Origin: Waddliaceae bacterium
Lineage (GTDB): Bacteria; Chlamydiota; Chlamydiia; Chlamydiales; SLFE01
Length of the DNA: 64,000 bases
Assembly: GCA_963771045.1 (NCBI GenBank)
Contig: CAVYRW010000004.1
Coordinates: 832,001-896,000 of the forward strand
Direction: 5' to 3'
The notes beneath the pieces were generated by a model. That model saw only the letters and a program-made list of their open reading frames with translations, was not told the DNA's origin and searched no databases. The number at the start of each line of letters is the position of its first letter. Positions within the stretch are counted from its first letter, which is position 1. A program made the translations under genes and the position numbers. Of the stretch, positions 1-64,000 are shown in pieces.

Positions 1-10
1 TCTTTACGGA

Positions 11-931
11 TTGATGTGCAAACTTTTGGAAGTTCGTCCCGATCGCTTCAAAAAATATAGGTATAAAGAACTTCTTTCCTATCAACCGGCAAATGAACTG
101 AGGGCGGCAAAGCGGCGATTTGCAAAAATGGTGAAACGATCCAAAAATCTCATTGAAAATGCAGGCTCTGGCAGTCCGCGGCCGAGCGAGGAATCTTGTG
201 ATAATGTACTTGAGTTGTATTGCGCGGGAAAGGATTGCGAGCAGCAGTTTGACAAGCTCACTTACGATATTAAACTGCATACAATTGCATTGATACAAAA
301 AGTAGGCATAGAAGAATTTCTTAATCTTAAGTGGATATCGGCAGGCCCAATTTCCGGCATGCAAAAACTCATCAAGCATTCTAATGATCTTTCAGCATGG
401 GTTAAACATAATGTTTATCATAATGAATCTAATAAAAAGTCCGAGCTAATTAAGAGGGGAGCTAAGATCAGTTTTTTTATTGATCTTTGCTATAAGCTTA
501 TAGAAATTGGCGATTTTTATTCGTGTTTTCCCATATATACCGCCCTTTGCTGTTCTGAAAGCAAAAATCTCAAAAAATCCTGGGTTTACGTAAAGAAAAA
601 AACCAGTCAAAAATTAGAGGAATTGAAGCCTCTGTTTGATGGGGATAGTAATTTTCGACATCTCCGCAAGAAAATCGTTCTTTTTACAAATGATAATGAA
701 AAATCTGCCTACTGTTTTCCTATCCAATTTATTTCCCGTGATCTTGAAAAAACTTTTCAAATGGCCGATTGGGATTGCGACCACATTAATTATGATAAAG
801 TTGAGGAGCTATATCGGCAGTTTGATGAATTTTATCGGTGCAAAATGCGGACTCCGCAAAACATACCTAAGGCTTATACAGATTTTCGGCATTCGCTGCG
901 AGGCATTCCAATATCACTCAGAGATTATTAG
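11..931 (+). CDS. RasGEF (CDC25-like) domain protein, candidate effector; probably 5'-truncated by the window edge
   Basis: Motifs in CDC25 order: KISFFIDLCYKLIEIGDFYSCFPIYTAL, LKKSW, LEELKPLFDGDSNFRHLR, CFPIQFISRDL, INYDK. Confidence 0.75.
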   Translation: MMCKLLEVRPDRFKKYRYKELLSYQPANELRAAKRRFAKMVKRSKNLIENAGSGSPRPSEESCDNVLELYCAGKDCEQQFDKLTYDIKLHTIALIQKVGIEEFLNLKWISAGPISGMQKLIKHSNDLSAWVKHNVYHNESNKKSELIKRGAKISFFIDLCYKLIEIGDFYSCFPIYTALCCSESKNLKKSWVYVKKKTSQKLEELKPLFDGDSNFRHLRKKIVLFTNDNEKSAYCFPIQFISRDLEKTFQMADWDCDHINYDKVEELYRQFDEFYRCKMRTPQNIPKAYTDFRHSLRGIPISLRDY

Positions 932-1624
932 GCAGCGTACCTAAAAGATATAATCAGCTAATCTATTTCTTTTAATCTCAATATGTCTGCTATGAATTTT
1001 TCTACTACAGAGCAGAGATTACAGAGAGGAAGGAAAATGATTCTTTAACTAAAGAAATCACAGGTTCTCTATGTAATTTCGAATAGCATCGGAGTCATAA
1101 GCTTTATCAGCAAGGATATTTTCACAGGAATGCCCCCTAAAAGGACTTCGACTTGTGCATTATCACGTACATTGCCTGGAGTTAAAACAGAATTTAGGCA
1201 TCGACCAAATCCATCGGTTAGTGCGTAGACCTTCGTTGCTTCTTCTCTTTTTTTTTATTTTGCAGGCATCTTGATGGGCCTTGATATTTGATCCATTAAT
1301 AGCATAATTTTCATGGTCTATTTCATCTTTAAGGGCATCCCAAATTCCCTTTGCCGTCCATCTATTAAAACGGTTATAACAAGAACTCCACGGTCCATAT
1401 TCAGGAGGGAGATCTCTCCATGGGGCACCAGTTCTAAATACCCAGAGTATCCCCTCTAAAACGATCCTATGAGATTTTGATGGTCTCCCCCAATATCCTG
1501 ATTCAGGTGGTAGTAAGGGCTCGATTTTTTTCCATAATTCATCTGTCAATATTGTTCGATCCATATTCTTTCCTCTGCAGTCAGAAGAACTAAATACATG
1601 AAAAAATCTTTTAGGTACACTGCC
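931..1624 (-). mobile_element. IS5-family (IS427-like) internally deleted element, copy 1
   Basis: TIRs GGCAGCGTACCTAAAAGAT / ATCTTTTAGGTACACTGCC, TA on both flanks; transposase remnant from ATG ~1564 (LTDELW..GILWVFRTGAPWRDLPPEYGPW..ADKAYDSD), broken. Confidence 0.85.
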
Positions 1625-1634
1625 TAATAGAGCT

Positions 1635-1940
1635 TTATATTTTGTAGCCTTGAGTGCGCATGTCTTTAACGACTGACATGATGCCCCGCTTTTCAATCGT
1701 GCGGATGGCAGCAGCTGAGACGCTGAGGGTAACGAAGCGCCTTTCTTCAGGCAGCCAGAAACGTTTTTTTTGAACGTTTGGCTTGAATTCACGCTTATTT
1801 TTACCGGTAATTTTAAGGCCGATACCCTTCTTTTTCTTGGCAATACCGCGGATGGAGTATGTATTTCCTTTGACAGTCCGTTTTCCCGTTACCTGGCATT
1901 TTTTTCCATGTACAAGTTTATTTTTTGCGGATTTTGGCAT
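1635..1940 (-). CDS. rpmB: 50S ribosomal protein L28
   Basis: CQVTGKR..RGIAKKKKGIGLKITG..KREFKPNVQKKRFW, chlamydial L28 pattern. Confidence 0.95.
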   Translation of the reverse strand: MPKSAKNKLVHGKKCQVTGKRTVKGNTYSIRGIAKKKKGIGLKITGKNKREFKPNVQKKRFWLPEERRFVTLSVSAAAIRTIEKRGIMSVVKDMRTQGYKI

Positions 1941-2009
1941 GATTTTCTCCTAAATTTTAATATATAAAAAATAATAGCATAGCGATTCTTTCTTTACAAT
2001 GATAATGGC

Positions 2010-2477
2010 TCATTGAAGGGGGAGCCAGCTGTCGCGAATGTTAAAACGTTTATTTTTTGCTTTAGCGATTTGCTTCTGGATCATTTCTTCCGTATTGATA
2101 TCCTGAAGACTTTTTTTGATTTCATCTCTAAAATTGTAGATTTTAGAGCGAATTTTAAGAATTTCTTCAATATCCTCATCAGAGACATTATCAGGGTCTT
2201 TAAAGAGTCTTTCAGCTGTTTCCCTGTCAATGCCAAGCTCTTCAACCAGATCGCGGCGCACCCTTGCGATAAATTTGATCTCTCTTTTGGTATTGATGAC
2301 TAAAAACGCTTTCTCTCTTTTGATTTGCTCCTGGGTTTTTTTGCCTCGTTTAGGTTTGCTGACGAGTGTTCCCAGCGAATCGGAAAGTTCGGCAAGATAA
2401 AGCAGATTTTCCACTTCCATACGGGCCAAGCCCTTGTCAAAGTACTGTTCGGCTTTTTCAAAATTGATTTTACCCAT
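2010..2477 (-). CDS. hypothetical protein
   Basis: 155-aa ORF with GAGG RBS, co-oriented with rpmB. Confidence 0.7.
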   Translation of the reverse strand: MGKINFEKAEQYFDKGLARMEVENLLYLAELSDSLGTLVSKPKRGKKTQEQIKREKAFLVINTKREIKFIARVRRDLVEELGIDRETAERLFKDPDNVSDEDIEEILKIRSKIYNFRDEIKKSLQDINTEEMIQKQIAKAKNKRFNIRDSWLPLQ

Positions 2478-2603
2478 GAGCGGCCTCTCGTTATTATTAT
2501 AACGGATTTTTGAATTCTCATGTTAATTTACTATAAGATTAAGGGTGAATAGGATGCGATAATTTTGACCTTCAGGCTGATTTCTGAGATAATGGGGATT
2601 GAT

Positions 2604-4001
2604 ATGGAAGAACTTCAAGCAGATATTATTATAATCGGATCAGGGCCGGCAGGGCAAAAAGCGGCTATACAAGCTGCAAAACTCGGTAAAAAAGTTGTGG
2701 TTATCGAAAAATCGGGAGGGCCGGGAGGGGCTTGTCTTTATGAGGGGACCATACCCTCTAAAACTCTTCGCGAGGCAATCGTTGATCTGACAGGATTTAG
2801 GCAACGCGTCATTTACGGGAAAAATTTTCCTATGCGCGACGTGACGATTCAAGACTTAAACTACCGGCTTAAGCAGGTTGTCGAGCGGCAGGGTCAGATC
2901 ATCACGCGGCAATTTAGAAAAAATGATATTCGATTTATTGTGGGCACGGCCCGTTTCGAAAATAAGAATATGATGATCGTGGTCGATGAAAATTTTCGGT
3001 TAACGCATCAGATTCACGCTGACAAATTCATTATAGCAACAGGCTCAAAACCTAGAAATCCGATTGAGGTCCCATTTGACGATGAAGTCATTTTAGATTC
3101 TACCAGGCTGCTTGCCATTAAAGAGGTGCCCAAAACCATGTTGGTATTGGGAGGGGGGATCATCGGTTCGGAATATGCTAGTTTTTTTTCCGCTTTAGGG
3201 ACAGAGGTGACGGTCATCGATAAAAAAGATCACTTGCTTCCTTTGCTCGATCATGAAATCGGCATCCACCTTCAGACAGCCTTGACCAATTTGGGGATGA
3301 GGTTTAAAGGGCGCAAAATGCCGAAAGAAATTAAGAGGGTCGAGAATTGGGCCGAAGTCCTTTTTGAAGATGGAACATGTCTCAAGGCCGATGTTTTGCT
3401 TTATGCTTTGGGCCGCGTTGCGAACGTAGAAGGGCTTCATATTGAAAATTCCGGTCTAAGCGTCAGTCCCAGAGGGTATATTCCGGTCAACTCGCTTTTT
3501 CAGACAAAAGTTCCGCATATTTATGCTGTCGGAGATGTTGTCGGGGGTCCTTGCCTGGCATCGACAAGCATGGAGCAGGGAAGGCTGGCATCGAGGCACG
3601 CATGCGGCATCGACACGCATCAGTTTCCAAATTTTTATCCTGTTGGCATTTATACCATTCCGACAATTTCTTGTTGCGGTTTTACAGAGCAGGATCTTCA
3701 GGAAATGGGCTTCCACTACGAAGTGGGGAGGGCTTATTATTATGAGATTTCCCGCAGCCACATAGCCGGAAGCAATGTGGGGATGTTTAAAATTCTGTTT
3801 CACAGAGAGACGCTTGAGATCCTTGGAGTGCATGTCATTGGGCGTGGAGCGACAGAGGTTATCCATATTGGTCAATTAGCTATGGGATTTAAAGCCAGAA
3901 TCGATTATTTTATTGACCAGGTTTTTAATTATCCTACTTATGCGGAAGGTTATCGCATAGCCGCATTGAATGGAATCAACAAAATCAAGCGCAAGTTATG
4001 A
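2604..4001 (+). CDS. sthA: soluble pyridine nucleotide transhydrogenase
   Basis: GSGPAG FAD motif, GGACLYEGTIPSKTLRE (single Cys), C-terminal FNYPTYAEGYRIAALNG. Confidence 0.92.
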   Translation: MEELQADIIIIGSGPAGQKAAIQAAKLGKKVVVIEKSGGPGGACLYEGTIPSKTLREAIVDLTGFRQRVIYGKNFPMRDVTIQDLNYRLKQVVERQGQIITRQFRKNDIRFIVGTARFENKNMMIVVDENFRLTHQIHADKFIIATGSKPRNPIEVPFDDEVILDSTRLLAIKEVPKTMLVLGGGIIGSEYASFFSALGTEVTVIDKKDHLLPLLDHEIGIHLQTALTNLGMRFKGRKMPKEIKRVENWAEVLFEDGTCLKADVLLYALGRVANVEGLHIENSGLSVSPRGYIPVNSLFQTKVPHIYAVGDVVGGPCLASTSMEQGRLASRHACGIDTHQFPNFYPVGIYTIPTISCCGFTEQDLQEMGFHYEVGRAYYYEISRSHIAGSNVGMFKILFHRETLEILGVHVIGRGATEVIHIGQLAMGFKARIDYFIDQVFNYPTYAEGYRIAALNGINKIKRKL

Positions 4002-4432
4002 ACGAAGACGAAAAACCGAAAATGCCCGAGTTTATCATCATTGAGGATGATAAGCAGTCCTACGGGGAGCAGGAGTTTTCAGGGTTTAAAAAAACTCCGC
4101 CGAAGGAAACATCATGGAAGCTTAGGTTTGTTTTTTTCCTCTCCTCTTTTGTGTCGTTTATTTGGACAGTCGGCTCGCTTTTTTGTTTTGCCTGCATGGG
4201 CTTGGCTGCGCTTATCACTTTCAACTCTTTTCCTCTTCTAAAAAGGCACGCGAAAATGTATTGGTCCTGGTTTAAAGGGGGCGCTGTCGTTACATTGGGA
4301 CTTGTGGTCTCGTTTTTCAACTTTTCTCTTGGCATTATCATCATAGCCTATTACTTTTCCCAAATTAATGAAGACTGGCAGAAGAATATTTTCACCCGAG
4401 TCATGTACCCCCACATGAAAGACTATATGTAA
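3998..4432 (+). CDS. membrane protein, hypothetical
   Basis: Several hydrophobic segments; ATGA overlap with sthA stop. Confidence 0.7.
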   Translation: MNEDEKPKMPEFIIIEDDKQSYGEQEFSGFKKTPPKETSWKLRFVFFLSSFVSFIWTVGSLFCFACMGLAALITFNSFPLLKRHAKMYWSWFKGGAVVTLGLVVSFFNFSLGIIIIAYYFSQINEDWQKNIFTRVMYPHMKDYM

Positions 4433-4542
4433 GATCAGAGATCAGAGATATTAAAAAGCGACGCTTTTGACAATTAAAACACAGATATCCAAAAACTCTG
4501 TAAATTAGCAAAACGGATTCTTCTCTACATCTCTGATTTCTG
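4433..4542. repeat. intergenic element bounded by inverted short-unit repeats
   Basis: GATCAGAGATCAGAGAT at left, ATCTCTGATTTCTG at right, between convergent genes. Confidence 0.5.
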
Positions 4543-7152
4543 CTATCTGCTTTCCACAACGGCGATGAGGTCGAAGTCGATTTTGCCGTTTTCTACGGTA
4601 AGCATGACTTCGCTATCGGGTGGAATACGCCCTTCGAGAATAGCTGTTGCCAGCATGTTGGATACTTTGTGCTGAATGAGCCGCTTTAAGGGACGGGCGC
4701 CGAAAATGGGGTCGTACCCTTCTTTGGCCAGGGTGTCGGCGACCTCTTTTGGCCAGGAAAGCGCCACGTGCCTCTCGCCGATGCGTTTTGCCACGCGAGT
4801 GAGTTGAATTTCAACGATTTTGTGCATCTCCTCCTCGCGTAAAGGGAGGAAGGGGAGGATGTCATCAAGCCGGTTGAGAAATTCAGGACGGAAATGCCTG
4901 CGGATGACCGGCTCTAGAAGAGCCATAATGGCGTCTTTTGAAAATTCGGTATGAGACTTTTCAAGCTGCTCTAAAAGCTGGGCCGACCCGAGGTTTGAGG
5001 TCATTATGAAGAGGGCGTTTTTACAGTTGACCGTACGCCCCTTGGCATCTGTCAGCCGGCCGTCGTCAAATACCTGCAAGAGGATGTTGAACACATCTTC
5101 ATGGGCTTTTTCAATTTCATCGAGAAGGATAACCGAATAAGGACGACGGCGGATGGCTTCTGTCAGCTGGCCCCCTTCTTCGTAGCCGACGTACCCAGGG
5201 GGCGATCCAATTAGTTTGGACACGCTGTGTTTTTCCATGTATTCGGACATGTCAAGGCGGATTAAAGCCTCTTCCTGATTGAATAGCTGGTACGCCAGGG
5301 CTTTGGCCAACTCGGTTTTGCCGACTCCGGTAGGGCCTAAAAAGAGGAACGCGCCCATGGGACGGCCAGGGTCGCTAAGGCCGGTTCTCGAGCGCCTAAT
5401 CGCCTCACTGACTGCTGTAATCGCCAAATCTTGTCCGACGACCTGTTTTCCCAGCTCTTTTTCCAGGTGAAGGAGTTTTTCGGCTTCGCCTTCTAGCATT
5501 TTCGAGACGGGTACTCCCGACCATTTTGAGACAATTTGCGCGATGAGCGGTTCGTCAACTTCTTCCTGAAGAAGACGGTGCTTTTTTTCATTGAGTTTGT
5601 GTTCGGCCTGCTCGATTTCTTTCTGAATAGCGGGGATGCTGTTGTATCTGAGTTCGGCGACTTTGTTGTAATCGGCTCTCCGTTCGGCGTCCTCTTCTTC
5701 GAAGCGGAGCTGTTCCATGCGATTTTTTTTATCTTTGAGGTCCTGAATTAATTGTTTTTCCTTATCCCACCTAGACCTGAGTTTTGCCAGTTCTTCTTTG
5801 ACTTCGACGATTTTGGCTTCAAGTTTTTTTGCCGCTTCTTTAGAACCGGGGCTGTCTTCTCTTTTGAGAGCTTCCTGCTCGACGATCATGCTTGAGAGCT
5901 GCCGTTCCTTGTTATCTATCGGCAGGGGGCGGCTGCCAAGCTGCATTTTGATCAAACTAGCCGCCTCGTCGATCAGGTCGATGGCTTTATCGGGCAAAAA
6001 TCTATCGGTTATATAGCGGTGGGACAAAAATGCTGCGGCATGGATGGCAGATTCTGTGATCCGCACCCCGTGAAAAATCTCGTATCGCTCCCTGATGCCG
6101 CGCAAAATGGCGATGGTTTCTTCCAGGCTTGGCTCCCGGACCATAACAGGTTGAAAGCGTCTTTCCAAAGCGGCGTCTTTTTCAATGTATTTTTGGTATT
6201 CGCTTAAAGTTGTGGCCCCGATGCAATGGAGCAGGCCTCTCGCCAGTGCCGGCTTGAGCAAATTAGCAGCGTCCATGGCTCCCTCAGATGCTCCCGCTCC
6301 TATAAGGGTGTGGACTTCGTCGATAAATAAAATGAACTGCCCTTCGCTCTTTTCTATTTCTTGCAGAATTCCTTTCAAGCGCTCTTCAAATTCGCCGCGG
6401 AATTTAGTGCCGGCGATCAGGCTGCCCATGTCAAGTGCAAGAATCTGCTTTCCTTTTAGTGAATCGGGCACATCTTCTTGAATGATGCGATGGGCAAGGC
6501 CTTCGGCAATTGCCGTCTTGCCGACGCCCGGTTCGCCGATCAGCATCGGATTATTCTTTGTACGCCGGCAAATAACTTGCATAGTGCGCCGAATTTCCTC
6601 TTCCCTTCCAATGACCGGATCGAGCTTTCCTTCCCTGGCAAGGCTTGTCAGGTCCTTGCAGTACTTTTCCAGCGTCTTGAGGCTTGATTCTGCTGTAGGG
6701 GAATCCATATGGCGGTCTCCTCTAATTTCTTTGATCTTGGATTCGACATCCTGATAGGAGAGTTTCGTCCCCTTTTTCCAGGCGGCGAATGGCTCCCCTC
6801 CGTTTTTCCAGAAAGCGAGCAGGAAGTGATCTTGGCTGATGTAGGAGTCGTTCATTTTCTTAGCGATTGCCTGCGCGCCGGCGATGCGTCCCTGCAGGCT
6901 TCTTCCCGCCTGCGGCTCTCCGCTCTGGCCTGTGAAAGTAGGCAGAGCCGATAAAGAGTCTTCGACTTCTGACTGAAGGGCTGAAGGATTTGTCTTCAAA
7001 TCCTTCAATAGGGATGTAAAATACCCTTCTGTATCGGATAAGAGAGCCTTAAGTAAATGATTTTCCGTAATTTCAGTATTGTTTCTTTCTTGCGCATCGG
7101 CAAATGCCGACTGCAAAGCTTCCGAAGTGGCTTCAGTAAAATCAGGTTTCAT
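4543..7152 (-). CDS. clpB: ATP-dependent chaperone ClpB
   Basis: Two AAA+ modules ([16 protein letters not shown]), coiled-coil M domain, 869 aa. Confidence 0.97.
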
Positions 7153-7211
7153 GCATTATCAAAATAATCGAAAAATACATACACGTCAAGTCAGAAAACC
7201 CTTTTAAAAAA

Positions 7212-9035
7212 ATGTCTATTTCACTAGCTTTAAATCAACATTGTCAGCAACAGGAGATTTTCATCATGGTTTCAGGAGTGAACTTTGCAAATCAGGTTTG
7301 CCAGGAATTTGACGATTTATCATCCCAGGAGCAAGGATTGCACCGTTTAGGGGTGATTTTCAAAGGTTGGATATCGTCGCGTGAAATCCAGCAGTGCTAT
7401 CTTGAAGAGCACGATATTAAAGCGATAGAAGCAATATCCCATCTCGATGGCCAGATTGAAAAGCTCAAAATGAAAGCGTTTAAGCAGCTGAATCAACTGG
7501 GAAACGCCCCTTTGCACTGGGATAAAGATTGTGTTGATAAGATTATTAACAACATGATGCAAGATTATTGGGATCAATGGAAAAAGCAGAGGAATGATCG
7601 TTGCGTGTTTATCGAATTAGCATCTATTACAGAAGATTCGCCGAAGTTAATTGCTGAATGGCTGCAAGAGGGATCGAACCTGCAGTGCTATGAGATATAT
7701 CGCGCTCTCTTTACAAATCAAAACGAGCATACCGCATCAGTGGTTAAAGCCCTTCTGAAGATAGGATTTGTTCCCGATAATGAGAACATTAATTCCCTTT
7801 TTGTTAAAGAATCCCCTCATACCGTGGAAATTTTGGAGGCATTGACACCTACGCAATGCTTCAGCCCTTCATGTTTTACCTTTGCTTTTAGGTACTGTCA
7901 AGATTATCTTAAGCAGATCGTTGATTTTTTACTTCAGAATGAAGTGCATCCCGAAGAGTATCACAGAAGTTTTACCAGCAGGCATTTGCCATCCTTTTGC
8001 AAAGAGCAGTTTGTATGCGGCAAGCGTTCATCTGCAGATGAATATTTTTTCCTGAAATCTCAGTCATGCGATCGTTCTCTTAAAAGATTTGATGAGATCA
8101 TCAATTGTCCGGATAAAGATTCGTTAGGAGATTTGGTTGCTCATATTTATAACGGCAATTCATTGAACAAACGGGGATTTAACAAACTTATCAGCCAAGT
8201 AATAACCGGTAAGGAATGCGGGGATTATAGTGTTGAGCTTTTGCATGTCTATTTTATTTTCGGTTTTCAATTATCCCCATTGCAACTCAAAAATTTGCTA
8301 AAGAGTGATTCTGAACGGTCATTGCTCGTTATCAAACTTGCGCGCATGTATGGGTTGGAGATTACAAATGATTTGGCGGCAAATCAGCTCGGTAATCAAA
8401 AAAATATTGATGCTCTATTCGTAGCAACGGACCGCTACCAGAAAATGAGTAAACCCGAATTAAAAGAACTTATTAAAACTTATGTTCAAAATTCTCCGGG
8501 CCTGTTTGAACTCTTGATACAGAGCAGAGTGCGCCCAAGCTTCCAGTTGGAAATGATGTTTCATGAAGTTCCTAAAAGAAAATTCTTTAAGCATCTGCTT
8601 GACGAGGAGTCTTTATTTGAAGCAAACGCTCGAAATAATCACCTTTTAGAAAATGCCATACAAACATCGAACAAAGTCATTATTTTTCACCTTATAGAGA
8701 AAGGGTTTCAGTTGACAATCAACAATGTTATCCAATCTATTTTGCATCAGCCAAGAATTGTGACATATGAACTGATTAAGAAATTAAAGGATCTCAATCA
8801 ATCGCCAATTAATGCGCCTAAACCGCCTCTAACGAAAGAAATTATAGATGATCCCATAGCCCTTGTTCTTCGCAATCAAAATAAGGATACTTGCAAACGG
8901 GTCAAAAAACTCATTGATACGGGTGAAAAGCCTTGCAGCCACCACTTAACAATGATTATGAATCATCTCTCAATTTTTTCTCCTGAGCTGATTTGCCTGC
9001 TTGAAGAAAACGGCGTTTCAATCGAGAGTATTTAA
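7212..9035 (+). CDS. hypothetical helical-repeat protein, candidate effector
   Basis: 607-aa ORF with recurring L..G.. pseudo-ankyrin-like units; no firm domain call. Confidence 0.65.
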   Translation: MSISLALNQHCQQQEIFIMVSGVNFANQVCQEFDDLSSQEQGLHRLGVIFKGWISSREIQQCYLEEHDIKAIEAISHLDGQIEKLKMKAFKQLNQLGNAPLHWDKDCVDKIINNMMQDYWDQWKKQRNDRCVFIELASITEDSPKLIAEWLQEGSNLQCYEIYRALFTNQNEHTASVVKALLKIGFVPDNENINSLFVKESPHTVEILEALTPTQCFSPSCFTFAFRYCQDYLKQIVDFLLQNEVHPEEYHRSFTSRHLPSFCKEQFVCGKRSSADEYFFLKSQSCDRSLKRFDEIINCPDKDSLGDLVAHIYNGNSLNKRGFNKLISQVITGKECGDYSVELLHVYFIFGFQLSPLQLKNLLKSDSERSLLVIKLARMYGLEITNDLAANQLGNQKNIDALFVATDRYQKMSKPELKELIKTYVQNSPGLFELLIQSRVRPSFQLEMMFHEVPKRKFFKHLLDEESLFEANARNNHLLENAIQTSNKVIIFHLIEKGFQLTINNVIQSILHQPRIVTYELIKKLKDLNQSPINAPKPPLTKEIIDDPIALVLRNQNKDTCKRVKKLIDTGEKPCSHHLTMIMNHLSIFSPELICLLEENGVSIESI

Positions 9036-9121
9036 TTCGGATTTCTCACATCGGATGTTCATGGTCTTTTATCAAAAGGCGCCGAAAAACCTCTTTCTTT
9101 AGGTGGTGGATGTAAGGAGCT

Positions 9122-9328
9122 CTATACAGGTGTTTGTTGTTGTTCAATATATTTCCGAATAATATCAATGGGAGCACCTCAATCACAAACATCAGAGAAG
9201 ATTTGTTTCAGGTCCTTTAAAATTGTTTTGTTAAATACTTTCCTGCGATACTTAGTGACAAAGACCAAATGTACATGCATGTTGAAAGTGCAGTGTCTTC
9301 CATGACGAATAGATGTTGACTTTTTCAT
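9122..9328 (-). pseudogene. tnpA: TnpA Y1 transposase, internally deleted
   Basis: MKKSTSIRHGRHCTFNMHVHLVFVTKYRRKVF..VCD* joined to GAPIDIIRKYIEQQQTPV*; central part missing. Confidence 0.85.
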
Positions 9329-9351
9329 AGACCAAATTGTAGCATCGGTTC

Positions 9352-10951
9352 ATGTTAATCCGCAAAGCCTATAAATTTCGATTAAAGACAGATCATGAGA
9401 TTGAAGAGAAACTGACGCAATTTGCTGGTTGCTGTCGTTTTTTGTGGAATAAAGCTTTAGCTCTTAACCTAAGAAGACTGGAAGAAAAGCAACCTTTAAT
9501 GTGGTATAGAGAGCTTGCATTTTGGCTTACTTTTTGGAAGCGAACGGAAGAGCATCAATTTTTAAAGCAGGCCCATTCTCAGCCCCTTCAACAAACCTTA
9601 AAGCAAGCTTTTAATCCGTGATTGTGACCTAATCTGAGGCTGGGCGCTATAGATGGAGGTTAGATTTCGAAAATTTTGACGAGAGGCATGTCTTAAGACA
9701 TGCCGGAGGAGAAATTTATCGATAGATGACCTTCAGCTGTAGATGATTGGCCTCATTGGTTATTATGATTTTCTTTAAAAATGGAGTCCGGTTTTTGCTT
9801 GAAAGTTACATTTTTTATCCTTGCCTATATGGTAAACTTATCTTATCCACTGGGATAATCGTCCCCCTCAGCAATTTTAGCAATCCATCTGCCAACTTAC
9901 CCTCCTCGGTAAGCTCTAAAGAGCTTACTCTTCGTCACGTAAGTTCACATCTGAATCACTAAAATCACTGAGGCGAACGAGATTAGGTTACAATCACGGG
10001 TTTAAGGATGGATTTGATACAAAACAGCCACTTAAACGAATTCCTAAATTTAAAAAGAAATTTTCTGGGGATACCTTTAGTTACCCTCAGGGATTTAAAT
10101 TCGATAACCGACGTGTATATCTTCCCAAGATAGGATGGGTTGGTTTTCACAAAAGTCAAAATATAGAAGGAACTCAAAAGAATCTAACTGTGAAAAAAGA
10201 GGCTGATGGGTGGTATATATCGGTCCAAGTAGAACTTGAGGTTCCAGATCCGAAGCACTCTTCACAATCCTGTATTGGAATTGATCTTGGGGTTTCGCGG
10301 TTTGCTACTCTCTCTACAGGAGAGTACTATAAACCTCTTCATTCATTTCGAAAGCACGAGACAAAACTGGCTAAATTACAAAGAGATCTATCCAGAAAGG
10401 TTAAATATTCAAACAATTGGAGGAAGCAGAAAAGAAAAATTGCCAAGCACTATCGAAAGATTCGAAATTGCCGAAATGACTATATCCATCAAATCACAAG
10501 AAGAATAAGCAAAAACCACGCTTCCGTCTTTTTGGAAGATTTGACGATCAAAAATATGTCAAAATCGGGAAGAGGATCCCCGGAGGTGCCAGGTAGATAT
10601 GTAAAACAAAAATCTAGATTGAACAAGTCTATCCTTGATCAAGGATGGGGAATCTTTTGCAACTTTCTCGGTTACAAACTGTCTTGGTTAGGAGGAGTAC
10701 TCCGATTCGTGAATCCACGATATACCAGCCAAAAGTGCCCAAATTGCTCGTATATTGATTCTGAAAATAGACCGGGCCAATCAAAATTTAAGTGTCTTAA
10801 GTGTGACTATGAGAGTAATGCTGACCTAGTCGGCGCACTCAATATTTTAGCGGCAGGGCTTGCCGCGATAGCCTGTCAAACGAATCCCATAAGGGGTCGG
10901 CAGCAGGAACCTGTAGAAAACCGCGAGGGAGTACTATCTTGTGTAGTCTAA
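9352..10951 (+). pseudogene. tnpB: TnpB RNA-guided nuclease interrupted by a MITE
   Basis: N-terminal KAYKFRL, RuvC motifs GIDLG / LEDL / NAD, CPNC..CLKC; removing 9614-10001 plus one TTA restores the frame (QAFKDGFDTKQPLKRIPKFKKK). Confidence 0.9.
9614..10001. mobile_element. ACCC-ended MITE (family A) carrying a nested 225-bp insert
   Basis: Ends ATCCGTGATTGTGACCTAATC / GATTAGGTTACAATCACGGGT, TTA duplication; body near-identical to 24787-24949; extra segment at 9756-9980. Confidence 0.9.
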
Positions 10952-11010
10952 TCACAGGAATCCTCTTCCTTTAGGGAAAGGAGGATGTCAAAGATCACTG
11001 CCGATTTGTC
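10850..11010 (+). ncRNA. putative TnpB omega/reRNA scaffold with flank-derived guide
   Basis: Hairpin-rich region overlapping the tnpB 3' end up to TCAA at 10991; location inferred from known TnpB systems; boundaries approximate. Confidence 0.55.
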
Positions 11011-11075
11011 TTGACTGATAGGTCAGGTTAGAATATGAGTTGATTGACAACAAAATTTTTTAAAATACATATATT

Positions 11076-11801
11076 GTGGCACAGATATCCTTTAGACTGA
11101 TTTTTTTTGTATTTTGGATTTTTCCTTCATATCTATTAGCAGATGAGGGGGTTGCAATCATCGTTCCTTGCCATTACCGACATTTTTATTTTTTAGAGGA
11201 GCTTATAAATTCATATGCCTGTCAAACTGAGCTTCCCGATGAAATGGTGATTTCATTATCTGAAGCTTATAGGATTCCTGAAGATGATATTATCTCTTTA
11301 ACAAATAAGCCTTGTCCTTTCAAAGTGATTTTAGTGTCTCATAATGATAGTCTAAGCGCAGGAGGCAACCGGAATATCGCCTGCGAACATTCAAGCGGAG
11401 ATATTTTTATTTGTCAGGATGCAGATGATCTTCCCCATCCTCAAAGAGTTGAAATTTTGAAATACATATTTCGCCACTCTAGGTTTGATCATATTATTCA
11501 TCGCTGGATTAAGGTAGATCAGATTGATCAAATTGATAGATGGCATGATTACGACTGCAATCATCTCCACTACTACAAAATAAACTCTCTAAAAGATTTG
11601 AAGAGATTCGACTCTTTAACTTACGGCTGCATTGCAATAAGAAAATCTGTTTGGGAAAAAATTCGTTGGCCTACTTCTCAAAAAGTGGGAGAAGATATTA
11701 AATTTAATCGTCGATGCATTAGAATTTTTAAAAATACAGCCGTATTGGATGCACCTTTGCTAATCTACCGTTTCGAATATTCTTCATTCAGAAACGAGTG
11801 A
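11076..11801 (+). CDS. glycosyltransferase family 2 with N-terminal signal-like peptide
   Basis: VAIIVPC, GGNRN, FICQDADD, GED motifs. Confidence 0.88.
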   Translation: MAQISFRLIFFVFWIFPSYLLADEGVAIIVPCHYRHFYFLEELINSYACQTELPDEMVISLSEAYRIPEDDIISLTNKPCPFKVILVSHNDSLSAGGNRNIACEHSSGDIFICQDADDLPHPQRVEILKYIFRHSRFDHIIHRWIKVDQIDQIDRWHDYDCNHLHYYKINSLKDLKRFDSLTYGCIAIRKSVWEKIRWPTSQKVGEDIKFNRRCIRIFKNTAVLDAPLLIYRFEYSSFRNE

Positions 11802-12722
11802 GGAGTTGACCCAATGAGTCACAATCTCAATCATATTGTCTCTTAAAATCCGATAACCTTGCGGGTTTTTCGGGGGATGCTGCAGGTTATATTTTCCCCT
11901 TAAAATGTCGCGCCGTGAACAGTGATTGACGAGGCCTCTCAAGCCTTTGAAACGATAGTCGAGTGCATTGACAAGAATGACGGGGGTCTCAAACGCAAGG
12001 CATGGCATCGTCGCATGAAACCGCGAGGTAAGAACACATTTTGCTTTTCGATATTTGTTGAGGAGATTTTCTGCATATTCCAACCGTTTTTCAGGATCAA
12101 ATTGGATATCTAGAGGAATCGTATGCGTCATTTCAATCACTTTTGCCTTTGTATGCATTCTTACATAGTTGGCAATTGACTTGTCGAGATCGACAATGTA
12201 AATGATGTTGTCTCTTTCGGTGAAAGGATTGTCGAGCGTCAAGGTTAAACAACCGGAAAGATAGCTGGGGATATCTCTATTTTGCAGTTCCTTGAGGGTG
12301 AATAAATCCCTGGCGCCGACGGGCCCGTGTGTCTTCATATAATCCACAGCTTCCGGGGAAAAAGCTTCAGGAAGAAAGCCTTTTGTGAAGTGAAGTGAAA
12401 TCAGCAGAGGTGAAATGCTGGGCGGAGGAGGCCAGCTTTTCTCGGGGGGCGAAAAGGAATTCAGGTACCATCCGTTCTTTTTTGTGTGCATCAGCCACCC
12501 ATTGATAATGGTAGGTATCGGGTAGTCATGCTGAAAGCTTCCAATAAATTCACGATCGATCGGAATGCTGCCTTCAGGAAGGAATCGCTTAGCGGCAAGT
12601 GACTGAATATCATCTCCGATGTTGAAAGATGAATAAGAAATGTATCCAAATTCTTCAAAGCAAAAAACTAGTGAACTAAATCCTAGCCATAGGATGAGGA
12701 AAATTCCGCTAACTTTTTTCAT
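11784..12722 (-). CDS. polysaccharide pyruvyl transferase family protein
   Basis: NIGDDIQSLA, GARD, SGCLTLTL, TSRFHATMPC. Confidence 0.85.
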   Translation of the reverse strand: MKKVSGIFLILWLGFSSLVFCFEEFGYISYSSFNIGDDIQSLAAKRFLPEGSIPIDREFIGSFQHDYPIPTIINGWLMHTKKNGWYLNSFSPPEKSWPPPPSISPLLISLHFTKGFLPEAFSPEAVDYMKTHGPVGARDLFTLKELQNRDIPSYLSGCLTLTLDNPFTERDNIIYIVDLDKSIANYVRMHTKAKVIEMTHTIPLDIQFDPEKRLEYAENLLNKYRKAKCVLTSRFHATMPCLAFETPVILVNALDYRFKGLRGLVNHCSRRDILRGKYNLQHPPKNPQGYRILRDNMIEIVTHWVNSSLVSE

Positions 12723-12728
12723 AGGCTT

Positions 12729-13298
12729 TCAAATTCTATGCTCCCAGACGGTTTCTGGGGTCTTTGTTATGTAGTTGATCAGGCGCGTTAGAACGAATAA
12801 ATAATCCGATAAGCGGTTGAGATAGATAATGACATTGTCGTCAATAGCGGCGTGGTGGTGGAGGGGAATGGCGTGGCGTTCGGCTCTTCTGCACATATTC
12901 CTTGCCAAATGCAGCGCTGCGGCTCCAGGGTGCCCTCCGGGAAGTATAAAGGTTTTTAGCTTCGGGAGGGTTTCATCCATTTCATCGATCCATTTTTCCA
13001 GGAGTTCAACTCCTTCATTGCCGAATCTGGTTTTGCTGACTTTTTCCTTAGATGACCGATTGCGCGGCGTGGCGACGGCGGCTCCAAGATCAAACAAGGC
13101 GTGCTGAATGGAAATAAGCTGACTGCGGGCAGGGGAGAAGCTGGCTTCTTCAGGAAGAAGCGCCAAGGCCAGGCCTATAGCCGAACTGCATTCATCAATG
13201 GTTCCGAGGGCGTGCATAAACGAATCGTCTTTAGGAATACGCTGTCCGGAAAATAACGATGTTTCGCCTTTGTCGCCCGTTTTAGTATAAATTGGCAT
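12729..13298 (-). CDS. pduO: ATP:cob(I)alamin adenosyltransferase, PduO type
   Basis: IYTKTGDKGET, FILPGG, RRAER, YLNRLSDYLF. Confidence 0.92.
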   Translation of the reverse strand: MPIYTKTGDKGETSLFSGQRIPKDDSFMHALGTIDECSSAIGLALALLPEEASFSPARSQLISIQHALFDLGAAVATPRNRSSKEKVSKTRFGNEGVELLEKWIDEMDETLPKLKTFILPGGHPGAAALHLARNMCRRAERHAIPLHHHAAIDDNVIIYLNRLSDYLFVLTRLINYITKTPETVWEHRI

Positions 13299-13348
13299 CT
13301 CACTCTCCTACTAAAGTTTTTTTATATACACGTCAAACTTTTTTTGTT

Positions 13349-14875
13349 CTACTCGGGATAAACGATGGACAGCTGTTTTTTCAATTCTTTCAAAGCTCTT
13401 GGCATATGACCTCTGGAGAGGACGATCTCCTCAGCATTATGGCAGTGTTTCCAGGCTTCGTCGAATTCAAATCGTTTTGCGCAAAGGATAGTTAAAATGT
13501 ATTCGACGGTAGGGTTGTTTGGATCCAGCTTATGAAGTTTTTTAAGGATTTCCAAGGCTTCGCCTTCGCGATGCAGCTGTGTGAGTGTGATGCCGAGGTT
13601 GAGCCAGCCGCTTCGAAAGAGAGGCTGCTTTTCTAAAGTGGTTTCGAGCATTTCCTTTTTATTAATGAGCGACTGCCTTTGCTGGTCAACGTAGTGAAAA
13701 CAGGAATAAAGACCTTCCTCGTCGGTATTGCCGAAAAGCAGGTCTTCGCTCAATGGGTCTTTGACCACGGCATATTCAGGGATTATCGATTGCGTTTTTT
13801 CCAAAAGGTTCAATCCTTTTTCTTTTTCACCTGTCAATATGAGGGAATAGGCGTAAAGTTCTGAAATTTGCGAGTCGTTCTCGATATAATTTAAGGCGAT
13901 TTCATAACATTCCCTGGCTTTTTGAATATGCTCATGATTTAAAAAAATCGACGCCTGGTTGACATGGGCAAAACCGATTGTCTCTTTGAGATTTCTTTTT
14001 TGAAGACTTCGGGTATTCATGCCGAGATAGGCCTCTGATTCGATGTCGATGCCCCGAGCTGTCGTTTCGATGTTGATGATGCGGTCTCCTTGACGGTAGC
14101 GGACATAGATGTGGCCGGGCGGTGTGATAATTTCCAGGGGGACGCCGAGCCTTTGAGCCAGGCAGAGGTAGAGGATGGAGACCCCCAGACAAACCCCTCT
14201 TCTGGAATCCAAAACATTGGGGAGGAAGGTGTATAGGTCGATATCTTTCGAATAGACGGAGTGGGGAGGAAAGCGGAATTCCATCTCTTCGAAGACAAAT
14301 CGATTCATTTCTCTGACAACGTCTTCCGGTTCGGGATAAGGGCTAAGGCGCGCCTGAATTTGCAGGGCCATAAGATCCATCATGGCCTCGTAGGTGTAAA
14401 TCTCATCCCACGATACAATGTTGCGCCCAAGCTGGCTTAAGAAAAGCCCCCTGGCCAGATCGATTTCTTCGGGGGGAAGCTGGGTGACGTCCTCTTCTTT
14501 TGAGGCGCCGAATCCTTTGAGCTTTCGATTTTTCAGTTCCTTCGAGAGTTGATTGATTGTTCCAAGGTCTTGAACGGTAAGAGGGGGCGGTTTTTCTTCA
14601 GGCTGCTTATTGACGAGGGAGATCATTGCCTGCAGGGCATCGGAAGAGGGGAGCGCTGCAAGAGTCCCCTGCTTTCCGGAGCGGCCCGATATAAGCGCCC
14701 ACGCTCTTTGGAGGGCTGTATGTCCTTCAGTTGTTTCGGGATAGAGTTGATAGAACGCAAGATTTTGCGAGACGGATTTCGGGTCAAGGCTGCTCAGTAG
14801 TGTCTTGAGTTTTTTATCGTTACCATAGGCTTGGGCTGCGACGAGCAGCAATAAGACAATCAATAGCCCTCTCAT
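13349..14875 (-). CDS. transglutaminase-like (SirB1-type) plus TPR protein, exported
   Basis: VLDSRRGVCLGVSILY..PGHIYVRY..IETT triad pattern, C-terminal TPRs, signal peptide; start chosen at MRGLL. Confidence 0.8.
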   Translation of the reverse strand: MRGLLIVLLLLVAAQAYGNDKKLKTLLSSLDPKSVSQNLAFYQLYPETTEGHTALQRAWALISGRSGKQGTLAALPSSDALQAMISLVNKQPEEKPPPLTVQDLGTINQLSKELKNRKLKGFGASKEEDVTQLPPEEIDLARGLFLSQLGRNIVSWDEIYTYEAMMDLMALQIQARLSPYPEPEDVVREMNRFVFEEMEFRFPPHSVYSKDIDLYTFLPNVLDSRRGVCLGVSILYLCLAQRLGVPLEIITPPGHIYVRYRQGDRIINIETTARGIDIESEAYLGMNTRSLQKRNLKETIGFAHVNQASIFLNHEHIQKARECYEIALNYIENDSQISELYAYSLILTGEKEKGLNLLEKTQSIIPEYAVVKDPLSEDLLFGNTDEEGLYSCFHYVDQQRQSLINKKEMLETTLEKQPLFRSGWLNLGITLTQLHREGEALEILKKLHKLDPNNPTVEYILTILCAKRFEFDEAWKHCHNAEEIVLSRGHMPRALKELKKQLSIVYPE

Positions 14876-14907
14876 GCCTTCAAACATAACCGGAATAGAC
14901 GTAATTC

Positions 14908-16485
14908 TCAAGAGAGGATTTCGTTTTTGATCATCTCTTTTAGCGATTTGTGAGAGGCGATTTCTTCGAGAAGGGGGCGGTGGCGGATGCTCCAGTTGCG
15001 GTCCGAGATGACGCCGGGCAGGTTGATCCTCTCATCTTCCATATTTTCCCAGACTAGTTCGGGAAAAAGGGCCAGGTATTCAGAAAGGAGGTTGATGTGG
15101 AAGAGGCTGGAGCTGCTGTGGCTCTCTTGAAGGAGTTTAATTCGTTGCTCTTGCGTGATCAGCGGGGTGTGCTTCCAACGCTTATAATAGCAGAAAATAT
15201 CGACTTCTTCGGGGTTGTTGCGCCACCAAAGATCGACAGTTTCCCCATCGTGGGTCGAGACAGTACTAAGGCTAAGAGGGGGGAATTTCTTCGACCAGGC
15301 GAGGCTGTAGTCGCTTCTCTTTAAACGAAGGACCCTCATGCCGGGAATTCCCATTTCTTCCATGACATCGTGCACGCCTTCAGGAACGGTTCCGAGATCC
15401 TCGCCGATAGGCAGCATTCCAGTGCAGCTGAGCATCATTTCAAGGCGTTCTTTTCCCGTTTTATACCATTCAGCATGGCCATTTGGGACATAGTAGCCGT
15501 CGATGGGTAGGGAGTCGTCCGGAATGGCCCATATACGGAAAAAGCCCATGATGTGGTCCAGGCGGTATATGTCATAGAGTTTGGAAGCGGTGCCGAGGCG
15601 CAGTTTCCACCAGCGATAATCCTGCTGTTTCAATTTGTCCCAATTGAAAAGGGGAAAGCCCCAGTTCTGTCCGTCGATATTATAGATATCGGGAGGAGCG
15701 CCAGCTGAGAGGTCAAGGTCGAAAAGGTTTCGGTGGCACCACACCTCTTCGCTGTCGGGGCTAATGAGGATCGGAATATCGCCTTTAAGCAAAATACCTT
15801 TCTGATTGGCGGCTTTTTTGACATCCTGAAGTTGTTTGAAACACAAATACTGCACAAAGATATGAAAATTGTATTCTTCGGGCATTTCCTTTTTGATACG
15901 ATCGAGAAGCTTATCGCTAGGCGTGCGGATTTCCTCGTCCCAAGTTTGCCAGGATTTCCAATCGTTGCCCATTTTCAAGATTTTGAAAACAGAGTAACCT
16001 TTCAGCCAAGGATTGTCCTTGACAAAGTTCTTGTATTCTTCGGATTCCATAATCCGTTTCCCGACTTTGGCAAAGTAATCTTTAAGGTATTTGAGTTTGT
16101 AAATGCGAACTTTTGGATAATCGACTCTCTGGAGTTTGTTGAGTTCTGTCAGGGTATGGATATCTTCGGTCTCAAAAAAATCGGGCAGGTGCCTTAAACC
16201 GAGATTGAGGGGGTTTAAAGCATTTGCGGAAATAGCGTTATAAGGGCTTGAGTCGAGGCCGGGATCGTTGACGGGAAGGATCTGGATGACGTTCATTCCG
16301 ATATCGGCGCACCAATCGACCAGATACATCAGGTCGGAATATTCGCCGATGCCCATGCTGTCTAAGCTTCTTAAGGAAAAAACTGGCATAAGTATGCCGT
16401 GATGGTGGTTGATGCCGATTTTTTCCCAGTGCCTCGCTGCGGTGGTTTGCCTGATACTTTGCAAAATCTCTTCATCAACGGTCAT
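14908..16485 (-). CDS. malQ: 4-alpha-glucanotransferase (amylomaltase)
   Basis: SSPY, GAPPD, GQNWGFP, RLDHIMGFFRIW, GEDLG, THD. Confidence 0.95.
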   Translation of the reverse strand: MTVDEEILQSIRQTTAARHWEKIGINHHHGILMPVFSLRSLDSMGIGEYSDLMYLVDWCADIGMNVIQILPVNDPGLDSSPYNAISANALNPLNLGLRHLPDFFETEDIHTLTELNKLQRVDYPKVRIYKLKYLKDYFAKVGKRIMESEEYKNFVKDNPWLKGYSVFKILKMGNDWKSWQTWDEEIRTPSDKLLDRIKKEMPEEYNFHIFVQYLCFKQLQDVKKAANQKGILLKGDIPILISPDSEEVWCHRNLFDLDLSAGAPPDIYNIDGQNWGFPLFNWDKLKQQDYRWWKLRLGTASKLYDIYRLDHIMGFFRIWAIPDDSLPIDGYYVPNGHAEWYKTGKERLEMMLSCTGMLPIGEDLGTVPEGVHDVMEEMGIPGMRVLRLKRSDYSLAWSKKFPPLSLSTVSTHDGETVDLWWRNNPEEVDIFCYYKRWKHTPLITQEQRIKLLQESHSSSSLFHINLLSEYLALFPELVWENMEDERINLPGVISDRNWSIRHRPLLEEIASHKSLKEMIKNEILS

Positions 16486-16949
16486 CTTTTAATCCCTAAG
16501 ATTTCCAGGATATCGGGGGCTTGGGACGGGTCTGGTTTCGAGGCAATCGGCGTTGCCGAGCTGCTCAAAGCCCTTTCCCAGTTTCTGGCCATTTCAATGA
16601 AGCCGGGAAGCTGTTCGATTAAAGTTTTTTTTGTCATTTTTGAAAGGGGAAAGCGGCGGTGCAAAACCAAGTTTTCGGAGGAGGAATCAAAACCTAAAAT
16701 ACCGAAGTGCGGCGGCGGGTAGGCATTGGATTTTAAGGCTTGTTCGAGAACATTTTGCCTGTACATGCCGGACGGGACTTTTCCCAGGAGTGCGCTAACG
16801 ATGACAAATTCTCCTTCGTCGTCCATTTCGATCTGCACAGCCCGGCCGCCCAATGTGATGGTATATGAAGGGCTGTCTTTTATCTCGATATTGAGGCCGA
16901 GGCTTTTTACAAGATCGTCAACAATTTTGGTTAAAGGGGATTTAGGCAT
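16482..16949 (-). CDS. scc1: T3SS class I chaperone (SycE/CesT family), Scc1
   Basis: CesT-like size and pattern (EQALKSN..GILGF..LVLHRRF); located between copN and malQ. Confidence 0.8.
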   Translation of the reverse strand: MPKSPLTKIVDDLVKSLGLNIEIKDSPSYTITLGGRAVQIEMDDEGEFVIVSALLGKVPSGMYRQNVLEQALKSNAYPPPHFGILGFDSSSENLVLHRRFPLSKMTKKTLIEQLPGFIEMARNWERALSSSATPIASKPDPSQAPDILEILGIKR

Positions 16950-16952
16950 AAA

Positions 16953-18461
16953 TTATAACTCCAAATTAAATCCAAAATCTTCTATATCAATATCTTCAAT
17001 TTCTTCTTCATCAATTTCTTCTTCCTCGAGAAGAGCTTCTTCTTCAAGCTCTTCGAGCTCTTCTTCCAGCCCCTCGAGAGCTTCGATAATTGCCGCATAG
17101 ACTTCATCGCGATGCTGAGGCGAGTTGTAGACATAGCCTGGGTCCACCTGTCTTACTGCATTGCGCATAATGCTTAGGATAATGATCTTGGCTTTAATGA
17201 GTTTAATAGGATCTTGTATGCTGGCACGTGAGATAATGGCATTGGCATTTTGCAGCGCTTTGTCGGAAGAGGGGTAGCGGTCTCTTGCAAACTGCAAAAA
17301 TTGTTTGGAGATCAATTCGGCGTCGATTTCCTGCGGAAAAGCTTTTTTGATCTCAGCGAAAGGGACTTTTCGCCTTGCCATAATCAACCTCGTTTAAGCT
17401 GCCGGAGATGCCTCGGTTTCAGCAGGTCCTATATTCTATGTACCATTTTTTCTTCCAGGTGGGCAATTCTTTTTGTATGACATTATGCAATTGCTTAAAG
17501 CTTGTATTGTGTTTGAGAACTTTAATTAGATCTCGTAAATATGCGTTGGAAATGTGGTCGCCTTCTGAATTGATAAAATCGCCCTTCTCGCGTCCAAACA
17601 CTGTGAATAGAGGGTTAAGCTGGTCTTTGGTATATCCCGTACAGAACTGAATATGGTCTTGGCTATTGGTTTTAGTGCTGAGAATCTTGATTGCTTCTTC
17701 CAATTTGAAGGTAGGGTTTTTTGCAGCGAAGTCTTCTTCTAATTTTAATCTGTAAGTGACTGCGCGCGATGTCGGCTGGCCAAATAAAGGGTTGTATCTG
17801 TCGACGAGTTCTGTATGGGACCAGAAGGCTTTTGTGAAGTCCGGAATCTTGCTCTTTAACCTCTTTAGCCTCTTTGGAGGTAAGTTCAAGTTCTATGTGG
17901 GTAATGGGATTCTTGATGATTTCATTTAATATTTTCTCGGCCCGCTTGATGGCTTCTTTTTGAGCATCGTCCGGCCTGTTAGGGTAGGATCCGAGCTTGC
18001 TGCCAATCAAAGATACAATGATCTCCTCGTATGCCGCGCCGCTATGCAGTTTTTTTATGAATGATTCTGCGTTTAGGATATGGCTTAGCTCGGCATCTTT
18101 TTTTCCGGTTTCTTCAAATTTTGCCAGCAGCTGTTTTTTCGTTTCCTCTTCGGATTTCACTTCGCCCTTCATGCCTACTTTCTGCACTTCCGCTCCTTCT
18201 TCTACAGGGGCTTCTTCTTCGGGTCTTTCCGCTTTTTCTGCTTTTTTTACCCGCTGTAAAACAGGTTTTCCTTTCTTTTTCAGCTCTTGGGTCGTTCTAC
18301 TTCGTATTTTCAGGCTGGCGTCTTGCTGACTGGAAAGTTCGGCATCTTGTTTAATATCTATAGCTTTAGCTTGTTCTTGGTAATTGGTCTAAAAGCTTGT
18401 CTAGTTTTGCTTCTTCAACTTTCCCTAAGAATTGGCTTATGGCTTCAGGATTTATAGACAT
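16953..18461 (-). CDS. copN: T3SS gatekeeper CopN/SctW, split by several frameshifts
   Basis: Located between sctV and scc1; ATG at 18461 with GAGGTG RBS; C-terminal QHRDEVYAAIIEALEGLEEE; ORF pieces 17672-18187, 17419-17889, 16953-17387. Confidence 0.7.
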
Positions 18462-18479
18462 AAATCACCTCACGTTTTT

Positions 18480-20663
18480 TTACGATATTTGTATGCGTCC
18501 CAGGGGCTGTATGCGGATGTCGGAGACGATCTCCTGGTAGGAGACCACGGAAATATCGGTAAATTCCATTTCGATCAGTTTGCGCACGAATCGGCGAACG
18601 TCGATAGCAGTCAGGATCACCGGCGGCTGGCCTCCCGGCGGGGGAGGGGCGACGGTCGTTCTGACGCTTTGCAAAATGAGTTGCACAGAGTCGGGGTCCA
18701 AGGCCAGGTATGAGCCCGCAGACGTTTGTTTAATGGCGCCTCGCACCATGTCTTCAATCTCTGGGTCCAATATATACACCGAAAGGACGGATTGGCCCTG
18801 AGAATATTTATAGCTTATATATCTTTTGAGCGAAGACCTCACGTATTCGGTTAGAAGAACGGTGTCTTTTTCGGTCTGCGCCCATTCGCTGAGCGATTCT
18901 AAAATCGTTCTTAGATCCTTGACCGATATTTGCTCCTGGATGAGCCGTTTCATAATATCGGTCATCTTTTGCAGGGGGATCAGGCGGGTCACTTCCTTGA
19001 CAAGGTCGGGGAAGGATTTTTCCATAAATTCAAGCATGGCTTTGGTTTCCTGAATTCCCACGAATTCTCCCGCATAGCCTCTGAAAAAGTAAGACAAATG
19101 CAGGATCACCACCTCAAGAGGCCCCCAGTATTTAATGCCGGCTTTGTCGAGAAGCTCTTGATATTGCTTTTCGACCCATTGAGAGGGAAGGCCGAGGGAA
19201 TTTTTATAAGTGGTAAATGGAAGGTTGTACCTTTGCAGGTTGTCCTCGGATTCATTGGTGAGAACCATTCCTTCAAGAATTTTACCACGAATGATGGGCA
19301 CCTCGTTGAGGTGGATGGAATATTCGTCTTTTTCAAGCGACGGCGAGTCCGTTCTGACGTGGACGCCGGGAAAGCGGACGCCCAGGTCGTGATAGAGGGC
19401 GTGGCGCATCTTCGGGATCATCTGGTCGATAAAGCTGATATTTTTTCCGCGCGTCGATTCTGTAATCAAACGGGACATGTCGGCCCCTACTTCCAGGATG
19501 ACGGGGAGCGTGAGCGAATAAGAGTCGATGCCTCCGCCCGAGACGACTTTATGCCCCTTGACCGGCGTTTGCACTGACGGAGCAGACGCTGTGCCCCCTT
19601 CGCCTCCGGGGCCTCCGCCCGTCGCCATCTCCCTTTCGGCGCGCATTTGCCCTGCCGACCAGAGGGCATAGCCGATGATTCCCATGATTGAGGCCAGAAA
19701 CATAAAAGGAGGGAGAGGAAAACCAGGGATCAGCCCAATTCCCATGAGGATAGCGCCGGCAATCAAAATCGCTTTTGGCTGGGCCATCAGCTGGCCGGAA
19801 ATATCGGTTCCCAGGTTGGAATTTGCCTCCTCGCTGGAAACACGGGTTGTCACGATACCGGCAGTGATGGAAATCAGGAGGGCGGGGATTTGAGAGACGA
19901 GCCCGTCTCCGATCGAGAGTATCGAGTAGGTATGTACGGCTGTCATCGCGTCCATTTTATTTAAGCCTATACCGATAATCAGTCCTCCGACGATGTTGAT
20001 CAGCGTAATCACAAGGCCGGCGATGGCGTCTCCTTTCACGAACTTCATCGCACCGTCCATAGCGCCGTAGAGCTGGCTTTCTTTTTGTATGCCCAGCCGT
20101 TTCTCACGCGCGGTGTCCGAATCGATCATGCCCGCTCGCAGATCGGCATCGATACTCATCTGTTTACCCGGCATAGCGTCCAATGTGAATCTAGCCGCGA
20201 CCTCTGCGACCCTTTCAGCCCCTTTGACGATGACGATAAACTGAACCAGCGTGATAATTAAAAAGATAATGCCGCCGACTACAAAGTTTCCTCCCACCAC
20301 AAAATCGCCGAAACCAAAAATAATTTCCCCTGCATTTGCCTGAAGAAGAATCTGCCTGGTGGTGGCAATGTTGAGCCCTAAACGATAAAGAGTTGTAAGT
20401 AACAGCAACGAGGGAAAAATCGACAGTTCGATTGCGCTCTTAATATACACCGAAACGATAAGTAAAGAAATCGCCGCAGTCAGGTTGAAAGCGATGAAGT
20501 AATCGAGCGCTGCCGGCGGAACGGGTATGATAATTAAAGATAAAATAGCAACGATGACCAGTACAAGTACTATGTCGCTGGATCTGGAAATGTTGGCCAT
20601 CGATCTCTCGCCGCCCAGCCTTGCGGATATTCCGTCCAGTATATTTCTTAATGATTTGAACAT
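18480..20663 (-). CDS. sctV: T3SS export apparatus protein SctV (CdsV/LcrD)
   Basis: RVAEVAARFTLDAMPGKQMSIDADL, YGAMDGAMKFVKGDA. Confidence 0.97.
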   Translation of the reverse strand: MFKSLRNILDGISARLGGERSMANISRSSDIVLVLVIVAILSLIIIPVPPAALDYFIAFNLTAAISLLIVSVYIKSAIELSIFPSLLLLTTLYRLGLNIATTRQILLQANAGEIIFGFGDFVVGGNFVVGGIIFLIITLVQFIVIVKGAERVAEVAARFTLDAMPGKQMSIDADLRAGMIDSDTAREKRLGIQKESQLYGAMDGAMKFVKGDAIAGLVITLINIVGGLIIGIGLNKMDAMTAVHTYSILSIGDGLVSQIPALLISITAGIVTTRVSSEEANSNLGTDISGQLMAQPKAILIAGAILMGIGLIPGFPLPPFMFLASIMGIIGYALWSAGQMRAEREMATGGGPGGEGGTASAPSVQTPVKGHKVVSGGGIDSYSLTLPVILEVGADMSRLITESTRGKNISFIDQMIPKMRHALYHDLGVRFPGVHVRTDSPSLEKDEYSIHLNEVPIIRGKILEGMVLTNESEDNLQRYNLPFTTYKNSLGLPSQWVEKQYQELLDKAGIKYWGPLEVVILHLSYFFRGYAGEFVGIQETKAMLEFMEKSFPDLVKEVTRLIPLQKMTDIMKRLIQEQISVKDLRTILESLSEWAQTEKDTVLLTEYVRSSLKRYISYKYSQGQSVLSVYILDPEIEDMVRGAIKQTSAGSYLALDPDSVQLILQSVRTTVAPPPPGGQPPVILTAIDVRRFVRKLIEMEFTDISVVSYQEIVSDIRIQPLGRIQIS

Positions 20664-20677
20664 TGATTGATTTCTAC

Positions 20678-21751
20678 CTATTCTATATCCATGATTTCAA
20701 ATTCTTGGTTTTCTTCCAGCGTAGCGATCCACCTTAAGATTTCAGCCAGCAGTTCGTAAGTATCTTCCGGCACATAGTCATACAGCTCTCCGCTATCCCA
20801 AAGCTCATGTGCCAGAGGAATATTGCGCATGATCGGGATATTGTTTTCTTTGGCCAGTTTAATGATTTGTTCGGCCATTTTATCTTTTCCCATAGTCGTG
20901 ATCCACGGCGCCTGGTCGATTTCCTTGTCATAGGCGATTCCTATGGCGAGGTGGGTTGGGTTTGTCACAACAGCCTTGGATTTTTTGACTCCTGCTGACG
21001 GTCCCTCCTCGTAGGCAATTTCCTGGGCGATCTGTCTTCGCTTACTCTTAATCTGCGGGTCTCCTTCAGTATTCTTATATTCCTGTTTTACTTCAAATTT
21101 TTCCATTTTCATTTCCTTGGCGAAGTTGCGTCTCTGAAAGATAAAATCGGCAACTGCGACAACAATGAATAATAATCCCACTTTCCAGAGCACTTCAATC
21201 AAAAAAGCGTGAAACACCGTGAGGGATCCAATGAGCGGAAGTGATACTGTCTTTGTCAGAACGGGCAAACTCTTGTACATCACCCCATATATCAGATAAG
21301 CGGCGACCGATATTTTAAAGATTGACTTAAGTAGCTCAAACAGAGTCTTAAATTTGAATTTAGCCTTTAAATTTTGTATGGGATCAAACTTCTTTATATC
21401 GGGTTTGAACACTTCCGGAGCAAAAACCGGGCCAACTGCCAAAAAATTGACCACTGTGCCGACAAAAGCGACAAAGATCACAATCGGCCCCGCGCAGGCG
21501 AATATGACGAGTATACCCTCGCCGTACATACCGGTAATGGTTTGAAGCAGATCGGTATTAGTTACAGAAGAAAATGCAGCAATCGTGAAGGCGGCCACCT
21601 TGTGGTAGAGATAGCCGGTCAGGACTAAAACAGCGGAAACTGACGCGATAAATGTGAAAGCGGATGGCAAATCCTGGGATTTGGCAACCTGCCCTTTCTT
21701 TCTTGCGTCCCGCAGTTTTTTCGGTGTGGCTTTTTCGGTCTTTTCAGCCAT
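20678..21751 (-). CDS. sctU: T3SS export switch protein SctU (CdsU)
   Basis: EKTEKATPKKLRDARKKGQ, NPTH autocleavage motif. Confidence 0.97.
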   Translation of the reverse strand: MAEKTEKATPKKLRDARKKGQVAKSQDLPSAFTFIASVSAVLVLTGYLYHKVAAFTIAAFSSVTNTDLLQTITGMYGEGILVIFACAGPIVIFVAFVGTVVNFLAVGPVFAPEVFKPDIKKFDPIQNLKAKFKFKTLFELLKSIFKISVAAYLIYGVMYKSLPVLTKTVSLPLIGSLTVFHAFLIEVLWKVGLLFIVVAVADFIFQRRNFAKEMKMEKFEVKQEYKNTEGDPQIKSKRRQIAQEIAYEEGPSAGVKKSKAVVTNPTHLAIGIAYDKEIDQAPWITTMGKDKMAEQIIKLAKENNIPIMRNIPLAHELWDSGELYDYVPEDTYELLAEILRWIATLEENQEFEIMDIE

Positions 21752-21887
21752 AGAAAACTCTTGATTTTTAGAGGAAATAGCTTAAAAATTCGCCAAAATA
21801 GTCATTTTTCGACTAAAAAAATGACTTTTTTGGATTGTTCAAGCGTTTGAGAGCCAACTCTCTCTTACTCTATTCCCTCTCTATTAT

Positions 21888-21916
21888 AGTATAATAGTGT
21901 TAAATGGACATGTCAA
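21888..21916 (-). promoter_or_regulatory. sigma66/sigma70-type promoter for the sctU operon
   Basis: Minus strand TTGACA-17 nt-TATACT, about 135 bp upstream of sctU. Confidence 0.7.
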
Positions 21917-22839
21917 GAAATATTTTCATAGGCTTTTGACTCAGAACCGGATGCGGGTTCTACCGGGACCTGGCGGCGTATCTTCATTGCATAGGGTTTC
22001 GGCTTGATTCCCTTTCCTTTTGAGTTTGCAAAGACTTGTGTAACCTCCGCCCCGAAAAGAAGTATTTGCGTTGACCAGTAGACCCATATAAGAAGCACAA
22101 CCAGCGAGCCGGCAGCCCCAAAGCTCGATGCCGCCGAGCCATGGGCGATGTACCACCCCAGACCGAATTTCCCTGCAGTAAACAGCAATGAGGTGATAAT
22201 GGCTCCCGGCCAGATATCCCGCCAGCGAACGAAAACATCGGGCAGCGTTTTGAATATGATACCGAATAATAAAACGATAATCAGAAATGATACTGCCATG
22301 TTGACTCCGCTCCACAAAGCGGCTCCTCCCCAGGGTAATTTTTCGAAATACATCTCAGCTACTGAAAGGACTGCACTAACTGCCAGCGAAACTAATAGCA
22401 GCACTCCTACCACAAGGACAAGTCCGAACGAAAAAATATATGTCTTCAAGTAATACCATAGTCCCGGACTTGGCCTGGGGGCCACTTCCCAGACAGAATT
22501 TATTGCGTACTTGAGCTGTTTAAAAACTCCGAGAGCTCCGAAAGAAAGGGTGATGATTCCGGTGATAGTCGCTATCAGCCCGGCTTGCGGCCTTGCCGCA
22601 CTCATCAGCATGGTTTGGATGATGCCGGCTGCCTCCTGTCCCGTTGCGTTTTTAACCGCCTCGATGATTTCGCTTTGCGCCGTGCTTTTTCCGAAGAAAA
22701 AACCCGCAATTGCAATCGCTATAAGCAATAGAGGCGCGATCGAGAATATCGTGTAATAGGCAAGCGCTGCGCCCATTTGCGAGACCTTATCGGTAAAAAA
22801 GGCTCGAAAGGCGGTCTTAAATATTTTAAACCAGCTCAT
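21913..22839 (-). CDS. YihY/BrkB family membrane protein
   Basis: GAALAYYTIFSIAPLL, GAAGSLVVLLIWVYWS.QILLFGAE. Confidence 0.92.
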   Translation of the reverse strand: MSWFKIFKTAFRAFFTDKVSQMGAALAYYTIFSIAPLLLIAIAIAGFFFGKSTAQSEIIEAVKNATGQEAAGIIQTMLMSAARPQAGLIATITGIITLSFGALGVFKQLKYAINSVWEVAPRPSPGLWYYLKTYIFSFGLVLVVGVLLLVSLAVSAVLSVAEMYFEKLPWGGAALWSGVNMAVSFLIIVLLFGIIFKTLPDVFVRWRDIWPGAIITSLLFTAGKFGLGWYIAHGSAASSFGAAGSLVVLLIWVYWSTQILLFGAEVTQVFANSKGKGIKPKPYAMKIRRQVPVEPASGSESKAYENIS

Positions 22840-24507
22840 TACGTTATGATAGTAATCTCATAATTTTCCAGCAAAAATTTCTTTTTTCTGCTCATTGAAT
22901 TTTGCGACAAATCCATAAAAAATAAGGTTTTATTCGAATCTAAGCCTTTAGCGATTGATTTTGCACATTTTTGTTCTAAAAGATTGTTGCTCAGATAAAG
23001 ACGTTCGACGCTTTGGTTCAAACTTAAAAACCCTTCTATGCTTTCCGAAATGTCATCTTGAAGATGATTATGGTTTAACTTAAGCGATTTCAAAGTTTGA
23101 TTTGTCTTTAGCGCGTTAAAGATATATTTGGCTCCTTTGGATTTAATCTCGTTTTTCGAAAGATCGAGATAGGTCAAAGGGCTTATTTTTATAAGTATTT
23201 TTGCCAGAGCTTTTGTCCCTTCAATACCTAGCTTGTTTTCGCTTAAGTCCAGATGAGACATGGTGAATCGTTTAAAGCTTTTTAGGCAGTTTGATGTGAG
23301 ATTGCAATGAGATAAGTTCAGGTGTTCGAATATGGGCTTTTGGCAGACGTCTCCAAGTAATCGAGCCCCTGCATCTCCAACACATGTATAGGACAAATCC
23401 AAATCGATGATGAATCTCCTTTTCAGCAGAAGGGATTTTAAAGCGAAAGCGGTTTTCGAATTTATATTGCCATTTAATCTTAGAAAAGCAACTCTTGAGT
23501 TGTTTTCCAAAGCTTCGATCAATCTGATCACTTTGTCATCGGCATTTGGATTGTTGGTACAAATATGGATATGGGTGACAATGCAGTTGGGATTTTTGAT
23601 TTCCTTGACTAAATTGTCTATGTATTTCAACGAAGAGGACTCAGTAAAAGTAACCCATATCTGGACATTGGACCCTTGTGCAAAAATTAACCTCTGAATT
23701 TTATTCAGCAGCACCCATCCCTTCTTGCATTCCCCATTAATCGATATTGCGTCGATATGGCATTCTATAAATCCTAGATAGGATTTGAATTCCGTATACA
23801 TTTGTATGAGGGCTTGGATGGAAATTTGATCAATTCCTTTTTTTATATGGATGGCCCTCAAGATGCAAAACTGATCCGATATGGATTTGAGTTTTAAGCT
23901 GATTTTAAAAAGATTTTCCAGGGTTTTTACATCTAGATCGTCTCCATACTTTTGGATGAAATCGGAGCAGTCTTTTATCATCCAGGAAATCGGCATTTTT
24001 GAAAGGCAGTTCAGTACCATGTTTAAGGTTATCATGCTTTAAGCCGACATCCGACAAATAATGCTTTAGAAGCATTTCGGAGTCCAGCTTTGAGATGCAT
24101 ATGAAAATATCGTTTTCAGAAAAAAGTTTCCAATCACAATAGTGATTGCTGAGGAACGCCAAGGCAAGTTCGGCAGCCCTGGACAGTTCTTTTGGGAAAA
24201 TTTTGTCAAAGCTAAGAATTTCCCCTTTAGTCATTCCGGAAACCAGCCCGGGAGCTTTTTTCATGACATCTTCGGAAGAAAAGTCATATTGCTGATCCCC
24301 GTATCTGAACTGAATGAATTCATCAATAAGAGGCTGTAGAGACAGGGTTTGTTTAAACCTTGGTGATTTTTTTCTGGGAGAAAGGGGTGCTGTTTTGTTT
24401 AAAAAAAAATTTACCAAACGATTTCCCGGTTCCGATTTGGTGCGCCCTGCAGTCCCAAGCGGTATATAGACATTTTTTACATCTGGATTCGAGTTTGTTC
24501 TATTCAT
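22839..24507 (-). CDS. RNI-like LRR protein, candidate effector; one frameshift near 24030
   Basis: C-terminal LxxLdLSxNxI repeats; overlapping upstream ORF 23905-24522 probably encodes the N-terminus. Confidence 0.75.
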
Positions 24508-24576
24508 AAAGGTATCCTGCACTTAAAAAAACCCAAATCATCCTCTGTGATCTCTGGGGCTCTGTGGTAAAAAATC

Positions 24577-24592
24577 CCAGCGGGAATTGCTG
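24577..24592. repeat. solo right TIR of MITE family B
   Basis: CCAGCGGGAATTGCTG identical to 52540-52555. Confidence 0.75.
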
Positions 24593-24660
24593 GTAAGTCT
24601 ACACTGTTTAATGCTTTAACTGCAAATACCGGGGAGCATTCAATTATCCTTTTTGAACAC
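24592..24660 (+). pseudogene. duplicated 5' fragment of ychF
   Basis: GGTAAGTCTACACTGTTTAATGCTTTAAC..CAATTATCCTTTTTG aligns to 28922-28990 ([12 protein letters not shown]). Confidence 0.85.
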
Positions 24661-24786
24661 TGTTAATTACTTCTAGGCAGTGTACCTAAAAGATATAATC
24701 AGCTAATCTATTTCTTTTAATCTCAATATGTCTGCTATGAATTTTTCTACTACAGAGGCAGAGAGAGGAAGAAAAAGAATTCTTTG

Positions 24787-24949
24787 ACCCGTGATTGTGA
24801 CCTAATCTGAGGCCAGGCGCTACAGATGGAGGTTAGATTTCGAAAATTTTGACAAGAGGCATGTCTTAAGACATGCCGGAGGAGAAATTTATCGAAAGAT
24901 GACCTTCAGCTGTAGATGATTGGCCTCAGATTAGGTCACAATCACGGGT
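24787..24949. mobile_element. MITE family A, 163 bp, complete
   Basis: 29-bp perfect TIR ACCCGTGATTGTGACCTAATCTGAGGCCA; central palindrome GGCATGTCTTAAGACATGCC; flanks TTG/TTA; empty site visible at ~1041-1050. Confidence 0.92.
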
Positions 24950-25099
24950 TTAACTGGAGAAATCATAGGTGCTCTATGTAATTTCGAATAGCATCGGAGT
25001 CATAAGCTTTATCAGTAAAGATATTTTCACAGGAATTTCTCTCTAAAAGAAGTTCGACTTGTGCATTATCATGCACATTATTTACACATTGACGGGGTT

Positions 25100-26327
25100 T
25101 GGCCTTGCCCCATTGTTAGGTCCAACATTAATTAGAGGTTCCGGTTAGTTTTGACGCTTTCTTGGCGGAAAGCAAGTTTACCCTGAGCTGGCTAGCCAGC
25201 TCGCGTGGTGTTAGTCCTCCAAGAGCACTATGCGGACGATAAGTATTGTACTCATGAGCCCACTTCCCGACAATTCTTCTCGCATCGGATAGGTTTAAAA
25301 GCCAGTTCTCATTCAGGCATTCATCCCGAAGTTTACCATTAAAACTCTCTATATTGCCATTCTGATAAGGCTTTCCCGGTTCTATGTACTGCCAGTCTAT
25401 TTCCTGATCAGACGACCATTTCAATACTACACTTGAAGTAAATTTTGTTCCATTGTCGCTTATGACAGTCTTTGGCTTTCCATTTCTGTCTATCAGTTCG
25501 TTTAATACCTCCGTAACTTTACTCGCGTTTATCGATGTATCCACAGATATGCGAAGGCATTCTCTGGTATATGTGTCTATTACAGTCAGGAGACGGATTC
25601 TCCTGCCGTCCGTAAGCGCATCATGCATGAAATCAAGGCCATTCACGAGCAGAGGGCTTTCCCTGAACTCTTCTCGAGCCAAGGGCACGCTTTCTTCCTC
25701 CTCGTTTATGGACTTTTAATCCACAGGAACGATAAATACGATATACCTTCTGGTGATTGATTTTCACACCCTTACGTTTAAGCACCATATGTATACGCCG
25801 GTATCCAAACCGCCTCTTCTCATAAGCAATTTGTTTTATCCTATCTATGAGAGCTGATTCGTTTTGTTTTCTCGAGCTATACCTAACAACTGACCGGTGA
25901 GCTCCAACAAGCTGACATGCGTGCCGCTCGCTTCTCTTGTGTTCAATAACAAGAACCTGCACGCATGCCTTCTTAGCCTGTGGGGTCACCACTTTCGTGA
26001 GACAACATCCTTCAAGGCAATGATATCAAGAGATAAATCAGCAACTAATTTTTTAAGCTTACTATTTTCTGCTTCAAGGGATCGAAGCTTTTTAGCATCT
26101 GAGACCGTCATGCCATCAAACTTGGCTTTCCAGTTGTAATAAGTGGCATTTGAAATGCCATATTTACGACAGGCTTCTTCGACCTTAAGACCTGCTTTGA
26201 CCTCATTGAGGACGTTTATGATTTGTTCTTCTGTAAATCTTTTCTTCATGATTTGTGTTCCTTTTTTGGCTAAATAGTTTACACAAACCTCTAATTTTAT
26301 GTGGATCGATTTTCGGGGGTCAGGTCA
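25100..26327 (-). mobile_element. IS3-family (IS407-like) element
   Basis: TG..CA ends, GGTT 4-bp TSD; orfA 25986-26249 (MKKRFTEEQI); orfB 25128-25992 ([29 protein letters not shown]) with one extra frameshift. Confidence 0.92.
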
Positions 26328-26472
26328 GGTTCATCGGTTAGTGCGTGAATCTTCGTTTGGCAGCAAGGGGTGAATTCTTTTCCACAATTCATCTGTCAAT
26401 ATTGTTCGAGCCATATTTTTTCCTCTGCAGCAGGAGAGCTAAATATAAGAAAAAATCTTTTAAGTACACTGC

Positions 26473-28662
26473 TTAATTGCCAGGAAAATTGACTAAAAAT
26501 CCCTTTTTGCTTTTTGCGGCTAAATTTAGGAGAATGTTGTCATTGCCGCCGAGTTGGAGCGTTTCATTTACAGGAAATGATTTCCTATCCAATGCCTTGT
26601 ACATATCGCCCGGGCCAAGATTTGTTAAGACAAGCTTATCATTGACATACTCAATTTTTAAACTATTGATATCTGGAATACGGATTATTGTTGCAGACGA
26701 TTTGACATTGCTGCCAATTATGAGCGCTTTATTATCTCCAATCAACTCTTTGATATCGAAATTTAAATTGCCAAGCCCAAGATTTACAGAAAATATTTGA
26801 TTATAGGGGGTTTTTCTTCGATTTTGCATGTGTTTTTGGCTAAGACACATGTGTTTCAACCAGGCTTGCTTGAATACATGCTGAGGCATATACGTCTTAC
26901 CTAAATCTACTTTTGACATGGTAATGAGAGGGAATCCGCCATAATAGAATTGATTTATGGAGACAGCAAAATTTTCTAAAGTTCTTTGTTGTTTGAAGTT
27001 TTTAAGGCGTTCATAAGCCTCTTCCAAATTGGCTTGGCCGAACACTTTCTTATCCAAAGCTTTTTGACTAGACATCGTACAACTTCCAATATGCTGTCTT
27101 GTTTGATCTATGAGAGCATTGTATACAACCGGTCTATCAAGAGTGTCTCGAATGTTTTTCTGATAATTATTCCGTGTCTTTAGCCATTCCAAAAATGAAT
27201 TGGAAGATCCACGTATCAGCAAGTCGATCATATTTGGGATAATGAGGGGGATTAATTCATTTTCAACAAAAGCTTTATCACCCACAAAAGCCGAGTCTTT
27301 TTTCTTGCTTCCGGATTCGGTAAGAGAGTATGTGGGTATCTTTTTGTTGCCGATTGTAAACTCGTTAATGATCTTACCGGGGGTTAAATAGCTATGAACT
27401 TCCCTGGATCCAAAACCGACTTGAAAGATTCTGAAAAATAGTAAATTAGAATCAGGTGATACTTTTTCATATTGAAGAACTACATAATGCTCTGAGTATC
27501 CCCAAGACCAAGCTCCTTCAGTCTCGCTGCCAAGAAAAACATCTTTAATATCCTTTTGAAGGACTTTTATCATTTGTTGTTTAAATGCATTTTGGAAGAA
27601 ATATTCTTTATTTTGTGCAATGTTTTCTAGAGCGGCAGAAATAAACATTTTTTCTTGCATCGAAATGCGGCGCTTTACCAAATTTTCTAAACCTGTGTAG
27701 CGATCATAAAGTCCATTGTCTTTGCAAAAGGCATCAAATTCATAATAGGTTTCTAAATAAAATAAGGTTGCCTCATCAGCTTGCATCCCTTCTAATCCGG
27801 CATCTTCAAACTCGAGTCCCTTAAGATTTTCGCATCCAAAAACATTTACAGTTGTTTTAGCCCATTGCCGCATATAATCAAAGTTCTGATTGGTATAACT
27901 CTTTCTAATATTTTCAATCCTTTCGTTTACTTTTTTTTGCGTTTTGGTATCCGTGATACCCATGGCCCTCAGTTTATATCGAATATTTTCAGGAAGTTTT
28001 TCCAGAGTGTAATCATATTTAGATTTTTGGTGTTTAGGCACGGTGATGATGTCCATGAACACGCTTTCATCAAAAGATTTTGATTGAGGAATTTGTTTGA
28101 TTCTCTGGAGTTGATCAGGATTTAAAATATAATGCTTTATTGAGTCATTGATTTTCAAATGCACTTTATCCAGATAGCATCCCAAGACCCTCGCATAAAC
28201 TTCTCCTGCTTTTGGCTTTTCAACAAGCACCCACTCACCACGTTTCAAATCAAATATCTGGCTGAGTGATTGGGCGCAAGCTAAATCAACTTTAGAAGCT
28301 TTCTCGCCGATCTTTCGATCTACATAAATATTAAGAGGAGTAAAAAATAACTTTTTTGAAATCTGTTTTGATTTAATTTTCTTTGTCTTTGAGCCTAAAA
28401 TAATTTTAACATGTTTATCATTAAATTTTACAATTTTTGTATAAATTGGTTTGTGTTTACGCGATTTTCGGTATAGGATTATTTCATGCCAACAGGTATT
28501 CTCGTTTCCTGCTAAAGGATGGTCATAACCGTTGTCAAATGGTTGAACTTGGGTATTTAGAACCCTTAGAGAAGATAGTCGATTATCTAAACCATTAATT
28601 TCGACAGTTTCATTAAAAAATATTGACTTAAGTTGTTTAGTGGATATTTTATTTGGTTCCAT
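26473..28662 (-). CDS. 729-aa orphan, candidate effector
   Basis: Long AT-rich ORF with AGGA RBS; H..Q..QHIGSC motif set and FHA-like tail seen by eye. Confidence 0.75.
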   Translation of the reverse strand: MEPNKISTKQLKSIFFNETVEINGLDNRLSSLRVLNTQVQPFDNGYDHPLAGNENTCWHEIILYRKSRKHKPIYTKIVKFNDKHVKIILGSKTKKIKSKQISKKLFFTPLNIYVDRKIGEKASKVDLACAQSLSQIFDLKRGEWVLVEKPKAGEVYARVLGCYLDKVHLKINDSIKHYILNPDQLQRIKQIPQSKSFDESVFMDIITVPKHQKSKYDYTLEKLPENIRYKLRAMGITDTKTQKKVNERIENIRKSYTNQNFDYMRQWAKTTVNVFGCENLKGLEFEDAGLEGMQADEATLFYLETYYEFDAFCKDNGLYDRYTGLENLVKRRISMQEKMFISAALENIAQNKEYFFQNAFKQQMIKVLQKDIKDVFLGSETEGAWSWGYSEHYVVLQYEKVSPDSNLLFFRIFQVGFGSREVHSYLTPGKIINEFTIGNKKIPTYSLTESGSKKKDSAFVGDKAFVENELIPLIIPNMIDLLIRGSSNSFLEWLKTRNNYQKNIRDTLDRPVVYNALIDQTRQHIGSCTMSSQKALDKKVFGQANLEEAYERLKNFKQQRTLENFAVSINQFYYGGFPLITMSKVDLGKTYMPQHVFKQAWLKHMCLSQKHMQNRRKTPYNQIFSVNLGLGNLNFDIKELIGDNKALIIGSNVKSSATIIRIPDINSLKIEYVNDKLVLTNLGPGDMYKALDRKSFPVNETLQLGGNDNILLNLAAKSKKGFLVNFPGN

Positions 28663-28755
28663 TAATAAGTCCTGTTTTTATTAAACCATACTTTATACTT
28701 TAATTGTTAATTTTTCATTAAGTTTTTTAATTTTTCGTAATTAAAACTTGAATTA

Positions 28756-28782
28756 GCCTCAGATTAGGTCACAATCACGGGT
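28756..28782. repeat. solo TIR of MITE family A
   Basis: GCCTCAGATTAGGTCACAATCACGGGT, 27/27 match to 24923-24949. Confidence 0.9.
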
Positions 28783-28879
28783 ATAAGAGAAGTTATGGGT
28801 AGTGCATGGTTCCTTTACTGTTAAATCAAAAAAAATATTTCTCTTCCCTCCTGTATGTGATTTCGCTATAATATTTGGC

Positions 28880-29975
28880 ATGGCTGGTTTATCATGTGGC
28901 ATTGTCGGATTGCCAAACGTAGGTAAGTCTACCTTTTTAATGCTTTAACAGCAAACGCTGCTGAAGCATCCAATTATCCTTTTTGCACAATCGACCCGAA
29001 TATCGGGGTTGTTGAAGTATATGATCCGAGGCTGGAAAAGCTTTCGGAAATCAGCCATAGTCAAAAAATTATTTATGCGACAACGCAATTTGTCGATATT
29101 GCGGGACTGGTTGAAGGCGCGTCGAAAGGGGAGGGGCTAGGGAATAAATTTTTGGCAAACATCCGCGAGACCGATGCCACTCTGCATATTGTCCGCTGTT
29201 TCGACGATCCCAATGTTGTCCATGTCGCCGGAAAGATCGACCCTGTCAAAGATATTGAAATTATCAATACCGAGCTGGTTCTGGCCGATTTGCAAACTGC
29301 CGATAAAATTGTTCAAAAGCTGGAAAAACAGTCTAAAGGGAGCAAAGACGTGGTGCCGGCCCTTGGGCTGTTGAAGTCGGGTGCGAGATCATCTCAATGA
29401 AAATCAGCCAATAAGAGCGATGGAATTTTCAAAAGAAGAGAAGGAAATTCTCCGCCCGTATCAATTCATTACCCAAAAGCCTGTTCTCTATGTCGCCAAC
29501 GTTTCCGAAGATACACTTCCCGATATGGAAAATGAATATGTTCAGAAGGTCCGTGCCTACGCCGAAAAGGAAGGGAGTACATTATTGACTATCTGCGCGA
29601 AACTCGAAGAGGAGATTGCCCAGCTTAAGCCTGAAGGAACAAACAGAGTATCTGGAAAGCCTTGAGCTTAAGGAGCCGGGTCTTAATCGTCTGATCAGAA
29701 ATTCTTTCGACATACTCGGCCTCATTACATTTTTGACTACAGGGGAGATGGAAACAAGAGCCTGGACAATTCATAAAGGCGATACTGCCCAGGCGTCGGC
29801 CGGAAAGATCCATACCGATATCCAGAAAGGGTTCATTCGCGCCGAGGTGATCACTTATGAGGATATGATTGCCTGCGGAGGGCGCGTCAAGGCCAAGGAA
29901 AAAGGAAAAATGCGCTCCGAAGGCAAGGAGTATGTCGTACAAGATGGCGATGTCATCCTCTTTCTTCATAATTAA
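28880..29975 (+). CDS. ychF: redox-regulated ATPase YchF, three apparent frameshifts
   Basis: [54 protein letters not shown]. Confidence 0.93.
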
Positions 29976-29992
29976 ATGAATAATATGTATAG

Positions 29993-31340
29993 TTGACGGC
30001 TATGAAGTGGCCGCAATTCATGTCCAAAAAATTTTGGTATCTGAAGGAATCTGAGTCATTTGACGAAGCTTTCGAAGCTCTCGTTGAGAGGGGAAGCAAA
30101 CATGGCGTAGAATTCTTTATCGAGTCTTGCGAGGATCGGACCTGGATTTTAGGCGGCGGCGGCGTATTCATGAAGCAGGTCTATCAGTGGCTGCTCCGGC
30201 AATACCGCAAGGGACGGCTGCCTGATGCCGACGCCAAAGCGATGACTCAGGCCCTGCAGCCTCAATTTGAAGCTCTGCAAGATATGCTGGAGTATGATGT
30301 CGATTTCATTATTGAAGACGAGTCGATACCAGTATCGAGCTTTATATTTGAAGCCCAGTCTCCGTTTTTTAAAGAGCTGATTAAAAAAGCAAAGCCTGTA
30401 AAAGGACGCAAAACACTGGAACTAAGAAAAGCGAAACTCTCTTTTTTCGATTATATAAAAGAATTTGCGTATAAAGGAGAAATCGAGTTTCTGTGGCGCG
30501 AGGAGCCGAAATATATCCTGAACTTCATCAGGCAGGCGCAAAAATTAGGGATGGACGAGATGGTCTCCTATGCTGCCGGAGTGTATAAACGCTATCTCAC
30601 GCCAAAAAATGTGATCACCCATCTTCGTTTGGCTCAGAGGGAATTTTTGACTCCGCTACAACTTGAATGCTGCCGTTTTGTCAATGAACAGGATTTTGGA
30701 GTCAACATCGACTTTCGAGATAACATTGGCCTGCAGGTGACAGTCGATCGGATAACCGTGCAGAGTTTTGCTTTAATTGATTTTCTTGCCAAACAAATTA
30801 GCTATCTCATTTGCAGCTCGCATGTTCCGGAAAGTCCCAAAATTATCGCAATTTTGGGAAAAATCCCTAGGCTTATAGGACTTGATCTTTCAAATTCATC
30901 CGGTATTTCTCCGGAATTCGTTGAAAAATTTCCTTCGGTCAAACAATTGAATCTCAGCAATTGCGAGTGGCTTAGCGACGAGCTCTTTTTGTCTTTTATA
31001 GGAAAGTGCCGCCGATTGGTTAAACTAAATTTATCCGGAAACACAAATTTGTCTTTCAGAAGTCTTGGAGAGTTGACGTCTCTTAGCAGTCTTTCGAGTT
31101 TGGATCTTTCTTTTTGCGACCAGCTTGGCGACGACGATTTCGATCTTGTGGCTTCAAGCTGTCCTCAATTGGCCGAGCTTTACCTGCAATTTTGCCGAAT
31201 CAGCGACAGGGGCCTCGAAGCACTCGGGCATCAATGCACCGGCCTTGCAGTCCTTGACCTTAACCGACTGTAAAAATGTTACAGAAGAGGGGATTAAAAA
31301 GATCAAGTCAGCCTTGCCCAGGATTAGCATTATTCTATGA
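29993..31340 (+). CDS. BTB/POZ plus LRR protein, candidate Cullin-3 adaptor mimic; frameshift near the C-terminus
   Basis: DVDFIIEDESIPV..AQSPFFKEL..EFAYKGEI (BTB) followed by LxxLdLSxCxxLxD repeats. Confidence 0.8.
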
Positions 31341-31399
31341 AGATTGTTTAGTTTTTTTATTGAAATTAAATAACTTAATATATAATATTGTTTATTATC

Positions 31400-32298
31400 A
31401 TGAATAAAGTTAATTCAAGTTTTTGTAATATTAAGCCATAGCGTCCTAGCCTTTTGGTCTTAAAAAATAAATCACTTCAAAGTTGGCTAACCATATTTGA
31501 TGAAAGAGATACCCCGCAGGGAAAATGCAGGGCTTTCAACACCATAGTCAGGCAATTCAATACTTTTGAAGTTCGTACTTCGGAACAATTAAACCCAATT
31601 GTTAAAAGGGCAGAAAAAATTGAAAATTTGAAGAATTTATTGGGACTGGCCAAACGTTTTCCCCAATCCTTTTTAAACTTGAGACTGGTGTTCGTGATGT
31701 TGGAGACTTCATCCCGATATCAGAACTTGTCAAGCACCCTGTTTTTGAATCCGTGGATCTTTCTGACGGCAGCTTGAATAAAGTTTTTGCAAAACGCTAT
31801 TTTCCAATGAGCGCTGCAGCTAAAATGACTTTAGTCGATGCCCTTCTTCTTATTGATCGTCTCGACAAACAAAATCGTCTGGATTGGCAAGACGAAGTGG
31901 TTGTTTCAGAGTTTGCAAACGACCTCAAGCAAGGACACATTTGGCTTCTCCACAGCATAACCGGAAGAAGTGAAGAGCAGTGTAAAAAATTTGCAGATGA
32001 GGGGCCGGTAAATTGGGAAAGGTGCGCCAAGCAGATGATTTTTTGGCTCCAGGCAACAGAAGATGGGTATGTTGGAGCTTTGAAAAAGAAAGAGATTCCA
32101 CAAGGTCTTTATGACCCTCAAACACAGATTTTTATTAGACTAGATGATGCTGACAACTATGATGAACATCAGGGGTTTCGTACAAACGGCGAGCGTGATA
32201 TTGGCTGCTTTAATGGACCCCTTGGTCTTCTTGAGTTTGAAAAACTCTGCTACGTCACCGCTGTCTTTGCTACCGGACTCGATCACAATCATGTTTAA
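31400..32298 (+). pseudogene. fragmented hypothetical gene
   Basis: ATG at 31400 with early stop, then overlapping ORFs 31454-31777 and 31753-32298. Confidence 0.45.
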
Positions 32299-33211
32299 GC
32301 TGCGATTTTGCTGTCTTGATGTCGAGTGAAATTTGGTTTTTCAGCTCTTCGATATTTTTGAATTTTTTCTCTTCCCTGATAAACAGGTGGAAAATGATTT
32401 CCACTTCACGGTCGCTAAGATCCACATTTTGCTCAATGACATGGACTTCTAGCTCAGGATAAGAGGTGCCCTTGACAGTCGGCGCAAAGCCCAGGTTGGC
32501 CACGCTTTCATAAGATGAGCCGCTAATTTTTAGCCAGACTGAATAGACGCCAAGCGGAGGGATGGTAAGTCCGCGGACATTGAAGTTCGCTGTTGAAAAA
32601 CCGATTTGTTTTCCAAGTCCTTTTCCGGGCTGCACGGGAAGCTTAAGGGAATATTTTCTGCCCAGAAGGGCCGCGGCATTGGAAAAGTTGCCCTCTTCAA
32701 TGCAATGTCTGATTTCGCTGCTTGACACAGGCTGACCTCTCACACGCAATTCGTCGAGATATTCGACAGAAAACCCGCGACTTTTTGCAAAGTCTCTGAC
32801 GATCTCCTCATCCCCTTTTCGGTCTTTGCCTAGTGTTGAATCGTGTCCCAGCACCAGAAATTTTAGATTCATTGATTTACCCAGCTTCCCCAGAAATTCT
32901 TGAGCTGTCTGCTTTGAGAACTCCTGTGTAAATTCAAGCAAAATGACGACGTCGATACCCATCTTCTCCAAAAGCTCGAGTTTTTGTTCGGTTGTAGTTA
33001 GAAGAGGGGTAGGGCTTTCGGGTCTTAAAATGGTTGAAGGATGATTGGAAAATGTCATGACAATGGATTCGGCTTGATTATTTGTTGCCACTTCTTTCAA
33101 TCTATGCAAAACACTTTGATGGCCGAGGTGGATACCGTCAAAGTTTCCGATTGTCAGGGCAGCATGCTTATCTTTTTCTGGAAAATCTTCGATCTGTCTA
33201 AAAACATCCAT
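32270..33211 (-). CDS. ribF: riboflavin kinase/FAD synthetase
   Basis: TIGNFDGIHLGHQ, VSSSEIR, GFSTAN, LEVH. Confidence 0.95.
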   Translation of the reverse strand: MDVFRQIEDFPEKDKHAALTIGNFDGIHLGHQSVLHRLKEVATNNQAESIVMTFSNHPSTILRPESPTPLLTTTEQKLELLEKMGIDVVILLEFTQEFSKQTAQEFLGKLGKSMNLKFLVLGHDSTLGKDRKGDEEIVRDFAKSRGFSVEYLDELRVRGQPVSSSEIRHCIEEGNFSNAAALLGRKYSLKLPVQPGKGLGKQIGFSTANFNVRGLTIPPLGVYSVWLKISGSSYESVANLGFAPTVKGTSYPELEVHVIEQNVDLSDREVEIIFHLFIREEKKFKNIEELKNQISLDIKTAKSQLKHDCDRVR

Positions 33212-33252
33212 GTCTCCATCATACTTGAACTGTATAAAATGATAAAGAAACA

Positions 33253-33930
33253 CTACAGTGTTTTTTGAAGGAATTGAGGGGCGTTGTCTGGGTTGAGGTT
33301 TTCGAGGTTGACGCAGTCACCTAGGGAAAAGCGGCCGCTTTGCAGGCGGACAAGAGATGAGAGATGGGCGCCGCAGCCGAGCATTTGGCCGAGATCATAG
33401 GCAATGGAGCGGACATAAGTTCCCTTGCTGCATGAGATTTTTACTTCAAGATTGGGATATTCGTATCCAATAAGCTCGGTTTTTACTTTGACTGCAATTG
33501 GTTTTCTCTCGATGTGATGCCCTTTGCGGGCAAGATCGCAAAGTTTTTGGCCATTGATCTTTTTTGCGGAAAACATCGGAGGCGTTTGCTGGATTTCCCC
33601 CTGAAATTTGGTAAGAGCTTCTTCAATTTCATCAAGAGAGGGGAGGTAGTCGGAGGTAGTGAGAATTTGTCCGTCGCAATCATACGTGTCGGTGACAGCT
33701 CCCAGTCGGATGACTGCTTGGTAAACCTTGTCTTGTTTCAGAAATCGGTCGGAGAGGCGGGTGTAGGTTCTTCCAATTAGCATGACCATAACGCCCGTTG
33801 CGAAAGGGTCAAGCGTTCCCGCGTGTCCAATTTTCTTGACACCCAAAATTTTTCTCAAAACATTGACAAGATAAAATGAGGTTTTTCCAGGAGGTTTGTT
33901 AATGAGGAGGATTCCTTCAGGCTTCATCAT
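33253..33930 (-). CDS. truB: tRNA pseudouridine(55) synthase
   Basis: KIGHAGTLDPFATG, PPMFSAKK, CSKGTYVRS. Confidence 0.96.
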   Translation of the reverse strand: MMKPEGILLINKPPGKTSFYLVNVLRKILGVKKIGHAGTLDPFATGVMVMLIGRTYTRLSDRFLKQDKVYQAVIRLGAVTDTYDCDGQILTTSDYLPSLDEIEEALTKFQGEIQQTPPMFSAKKINGQKLCDLARKGHHIERKPIAVKVKTELIGYEYPNLEVKISCSKGTYVRSIAYDLGQMLGCGAHLSSLVRLQSGRFSLGDCVNLENLNPDNAPQFLQKTL

Positions 33931-34291
33931 GGGGATGTCTTTTTTCTTTTTCTGATTGGACTTCTTTCAAGAGTTCTTCAATACGGGCGTGCTGTTCGGC
34001 GGAGTCGTCTAAAATAAATTTGAGTTCGGGAAAAAATCTCATGACAACCTGTTTTGAGGCGTTTGTTGAAATAAACCCGGAAGCCGATTGCAGTGCGTTC
34101 AATGTCTCTTCTCGTTCTTTGTCATCACCAATGATGCTGATATACACTTTCGCATACCTCAAGTCTTTTGTGATGCTGACGCGAGTCACCGTTGCCAGTT
34201 TCTTCATATGGGGATTCTTTACTTTATTGTGAATGACATCGGAGATGACTTCTTTAAGTAAAGAATTCAGCCTATCGGTTCTTCGTGTCAT
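33917..34291 (-). CDS. rbfA: ribosome-binding factor A
   Basis: [26 protein letters not shown]; downstream of infB. Confidence 0.95.
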
Positions 34292-36735
34292 AGATCCTGT
34301 TCCAGGTAGCTGATTTCAAAGGCTTCAAGAATGTCGCCTTCTTGTAAATCGTTAAAGTTTTGCAGGTTGATACCGCACTCCAATCCCTTTTGAACCTCTT
34401 TGACATCTTCTTTAACACGTTTAATTGTCGCATTCGATCCTTTCCAGATCTCTTCGCCGTTTCGAATAACGCGGATGCGGTGATTACGGTTTATCGATCC
34501 TTCGAGAACATAGCAGCCGGCAATGACGCCGAGTTGTGATGAGCGGAATATCTGGCGCACTTCGGCTTTTCCTCTATCATTTTCAACCGGGATCTTATCA
34601 AGGGTTTGGCGCATCATCTCTTTGATATCGTCTATGGCGTGATAGATGATATCGTGAAGTTTGGTCGTCACTCCCAATTGTTTGAGAAGCGGTTCGGCAT
34701 GGCTTTCTATCGCTGTATGGAAGCCTAAAATCGTGGCACCTGAAGCTGAGGCCATTTCGATATCCGATTCAGATATTTCTCCCACATCTCTTGAGATAAT
34801 ATTCAGTTCCACTTTGTCGGATTTTATTTTATAGAGAGCTGTTTCAAGGGCTTCCAATGATCCTTGAACATCGGCGCAAATCATGAGAATGAATATTTTT
34901 TTATCGTTTTTCTGGGCTTCTGCAAGCATATTTTCCAGTGTTGGAATTTTGCGCTGCATCGCCGTTTGCCTCACAGTTTGTTTTCGCGCTTCGGCAATAT
35001 CGCGGGCTCCTTTTTCGCTTTCGACAACGATAAATTCCGAGCCGGCTTCAGGAAGTCCGGAGATACCGGTGATTTCCAAAGGAGTTGCAGGACCGCCTGC
35101 ATTGATATTTTTTCCGTGTTCGTTGTGCATCGTTTTGATGCGCCCCCAATATTGGTCGATGACCACGACATCGCCTTGTTTGAGTGTTCCGTTCTGAACC
35201 AGCACAGTGGCGACGGCCCCTAGTCCTTTGTGCATTTCCGATTCGAGAGTCGTACCTCGGGCCCGGGCTTCAGGATTTGCTTTGAGCTCCATCACTTCGG
35301 CTTGAAGAGCCAGCATTTCAAGAAGGTTGTCGATGCCCTCTCCGGTCATAGCGGAACAGTTGAGGGTGATCGTCTGCCCGCCCCATGCTTCGGGAAGGAG
35401 TTCATGGTCGGCCAGCTGGCGGTAAACTTTTTCGGCATCAAAATTGGGCTTATCGCATTTATTGATGGCCACGACAATAGGGACGCCGGCTTCTTGAGCG
35501 TGGGCAAGAGCTTCTTCGGTCTGCTGCCTGAAGCCTTCATCACCTGCAACGACGAGCACAACGATGTCGGTCACATTGGCCCCGCGAAGGCGCATAGCTG
35601 TGAATGCTTCGTGGCCTGGGGTGTCGAGAATGGCGATTTCCCCTACAGGGGTATGCGCTAAAAATGCCCCTATATGCTGGGTGATGTCACCCGCTTCTCC
35701 GGCGGCAATATCACTTTTGCGTATTTTGTCGATCAAACTCGTTTTCCCGTGGTCCACATGGCCCATGAATGTCACAACAGGAGCTCTTGTTTTCAGCAGC
35801 GACGGATCAGCTTGCTTGATTTCTTCTGCAATCGTTTTATCCGTGATGCGGATGCGTTCTTCCTCGGCAGTGTCGATCTGGATTTCACATGCAAGGTCTT
35901 GGCCTAAAATTTGAATTGTGGTCTCATCTTCCAGCATATCATTGATTGTTACCAAGATGCCGTGCTTAAAAAGCTGTCCGATCAGTTCGGAAGCTTTCCT
36001 TTTCATTTCGGCCGCGAGATTTTTGACTGTAATAGGGATGCGGATTTTAAGATGGCCGGGTCTTACAGTTGTGTCTTCGGCAGTGGTTTTGGCAGATTTT
36101 AGCCGTTTTTTTCTGTGACGGTAGTACTGTTCTTCGCCTGCGCGAAGTCCGGCTCTGTCCCTTGCATCAAACGGTCTTGCCTTCACATCCTTGAATTCGC
36201 GATACTTTGTCCCTTTTGCGCTTTTTTTTCCTTTCTTTTTGAAATCATTATCAGCAGGAGCAGGGCGTGTTTCTTTGGGTTTTTCCTTGGGTTTTGCGGC
36301 AGCCGCAGATGTTTCCGATTTTTGCTGCAGAGATGTTTTAGTAGGAGCCTTTTTTATCTTTTTGGGCAGGATATCGGAAATGTGTTTGCCTGTCGGTCCC
36401 AATTTTTCCTGTTTTTCGTCCTCGGGCTTCTCCTGGATTTCTTTTGCCGTTTCCAAAGGGGCTTTTTCGTTTTTTACTTTCCCTGTTTTTACCGCAGCTT
36501 CTCCCTCTTCGGCGAATACGGATTTGGACCTTGCCTTAATGCGGGGAGCTTCTTCCTTTTCATCAACTTCTTCAACTTTCTCATTTGCCTTTTTAGCAGC
36601 CGTTTCTTTGGGCTCGGAGGCCTTTTTCTTGGAAAGTTTTTCTTTAATGCCCTTAAGGTTAACTGCCTTGGCAATCTGCTTGTTTTGGATGTTGAGTTTC
36701 AACCCTTTTTTTTCTTTTTCGGTTTTCTTAGCCAA
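34288..36735 (-). CDS. infB: translation initiation factor IF-2
   Basis: [20 protein letters not shown]. Confidence 0.97.
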
Positions 36736-36764
36736 TGCCTGTACCTTTGGTTTTACAAAGTTTG

Positions 36765-38081
36765 TTATTCAACATCTTCATCTGAAGATGGTTTATCCAG
36801 AAGGTAAAGATAATCCTTCTGAATTTGTTCTAATATTCTGTCTGCAAGCTCAACGCTGATCCCTGAAACCGACGCTAATTTTTCATGGCTGGCCGACAGA
36901 ATAGCTTTTGGAGTGTCAAAGCCTTCCGCAATAAGTTGTTCGAATATGAGTGTGTTTATGACACCTTGTATAGGCTCGATTTTTTTCTCGAGATCGGGGT
37001 GGTCGAGATCGGCGAGCTCCAGTCGTTGAACAGCCATACTTTTATTATAGTCTGTAATACGTTGAACTTCAAGTTCATAACCGATAAGTTTGCCATTTAA
37101 TACTGCGTTCATCCCTCTTTTTCCGATAACAACGGGGTAATCATCGTCGTCAATGACGATTGTGATATGCTTCTCGTCTTCGTTTATGCTGAATTTTCTA
37201 ATCCCTAAAGGGGAAAGAGCGTTCTGAAGAAGTTCGAGGGGATCGAAAGAATAAGGGATTATGTCGACTTTTTCATTATTGAGTTCCCGCACAACATTTT
37301 TGACTCTCAAACCTCTCATGCCGACGCAGGCTCCGACAGGATCGACTTTGGGATCTGTCGATTTTACTGTGAGTTTTGTGCGGTATCCTGCATCTCTGAC
37401 CACTTTGTCGATAATTACGGTTCCGTCATTGATCTCGGGCACTTCCTGAATAAACAACTGTTTGACAAACTCGGGGTCGCTTCGGCTAAGGACAACCTCG
37501 GCACCGCCCGCATCGGTATCGCGGACTTCTTTTAGCAGAGCAAAAACTTTTTCGCCAACGCGGTAATGCTCTGTTCTCGGATATTCTTTTATGGGCATAA
37601 TCCCTTCGACTTTGCCAAGGTCTATGATGAGTTTGCTGCCCGGAATAAAGCGTTTGACGGTTCCGGAAATGAGTTCGTTGATTCTATGGCGGTATTCTTC
37701 GTATATGACATCCCGTTCGGCGCCACGCAGTTTTTGCGTTATCACCTGGCGGGCTTTCTGCGCGGCAATCCTGCCAAAATCCCTGGGTGTGACAACGACG
37801 TCGATAAATTGTCCGATTTGGCATTCAGGGTCGATTTCTCTGGCGTCTTCAAGCGAGATTTGTTGAGCGGAATTCTTTACATCATCGACAATCTCTTTTT
37901 CGCAAAAAACTTCGATATCACCGGTTTTGGAGTTAATGGACACGGTTGCATGCGCTTCGCCTTTGACGCTTTTTTGCGCAGCAACTTGAAGAGATTCTTC
38001 AATTGCCTGTATGACAGTTTCTCGTTTAATACCTTTTTCTCTTTCGAGGTATTCAAAGATTGCAATGAGATCTTTATTCAT
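36765..38081 (-). CDS. nusA: transcription termination factor NusA
   Basis: [29 protein letters not shown]. Confidence 0.97.
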
Positions 38082-38167
38082 ATTTTTCCTAAAACCGGCA
38101 TTGTGTTTTGCCGTAATGGTTATTTAAGTTTTTAATTCTCAAGCGAGGCTTTTAGCCTCTGTTTTTT

Positions 38168-38193
38168 AGCGGCCTGAAGGTATTCAGGCCGCT
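38168..38193. other. stable hairpin between rpsA and nusA
   Basis: AGCGGCCTGAA-GGTA-TTCAGGCCGCT; no U-tract on the coding (minus) strand. Confidence 0.6.
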
Positions 38194-38198
38194 GGTAA

Positions 38199-39932
38199 TT
38201 ATTCAGTTTCCTCTACGTCCTCGGCTGACTTTTCGTCTTCAGAAGGTGTTCCTAGGGGAATGTCGTCGCGGTTAACTTGATTTTCCTTAATCATGCATTC
38301 TTTAAGGGAAAGCGCGATTTTTTTATCCTCAGGCTTAATGTCGATGACCTTTGCAGTAATGTCGTCTCCTTTGGAAATGACATCTTCCACTTTTCCGAAG
38401 GCCTGATCGGAAAGTTCGGTCACATGTATGAGTCCTTCAATACCGTTTTCCAGCTCAACAAATGCCCCAAAAGCGGTAATTTTGGAGACCTTGCCTTTAA
38501 CAGTCGAACCGACCGGCATCGTTTTCTTGATATTTTCCCAGGGATTTTCGCTGAGCTGCTTCAGGCCCAAGGTGATTTTCTTATTATCCTTGTCGATCGA
38601 GAGGACAATAGCTTCAACTTCGTCGCCTTTTTTCAAAAGTTCCGAAGGATGAGAGACTTTTTTGATCCAGCTTAGATCCGAAATATGGATCAATCCTTCA
38701 ACGCCCGGCTCAAGTTCAACAAAGGCCCCATAATTTGTCAGGCTTTTAATTTCGACTTTGATGTTGCTTCCGACAGGGTATTTTTCTTCAACATCGTCCC
38801 AAGGATTATGTTCAATTTGCTTAATGCCAAGAGAGATTTTTCCTTCGTCTTTTTGAACGGAGAGGACAATCGCTTCAACTTCATCGCCTTTGTTGACAAT
38901 TTCTGATGGATCAGTGATATTTTTGACCCAAGACATTTCAGAAACATGGATCAATCCTTCGATTCCCGGCTCAATTTCAATAAAAGCGCCATAAGGAAGG
39001 AGATTGACAATTTTTCCTTTGACACGTGTTCCCGGCGGATATTTTTCTTCGATCTCATCCCAAGGATTGGACTCTTTTTGCTTGAGTCCAAGAGCGACGC
39101 GTCCTTTTTCCTTGTCGATATTGAGGATCATCACTTCAAGTCTTGTCGCCAAGCTGAACCATCTCAGAAGGGTGCTTGATCCGCTTCCAGGTCATGTCTG
39201 TGATGTGCAGCAGTCCGTCGATTCCGTCGAGGTCGAGGAAGACACCGAAATCGGTGATGTTTTTCACTATGCCTATGCGGATATCGCCGATTTCGATTTC
39301 TTCAAGAAGTTCGGCTTTTTTAGAAATGCGCTCAGCTTCGAGAAGTTCCCGTCTGGAAACGACGACATTTTTACGTTCGATGTTGATTTTGAGAATTTTG
39401 AATTCGTAGGTTTTTCCGATATATTCGTCGAGGTTTTTAATGCGTTTGTTGTCGATTTGCGAGCCCGGAAGGAAAGCTTCCATGCCGATATCGACCATGA
39501 GGCCGCCTTTGACTTTGCGGAGGACTTTGCCTTTGACGATCGAGCCTTCTTCGCAGTGCTCCAGGATGTATTCCCACTGCCGTTGCCGTTCCGCTTTTTC
39601 CCTTGAGAGGACGATTTGTCCGTTTTCATCTTCGGCGCGGTCGAGGAGACTTCGATTTTTTCTCCGAGAGAGATATCTTCAGGATCGGAAAATTCTTCGA
39701 TGGGAACAATGCCTTCCGATTTTAGGCCGACGTCGATGACAACATGGTCTTTGGTGACTTCGACTATATTTCCTGTCAGAATTGTACCTGGCACCATGGC
39801 CGCCGTTTCGTCGGTTTCGGTTTCTCCTGTCGCGTCAAGTAAGTTTTTAAATTCCTGCGCTTCATCTTCCTCGAAAGCGACGTCATCGACGAGCTTGTTG
39901 TTTTCCCAGGTATATTGTTGATTTGTAGACAT
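38199..39932 (-). CDS. rpsA: 30S ribosomal protein S1, two apparent frameshifts
   Basis: S1 repeats (GAFVELE.GIEGLIH) spread over ORFs 39273-39932, 39136-39498 and 38199-39152. Confidence 0.95.
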
Positions 39933-40062
39933 GTTAAAGGTTTCTCCTTATATTTATTGACTAATAACAAATATGTTAACAGACTGGAGGCAATTATATC
40001 AATAGCACAGCTTGATTTGAGGCCGTTTTGACATAAAAATAGATATTTACAGGGAAAAACAA

Positions 40063-40836
40063 ATGTCGACGATTGTATTGAAGTTTGGAGGCGCGGCGGT
40101 TGCCTCGCCGGAGCATTTTCAAAAAATTGCAGATATTGCCCTGCAAAGGAAGGAATCTCAGGGTAGGCTTGTCATCGTTGTCAGCGCCATGGCCAATATG
40201 ACAAGGCAGCTTGCCGAGCTTGCTCATAAAGTGAATCCCGACCCTCCCCCCAGGGAATATGATATGCTTGTCAGCGTGGGAGAGAGGATCAGCATTTCGC
40301 TGCTTGCTATGGCTTTGGCCGCGAAAGGAGAGCGTGCTGTCAGCTTTACGGGGAGTCAATCGGGAATCATTACTTGCGAGGAGCACTCCAACGCCAGGAT
40401 AGTGGAGGTTAAGCCGCGACGCCTTCAGCCTCTTTTAAACGAGGGAAAGATCGTGATCGTCGCAGGGTTCCAGGGGTGCAGCCGGGGAGGGGAGATTACC
40501 ACTTTGGGGACGAATGGATCGGACATTTCGGCTGTCGCCCTCGCTGCCTCTCTGGGCGCTGTGCGCGTCGAGTTTTTCAAGGATGTAGGAGGCATTTACG
40601 ACAAGGATCCGAAACTGTTTCCCGATGCTGCTCTGATCTCTGAGATAGACTATCGAAAGGCGCTGGAAATTATCCGGAAGGGGGGAAGAATTCTTCACCA
40701 AAGGTGTGTCGAGCTTGCGTGGAAAAACGGTATTCCTCTCTATATATATTCGTTTGAAGATCCCGAAACTGTGGGAACGAAGGTTATGGACTCGGCTCTG
40801 AAGATTTCAGAAGCCCCGCAATTTGAATTTGCCTGA
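40063..40836 (+). CDS. lysC: aspartate kinase, catalytic domain only
   Basis: KFGG, VVSAM, GERIS, VAGFQG, TTLG..GSD, DV.GIY..DP; 257 aa, no ACT domains. Confidence 0.85.
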   Translation: MSTIVLKFGGAAVASPEHFQKIADIALQRKESQGRLVIVVSAMANMTRQLAELAHKVNPDPPPREYDMLVSVGERISISLLAMALAAKGERAVSFTGSQSGIITCEEHSNARIVEVKPRRLQPLLNEGKIVIVAGFQGCSRGGEITTLGTNGSDISAVALAASLGAVRVEFFKDVGGIYDKDPKLFPDAALISEIDYRKALEIIRKGGRILHQRCVELAWKNGIPLYIYSFEDPETVGTKVMDSALKISEAPQFEFA

Positions 40837-40890
40837 AAATCCAGAGCTGGTGTATATCGGTGATGAATTCACATTACTTCAAAATATCGT

Positions 40891-42867
40891 ATGCCTATGA
40901 CTAATGCCGCTGCCTGCCCAAAGATTATTACTGATTTTGATACCGACAAGGACGAGTCTGTCAAAAATCTTTATAGGCAGTTGATTCAAAATATCCTTAA
41001 AGAAATGATTGAGCAGAAGTTTCCCGATGCGATTTCTGAAAACAGAATTGATTATCAGGTGCTTCGCTCACGGCTTTATTCCGTTCTTCCTTTTTTCACC
41101 TATAGCGATTTTAAGGGAGCTCCTTCTACGCTGTCTTTTTATCTTTTGGTTAAATATAGGGCCAATGCTTTCAAATTCTTTTTTGACATGATAAGCAATT
41201 GGCTGGTTCCGGGACATCGCCTTGATGTCACCCTTTTTTATGCCGTTGACTTTCGCATGCCTGAACTTGACGAAGATAAATACACCATTGTCGAGGTGAT
41301 GCTCAAAGTGCATACCGGTTACGAGTACCAGGAAATTATGAGAAACCTTCCGACAATGGAAACCGAGCTTAGGCTGGGGGTCGGATCGTCCTACTATTCA
41401 CGAAGAATCCTCGAAACTAAAGGGCTGGTCGCCGATCAAAAGACGGCTCTTATCCAAGAGCACATTGCCAGCCTTGTCAAACGTCTTCCGGATTATTTTA
41501 ACCATGATGTTTTTACCGAAATGCAGCATGTTCTGGTTCTTTGCCGCGATTCCTTTAAAAGCGAAAGGGAGTGCCGCCACTTAAGCCGGATTATCAGTTT
41601 GAATTATCTTTTTAGAAAATCTCTTAGCGACTCGATAAAGGTCTCTCCGGATAAAAGGCACTTGAGTTTGAAAATCTTTCAAGCCCGTCTTAAACTGAGA
41701 AGGGGGACAAAGCGGGTTTTAGGTTTGCTTGTCGGGGTCAACTTTATGAGCGACAAAGAAATTTTTGAAGACCGGCATTTAATGAAAGCTGTCCATAATT
41801 ATCTTCCTCATGTGCAAATGGTGGAAGGCTCTTTTTTTTCAAGCAGGCGGTCGATGGAGCATATTGGCACGCTCTACATGGAAGTTGAGAAAATCGACGG
41901 ATCGCCGTTTACAAAGGAAGAAATATCCCGTTTGAGGCAAGACCTTCCCGACGACCTTAAAGACCGCATTGAGCATATGATGCATCCTGTTTTCATGCCG
42001 CGCAACGAAGAAGAAATTATGCGGAATATATTAAGCTTGAGTCATCAGATCAAATATATACGCGATATCCCGCAGGTTTTTATAACTTTTGACGAACAAA
42101 CCTACTCCCATCTTTACTTTACCATTATCTATGTCAGGGTATTGGGAAAGAAAGACAGAAAGATCGAAGAGATGTTTAAGGGGGCCGACACTTTTCTGGA
42201 ATATATTCACGATTTTTCAAAAACAGTAGGCTTCATCCGGAAAAAATATCCAAAAGAAGCGACAGTGTTTCGCGTCAAGCTTCCAAAAGACATGTTTTTA
42301 CGAGACGATCACTCGATTGATTTATATAAGGCAAGGCAAGTTGTTGTGGCCGAATTAGAAAGGGTTCTTGGGGGCATTCGCGATTATAACGGTGGGATGA
42401 TTTCCAAGCAGAACGAACTTCTTTGCACAGTGAGATCCCTTCTTGCCGAGGAAGGTGTATACAACGACCTTCTTTTAGAAAACTTCTACTATTCGTTAAC
42501 TCCTGCCTCTATGAGAAGCGTTTTTGAGGCCGGTTCGCTAAAGACATTGTTTTTGCAAATGCTCGATACTTTAGAACATGGATTTTTCCCCGGTGAAAAC
42601 CACGCGATTTCCATTCACCGGGAACTGGATGCCGTGTATGTCATCATCATTGCCGATACTCCCGGAGTGAAAGAAGAGACAGATAAATCGCTCGCTTCTT
42701 TAAACATACCCCAGTCTGAGCTGGGGACTGTTTATGTGAATGCTTCGGATACTTCTTGTCTGGGCTATATCTATACCTGCGACGACCCCTACAAGCAGGA
42801 ACACTTCTGCGGCATAATTCATCACGCCCTTGAACTTTGGACGCAAAACCAGGTTGTCAAAGTATAA
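40891..42867 (+). CDS. hypothetical protein, 658 aa
   Basis: Long uninterrupted ORF 54 bp after lysC on the same strand. Confidence 0.8.
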   Translation: MPMTNAAACPKIITDFDTDKDESVKNLYRQLIQNILKEMIEQKFPDAISENRIDYQVLRSRLYSVLPFFTYSDFKGAPSTLSFYLLVKYRANAFKFFFDMISNWLVPGHRLDVTLFYAVDFRMPELDEDKYTIVEVMLKVHTGYEYQEIMRNLPTMETELRLGVGSSYYSRRILETKGLVADQKTALIQEHIASLVKRLPDYFNHDVFTEMQHVLVLCRDSFKSERECRHLSRIISLNYLFRKSLSDSIKVSPDKRHLSLKIFQARLKLRRGTKRVLGLLVGVNFMSDKEIFEDRHLMKAVHNYLPHVQMVEGSFFSSRRSMEHIGTLYMEVEKIDGSPFTKEEISRLRQDLPDDLKDRIEHMMHPVFMPRNEEEIMRNILSLSHQIKYIRDIPQVFITFDEQTYSHLYFTIIYVRVLGKKDRKIEEMFKGADTFLEYIHDFSKTVGFIRKKYPKEATVFRVKLPKDMFLRDDHSIDLYKARQVVVAELERVLGGIRDYNGGMISKQNELLCTVRSLLAEEGVYNDLLLENFYYSLTPASMRSVFEAGSLKTLFLQMLDTLEHGFFPGENHAISIHRELDAVYVIIIADTPGVKEETDKSLASLNIPQSELGTVYVNASDTSCLGYIYTCDDPYKQEHFCGIIHHALELWTQNQVVKV

Positions 42868-44032
42868 CTTGGTAAACGTATGCGCCAAGCGAGATAAGAA
42901 ATGTTATGGCGACCGGTGTTTTGACCACATTGAAGTGGAATATTTTGTGGCCGATGTTCAATATGGCCAGTACGATGAGCGCCGGATAGCAAATGATCAG
43001 AATCGGTTCCAGAAAGGCGGCAATTCCGCTGAATCTCAAGGTCGAGACCAGAAAGCAGACGACAAGCGTGATGATCAAACTGGGAATATAGGGCAGTTTT
43101 CCAAGAGTGATGTCACTTTGCAAAAACTCGGCAAAGACAGCGGCCAGCGCAATGGCTGTTGTCAGACAGGCCATTGAAACAGCCACAATAGCGATGATTC
43201 CGGCATAAGGGCCGAGCATCTGTACGGAAATCGCTCCTAAGAGCTGGTCGCGGCCCAAGCCTTCGAGACCTGCGCTGTTAAAAGAGGCCACATAACTGAA
43301 GCCGATATAGATCAGCGCTAAAAGTCCCATGCCGATGACGCTGGCTTTTAACGTCGTGAAAATCACATTTCGAAAATTTCCTGTGCGTCCTTTTTCAATT
43401 TCGGTACTTTCCAAACAGGAAAGGACGACTGAGGAGAAGAAAAACGTGGCAAGAAGATCCATTGTTGAGTAACCGGTCTGCAGCCCTTCCATAAAGGCAG
43501 TGCCGGCAGTTAAAGTCGACTGCTGTGGAGCGGAGGCCCAGACAAATCCGATAACAATGATGACAACGAGGGCAAAAAGGAGAATAGGGGTCAGGTAATA
43601 GCCTAGGATATCGACAATTTTGTTTTTTTTGAATGTCAAAACGAACACAATGGCGCATGAGATCAGACTGAAAAGCACAAAGGGAATCCCTGCAAAGTAA
43701 TAGGCAAAAGTCGAGTGGGCAACGGTAATGAGCCTAGGCATGGCGCCGAAAGGGCCGATGAGGCCCATAATAAATAGAGCGACCAGAAACCCGGGAATTT
43801 TTCCGATTCTTTCAAAATAATGTTTATAGTTTCCGTTAAATAATGTTGCGGAGATTAAGCCCAAAAGGGGAATGCCGACAGCTGAGATCAGCAGTCCGCA
43901 GATAGCAAAAAAGTTTAAATTTCCAGTTTCCAGTCCGATGGCTAAGGGGAAAACGACGTTTCCTGCGCCAAAAAACATAGAAAACATTGCAAAACCTGTG
44001 GCGAGAACGGCTGATTTTTTCTTAATTTCCAT
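42857..44032 (-). CDS. brnQ: branched-chain amino acid transport system II carrier
   Basis: FSMFFGAGN..FP, IGPFGAMPR, GYSTMD, ACLTTAI. Confidence 0.95.
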   Translation of the reverse strand: MEIKKKSAVLATGFAMFSMFFGAGNVVFPLAIGLETGNLNFFAICGLLISAVGIPLLGLISATLFNGNYKHYFERIGKIPGFLVALFIMGLIGPFGAMPRLITVAHSTFAYYFAGIPFVLFSLISCAIVFVLTFKKNKIVDILGYYLTPILLFALVVIIVIGFVWASAPQQSTLTAGTAFMEGLQTGYSTMDLLATFFFSSVVLSCLESTEIEKGRTGNFRNVIFTTLKASVIGMGLLALIYIGFSYVASFNSAGLEGLGRDQLLGAISVQMLGPYAGIIAIVAVSMACLTTAIALAAVFAEFLQSDITLGKLPYIPSLIITLVVCFLVSTLRFSGIAAFLEPILIICYPALIVLAILNIGHKIFHFNVVKTPVAITFLISLGAYVYQVIL

Positions 44033-44329
44033 TTATTCCTCTTCAAAATGTATACGATTATAAAATATATTGATAATGTTTTCAAGAGAGAGTGGCAGTG
44101 GGAATAGATAGGGATACAGCAAGTCTGACAGGGTCATGGAAATTTCTTGAATTCAAATGTTTCATATAATTAAATTACTGTAATTTGTCGTTATAGTTTA
44201 TCAAATTAGGTTATTTATCTTCAAGAAGAAATCATTTTACTCCGCGATTCCGTGCTCTCATCTTTACCAAAAAATTTTCTTGTTTTTAAAGAATCGGTTC
44301 GATAAATTTCAGGAGGTTAATATTAAACA

Positions 44330-45673
44330 ATGGAGGGTATATATATGTGTGTCAGTACAGCAATAGAGGCTCAAGTGGAACAAATTCAAAAGTGTCTCAA
44401 AGAGCGTAAAGAACCTACAAATCAACCCAGCCAGATCTTTAATCGGCTAATGGATGCCTACAAAGCGCTCAATGAGATTGAATTACGTTCGTTAAGTTTT
44501 ACATACGATATAGCACCTTTTGAGGAAGGTATTCAAAATGTTGGTTGCAAAGTGCGGAAACTTTGCGAAGAACACTTTTTTGGGAAAACTGAAAAGGAGG
44601 CAGGGCTTCAAGCTGAAATTACTGAATTCGAAGCAAAGGTTAATGAATTAAAATCCAATGTTGTTGTTAAAAACATACTTGAAAAAGAATTTAAAAAACA
44701 CAGCAAATTCTTTAGAAATGAAGGCTATAAAAAAGATTTTAAAGATTATTATGAAAAAATGCTACAAAATGTTCAGCTTTTAGATCTTGAGTATCGTATT
44801 AATCCTGAATTAATGCAATTTATTCGGGATAATTGTCCTAATATTCAGGGATTAAATCTAAGTAGGATCGATGATCAGATTCTCTCTTCTCTACCCAAAA
44901 ATTTACATTATTTATCAGTGAAACATTGCACAGGGATGACGAAAGAAGGTTGGAAATCTTTGGGCGAACTATCGGATTTGAGAAATCTTTATTTGTACAA
45001 CTTTTCAAAAGAAGGGTTGCCGCAAATGGACGACGAATCAAAACTTTTTGTACAGGCTCTCAAACGATTAACCCATCTAAAAACTCTCTATATGCGACAT
45101 CTGGATGTTGGTAGGGGAAATCTACATATCGATGATAGCGTTTTCGCTTCTCTCCCTAAAGGATTGAAATCTCTTGAAATTCTAGCTAATGGTGTCGTTC
45201 AGTTAGGAGAAAATTGGGCAGGCGGATTGAAAAATTTGCCTCATTTAGAAACTCTGGACTTTTCTTTTTTGAACCTTTCCGATCTCAAAAAAGGCCTTAA
45301 GGCAAATTTGAGGGAGAATTCACCTATTCAAACATTGACTTTGTCCAAAGTTGCTCTTGATGATGAAGAAGTGGAAATCATCGCCGAAGCTCTTAAAACC
45401 AATCGCAGCCTTCGCAAGCTGGATTTATCGAGTAATGATATCAGTGACAATGGAGCAGCGGCGCTTGCCAAAGCTCTTAAAGTCAATCGTACGCTTATCG
45501 AACTGACTTTAGATTACAATAAAATCGGTTTTAAGGGGATAGTGTCTATTATCGAAGCAGTCAAAGATAATAATACGCTGGATAAACTTTATATCCACTG
45601 CAAGAGGATCAACGGTGAAGAAAAGGAGATTCTTACAAAAGCTCTTGAAAACAACAAAACCTTAAAATGTTAA
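44330..45673 (+). CDS. LRR protein, candidate effector
   Basis: Coiled-coil N-terminus, then LRRs (LRKLDLSSNDISDNGAAALAKALKVN). Confidence 0.85.
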   Translation: MEGIYMCVSTAIEAQVEQIQKCLKERKEPTNQPSQIFNRLMDAYKALNEIELRSLSFTYDIAPFEEGIQNVGCKVRKLCEEHFFGKTEKEAGLQAEITEFEAKVNELKSNVVVKNILEKEFKKHSKFFRNEGYKKDFKDYYEKMLQNVQLLDLEYRINPELMQFIRDNCPNIQGLNLSRIDDQILSSLPKNLHYLSVKHCTGMTKEGWKSLGELSDLRNLYLYNFSKEGLPQMDDESKLFVQALKRLTHLKTLYMRHLDVGRGNLHIDDSVFASLPKGLKSLEILANGVVQLGENWAGGLKNLPHLETLDFSFLNLSDLKKGLKANLRENSPIQTLTLSKVALDDEEVEIIAEALKTNRSLRKLDLSSNDISDNGAAALAKALKVNRTLIELTLDYNKIGFKGIVSIIEAVKDNNTLDKLYIHCKRINGEEKEILTKALENNKTLKC

Positions 45674-45830
45674 GTTTTATAACTTAGACTTTTTTTGGAA
45701 CAAGTCGAACTTACTACGGGTCAATATCTTAAGGATATTGGCTCGTTAAATTTCGACTATCTGACGGCTCAAGAAGAGAACTTGACTTGGGGAGGGGCAG
45801 GGGATAGAATAACATTAGTGCGAGGATTTT

Positions 45831-46433
45831 ATGTGGATTTTCTGGGTAACTCTCTCTACGGTTGTGACGATTGTTTTGATTATCGGATTTGTTTTGGCCA
45901 GCATCTACAACATGCTTGTCAAGCTGCAAAACCGATATCAAAATGCCTTTGCTCAGATTGAGGTTCAGCTGAAGCGAAGACATGACTTGATTCCAAACCT
46001 TGTCGAGACTGCAAAGGGATACATCAAGCATGAGAGGGAGACTTTGGAAGAGGTCACCCAAGCCCGCAGCCGGGCAATGGATGGCCTGAAAGAAGCCTCG
46101 GGCAATCCCGGCGATGCCGAAAAGATGCGCTCGCTTTCGGGGTTGGAGGAAAAGCTGTCCGGCGCGCTTGGACGTCTTTTCGCAGTAGCTGAGTCCTATC
46201 CCGATTTGAAAGCAAACCAAAATATGATGCAGTTGAGCGAAGAGCTGATATCAACGGAAAATAAAGTGGCTTTTTCAAGGCAGGCCTTCAATGACGCCGT
46301 CATGACGTTCAATATTTATAGACAATCTTTCCCGACAGTGGTCATTGCTCCGTTTCTCGGATTCAATCAAGATGCGGGTCTTTTGGAATTCAAGTCAGCG
46401 GAAATCGACGAGGCTGTGAAAGTGGAGTTCTAA
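45831..46433 (+). CDS. lemA: LemA family protein
   Basis: QLKRRHDLIPNLVET, AESYPDLKAN, TENKVAFSRQAFND. Confidence 0.95.
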   Translation: MWIFWVTLSTVVTIVLIIGFVLASIYNMLVKLQNRYQNAFAQIEVQLKRRHDLIPNLVETAKGYIKHERETLEEVTQARSRAMDGLKEASGNPGDAEKMRSLSGLEEKLSGALGRLFAVAESYPDLKANQNMMQLSEELISTENKVAFSRQAFNDAVMTFNIYRQSFPTVVIAPFLGFNQDAGLLEFKSAEIDEAVKVEF

Positions 46434-46437
46434 CTGA

Positions 46438-48309
46438 ATGGACTTTTTTCAGCATCAGGAGAGGGCCAGGAAAAATACTGCCTGGCTTGTCTTTCTGTTT
46501 TTTTCCGCTGTCGTCGGTATGATTCTTGTTACATATTTCATCGTCGCTTGGGCCTTCGCTTCTTCTTCAAAAGGGTATGAAATTCAATCCGAGGACCTCT
46601 GGAACACGGTCTTATTTGTTTGGGTGGCGATTATCACCCTTTTGGTTGTTGGAGGGGCCAGCCTCTTCAAGATTATGCAGCTAAAGGGAGGGGGCGGGGC
46701 GTATGTCGCCGAATCTCTTGGCGGACGCCTTCTGGATCCGGCAGCCAAAAAAACCGATGAACAAAAGATACTCAATGTCGTCGAAGAAATCGCTATTGCG
46801 GCAGGTATACCGACGCCCAAGGTGTATCTTCTGGATAAGGAAGAGGGGATGAACGCTTTTGCGGCCGGCTATTCGTCTTCAAACGCGGTCATTGGCGTGA
46901 CCCGGGGCCTGGTGGAGTCTTTAAACCGCGACGAACTTCAGGGAGTGGTCGCGCATGAATTCAGCCATATCCTCAACGGGGATATGCGTATCAATATCCG
47001 ATTGATGGGCATTTTGTTCGGCATCCTGGCTCTTGGCCTTATTGGCTATTACACTCTTAGATCCTCGATGTTTACCGCGGGATCGTCCAGACAGCGGGGA
47101 AGTGCCGGTTTTGTTCTAGTCACAGTGGGTCTTGGCTTGATGGCTGTCGGTTTTATCGGCACGTTCTTCGGTCATTTGATCAAAGCCGCTGTCAGCCGCC
47201 AAAGAGAGTTTCTTGCAGACGCCTCCGCCGTTCAGTTTACCCGAAATCCCGGCGGTATCGGAAATGCTTTAAGGAAAATACGCGATCATCAATTCGGGTC
47301 GAAGGTGATCAATCCCCGCGCCTCGGAAGTCAGCCACATGTTTTTCGCGACAGGGGCGCTTTCGGCAATGGCGTCGCTTTTTGCCACTCATCCTCCTATC
47401 GACGAGAGGATCACACGGATTTTTTCTCTGGAAAAGACTGAATCTAAAAAGCTTCCTCCCGTTCCCAAAATTTCTAAAAAGGAACCCGAAGCAGAAGAAC
47501 CCTCTTTAACTTTTGTCGATTCTACCGGAAAGCCCAATGTCGATCAAATCAGGCTTGCCAAGACATTGATTGCCGCGCTCCCACTTCCTGTCAAAGGAGC
47601 TATTCACGATTTATTTGGAGCAAGAGCTATTGTTTATGGCCTTCTCCTCTCCAAAGATCCTGAAATTCGTAAAATCCAGCACGATAAACTTTCGGAAGAG
47701 TCTTACCTCGGTGTTTATCGCGAGCTGAATCGGCTGCTTCCCGATATTGACAAAATCGAGATGAAAGCCAGAATACCTATGATCGACATGGCGATCCGGA
47801 CATTGAATTCTCTTACCAAGAGTCAATATGAAGTCTTCCGCGAAAATGTCAAGAACCTCATTTTTGCCGATAAAAAAATCGATATTTTTGAATGGATTTT
47901 GGAAAAAGTATTGATTGATCATCTCGACGGACGGTTTCGCAGGGCAAGGAAAGCAGCAGGCCGGAAGAAGTTAAAGGACCATCTTAGGGAAAGTTATTTG
48001 CTTTTGAAAGTCCTTTCCTTTGTCGGTAATAAGAATCCTAAGCAGCATCTCGAAGCCTTGAACGCGGGACTGAAAAAAATCGGTGTCAAACCACTTTCGC
48101 AAATGAAGAAGGTGGAAATCCGATGGGAGGATGTTGACAATGCCCTTGACTCTTTGGTTCTTCTTAAACCTCAGGATAAGAAAAAGCTGTTGGAGGGATG
48201 TCTTGCCAGCATCCAGCACGATAAAAAGATAACCCTTTACGAGGCTGAGCTGTTTCGTGCCATAGGCGATGCTCTCGGTTGTCCTGTTCCCCTTATTCTG
48301 CCTGATTAG
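46438..48309 (+). CDS. M48 family (HtpX-like) zinc metalloprotease with C-terminal extension
   Basis: NAFAAG, HEFSH, SRQREFLADA, THPP; follows lemA. Confidence 0.92.
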   Translation: MDFFQHQERARKNTAWLVFLFFSAVVGMILVTYFIVAWAFASSSKGYEIQSEDLWNTVLFVWVAIITLLVVGGASLFKIMQLKGGGGAYVAESLGGRLLDPAAKKTDEQKILNVVEEIAIAAGIPTPKVYLLDKEEGMNAFAAGYSSSNAVIGVTRGLVESLNRDELQGVVAHEFSHILNGDMRINIRLMGILFGILALGLIGYYTLRSSMFTAGSSRQRGSAGFVLVTVGLGLMAVGFIGTFFGHLIKAAVSRQREFLADASAVQFTRNPGGIGNALRKIRDHQFGSKVINPRASEVSHMFFATGALSAMASLFATHPPIDERITRIFSLEKTESKKLPPVPKISKKEPEAEEPSLTFVDSTGKPNVDQIRLAKTLIAALPLPVKGAIHDLFGARAIVYGLLLSKDPEIRKIQHDKLSEESYLGVYRELNRLLPDIDKIEMKARIPMIDMAIRTLNSLTKSQYEVFRENVKNLIFADKKIDIFEWILEKVLIDHLDGRFRRARKAAGRKKLKDHLRESYLLLKVLSFVGNKNPKQHLEALNAGLKKIGVKPLSQMKKVEIRWEDVDNALDSLVLLKPQDKKKLLEGCLASIQHDKKITLYEAELFRAIGDALGCPVPLILPD

Positions 48310-48521
48310 ATTTTTTGTAAGTGTTCAGCTCTTCTTTCTATTAACCGCGAAGTTTGCAAAGGAAGCGGAAAATACGCTTAAGCTTTTCTAAGGCCCTGAT
48401 TGCTATCCCAACCTCATTTAGAACTTGCATGAGTGGACTATTGCAAAAAGGTGCAGCTTGGATAAAATAATCTTGTGATAATTGTATTGTGAATCATTCA
48501 TTGAGAAAAGCACATATCTGC

Positions 48522-50831
48522 CAGGGCTTTTTGATTAAAATTCCTTGATAGTAATTAGATTTTCATTTGTCATTCATATCTTAACTCAACTTTGGAGAAA
48601 GATATGTGTGCAAGAGGAATCAAAAATGAACCTTATGAAGAAGGATCTAAATCAATTGATATTGAACAATTTAAGGACCGACTAGAGAGCGTTGCCAGTT
48701 CTACCCAAGATCCAAGATGTAAAGACAATTTAAAACATAATCTTTTTACTCTACTCGCCATAATTTTTTGTGCTGTCATAGCAGATGCTAATAGTATCAG
48801 TGCTATCCATCAATATGCTGTTTCCAAAAAAAAGTGGTTGATGACGTGGCTTGATTTTGACGAAGTGCCTTCCTATAATACATTCTGGTGGCTTCTTGTT
48901 CGCCTCGATCCAAAAGAAACTGAAATGTTTTTCCGAAAATGGACATCCTCTCTTTCAAAAAATGAAATTGATGACTTTATTGCGATTGACGGCAAGCGTG
49001 TAAGAGGTGCCTCTAATAAAAAAAAGACACCTAAATCTCTTCTGCACTCGGGTCTAAGAAGTCTTTCGATGTTGATAAGCTATCGGACACTTGATGGGAG
49101 GACTACCGAAGAAATTAGATATTATATATCCTCACTTTCAGCTGCAGCTGAGAAAATATCCAAATCAACTCGAGGTCATTGGGGCATTGAAAATCAAGTC
49201 CATTGGGTTTTGGATGTTACATTTCAGGAAGATGGAGGATGTCCCGTTTTTAGTTGAAATTCGGTGACTCCATATACCAGTTTACGCAACCTTTGTTTTT
49301 ATTTCACTCTGAATTCGGATTATCCTTTCCCTTACCTCTTCGATTGAAAAATATCCTTTAACTTTTCGAAATCTTTTTTCTGCATCCAAGAGGGTTGTCC
49401 CCAACCATCTTTGCGCCATTTTACCCTTTGTTTGAATACGAGTTATACGGCCCATACGCCGGCTTGTATTTGAGAACACTGATTCAATCGGATTTGTGGA
49501 ATGCAGTGTCTTCCTCAAACGAGGAGGCACTTTTAAACAATGCACCGTGAGGAGTTCTTCAAAACACTCACGGAGAGATTCCGCTGCAGATGGGTTGATT
49601 GTTTCAAGCCAACTCTCCAATTTCTTGAGTTCATTCTTAGCATCTTCATACTCAAGGCAATTTATTGCATTTCGGAAGCGATGATGCGCTTCTTTTCGAT
49701 ATTTTTTGGGAAGATGCTTTTGGATATTTCTGTCTTTATGAATCGTACATCTTTGATGTATAAGTAATTTTCCAAACCTATCCTTCAGAGCCTTAATGAT
49801 CCCTTTTCCTCCATCGGTTATAAAAAGTATTTTCTCATCAAGCTTTAGTCCTCTGCGGTCGAGATTGTTCAACAGCTCTTGACAAATCACATTATTCTCA
49901 GTTGCACCTTCCCAAAAACCAAGAGAATGCTTATTTCCTTCAAGATCAATTGCCATTGCCACAATAAAAACTTTTCCTGCCAGATGATAACCATCAATGA
50001 GGATAGCGAAGGGAGAAAAACTGCTTAAATCTCTATCTTTTAATTCTTTAAGCTGTTTACTTGTCGCCGCTTTCAAATGCCGTGAAACAGAGGATTTAGA
50101 AATACCGAAGTGGTCAAGCAAACCGTCCAGCGCACCCTCATACTCCCTGCAAGAGATCCCCTTTAAAGCTTTTTCTAAGAGATCATCAGAAAATCTATCC
50201 TTATTATTTAGTTCCTGATATACAGAGAGTTGGACTTCCTTTTTATCCTTCCGCAAACGTGGCTTTTTTACTTTTAATTTTTCTCCTCCCACATAAACAG
50301 AACCCGCCTGGGATCCCCATTTCTCCCATCCGGGCAGTGGATCGTATTTAGGTCCGGCAAGCATTTCTCTTTCTGAAGAAAAAAGAAACTCGATCAAGCA
50401 TTTCTTTAAGGAAATAAAAAACTGATCGAAATCGTCCTTAGCAGCTCCAATGAGATAAGCAATTTTCTCTTCGGGGCATGCAAATGAGAGAAGATCTGTT
50501 GATTTATTCTGTGATGTGCGACTATTCATCTTGTGGCTCCTTTGTTTTTTTGTTTTTTGTCAAAATTACATATTGACTATAGGAGCCACCTCTTTTCAAG
50601 ATAAAATTTCAACTAATTTTGGGACATTCTCGGAAGATGCTTCACAGATATCAACAGGCTATGCAGCAGAAAACTTCTCTATCTTAAGAAGATTAAGCTT
50701 GAATGTATTAAGACTTGATCCAGATAAGAAAAGCCTAAAAGGAAAGCGTCAAAGTGCAGGATGGAATAATCAGTACATGGAGTATTTATTAGGATTGGTG
50801 GCTATCAAGAAATTTTAATCAAAAAGCTCTG
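48522..50831 (+). mobile_element. ISAs1-family element, deleted and interrupted by IS256
   Basis: 28-bp TIRs CAGGGCTTTTTGATTAAAATTCCTTGAT / ATCAAGAAATTTTAATCAAAAAGCTCTG; 10-bp TSD ACATATCTGC; DPR, IAIDGK, RGHWGIENQVHWVLDVTFQED. Confidence 0.93.
49235..50631 (-). mobile_element. IS256-family element with intact 415-aa transposase (49282-50529)
   Basis: 26-bp imperfect TIRs, 8-bp TSD GGAAGATG; TDG, QRCTIH, STNPIES motifs. Confidence 0.93.
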
Positions 50832-52610
50832 ACATATCTGCATTTTTGTAATTGTTTTCCAAACGGCGTTATCTTTTGATATGTCTTTTAAGAGGTCAAT
50901 GAGAGTATCAGCATCTTTAGTACTGATTTTATTACCTGTTAAATGAAGCTTTTTAAGGGTGTTTTTGCCTCTAAGGACCTTAACAAGAGCTTGCAAACCT
51001 TCAAGGCTGATTTTGTTACTGGATAAATTAAGTAATTCGATGGTGTCGTTGTCTTTGAGGGCGTTTGCAAGAGATTTTGCTCCTTCATCGCCGATGTGGT
51101 TGTTGGACAAATAAAGCCCTGTTATGCTTTTGTCTTTAAGAGCGTGTGCAAGAGATTTTGCTCCTTCATCGCCGATTTTATTGTAGGATAAGCTCAGACC
51201 TATGAGAGCTTTATTGTGTTTGAGAGCGTCGGCAAGAGATTTTGCTCCTTCATCGCCGATGTTGTTGCTGCACAAGTCAAGCTCTGTTATGTTTTTGTCT
51301 TTGAGAGCGTCGGCAAGAGATTTTGCTCCTCCATCGCCGAAGTGGTTGCCGGTTAAGTCCAGCCCCGTGAGAGCTTTATTGTGTTTGAGAGCGTCGGCAA
51401 GAGATTTAGCACCTTCAATGTTAATGTCGTTCCAAGGCAAATCAAGCCCCGCAATGTTTTTGTCTTTAAGAGCGTTTGCAAGAGATTTTGCTCCTTCATC
51501 GCCGAAATGGTTGTTGGACAGGTCAAGTATTGTGAGGGTGTTATTACCTTTGAAGGCCTCGGCGAAAAATTTAATGCCTTTATTGCCGATGTTATTATCA
51601 GACAAATCAACAAGCATTGCGACGATGTCATTGTCTTTGAGTGTCACGGCAAAAAATTTAATCCGGTTAGCGGCGATGTTGTTCCAAGACAAATCAAGCT
51701 TTTTAAAAGGGTTTTTGTGTTTAAGAGCATCGGTGAGAGCTTTAGCCCCTTTAACGTTAATGTCGTTCCAAGACAAAATAAGCTCCGTGAGGCTATTATT
51801 GTATTTAAGGGTCTCGGCAAGAGATTTTGCTCCTTCATCGCCGATGTTGTTGCCGGACAAGTCAAGCTCTGTGAGAGCGTTATTGTATTTAAGAGCATCG
51901 GCAAGAATTTTAGCACCTTCAACGTTAATGCCGTTCCGAGACAAATCAAGTGATGCGAGATTTGGATGATTCATGAGCTTTGCTAGCTGCCCTGTTGTCA
52001 ATTTTGCATGATACAAGCTGAGCTTGCGAAGGTTGGAAAATTTTTCTATAAGTAAATTAATTACATGATCTGAGATATTTTCGCCGTTTAGATCGAGTTC
52101 AGTTATAGATTTAGGCGTAGTCGAACTCAGAAAGCATTCAGCTATCTCAACGGCTTCTTCATGTGTCTTGGTTCCGATAATTTGAAGAGCTATCTGCGCC
52201 ACTATTTGACTTAAGAATGATTTATCCTTGCCTCTTCTCTCAGAGTTTGAAATTATTTTATTTATTTGTTTTAATGTTTCGTCATCATATTTGAATATTT
52301 TTTTGAATATAAATACATACCATTTACTCGGAATAGTTTTAGGTTCAAAAGGAGAATCCGCAGCAATTCCCGCTGGAAATTCTGACTCAAGCTTCATGGA
52401 AAAAGAATGCGATTCAAGCGTTTCCTCTAGGGGAGCGATAAAAAAGTCAGTGGTTAAAAATAGTTCAAGATCGGTTAAATTAGAGACCGATTCTACGAAA
52501 GAGGCTGTTTTAACTAATTCTGTTTCAGCGATTTCAGCTCCAGCGGGAATTGCTGGAGAATCCGTTCCTTTTGACTTTAAATGGAGACTCCCGGTACTCA
52601 CAATATTCAT
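50805..52610 (-). CDS. RNI-like LRR protein with tandem 27-28-aa repeats, candidate effector
   Basis: Repeated LDLSxNxIGDEGAKSLAxALK; GGAGG RBS; near-identical DNA repeats at ~51040-51950. Confidence 0.9.
   Translation of the reverse strand: MNIVSTGSLHLKSKGTDSPAIPAGAEIAETELVKTASFVESVSNLTDLELFLTTDFFIAPLEETLESHSFSMKLESEFPAGIAADSPFEPKTIPSKWYVFIFKKIFKYDDETLKQINKIISNSERRGKDKSFLSQIVAQIALQIIGTKTHEEAVEIAECFLSSTTPKSITELDLNGENISDHVINLLIEKFSNLRKLSLYHAKLTTGQLAKLMNHPNLASLDLSRNGINVEGAKILADALKYNNALTELDLSGNNIGDEGAKSLAETLKYNNSLTELILSWNDINVKGAKALTDALKHKNPFKKLDLSWNNIAANRIKFFAVTLKDNDIVAMLVDLSDNNIGNKGIKFFAEAFKGNNTLTILDLSNNHFGDEGAKSLANALKDKNIAGLDLPWNDINIEGAKSLADALKHNKALTGLDLTGNHFGDGGAKSLADALKDKNITELDLCSNNIGDEGAKSLADALKHNKALIGLSLSYNKIGDEGAKSLAHALKDKSITGLYLSNNHIGDEGAKSLANALKDNDTIELLNLSSNKISLEGLQALVKVLRGKNTLKKLHLTGNKISTKDADTLIDLLKDISKDNAVWKTITKMQICQSFLIKIS
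52361..52555. mobile_element. MITE family B, 195 bp, in frame within the LRR gene
   Basis: 17-bp perfect TIR CAGCAATTCCCGCTGGA; 9-bp TSD GAGAATCCG at 52352-52360 and 52556-52564. Confidence 0.92.
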
Positions 52611-52657
52611 AAATTCCTCCTAAATTTTCATTTAAAGTATCGCAGTACTTTAATTCG

Positions 52658-52727
52658 TTCAAGAAAAAGGTTGAGTGTTTACCGCTAAAGCGTCTCACCC
52701 TGTAATAGGTTACAGGAGGGGGAGTTG
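52658..52727 (-). pseudogene. duplicate of the aldo/keto reductase 3' end and downstream DNA
   Basis: Aligns to 55987-56057 (TPPPVTYY). Confidence 0.9.
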
Positions 52728-52729
52728 TT

Positions 52730-52876
52730 CTCAAGCCTCAGGACAAAAAAAAGCTGCTGAAGGGGTGCCTTGCCGGCATTCAGCATGATAGAAAGATAAC
52801 CCTCTATGAGTCTGAGCTGTTCCGCGCCATAGGCGATGCGCTCGGTTGTCCTGTTCCCCTTATTCTACCTAATTAG
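52730..52876 (+). pseudogene. duplicate of the last 49 codons of the M48 peptidase gene
   Basis: Gap-free alignment to 48163-48309 with 20 differences in 147 nt. Confidence 0.95.
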
Positions 52877-52887
52877 ATTTTTTGGTT

Positions 52888-52917
52888 GTGGGGGGCGCTT
52901 GGAACCGGCGCTCCTAC
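52888..52917. terminator. GC-rich hairpin (terminator or GTAG-type REP-like)
   Basis: GTGGGGGGCGC..GCGCTCCTAC downstream of the 895-aa ORF. Confidence 0.45.
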
Positions 52918-52972
52918 CGCGACCCATCGTTGTAATTTATCAACTGAATGCTTACTGAGAAACAAGAGGCCA

Positions 52973-55660
52973 TTAATTTTTCTTTGTCAGGATATCGGCT
53001 TTGATCAATATGACCATAGCAGCCGATTCCGTTAGGTTGATTGTTTCGGTTGTTTTCTCTTCTCCCATTAATTTGCATAAACTCTGATATAGCTGAGGGC
53101 ATGCGGCAATTTCGCGATCGGCGACCTTCCTAAAATTGGCAATTAACACTTCAGGAGTGAAATGAGTGAAAAATCTTTGATAAAGGTGTTCAAATGATTG
53201 GTCAATCAACTCTTCTGAAATGTTGGCGGGACGAATATCAAGAATAGGACTCAAAGGCAACCCCAAGCTGCTTCCGATTCTGTTTTTGATATAAATCGAT
53301 TGAATATCAAAAGGTTCAATAGCCGTCTCTTCCCTATTTAATCTCTTGAGCAATATCGATATATAATCAAAAACAGGGTCTTCAATGGACGGTTTATTCC
53401 CAATCATTTCATTGAGATATGAAGATTTCGAGAATAAATAATTATATAAGACTGTTTCAAGAATATGCGAGGTGGTTTCAAGAGCGCTGCTGCTATGATA
53501 AAGCGGACCCCTGCAATTGAGCGGGAGGGCATAAAAGGCTGTCGATATCGCCTCAGGAAGACTAGGCGGCCAAATCCTCACAGGAAGCTTATAGTGCTGA
53601 TGTTTAAAGCAACGTAAAAATTTAAGGAATTCAGAATCAAGTTTCTCAGGACAAAGCTGCTTAAACCAATCGATGAGCCAAGCAAGCTGATATGCAGTTA
53701 TTGTCATCTTGTCTTGATCCCATTGATTGAATAATCTTGTAAAAAGCAGCTCGTCAAATTCGCTTTTCCAGTAGTATAAATGCCAGCCATTTACGCTTCT
53801 AAACTTCCCTTTAGAATTGCATATTTTATATAACTGCTTCAAATCTTCCGGTTTTATTCCATCGGGCAAATCTTTCCGGGTTGGAATTTTCTTCACTTTG
53901 GTCAAAGATTCCGGATGGATGAAAAAATCTTTAAATGAAGGTTGATTTGAAGGTTGCGGATTTTGAGAGTTGGCATCTTCAATATATTGTAACATTATTT
54001 TAAACGGATTTCTTGGATCGGATGGATTTTTGATTTGCAACAAGATATTAAGAGTTGCACTCACAATCGGATCATCCCACTCAATCAGCCCATTGGATGC
54101 AGTTGCTAAGATGAGTATCCCAGCGAATGTGGAATAATTTTGATCAGCAGAATATTTGAGTGCCGAAAAACTTATTTTACACAATACATCGTAATAATCA
54201 GCTTCTTTCAGAACATGGCTTTGCAGGGCATCATTGACCAGCTGAAATAATAGGGAATAAGCATGTCCAAAATCGAATAGGTAAGGCTGGGCAACCTTTA
54301 AAATCTTTTTCCGGAATCCTTCAGGAAATTTTGCGGCTGCTTCTAGAACCTTGTCGATCATCGAATGGTTCATCTGCTTTGTAATAAATCCCTTGGACAA
54401 TTGAATAATCAACTGGCCATGGCATTCAATTTTGGTGGCTATGAGCTTGATTATTTTTAATACTTCCCAGGTATCTATTTCTTTTTCTCTCAAGGATATG
54501 GCTAAGTCGACAATGGACTCGCGATCGTTTTTGTCTACACATTCATGAAGCGCACAAAGGAAATCACTAATTCCTTTTGTAGGCTCATCATTGATAAAAT
54601 AGCGGCAAACCAATGCCACTATCTCTTCTTTCTCTTTGTTATCAATCGTAGCGAGTTTGCAAAAAATCGATGACAGTTGGCAGCCGCTACATTGAGATGG
54701 CAAAAATTTGGCGGCAGCAGCGCAGTCTCTTCGGTTTTTATTCCCCTTTACCGAAACAACCGCTTTTAAAATCTGATTTCGTGCATTAGCCCCGTAATAC
54801 GGCTGTTGCAAATCACAGACAATTGAGACGATCGCATTCCTTTCGCATCTCTCTGTCTTCAGCAATATGTCAATGGATTCAATAAAATAACTTGGCCAAG
54901 AAACTTCAGGAATGATGCGGTTGACCTGATCGACGATTTCCTTTCTTTCAACTTCATCTTGAATTGAAACCACCTTGCTAATCAGTTCATGCAAGCCTAT
55001 AAAGTCCCTGTCATATTTAATGGAATTAACCAATTCGACCAGCCGCGATCTCTCTTCACTATCATAACCACCAAGAATTTCAATGACCTTTTCGGAATCC
55101 GTCATAAGGCTATAACAAGAACGTTTACACAAATACTTTGTCTGATCGACAATATTTCGGCGTTCTTTTGGGTCAATCTTCTGAAGAATTTGTATTCTTC
55201 TGTTTCTCTTGAAGCTACCCCCTAACTGATGGGACATTTCAATGAGAGGGCCTCTTTCAGGCCGTTTAATCGATGAAACGGTTTTGAGGGTCTTAATCAT
55301 ATCCTTTTCGCGACATAAGCCCAGATCAGCTACCCTCTTGCAGACATCTTCTCTCTCCTTATTGCTGATCGACGCGACAGCAGACATTACGAGAGCAACG
55401 TTTACCTTTTCCCACTTGAGGTAATCAAAATAATGAGTTTTTTTGCAAAACGACCATGTATAATCACAGATCTGTTTTTTTTCTTCCGAATCATAGCCCT
55501 GCAGAATCTTTTCGGCGATTTTTTGATAAACATGCTTTTTAAAAGCATTTTTTCGCAATTTTTCTTCCCGCCGTGCACCATCACATTTTCGACATATATC
55601 TTCAGACTTCTGTAAACAATCCGGTATCCTGTACATCATTTCCTCCTTATCCTGTGACAA
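52973..55660 (-). CDS. large orphan helical-repeat protein, candidate effector
   Basis: Recurring I...ER..IV units about 35-40 aa apart; AAGGAGG RBS suggests a start near 55639. Confidence 0.8.
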   Translation of the reverse strand: MSQDKEEMMYRIPDCLQKSEDICRKCDGARREEKLRKNAFKKHVYQKIAEKILQGYDSEEKKQICDYTWSFCKKTHYFDYLKWEKVNVALVMSAVASISNKEREDVCKRVADLGLCREKDMIKTLKTVSSIKRPERGPLIEMSHQLGGSFKRNRRIQILQKIDPKERRNIVDQTKYLCKRSCYSLMTDSEKVIEILGGYDSEERSRLVELVNSIKYDRDFIGLHELISKVVSIQDEVERKEIVDQVNRIIPEVSWPSYFIESIDILLKTERCERNAIVSIVCDLQQPYYGANARNQILKAVVSVKGNKNRRDCAAAAKFLPSQCSGCQLSSIFCKLATIDNKEKEEIVALVCRYFINDEPTKGISDFLCALHECVDKNDRESIVDLAISLREKEIDTWEVLKIIKLIATKIECHGQLIIQLSKGFITKQMNHSMIDKVLEAAAKFPEGFRKKILKVAQPYLFDFGHAYSLLFQLVNDALQSHVLKEADYYDVLCKISFSALKYSADQNYSTFAGILILATASNGLIEWDDPIVSATLNILLQIKNPSDPRNPFKIMLQYIEDANSQNPQPSNQPSFKDFFIHPESLTKVKKIPTRKDLPDGIKPEDLKQLYKICNSKGKFRSVNGWHLYYWKSEFDELLFTRLFNQWDQDKMTITAYQLAWLIDWFKQLCPEKLDSEFLKFLRCFKHQHYKLPVRIWPPSLPEAISTAFYALPLNCRGPLYHSSSALETTSHILETVLYNYLFSKSSYLNEMIGNKPSIEDPVFDYISILLKRLNREETAIEPFDIQSIYIKNRIGSSLGLPLSPILDIRPANISEELIDQSFEHLYQRFFTHFTPEVLIANFRKVADREIAACPQLYQSLCKLMGEEKTTETINLTESAAMVILIKADILTKKN

Positions 55661-55754
55661 AAGCAGTAGATTAAAAGATTATTGCTATATAAATCCTGCA
55701 GAAATCAAGCAGTATTTTATTATCTGCGTTCATCTGTGTCAACAAATTACAACT

Positions 55755-55857
55755 CCCTGATTCGTCAGTCATGTCAAATGACATGACTTCCTCAGAATCT
55801 GAAAAATTTAATCACTTTCTAGAGCGTCTCACAGCGGATTAGGGCACAATCATGGGT
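55755..55857. repeat. partial family A-related MITE (degenerate TIR plus hairpin)
   Basis: GATTAGGGCACAATCATGGGT at 55837-55857; palindrome AGTCATGTCAAATGACATGACT. Confidence 0.7.
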
Positions 55858-55979
55858 TAAAGAATCCATTTTCCTTCCTCTCTGTGATCTCTGTGGGCTT
55901 TTTGGTAGAAAAATTCATAGCAGACATATTGAGATTAAAAGGAATAAATTAACTGGTGATATCTTTTAGGTACACTGCC
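55858..55979 (+). mobile_element. IS5-derived element copy 3, one end only
   Basis: Reverse-complement match to 931-1048, ending ATCTTTTAGGTACACTGCC-TA. Confidence 0.85.
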
Positions 55980-56028
55980 TAATATATTCAAGAAAAAGGT
56001 CTGAGTGTTTACCGCTAAAGCGTCTCAC

Positions 56029-57072
56029 TCAATAATAGGTTACAGGAGGGGGAGTTGATTCTTTGATACTTTTCAGCTGATGCCAGTAGGGGTAAGGAAG
56101 GGGTTTTTGGCTTGCTTTATCAAGCTTTGCGATTTGATCCTTGCTTAAATTCCAGCCGACAGATCCGAGGTTGTCTTTGAGCTGCTCTTCGTTTCTCGCC
56201 CCGAGAATCACGTTGGCAACAGTCGGCCTTTGAAGCAGCCAATTAATCGCTATTTGCGGAATCGATTTTCCTGTTTCATTAGCGATCTCTTCTAAGACAT
56301 CAACGACATTAAAAAAATAGTCATCTGCTACCTGCGGACCCGCCTCAGAAGTGGCGTGCAAGCGGCTCACTGACGGCAAAGACGGAGATTTTCTCGTGAT
56401 TTTACCCGTCAATCTTCCCCATCCCAGGGGGCTCCAAACCAACAAGCCAATCCCTTGATCCATGGCAAGGGGCATGAGCTCTGCTTCATAATCCCGGCCA
56501 ATTAGGGAGTAGTACCCTTGATAGGCGACATAGCGCTCCAGTCCTTCTCTTTCAGAAATAGACAAAGATTTCATGAGATGCCATCCAGAAAAATTCGAAC
56601 AGCCGATATAACGAATTTTTCCGCTCTGAACAAGGTTATCAAGAGTCCTTAATGTTTCCTCCACAGGAGTCGCGGCATCAAAACCATGCAATTGGAATAA
56701 GTCTATATAATCGGTGCCTAATCGTTTTAAACTTCCTTCAACAGCATTGATAAGATGGTGGCGGGAAGACCCGGCGTCATTGGGATCATCTTCGCTGAAC
56801 CGAAAGGTTGCTTTTGTGGAAAGAAGAACCTTTTCGCGGCGCTTTTTTATCGCAGCCCCGAGTATCGCTTCCGAGGATCCGCATGAATAGATATCGGCCG
56901 AATCAAATAAAGTCGCCCCATGATCTAAACAGATGTCGATCATTCGGGACGCTTCTTTAACGTCGGTTTTTCCCCAGGCTTCAAATAATTGTCCTCTTCC
57001 GCCGAAAGTGGCGGTTCCAAAACTCAATACAGGAACTTTAAAGCCGCTGCGGCCTAACTGTCTATATTCCAT
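56029..57072 (-). CDS. aldo/keto reductase
   Basis: FDSADIY, SLKRLGTDYIDLFQLH, GKIRYIGCSN, WSPLGWG. Confidence 0.95.
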   Translation of the reverse strand: MEYRQLGRSGFKVPVLSFGTATFGGRGQLFEAWGKTDVKEASRMIDICLDHGATLFDSADIYSCGSSEAILGAAIKKRREKVLLSTKATFRFSEDDPNDAGSSRHHLINAVEGSLKRLGTDYIDLFQLHGFDAATPVEETLRTLDNLVQSGKIRYIGCSNFSGWHLMKSLSISEREGLERYVAYQGYYSLIGRDYEAELMPLAMDQGIGLLVWSPLGWGRLTGKITRKSPSLPSVSRLHATSEAGPQVADDYFFNVVDVLEEIANETGKSIPQIAINWLLQRPTVANVILGARNEEQLKDNLGSVGWNLSKDQIAKLDKASQKPLPYPYWHQLKSIKESTPPPVTYY

Positions 57073-57136
57073 AGCATTTCCTCCTCAATAAATCTGAACA
57101 CTTAGATCCTTAATTGTCAATTTCGGTCTAAGGTAT

Positions 57137-58336
57137 CTCTGTACTGGACAAAAAATGATTTGATAAAAAAATGTCGCTGATGAGATTGTAACTCGTTGAA
57201 AACCAAATCTAGCGAGGTACATTTATGAATCACATCAGCGAACTAAGAACCATTCTAGCCAATTTTTTCAATTGGAACAAGGCCAGAATCACTTGCTTGA
57301 CCCACATCGTCCAAGCTCTGTTTTGCGTGCGGACCATCAACCTGGCACAAATCGCGACGGCATTCCAAACAGATTGTAAAGAAGAGTCTGCTTATCGCAG
57401 GATATGCAGATTCTTTACTGACTTCTCATTTGACTTCAGTTGTATAGCCCCTTTCATCCTTAAATTGTTTCCCCTGGATCAGAAATGTACGCTCATCCTT
57501 GATCGGACGAACTGAAGTGGGGCAAGACCCCGATTAACATATTGATGCTCTCAATCGCCTATAAAGGGATCAGCATCCCTTTTTTCTGGTCTGTATTAGA
57601 CTTGGAAGGTAACTCATCCACACACGACCGAGTGTCGCTGCTCAAGCGCACTCTCAAAAAGTTTTCACCCGAGAAAATCGAAGCTTTTACTGCTGATCGA
57701 GAATTTATTGGCGAAGATTGGTTTCTTTTCTTGATAGACGCACGTATTCCATTCGTTATTCGTGTGAAGGGCTCGTATAAGATTTTCGAGCTAGACTCTG
57801 ATGAATCGATTTCCATTCATCAAATCCTGAAACGCTATGGAAGAAGAAAAAAAGTCCTCAATGTCCCGGTAGAGCTATGGGGGCTGCAGCTGTATTTATC
57901 CTTTCGGAAAGGCAAAAAAGGTTCGAAAGAGCCCATGATTGTGGTTTCGAATCATGACTTTGAAGATGCGTTAGCGGTCTACAAAAGGCGATGGGAAATA
58001 GAGACGCTTTTTGGGTGTCTTAAAAGTCGCGGCTTTCGCATGGAGGATACTCATGTAACCGATCCAGATAAGATCGAGAAAATCCTCTTTGTCTTGGCTA
58101 TCGCCTTCTGCTGGGCCTATAGAACGGGTGAAATCCAGTCCAAGATCACCCCCATTCGGAAGAAATCCCATGGGAGAAAGAGTAAAAGCAAATTTCGACT
58201 GGGACTGGATATAATTCGGAGGGCTCTCATGAATCTCGGGTCTAATATTAATGAAATCAAACAGATACTGTGGCCTTTAGCCTGCTTAGAAAGAGGAGGT
58301 TGTCATGTGTGAAATAATTTTTTGTCCAGTACAGAG
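57137..58336 (+). mobile_element. IS4-family (ISAba1-like) element; transposase 57225-58312 has an in-frame TGA
   Basis: TIR CTCTGTACTGGACAAAAA, 9-bp TSD CTAAGGTAT; DRTN*KWG, ADREFIG, YKRRWEIETLFGCLKSRGF. Confidence 0.93.
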
Positions 58337-58459
58337 CTAAGGTATACACAATCAATGAAGTATGTTTTTCTAAGCTTTATTAATAATTATCTTGCGAATC
58401 AAAATTAATTTTTAATAGTATAAGTTATATAGAGAAATAATTGTTAAGGAGTTATTTTG

Positions 58460-58999
58460 ATGGATATTATTTACAAACATCGACCGCTTCTTTTTGTTGA
58501 AAGCTTAATTTTGTTTGCCGCAGGTTCAATTGCAATCACACTTCCGGTCGTTATGACTTTGAGTTTGGAATTGCTTTTCGGGATCTTTTTATCATCACAG
58601 GCGCCTACCAAATTGTCCGCGCCATTTACTGGCGGGAGCATCCAGGAGGCTGGATACCCACTGTTATCAATCTCATTTCCTACATCGCAATCGGGATACT
58701 TCTTCTAACACTGCCAATTAAAAGCGTGATGATTTTGAGCATCCTTTTAAGTATTTGGTTCATTGTTGACGGCATTACAAAAGTCATTACTGGTACCTTT
58801 TATCGAACACGCCAGGTGGTACATCTACAGCGGCATTCTGGCTATCGGTTTAGCTTTTGGAGTCTGGTTCTTCGGCCCCGAGACTTCTTTATGGGTCTTT
58901 GGGGTTTTAGTAGGAGTCAATATGCTCGTCTTCGGGCTGACACTCATACTTTACATACTCCTGGCTACTTATTGCACGAAGCGAGATACCCGGCTGTAG
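58460..58999 (+). CDS. HdeD/DUF308 family membrane protein, frameshifted
   Basis: Hydrophobic pieces in three frames; C-terminal SLWVFGVLVGVNMLVFG. Confidence 0.65.
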
Positions 59000-61900
59000 C
59001 GGACTTTTTGCATCGGGCGAGTTTTTCTGGAGTGCCGGTAAACATGACATTGCCTCCTTTCTCGCCGGCGCCGGGACCGAGGTCGATGAAGTGTCGGCAT
59101 TTTTGATCATATCGAGGTTGTGTTCGATGATGACCATTGTGTGGCCTTTGTCGACGAGGCGATGGAGTACCTTGAGAAGCTTTTGAATATCGTCGCTATG
59201 CAGGCCTATAGTCGGTTCGTCCATGACATAGAGGGTCTTTCCACGGGCCCTCTTGGCTAGCTCGCGGCTCAGTTTTATGCGCTGGGCTTCGCCGCCGGAA
59301 AGGGTGACCATTTCCTGGCCAAGCTTGAGATAGCCCAATCCGACGTCGATAAGAGTGTCGATAATGCGTATGATTCTCGGAAAATTTTCAAAAGCAAGCC
59401 GCACTTCATTGACGGTTGAGTTTAAATACTGGCCGAAGTTCTTGCCGCCGTATTTGACTTCGAGGCTCAACGGGTTCAGCCGAAGCCCATTGCACTCTTG
59501 GCAGGGTACTTTGACAGAGGGAAGAAAAAACATCTCGACTCTTTTATATCCCAGCCCCCAGCAGCCCGTACACATGCCTTTTTTGTGGTTGTAGCTAAAA
59601 TGGCGGGAGATGAGCCCTTTGGCGCGAGCCTCCGGGAGTTGGGCGAAAAACTCTCTCATCCTGTCAAGGACTTCGGTGTAGGTCCCGACGTTCGAACGAA
59701 TTGTATGGCCTATCGGATTCTGATCAATGGAAATGATGGTGTCGAAATTCTGTATGCCCTGCACCTTGGCAAAGGGGAAAATATGACGTATCTTCGCCGG
59801 ACAAAAGCCCCTTTTCGACTGCTGGAGACAGGATTTGGTGGATCAGTGTCGATTTTCCCGATCCGGAGACGCCGGTCACTAAGGTAAGAAGGCCGCACGG
59901 GATCTTGACTTCGATGGATTTTAAATTGTTCAAGGAGGCGTTCTTGATTGTGAGGAAGGTCTTTGTTGGGGTGCGTCTTTTTTCTGGAACAGAAACTTTT
60001 AGCTTTCCAGACAGGTACTTTCCAGTTGAGGATTTCGGATTTTTTTTAATCTGGCTGAGAGTGCCCCTCGCAACAATATGACCCCCTTTTTCTCCCGCCA
60101 TGGGGCCGAAGTCAAGCAGTGTGTCGGCAATGGAAATGGTGAGGGGATCGTGTTCGACAAGCAAAAGGGTGTTGCCGAGGTTCTTCAGTTTCAGAAGCGC
60201 TTTGTTGAGGCGTTCGTTGTCTTTGGGGTGCAAGCCGATGGTCGGTTCGTCAAGAACATACATGGATCCGGTAAGTCCGGATCCGAGCTGGCGGGCAAGC
60301 CGGATGCGCTGGGCTTCGCCTCCGCTTAGCGTCGGAGCCATGCGGTTTAGGGAAAGGTAGTCCAGTCCAACTTCGCACATAAAAGCGAGCCGTTTTTCAA
60401 GCTGCGACATCACCTCTTCTAAAAGATGTCTTTCTTCGGTAGAAAACGTGAGTTTTTTTAAAAAATGAAGGGCTTCGTTAATCGGCAGGCTGCAAAGGTC
60501 TTGAATTCCCTTGTTTTTAATGGTCACATGGCGCGCTAGGTCGTTAATGCGGGCGCCGCCGCAAGAGATGCAAGGCGTCTCTTCCATCAGCATGATCGCC
60601 GCTTTGCGAATGGAAGAATCGATGCTGCGAACCGAGTGCGCAAGGAGTTGGTTCAATCCCGCCCAGCGGAAATAGAGCCCTTCCGAGGTTTGATAATGCC
60701 TAGATTCAGACGTCCCTTCTAAAAGCTTCTGAAGATGCTTGACGGGAAGGTCGCTAAGCGGCACTTCGGATTCGATCCCTTCGGAGTCTAAAAACAGGTA
60801 AAGCATTTCATAGGCAGCTTCGGAAAAATAATCGCCCCAAAGCTGCTGCATCAATTCGATAAAGGTGAGGTCCATGATCTCTTGATGCTTGATGAGGCTT
60901 GCTCCATATTGAAATCCGAGCCCCTCGCAATAGGGGCACATGCCACCTTGGGTGTTGAAGGAAAACGTATGGGGTGTGATTTCAGGGTAGGATTTGCCAG
61001 TGCTTTCAACAGAGAAGGAGAGATTAAGAAAATGTCCTCCTCCTCTTTTTGAATAATTAAGCGGTTGCCTCCGATTTTAGCGCATGTTTCGACAGCTTCA
61101 AAAACGCGCTGGCGGATATTGGGGCCGGACTTTAGCCGATCGACAATCAAGAAGGAGTTCATGTTTCCGTTTAGGATCGTAGGGGATGGCCTCGGGATCC
61201 TCAAGTTCGTAGATAATCTCCGTCGAGCCGAATCCTGAGATATCCCATACGCTGAAATCGGGAGATCAGTTTCGGAAAACTTTTCCTGTCTGCCTATAGG
61301 AGCGAAAAAATAAAGGGGAATATTCGGAGGATAGGCCATCACACGGTCGACGACATAATCTTTGCTGATAGCTTTGATCCTCTCTTTAGTTTCTGGGCAG
61401 TGGGGTATGCCGACTCTCGCAAAAAGGATGCGCAGATAGTCGTAAATTTCGGTCAGGGTTCCTACGGTGCTGCGGGGGTTGCCCGCATGGATTTTTTGCT
61501 CGATGGAAATGGCGGGGGAAAGTCCGGTGATGGTATCTAAAACGGGTTTTGGCATTTGTTTGACGAACTGACGGGCATAAGGGGAAAGCGATTCAATGTA
61601 GCGCCTTTGTCCTTCGGCATAGACAGTGTCGAAGGCAAAAGAGCTTTTTCCCGATCCGGAAGGGCCTGTGCATATAGTAATTTTTCCTCGCGGTATCGAG
61701 GCGTCGACCCCCTTGAGATTATTTTGTCTGGCACTTTCGACGATAATGTGCTGAATCCCTTTGACGTTTTTCTTCCTGGCAGGGGGTTTTTGCAAAATTT
61801 TTTGAACCTCTTTGATAAGGGTTCCGTTTAAGATATGGCAGGCGGCGCGCCCTGTTGCCGTTTTCTTTTTGGCTATTTGTTCCGGCGTTCCGACTCCGAC

Positions 61901-64000
61901 AATGTTTCCCCCGCCTGCTCCCCCTTCAGGCCCCAAGTCAATGATCCAGTCGGCGGTTTTGATCACTTCCATATTATGTTCGATCACAATAACAGTATTG
62001 CCGCGGTCGACGAGCTCGTGAAGGACTTCAAGAAGATGTTTCACATCGTGATAATGCAGCCCTGTCGTGGGTTCGTCGAGAATGTAGAGCGTCTTTCCCG
62101 TCGCCGGCCTGACCAGCTCTTTGGCGAGTTTGATCCGCTGCGCTTCTCCACCTGACAGCGTGGTGGAAAATTGCCCCAGTTTCAAATAGCCGAGTCCAAC
62201 TTTGATCAGCACTTCCAGTTTATGGCGAATGGAGGGAATGTTTTGAAAAAATTCGAAAGCTCTGCCGACATCCATTTCAAGAATATCGTAGATGCTTTTC
62301 CCTTTGAATTTGACCGACAAGGTTTCAGTGTCGAAGCGTTTGCCGAGGCAAAGAGGACAAAGCGACCCAAGCGTCTTCCATAAAATCCATATCAACTTTT
62401 CTGAGTCCCATTCCGGAGCATTCGGAACACGATCCTTCTCTGACATTGAAGCTGAATCGTCCGGGTTTGTAACCTCTTGCCTTGACTTTCGGGAAGCTTG
62501 GCGAAGAGATCTCGGATATCGTCGAACAGTTTGATGTAGGTCGCGGGGTTGGAGCGGGGGTTGCGGCCGATCGGGGACTGGTCGATGCCGATTGCTTTGT
62601 CGATGTTTTTGATACCGAGGATTTTTTTGTGCTTGCCGACATCATGGTCGCCGCCATGCAGCGCATTGGAGAGGGAGGGATAGAGGATCTCGGTGATGAG
62701 CGAAGATTTGCCGGAGCCCGAGACTCCTGTGATTCCGATGAAGACTTCCAAGGGAAACTCCGCATCGATTTTTTTGAGATTGTGGTGCCGGGCTCCCAAA
62801 ACCTGGAGTTTCGCTTTGGAGGGCTTGCGCCTTTTTCGGGGAATGGGGATTACAAGCTCGCCGCGAAGATATTTGGCCGTTAAGGAATGAGGGTTTTTGA
62901 GCAGTTTTCTTAAGTCTCCCTGGACGACAATTTCGCCCCCTTTGGAACCGGCCCCCGGGCCAAAGTCGACAACGTGGTCGGCAGAGAGTATCGTTTCCTC
63001 GTCATGCTCGACGACTACAACGGTATTTCCCATATTGCGAAGGTGTTTGAGTGTTTCGATCAGCTTGAGATTGTCTCGGGGATGAAGGCCGATGGAAGGT
63101 TCGTCCAAAACATAGGTGATGCCTACAAGTCCGCAGCCTATTTGAGAGGCCAGGCGGACCCTTTGCGCTTCCCCTCCGGAAAGGGTGGGGGCTGTTCTGT
63201 CGAGTGCGAGGTAATGGAGTCCGACTTGAACAAGAAAATGGAGGCGCTCGCGAATTTCCTTGAGAAGTTCCTAGGCGATTAACTGTTCGGTTCGGGTCAG
63301 GGAGATTCCCTCGAAAAAACGGACGCACTCGCCGATTGTCATCGTAGAAATTTCGCTGATGCTTTTTCCGCTGAGCTTTGCGGCTGCCGGATAAGGCTTC
63401 AGGCGAGTCCCCCTGCAATCGGGGCACTCTTGTTTGTGCATCAGCTCGAGCCATTTTTTTTCTGTAGCGCTCCGTTTTGGCCTCCTGGCAGCGGACATGC
63501 GCCTCGTGGAGAACTCCTTTCCATTTTATGCGGTCGGTCCAAACATAGCTTTTAACGGGATGAACAAAGGTCATTTTCAGCCAGCGGTCTTCGGGCGTTC
63601 CATATAGAAAGATATCCTGCGCCTTTTGCGAAAGTTTTTTCCAGGGGGTGTTGACGCTGAAGCCAAAAATTCTGGCTAGGTTGTCATAGATGTTGCCATA
63701 CCTTACAGTTTGGTGCGAAGTGGCGATGGAGCAGCAGTCCTTGGCGATGCTTTTGTTCGGATCGATGATAAGGTCTAGTTTAAATTCATTGATCATTCCC
63801 AAACCGTGGCATCTTGGACACATGCCGATGGGGCTGTTGAACGAAAAGTCTTGAGGCTCCAGGGATTTATAGGAGAGTCCCGACTTTGGAGAAAAGGCGT
63901 GCATCGAAAAGAGCTCTTCCTCTTCGGTTTCCGCATTATACACTATGCAGACGCCGCTGCCTTGCTGAAGAGCCTGGGTAATGCTGTCTGTAATGCGGGA
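58965..64000 (-). CDS. uvrA: excinuclease ABC subunit A, chlamydial double-length form; 5' end outside the window, many frameshifts
   Basis: Four LSGGEAQR/DEPxxGLH cassettes (~63170, 62150, 60320, 59290), three GxSGSGKS motifs, zinc fingers. Confidence 0.95.

Follow-up and report, generated by a model that had tools for sequence, protein, structure and literature searches.

A chlamydial MITE lineage that is likely selected to stay open on both strands, with one copy in frame in an LRR gene

An LRR gene and its insert

The 64,000-nucleotide stretch of DNA analyzed here (the window) contains an LRR ORF of 601 codons that is interrupted in frame by a 195-bp element, e1 (Table 1). The preliminary description of this insert agrees with our results in every structural detail: the 17-bp terminal inverted repeats (TIRs) are perfect, the two flanking 9-mers are identical, and the net gain of 195 + 9 = 204 nt corresponds to 68 codons and leaves the ORF open. 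The protein sequence bears the matching scar, TDSP-AIPAG...PAGIA-ADSP. e1 is inserted after residue 19, and the first 18 codons are intact. The same description had named a start codon downstream of the element as a finding that would count against it. With AGGAGG located 5 nt before the ATG at 52610, and with the next in-frame starts at residue 72, which lies within e1, and residue 137, which has no evident ribosome-binding site, the start is instead placed upstream of the insert.

LRR domains were found in the protein, and an F-box hit was absent. In a single-sequence AlphaFold prediction, residues 1–134 mostly show pLDDT below 50, native residues included; this model places the insert outside the LRR solenoid, although low pLDDT does not prove disorder. 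Residues 1–200 have no homologue at E ≤ 0.001 among 1,362 candidates, and residues 87–190, compared with 20 relatives, match only LRR proteins of G001, a genome of the same genus, at 27–30% identity and with a different, F-box-like N-terminus. A contig of that genome (G001:C14; L218 / L206, L208, L210) carries tandem LRR genes with F-box-like N-termini.

Neither a close orthologue nor an empty site of the LRR gene was found in relatives or sequencing runs. Three of four DNA sequencing runs contain e1 alone at 99% identity, with other flanks where flanks are present, and one of these three holds e1 with a 1-base deletion. The fourth run contains 161 bp upstream of the LRR insert. Reads joining the LRR flanks without the insert were absent from all four runs.

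The 3′ end of the LRR ORF has been altered by a second mobile element. Its last 8 codons and stop come from an ISAs1-family remnant, the right end of which overlaps this final stretch of the ORF. The insertions here are nested, with an IS256 element inside the ISAs1 remnant, and the older LRR end was seemingly only a few codons longer. Loss of these few codons fits either tolerance or decay. Most likely, the LRR gene is a tolerant bystander and not a chosen target.

Several further features surround the gene. The 3′ end of an HtpX-like peptidase gene (48157–48317) is repeated at 52724–52884 (161 bp, 87% identical), and the LRR gene and IS remnants lie between these two direct repeats, an arrangement reminiscent of an islet that entered at the end of a gene. 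An 895-aa ORF (52973–55660) of low G+C (39%) and without a Pfam hit lies immediately upstream of the LRR gene. The window also encodes sctV and sctU of the type III export apparatus, which we mention for context only. In the source genome they lie near malQ, a chlamydial gene order. Together with the label Chlamydiae on named records that contain the same element lineage, this order suggests that the source genome is chlamydial.

Table 1. Features of the window referred to in the text (G000, source genome; aa, amino acids)
Feature	Position	Strand	Remarks
sctV and sctU	18480..21751	-	type III export apparatus encoded; context only
Lone end	24577..24592	-	16 bp in common with the TIR; other, non-coding end type
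ISAs1-family remnant	48522..50831		10-bp duplication; split by IS256 element (transposase 49282-50529)
LRR ORF, 601 aa	50805..52610	-	residues 1-19 native, 20-83 from e1, LRR solenoid about 170-580
Antisense ORF, 131 aa	52228..52623	+	created by second open frame of e1; no Pfam hit
Target-site duplication of e1, copy 1 (9 bp)	52352..52360		
e1, 195-bp MITE	52361..52555		third frame without stops on either strand; 100% identical to copy at G000:C4:2127118
Terminal inverted repeat of e1 (17 bp)	52361..52377	+	
Subterminal TTCGT(AG) motif of e1	52493..52499	-	position 57 from one end
Terminal inverted repeat of e1 (17 bp)	52539..52555	-	perfect partner
Target-site duplication of e1, copy 2 (9 bp)	52556..52564		
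Shine-Dalgarno AGGAGG of LRR ORF	52616..52621	-	5 nt before ATG at 52610

e1 was correctly recognized as a MITE: it is short, is bounded by TIRs and a target-site duplication, is multicopy, and has no transposase of its own, its frames not exceeding 64 codons. The stop-free plus-strand frame reported earlier is real, and it pairs with an equally open third frame on the minus strand; each of the four remaining frames holds 3–8 stops. When the interior of e1 was shuffled 20,000 times, both of these frames were open in 0.17% of shuffles. The 131-aa antisense ORF is likely a by-product. As RNA, e1 has a strong predicted fold (z -5.7), the ends alone pairing over 17 bp, and Rfam gave no match at E ≤ 1.

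The TIR 16-mer occurs three times in the window, always exactly, against 0.48 occurrences expected at ≤3 mismatches. The occurrence apart from e1 had been taken as a solo identical TIR and as proof of a family. It does not serve as such proof: it shares 16 of 17 bases with the TIR, its continuation is unrelated, and no partner lies within 3 kb inward. We rejected it as an e1 copy; it is similar to about eight other non-coding ends in the genome and marks a shared end type. This site, L021 (124–319), and L027 (795–989) represent a non-coding type of MITE that has these ends and, further inward, an ACAGAG/CTCTGT palindrome; at least 13 ends of this type occur in genome G005.

Copies in the source genome and a candidate parent IS

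That e1 belongs to a family is shown by other copies. The source genome (G000; 2.57 Mb in five contigs) contains nine full copies, eight in addition to that of the window, with 97.9–100% identity, as well as one deleted copy of 168 bp and one 25-bp end. The 9-bp duplication is perfect in six of the full copies, has one mismatch in another, and is absent from two. Among the seven copies flanked by a duplication, the window copy is the only one inside a gene, the others lying between ORFs. One copy without a duplication (L003 3479–3673; G000:C4:2050478–2050672) is fused in frame to the truncated 3′ part of nrdB. The fused part covers profile positions 116–281 of 281 and is the only match to the ribonucleotide reductase small subunit in the genome; G001 and G002, both of the same genus, have no such match. 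This fusion likely arose by a deletion next to the element, in a gene on its way to being lost.

A diverged second element, e2 (186 bp), lies on contig C2 with a perfect duplication, and both of its strands are open in the register seen in e1. An old copy of e2, 82% identical, sits in frame within a 1,158-aa ORF, where the strand in use is open and the other carries 2 stops. In G001 and G002, orthologues of the 1,158-aa protein match it to residue 191–193 and resume at 259–260, the two blocks standing back to back, so that 65 residues (186 + 9 nt) are missing from them. An empty site, which the preliminary description had proposed to seek for the LRR gene, is thus seen in two orthologues for a related insert, and this is the only one shown.

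A transposase sharing the ends of e1, also named there as something to look for, has a candidate. Three 1,572-bp IS copies in the source genome (L204 471–2042, G000:C4:1021294, and G000:C4:1065784) have ends that are 1 and 2 mismatches from the MITE TIR, and two of the three are flanked by a 9-bp duplication. Each contains a single ORF of 435 aa that scores above the cut-off for Pfam DDE_Tnp_1. A single-ORF DDE transposase and a duplication of about 8–13 bp (here 9 bp) are IS4 traits. The full Y(2)R(3)E(6)K motif, which defines the IS4 family (PMC2266710), is lacking; Gly occupies the Tyr position, and Lys is one place later. Against the NCBIfam IS4 model, the protein scores 21.7 bits compared with a cut-off of 152. 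Among the matches listed, 3 of 15 plasmid homologues are annotated as ISNCY family transposases (30–32% identity over 97–98% of the length). The element may belong to the ISMae2 subgroup of ISfinder, for which we found no confirmation.

The MITEs resemble this ISNCY-annotated DDE element with CAG ends in their near-identical ends, their 9-bp duplication, and a subterminal motif. TTCGT is present in 12 of 17 lineage MITEs tested, at position 57 in nine of them, and TTCGTA occurs at position 48 from the left end of the candidate parent; this motif is likely a cis-acting site. The difference lies in the MITE interior, in which no other similarity to the resident IS is detectable. From these shared sequence features, the resident 1,572-bp element likely mobilizes e1 in trans. 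Four residues vary among the three IS copies, two of these within likely catalytic motifs, and the activity of the copies is uncertain. Where one copy has what is likely the first catalytic Asp, the other two have Asn; that one copy in turn departs from them at two C-terminal motif positions. In five other genomes that carry the lineage, we found no intact matching transposase, with fragments in three and nothing in two.

A lineage of open elements and the case for selection

Relatives of e1 were collected with an end-pair pattern that ignored frame and length modulo 3 and did not require open frames. This pattern matched 18 of 401 genomes of the order, whereas a reversed control matched 1; across all prokaryote genomes it matched at least 115 stretches when confined to 178–207 bp. 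The 157 distinct elements fall into 59 clusters, ten of which form a homologous chlamydial lineage. The interiors of seven of these ten link at z ≥ 4 in a frame-blind comparison, two link mutually, and one links only at z of about 3.5; all ten align colinearly. An interior profile ranks lineage members above all other elements, a ranking that holds partly by construction. Counting decayed sites, the lineage comprises 35 sites in ten assemblies, eight of which come from six families, with lengths of 153–198 bp and 9-bp duplications.

The length is a multiple of three (3n) at 33 of the 35 sites, and both strands are open in one register at 25, members having been picked after the frames had been seen. 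We compared these with 78 elements from 21 non-lineage clusters that have the same ends and a duplication, elements without a duplication having been excluded before counting. Only 22 of these 78 controls are 3n, and none is open on both strands in register. Five are open in at least one frame per strand, and a single control, L088, lies stop-free within a long frame. Same-end MITEs (L088–L202) also occur in records labeled as proteobacteria, planctomycetes, and methanogenic archaea; these are often multicopy and variable in length and have stops in register.

We examined the open register in a 22-member alignment from which one doubtful alphaproteobacterial element and decayed copies were left out. 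All 13 gap runs measure 9, 21, or 33 nt, although 11 of them represent one shared event. Both strands are open in 15 of the 22 sequences, as compared with a mean of 0.5–0.7 and a maximum of 9 in neutral simulations along the tree (3 × 2,000 runs). In a stricter set of 17, from which copies in long host ORFs were removed and to which one decayed 3n copy was added, 10 are open both ways, against 1.3 simulated (P < 0.0005). This excess gives P = 0.001 at half branch lengths and is marginal (P = 0.04) at a quarter. Two decayed copies that are not 3n fall outside both simulations.

Could these frames stem from base composition, RNA structure, or ascertainment? We consider this very improbable. The strong RNA fold of e1 would suit such an origin, as would the selection of members after their frames had been seen, though the searches required neither 3n length nor openness. 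Against it, the other four frames average 3.9 stops compared with 0.8 in register, seven of the ten cluster interiors link at z ≥ 4 in the frame-blind comparison and two more link mutually, and the pattern appears in no control element.

The two strands do not show equal depletion of stops. Among the 22 elements, one strand has 3 stops and the other 17. In the stricter set, the A-rich strand is clearly depleted (6 stops, 37.8 simulated), whereas the T-rich strand has 20 against 34.2 simulated (P = 0.07), a total that is not significantly low because most of these stops sit in two G383 copies and one decayed copy. Two subfamilies share stops on the T-rich strand (5–6 in G383 and 1 in G174) yet have good duplications, so openness both ways is not required for spreading.

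The open register is that in which third codon positions of the two strands coincide. In it, a stop on one strand requires a Tyr, His, or Gln codon on the other. The second strand therefore stays open mainly through avoidance of these three residues, which together make up 1.3–1.6% of the element peptides and 9.2% of the proteome. The element peptides are also poorer in order-promoting residues (23–28% versus 36%) and rich in Ser and acidic residues.

These observations bear on the idea that selection has acted on one strand only, the openness of the second following from codon usage in the first or from capture of a coding fragment. Among 10,604 ordinary 54-codon gene fragments of this genome, 11% are open in this antisense register, which leaves room for the idea, and the unequal stop counts and the nonsignificant total on the weaker strand in the stricter test are in its favor. 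However, of the nine in-frame inserts described below, four use the weaker strand and five the other, and the counts of sequences open both ways exceed the simulations. Nor did a source gene for the four element peptides appear among the tblastn matches listed for this genome or among the database hits. We accordingly give the one-strand idea little credence. The either-way use of the inserts also bears out the earlier suggestion that the element could be tolerated in both orientations.

Selection for two open strands, which we favor, appears to concern the frame and not the peptide. Lineage peptides are 21–42% identical to that of e1, alignments reveal no conservation among the inserted peptides, and substitutions in 15 pairs are spread over codon positions with no consistent third-position excess. 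This lack of codon-position bias, combined with the failure of neutral simulations to reproduce the open frames, makes it likely that selection acts on the frame, in the interest of the element. A functional peptide encoded by the element itself was considered and rejected; the alignments share no common start codon and show no conservation.

Host genes and parallels among in-frame repeats

Nine of the 35 lineage sites are in register within ORFs that have at least 150 flanking codons, six of the nine with perfect duplications. Five more sites fall within long ORFs but are in a different frame or contain stops. The in-frame hosts comprise two LRR proteins, three Pfam-less proteins of G231, the 1,158-aa protein, a serine dehydratase (at its N-terminus), a transposase (at its C-terminus), and the truncated nrdB. 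Tolerance is limited. Genes hold only about a quarter of the sites, and these inserts are mostly close to the ends of the protein or away from recognized domains; were targeting random and tolerance complete, the genic share would be about 70%, given that about 88% of the source genome is coding.

Taken together, e1 is a MITE that inserted in frame into the LRR gene; probably it is moved by an ISNCY-like enzyme and comes from a lineage selected for 3n length and freedom from stops on both strands, by which some genes would be spared. In such a scheme, an ISNCY-like DDE enzyme would cut and paste the element, leaving a 9-bp duplication equal to three codons. An element that is 3n and open both ways would keep the frame in one of three gene landings, in either orientation. 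These landings would add a segment of 54–68 residues, predicted to be floppy, instead of breaking the gene. The element would then kill its host lineage less often, and such harm reduction may be the selective force. Copies inside genes could in turn be shielded from frameshifts and deletion and could serve as a refuge for re-seeding the lineage.

The preliminary description went further and proposed that the element remodels effectors. Host-adaptive remodeling, in which retention of the element would be due to new linkers or surfaces that its peptides provide to effectors, seems unlikely to us. Several in-frame hosts are indeed LRR proteins or long proteins without Pfam domains, as are database proteins P0006, P0014, P0024, and P0031, and the genome encodes SctV and SctU. 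The e1 insert also lies at the edge of an N-terminal stretch of 20 codons that sufficed for secretion of other chlamydial proteins (PMC4209131). Nevertheless, the inserted peptides are not conserved, most copies are intergenic, a single one of the seven duplication-flanked copies of e1 is genic, and the hosts include a serine dehydratase, a transposase, and a truncated nrdB. That the LRR gene was also hit by ISAs1 fits relaxed selection as well. The effector claim is therefore not upheld. More speculatively, the lineage might act as a natural linker-scanning transposon that is selected, in at least six families, for 3n length and two overlapping, soluble frames without stops, that lives by passing from one protein gene to another, and that gives chlamydial secreted proteins new disordered segments, some of them kept; we regard this broader reading as rather doubtful and prefer harm reduction by an element that is open both ways.

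The nearest parallels are the Rickettsia palindromic elements (RPEs), reportedly described by Ogata et al. in 2000 and 2002. RPEs are short, non-autonomous in-frame repeats that add a peptide in unrelated genes (PMC10969869, PMC2229807), and an RPE-bearing guanylate kinase stays active (PMC2229807). The chlamydial elements are likewise short and non-autonomous, have inverted ends, and encode in-frame peptides in unrelated genes, as seen at the nine in-frame sites. In those sources, RPEs are 105–150 bp long, a conserved peptide is described, and the target duplication is listed as unknown (PMC10969869, PMC2229807). By contrast, the chlamydial lineage has lengths of 153–198 bp, 9-bp duplications, a candidate transposase, and unconserved peptides, and it uses both strands. 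The lineage works like RPEs yet is not classed among them because the low identity of its peptides and the absence of a third-position excess set it apart from their conserved peptide, a comparison made with RPE descriptions.

Other MITEs with open frames include the 107-bp Correia/NEMIS form, ERIC/RU-1, YPAL/RU-2, RU-3, and QMITE2 (PMC2229807, PMC2759123, PMC3184786, PMC5896051). In the excerpts of these sources, as in our lineage, Correia, ERIC, YPAL, RU-3, and QMITE2 carry open frames that join those of host genes, in most cases at protein ends; Correia pairs a coding 107-bp form with a non-coding 155-bp sister; and both Correia and ERIC have two usable frames. All five differ from the chlamydial lineage in ends and duplications, and the excerpts describe for them neither a selection test nor a lineage kept 3n and open both ways across host families. 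In-frame MITE fusions are thus already established, and the chlamydial lineage is a variant within that kind. The literature covered, with most subscription journals outside it, yielded no account of a selected two-way open MITE frame or of this lineage.

With this lineage, it can be tested whether the open frames of in-frame repeats are selected, and for whom. It comes with a candidate transposase, clean duplications, both young and old copies, a filled and empty pair, and non-coding controls with the same ends. The lineage further accounts for the AIPAG...PAGIA stretches of low complexity in chlamydial proteins, as well as for a number of short gene calls in protein databases that are spurious. 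Database proteins with lineage peptides were retrieved with peptide profiles, and these hits, being biased to open frames, were kept out of the stop tests; in one set of 31 hits, P0030 was false and 25 of the others were read. Two elements (L126 2501–2686 and L174 301–486) come from a MAG labeled Chlamydia trachomatis yet are nearest to an element of G309. In P0001, P0004, and P0026, lineage peptides stand beside partial GxxExxY, 23S-rRNA-IVP, and FkbM domains, and these proteins resemble the products of disrupted genes, each called from a start that adjoins the element.
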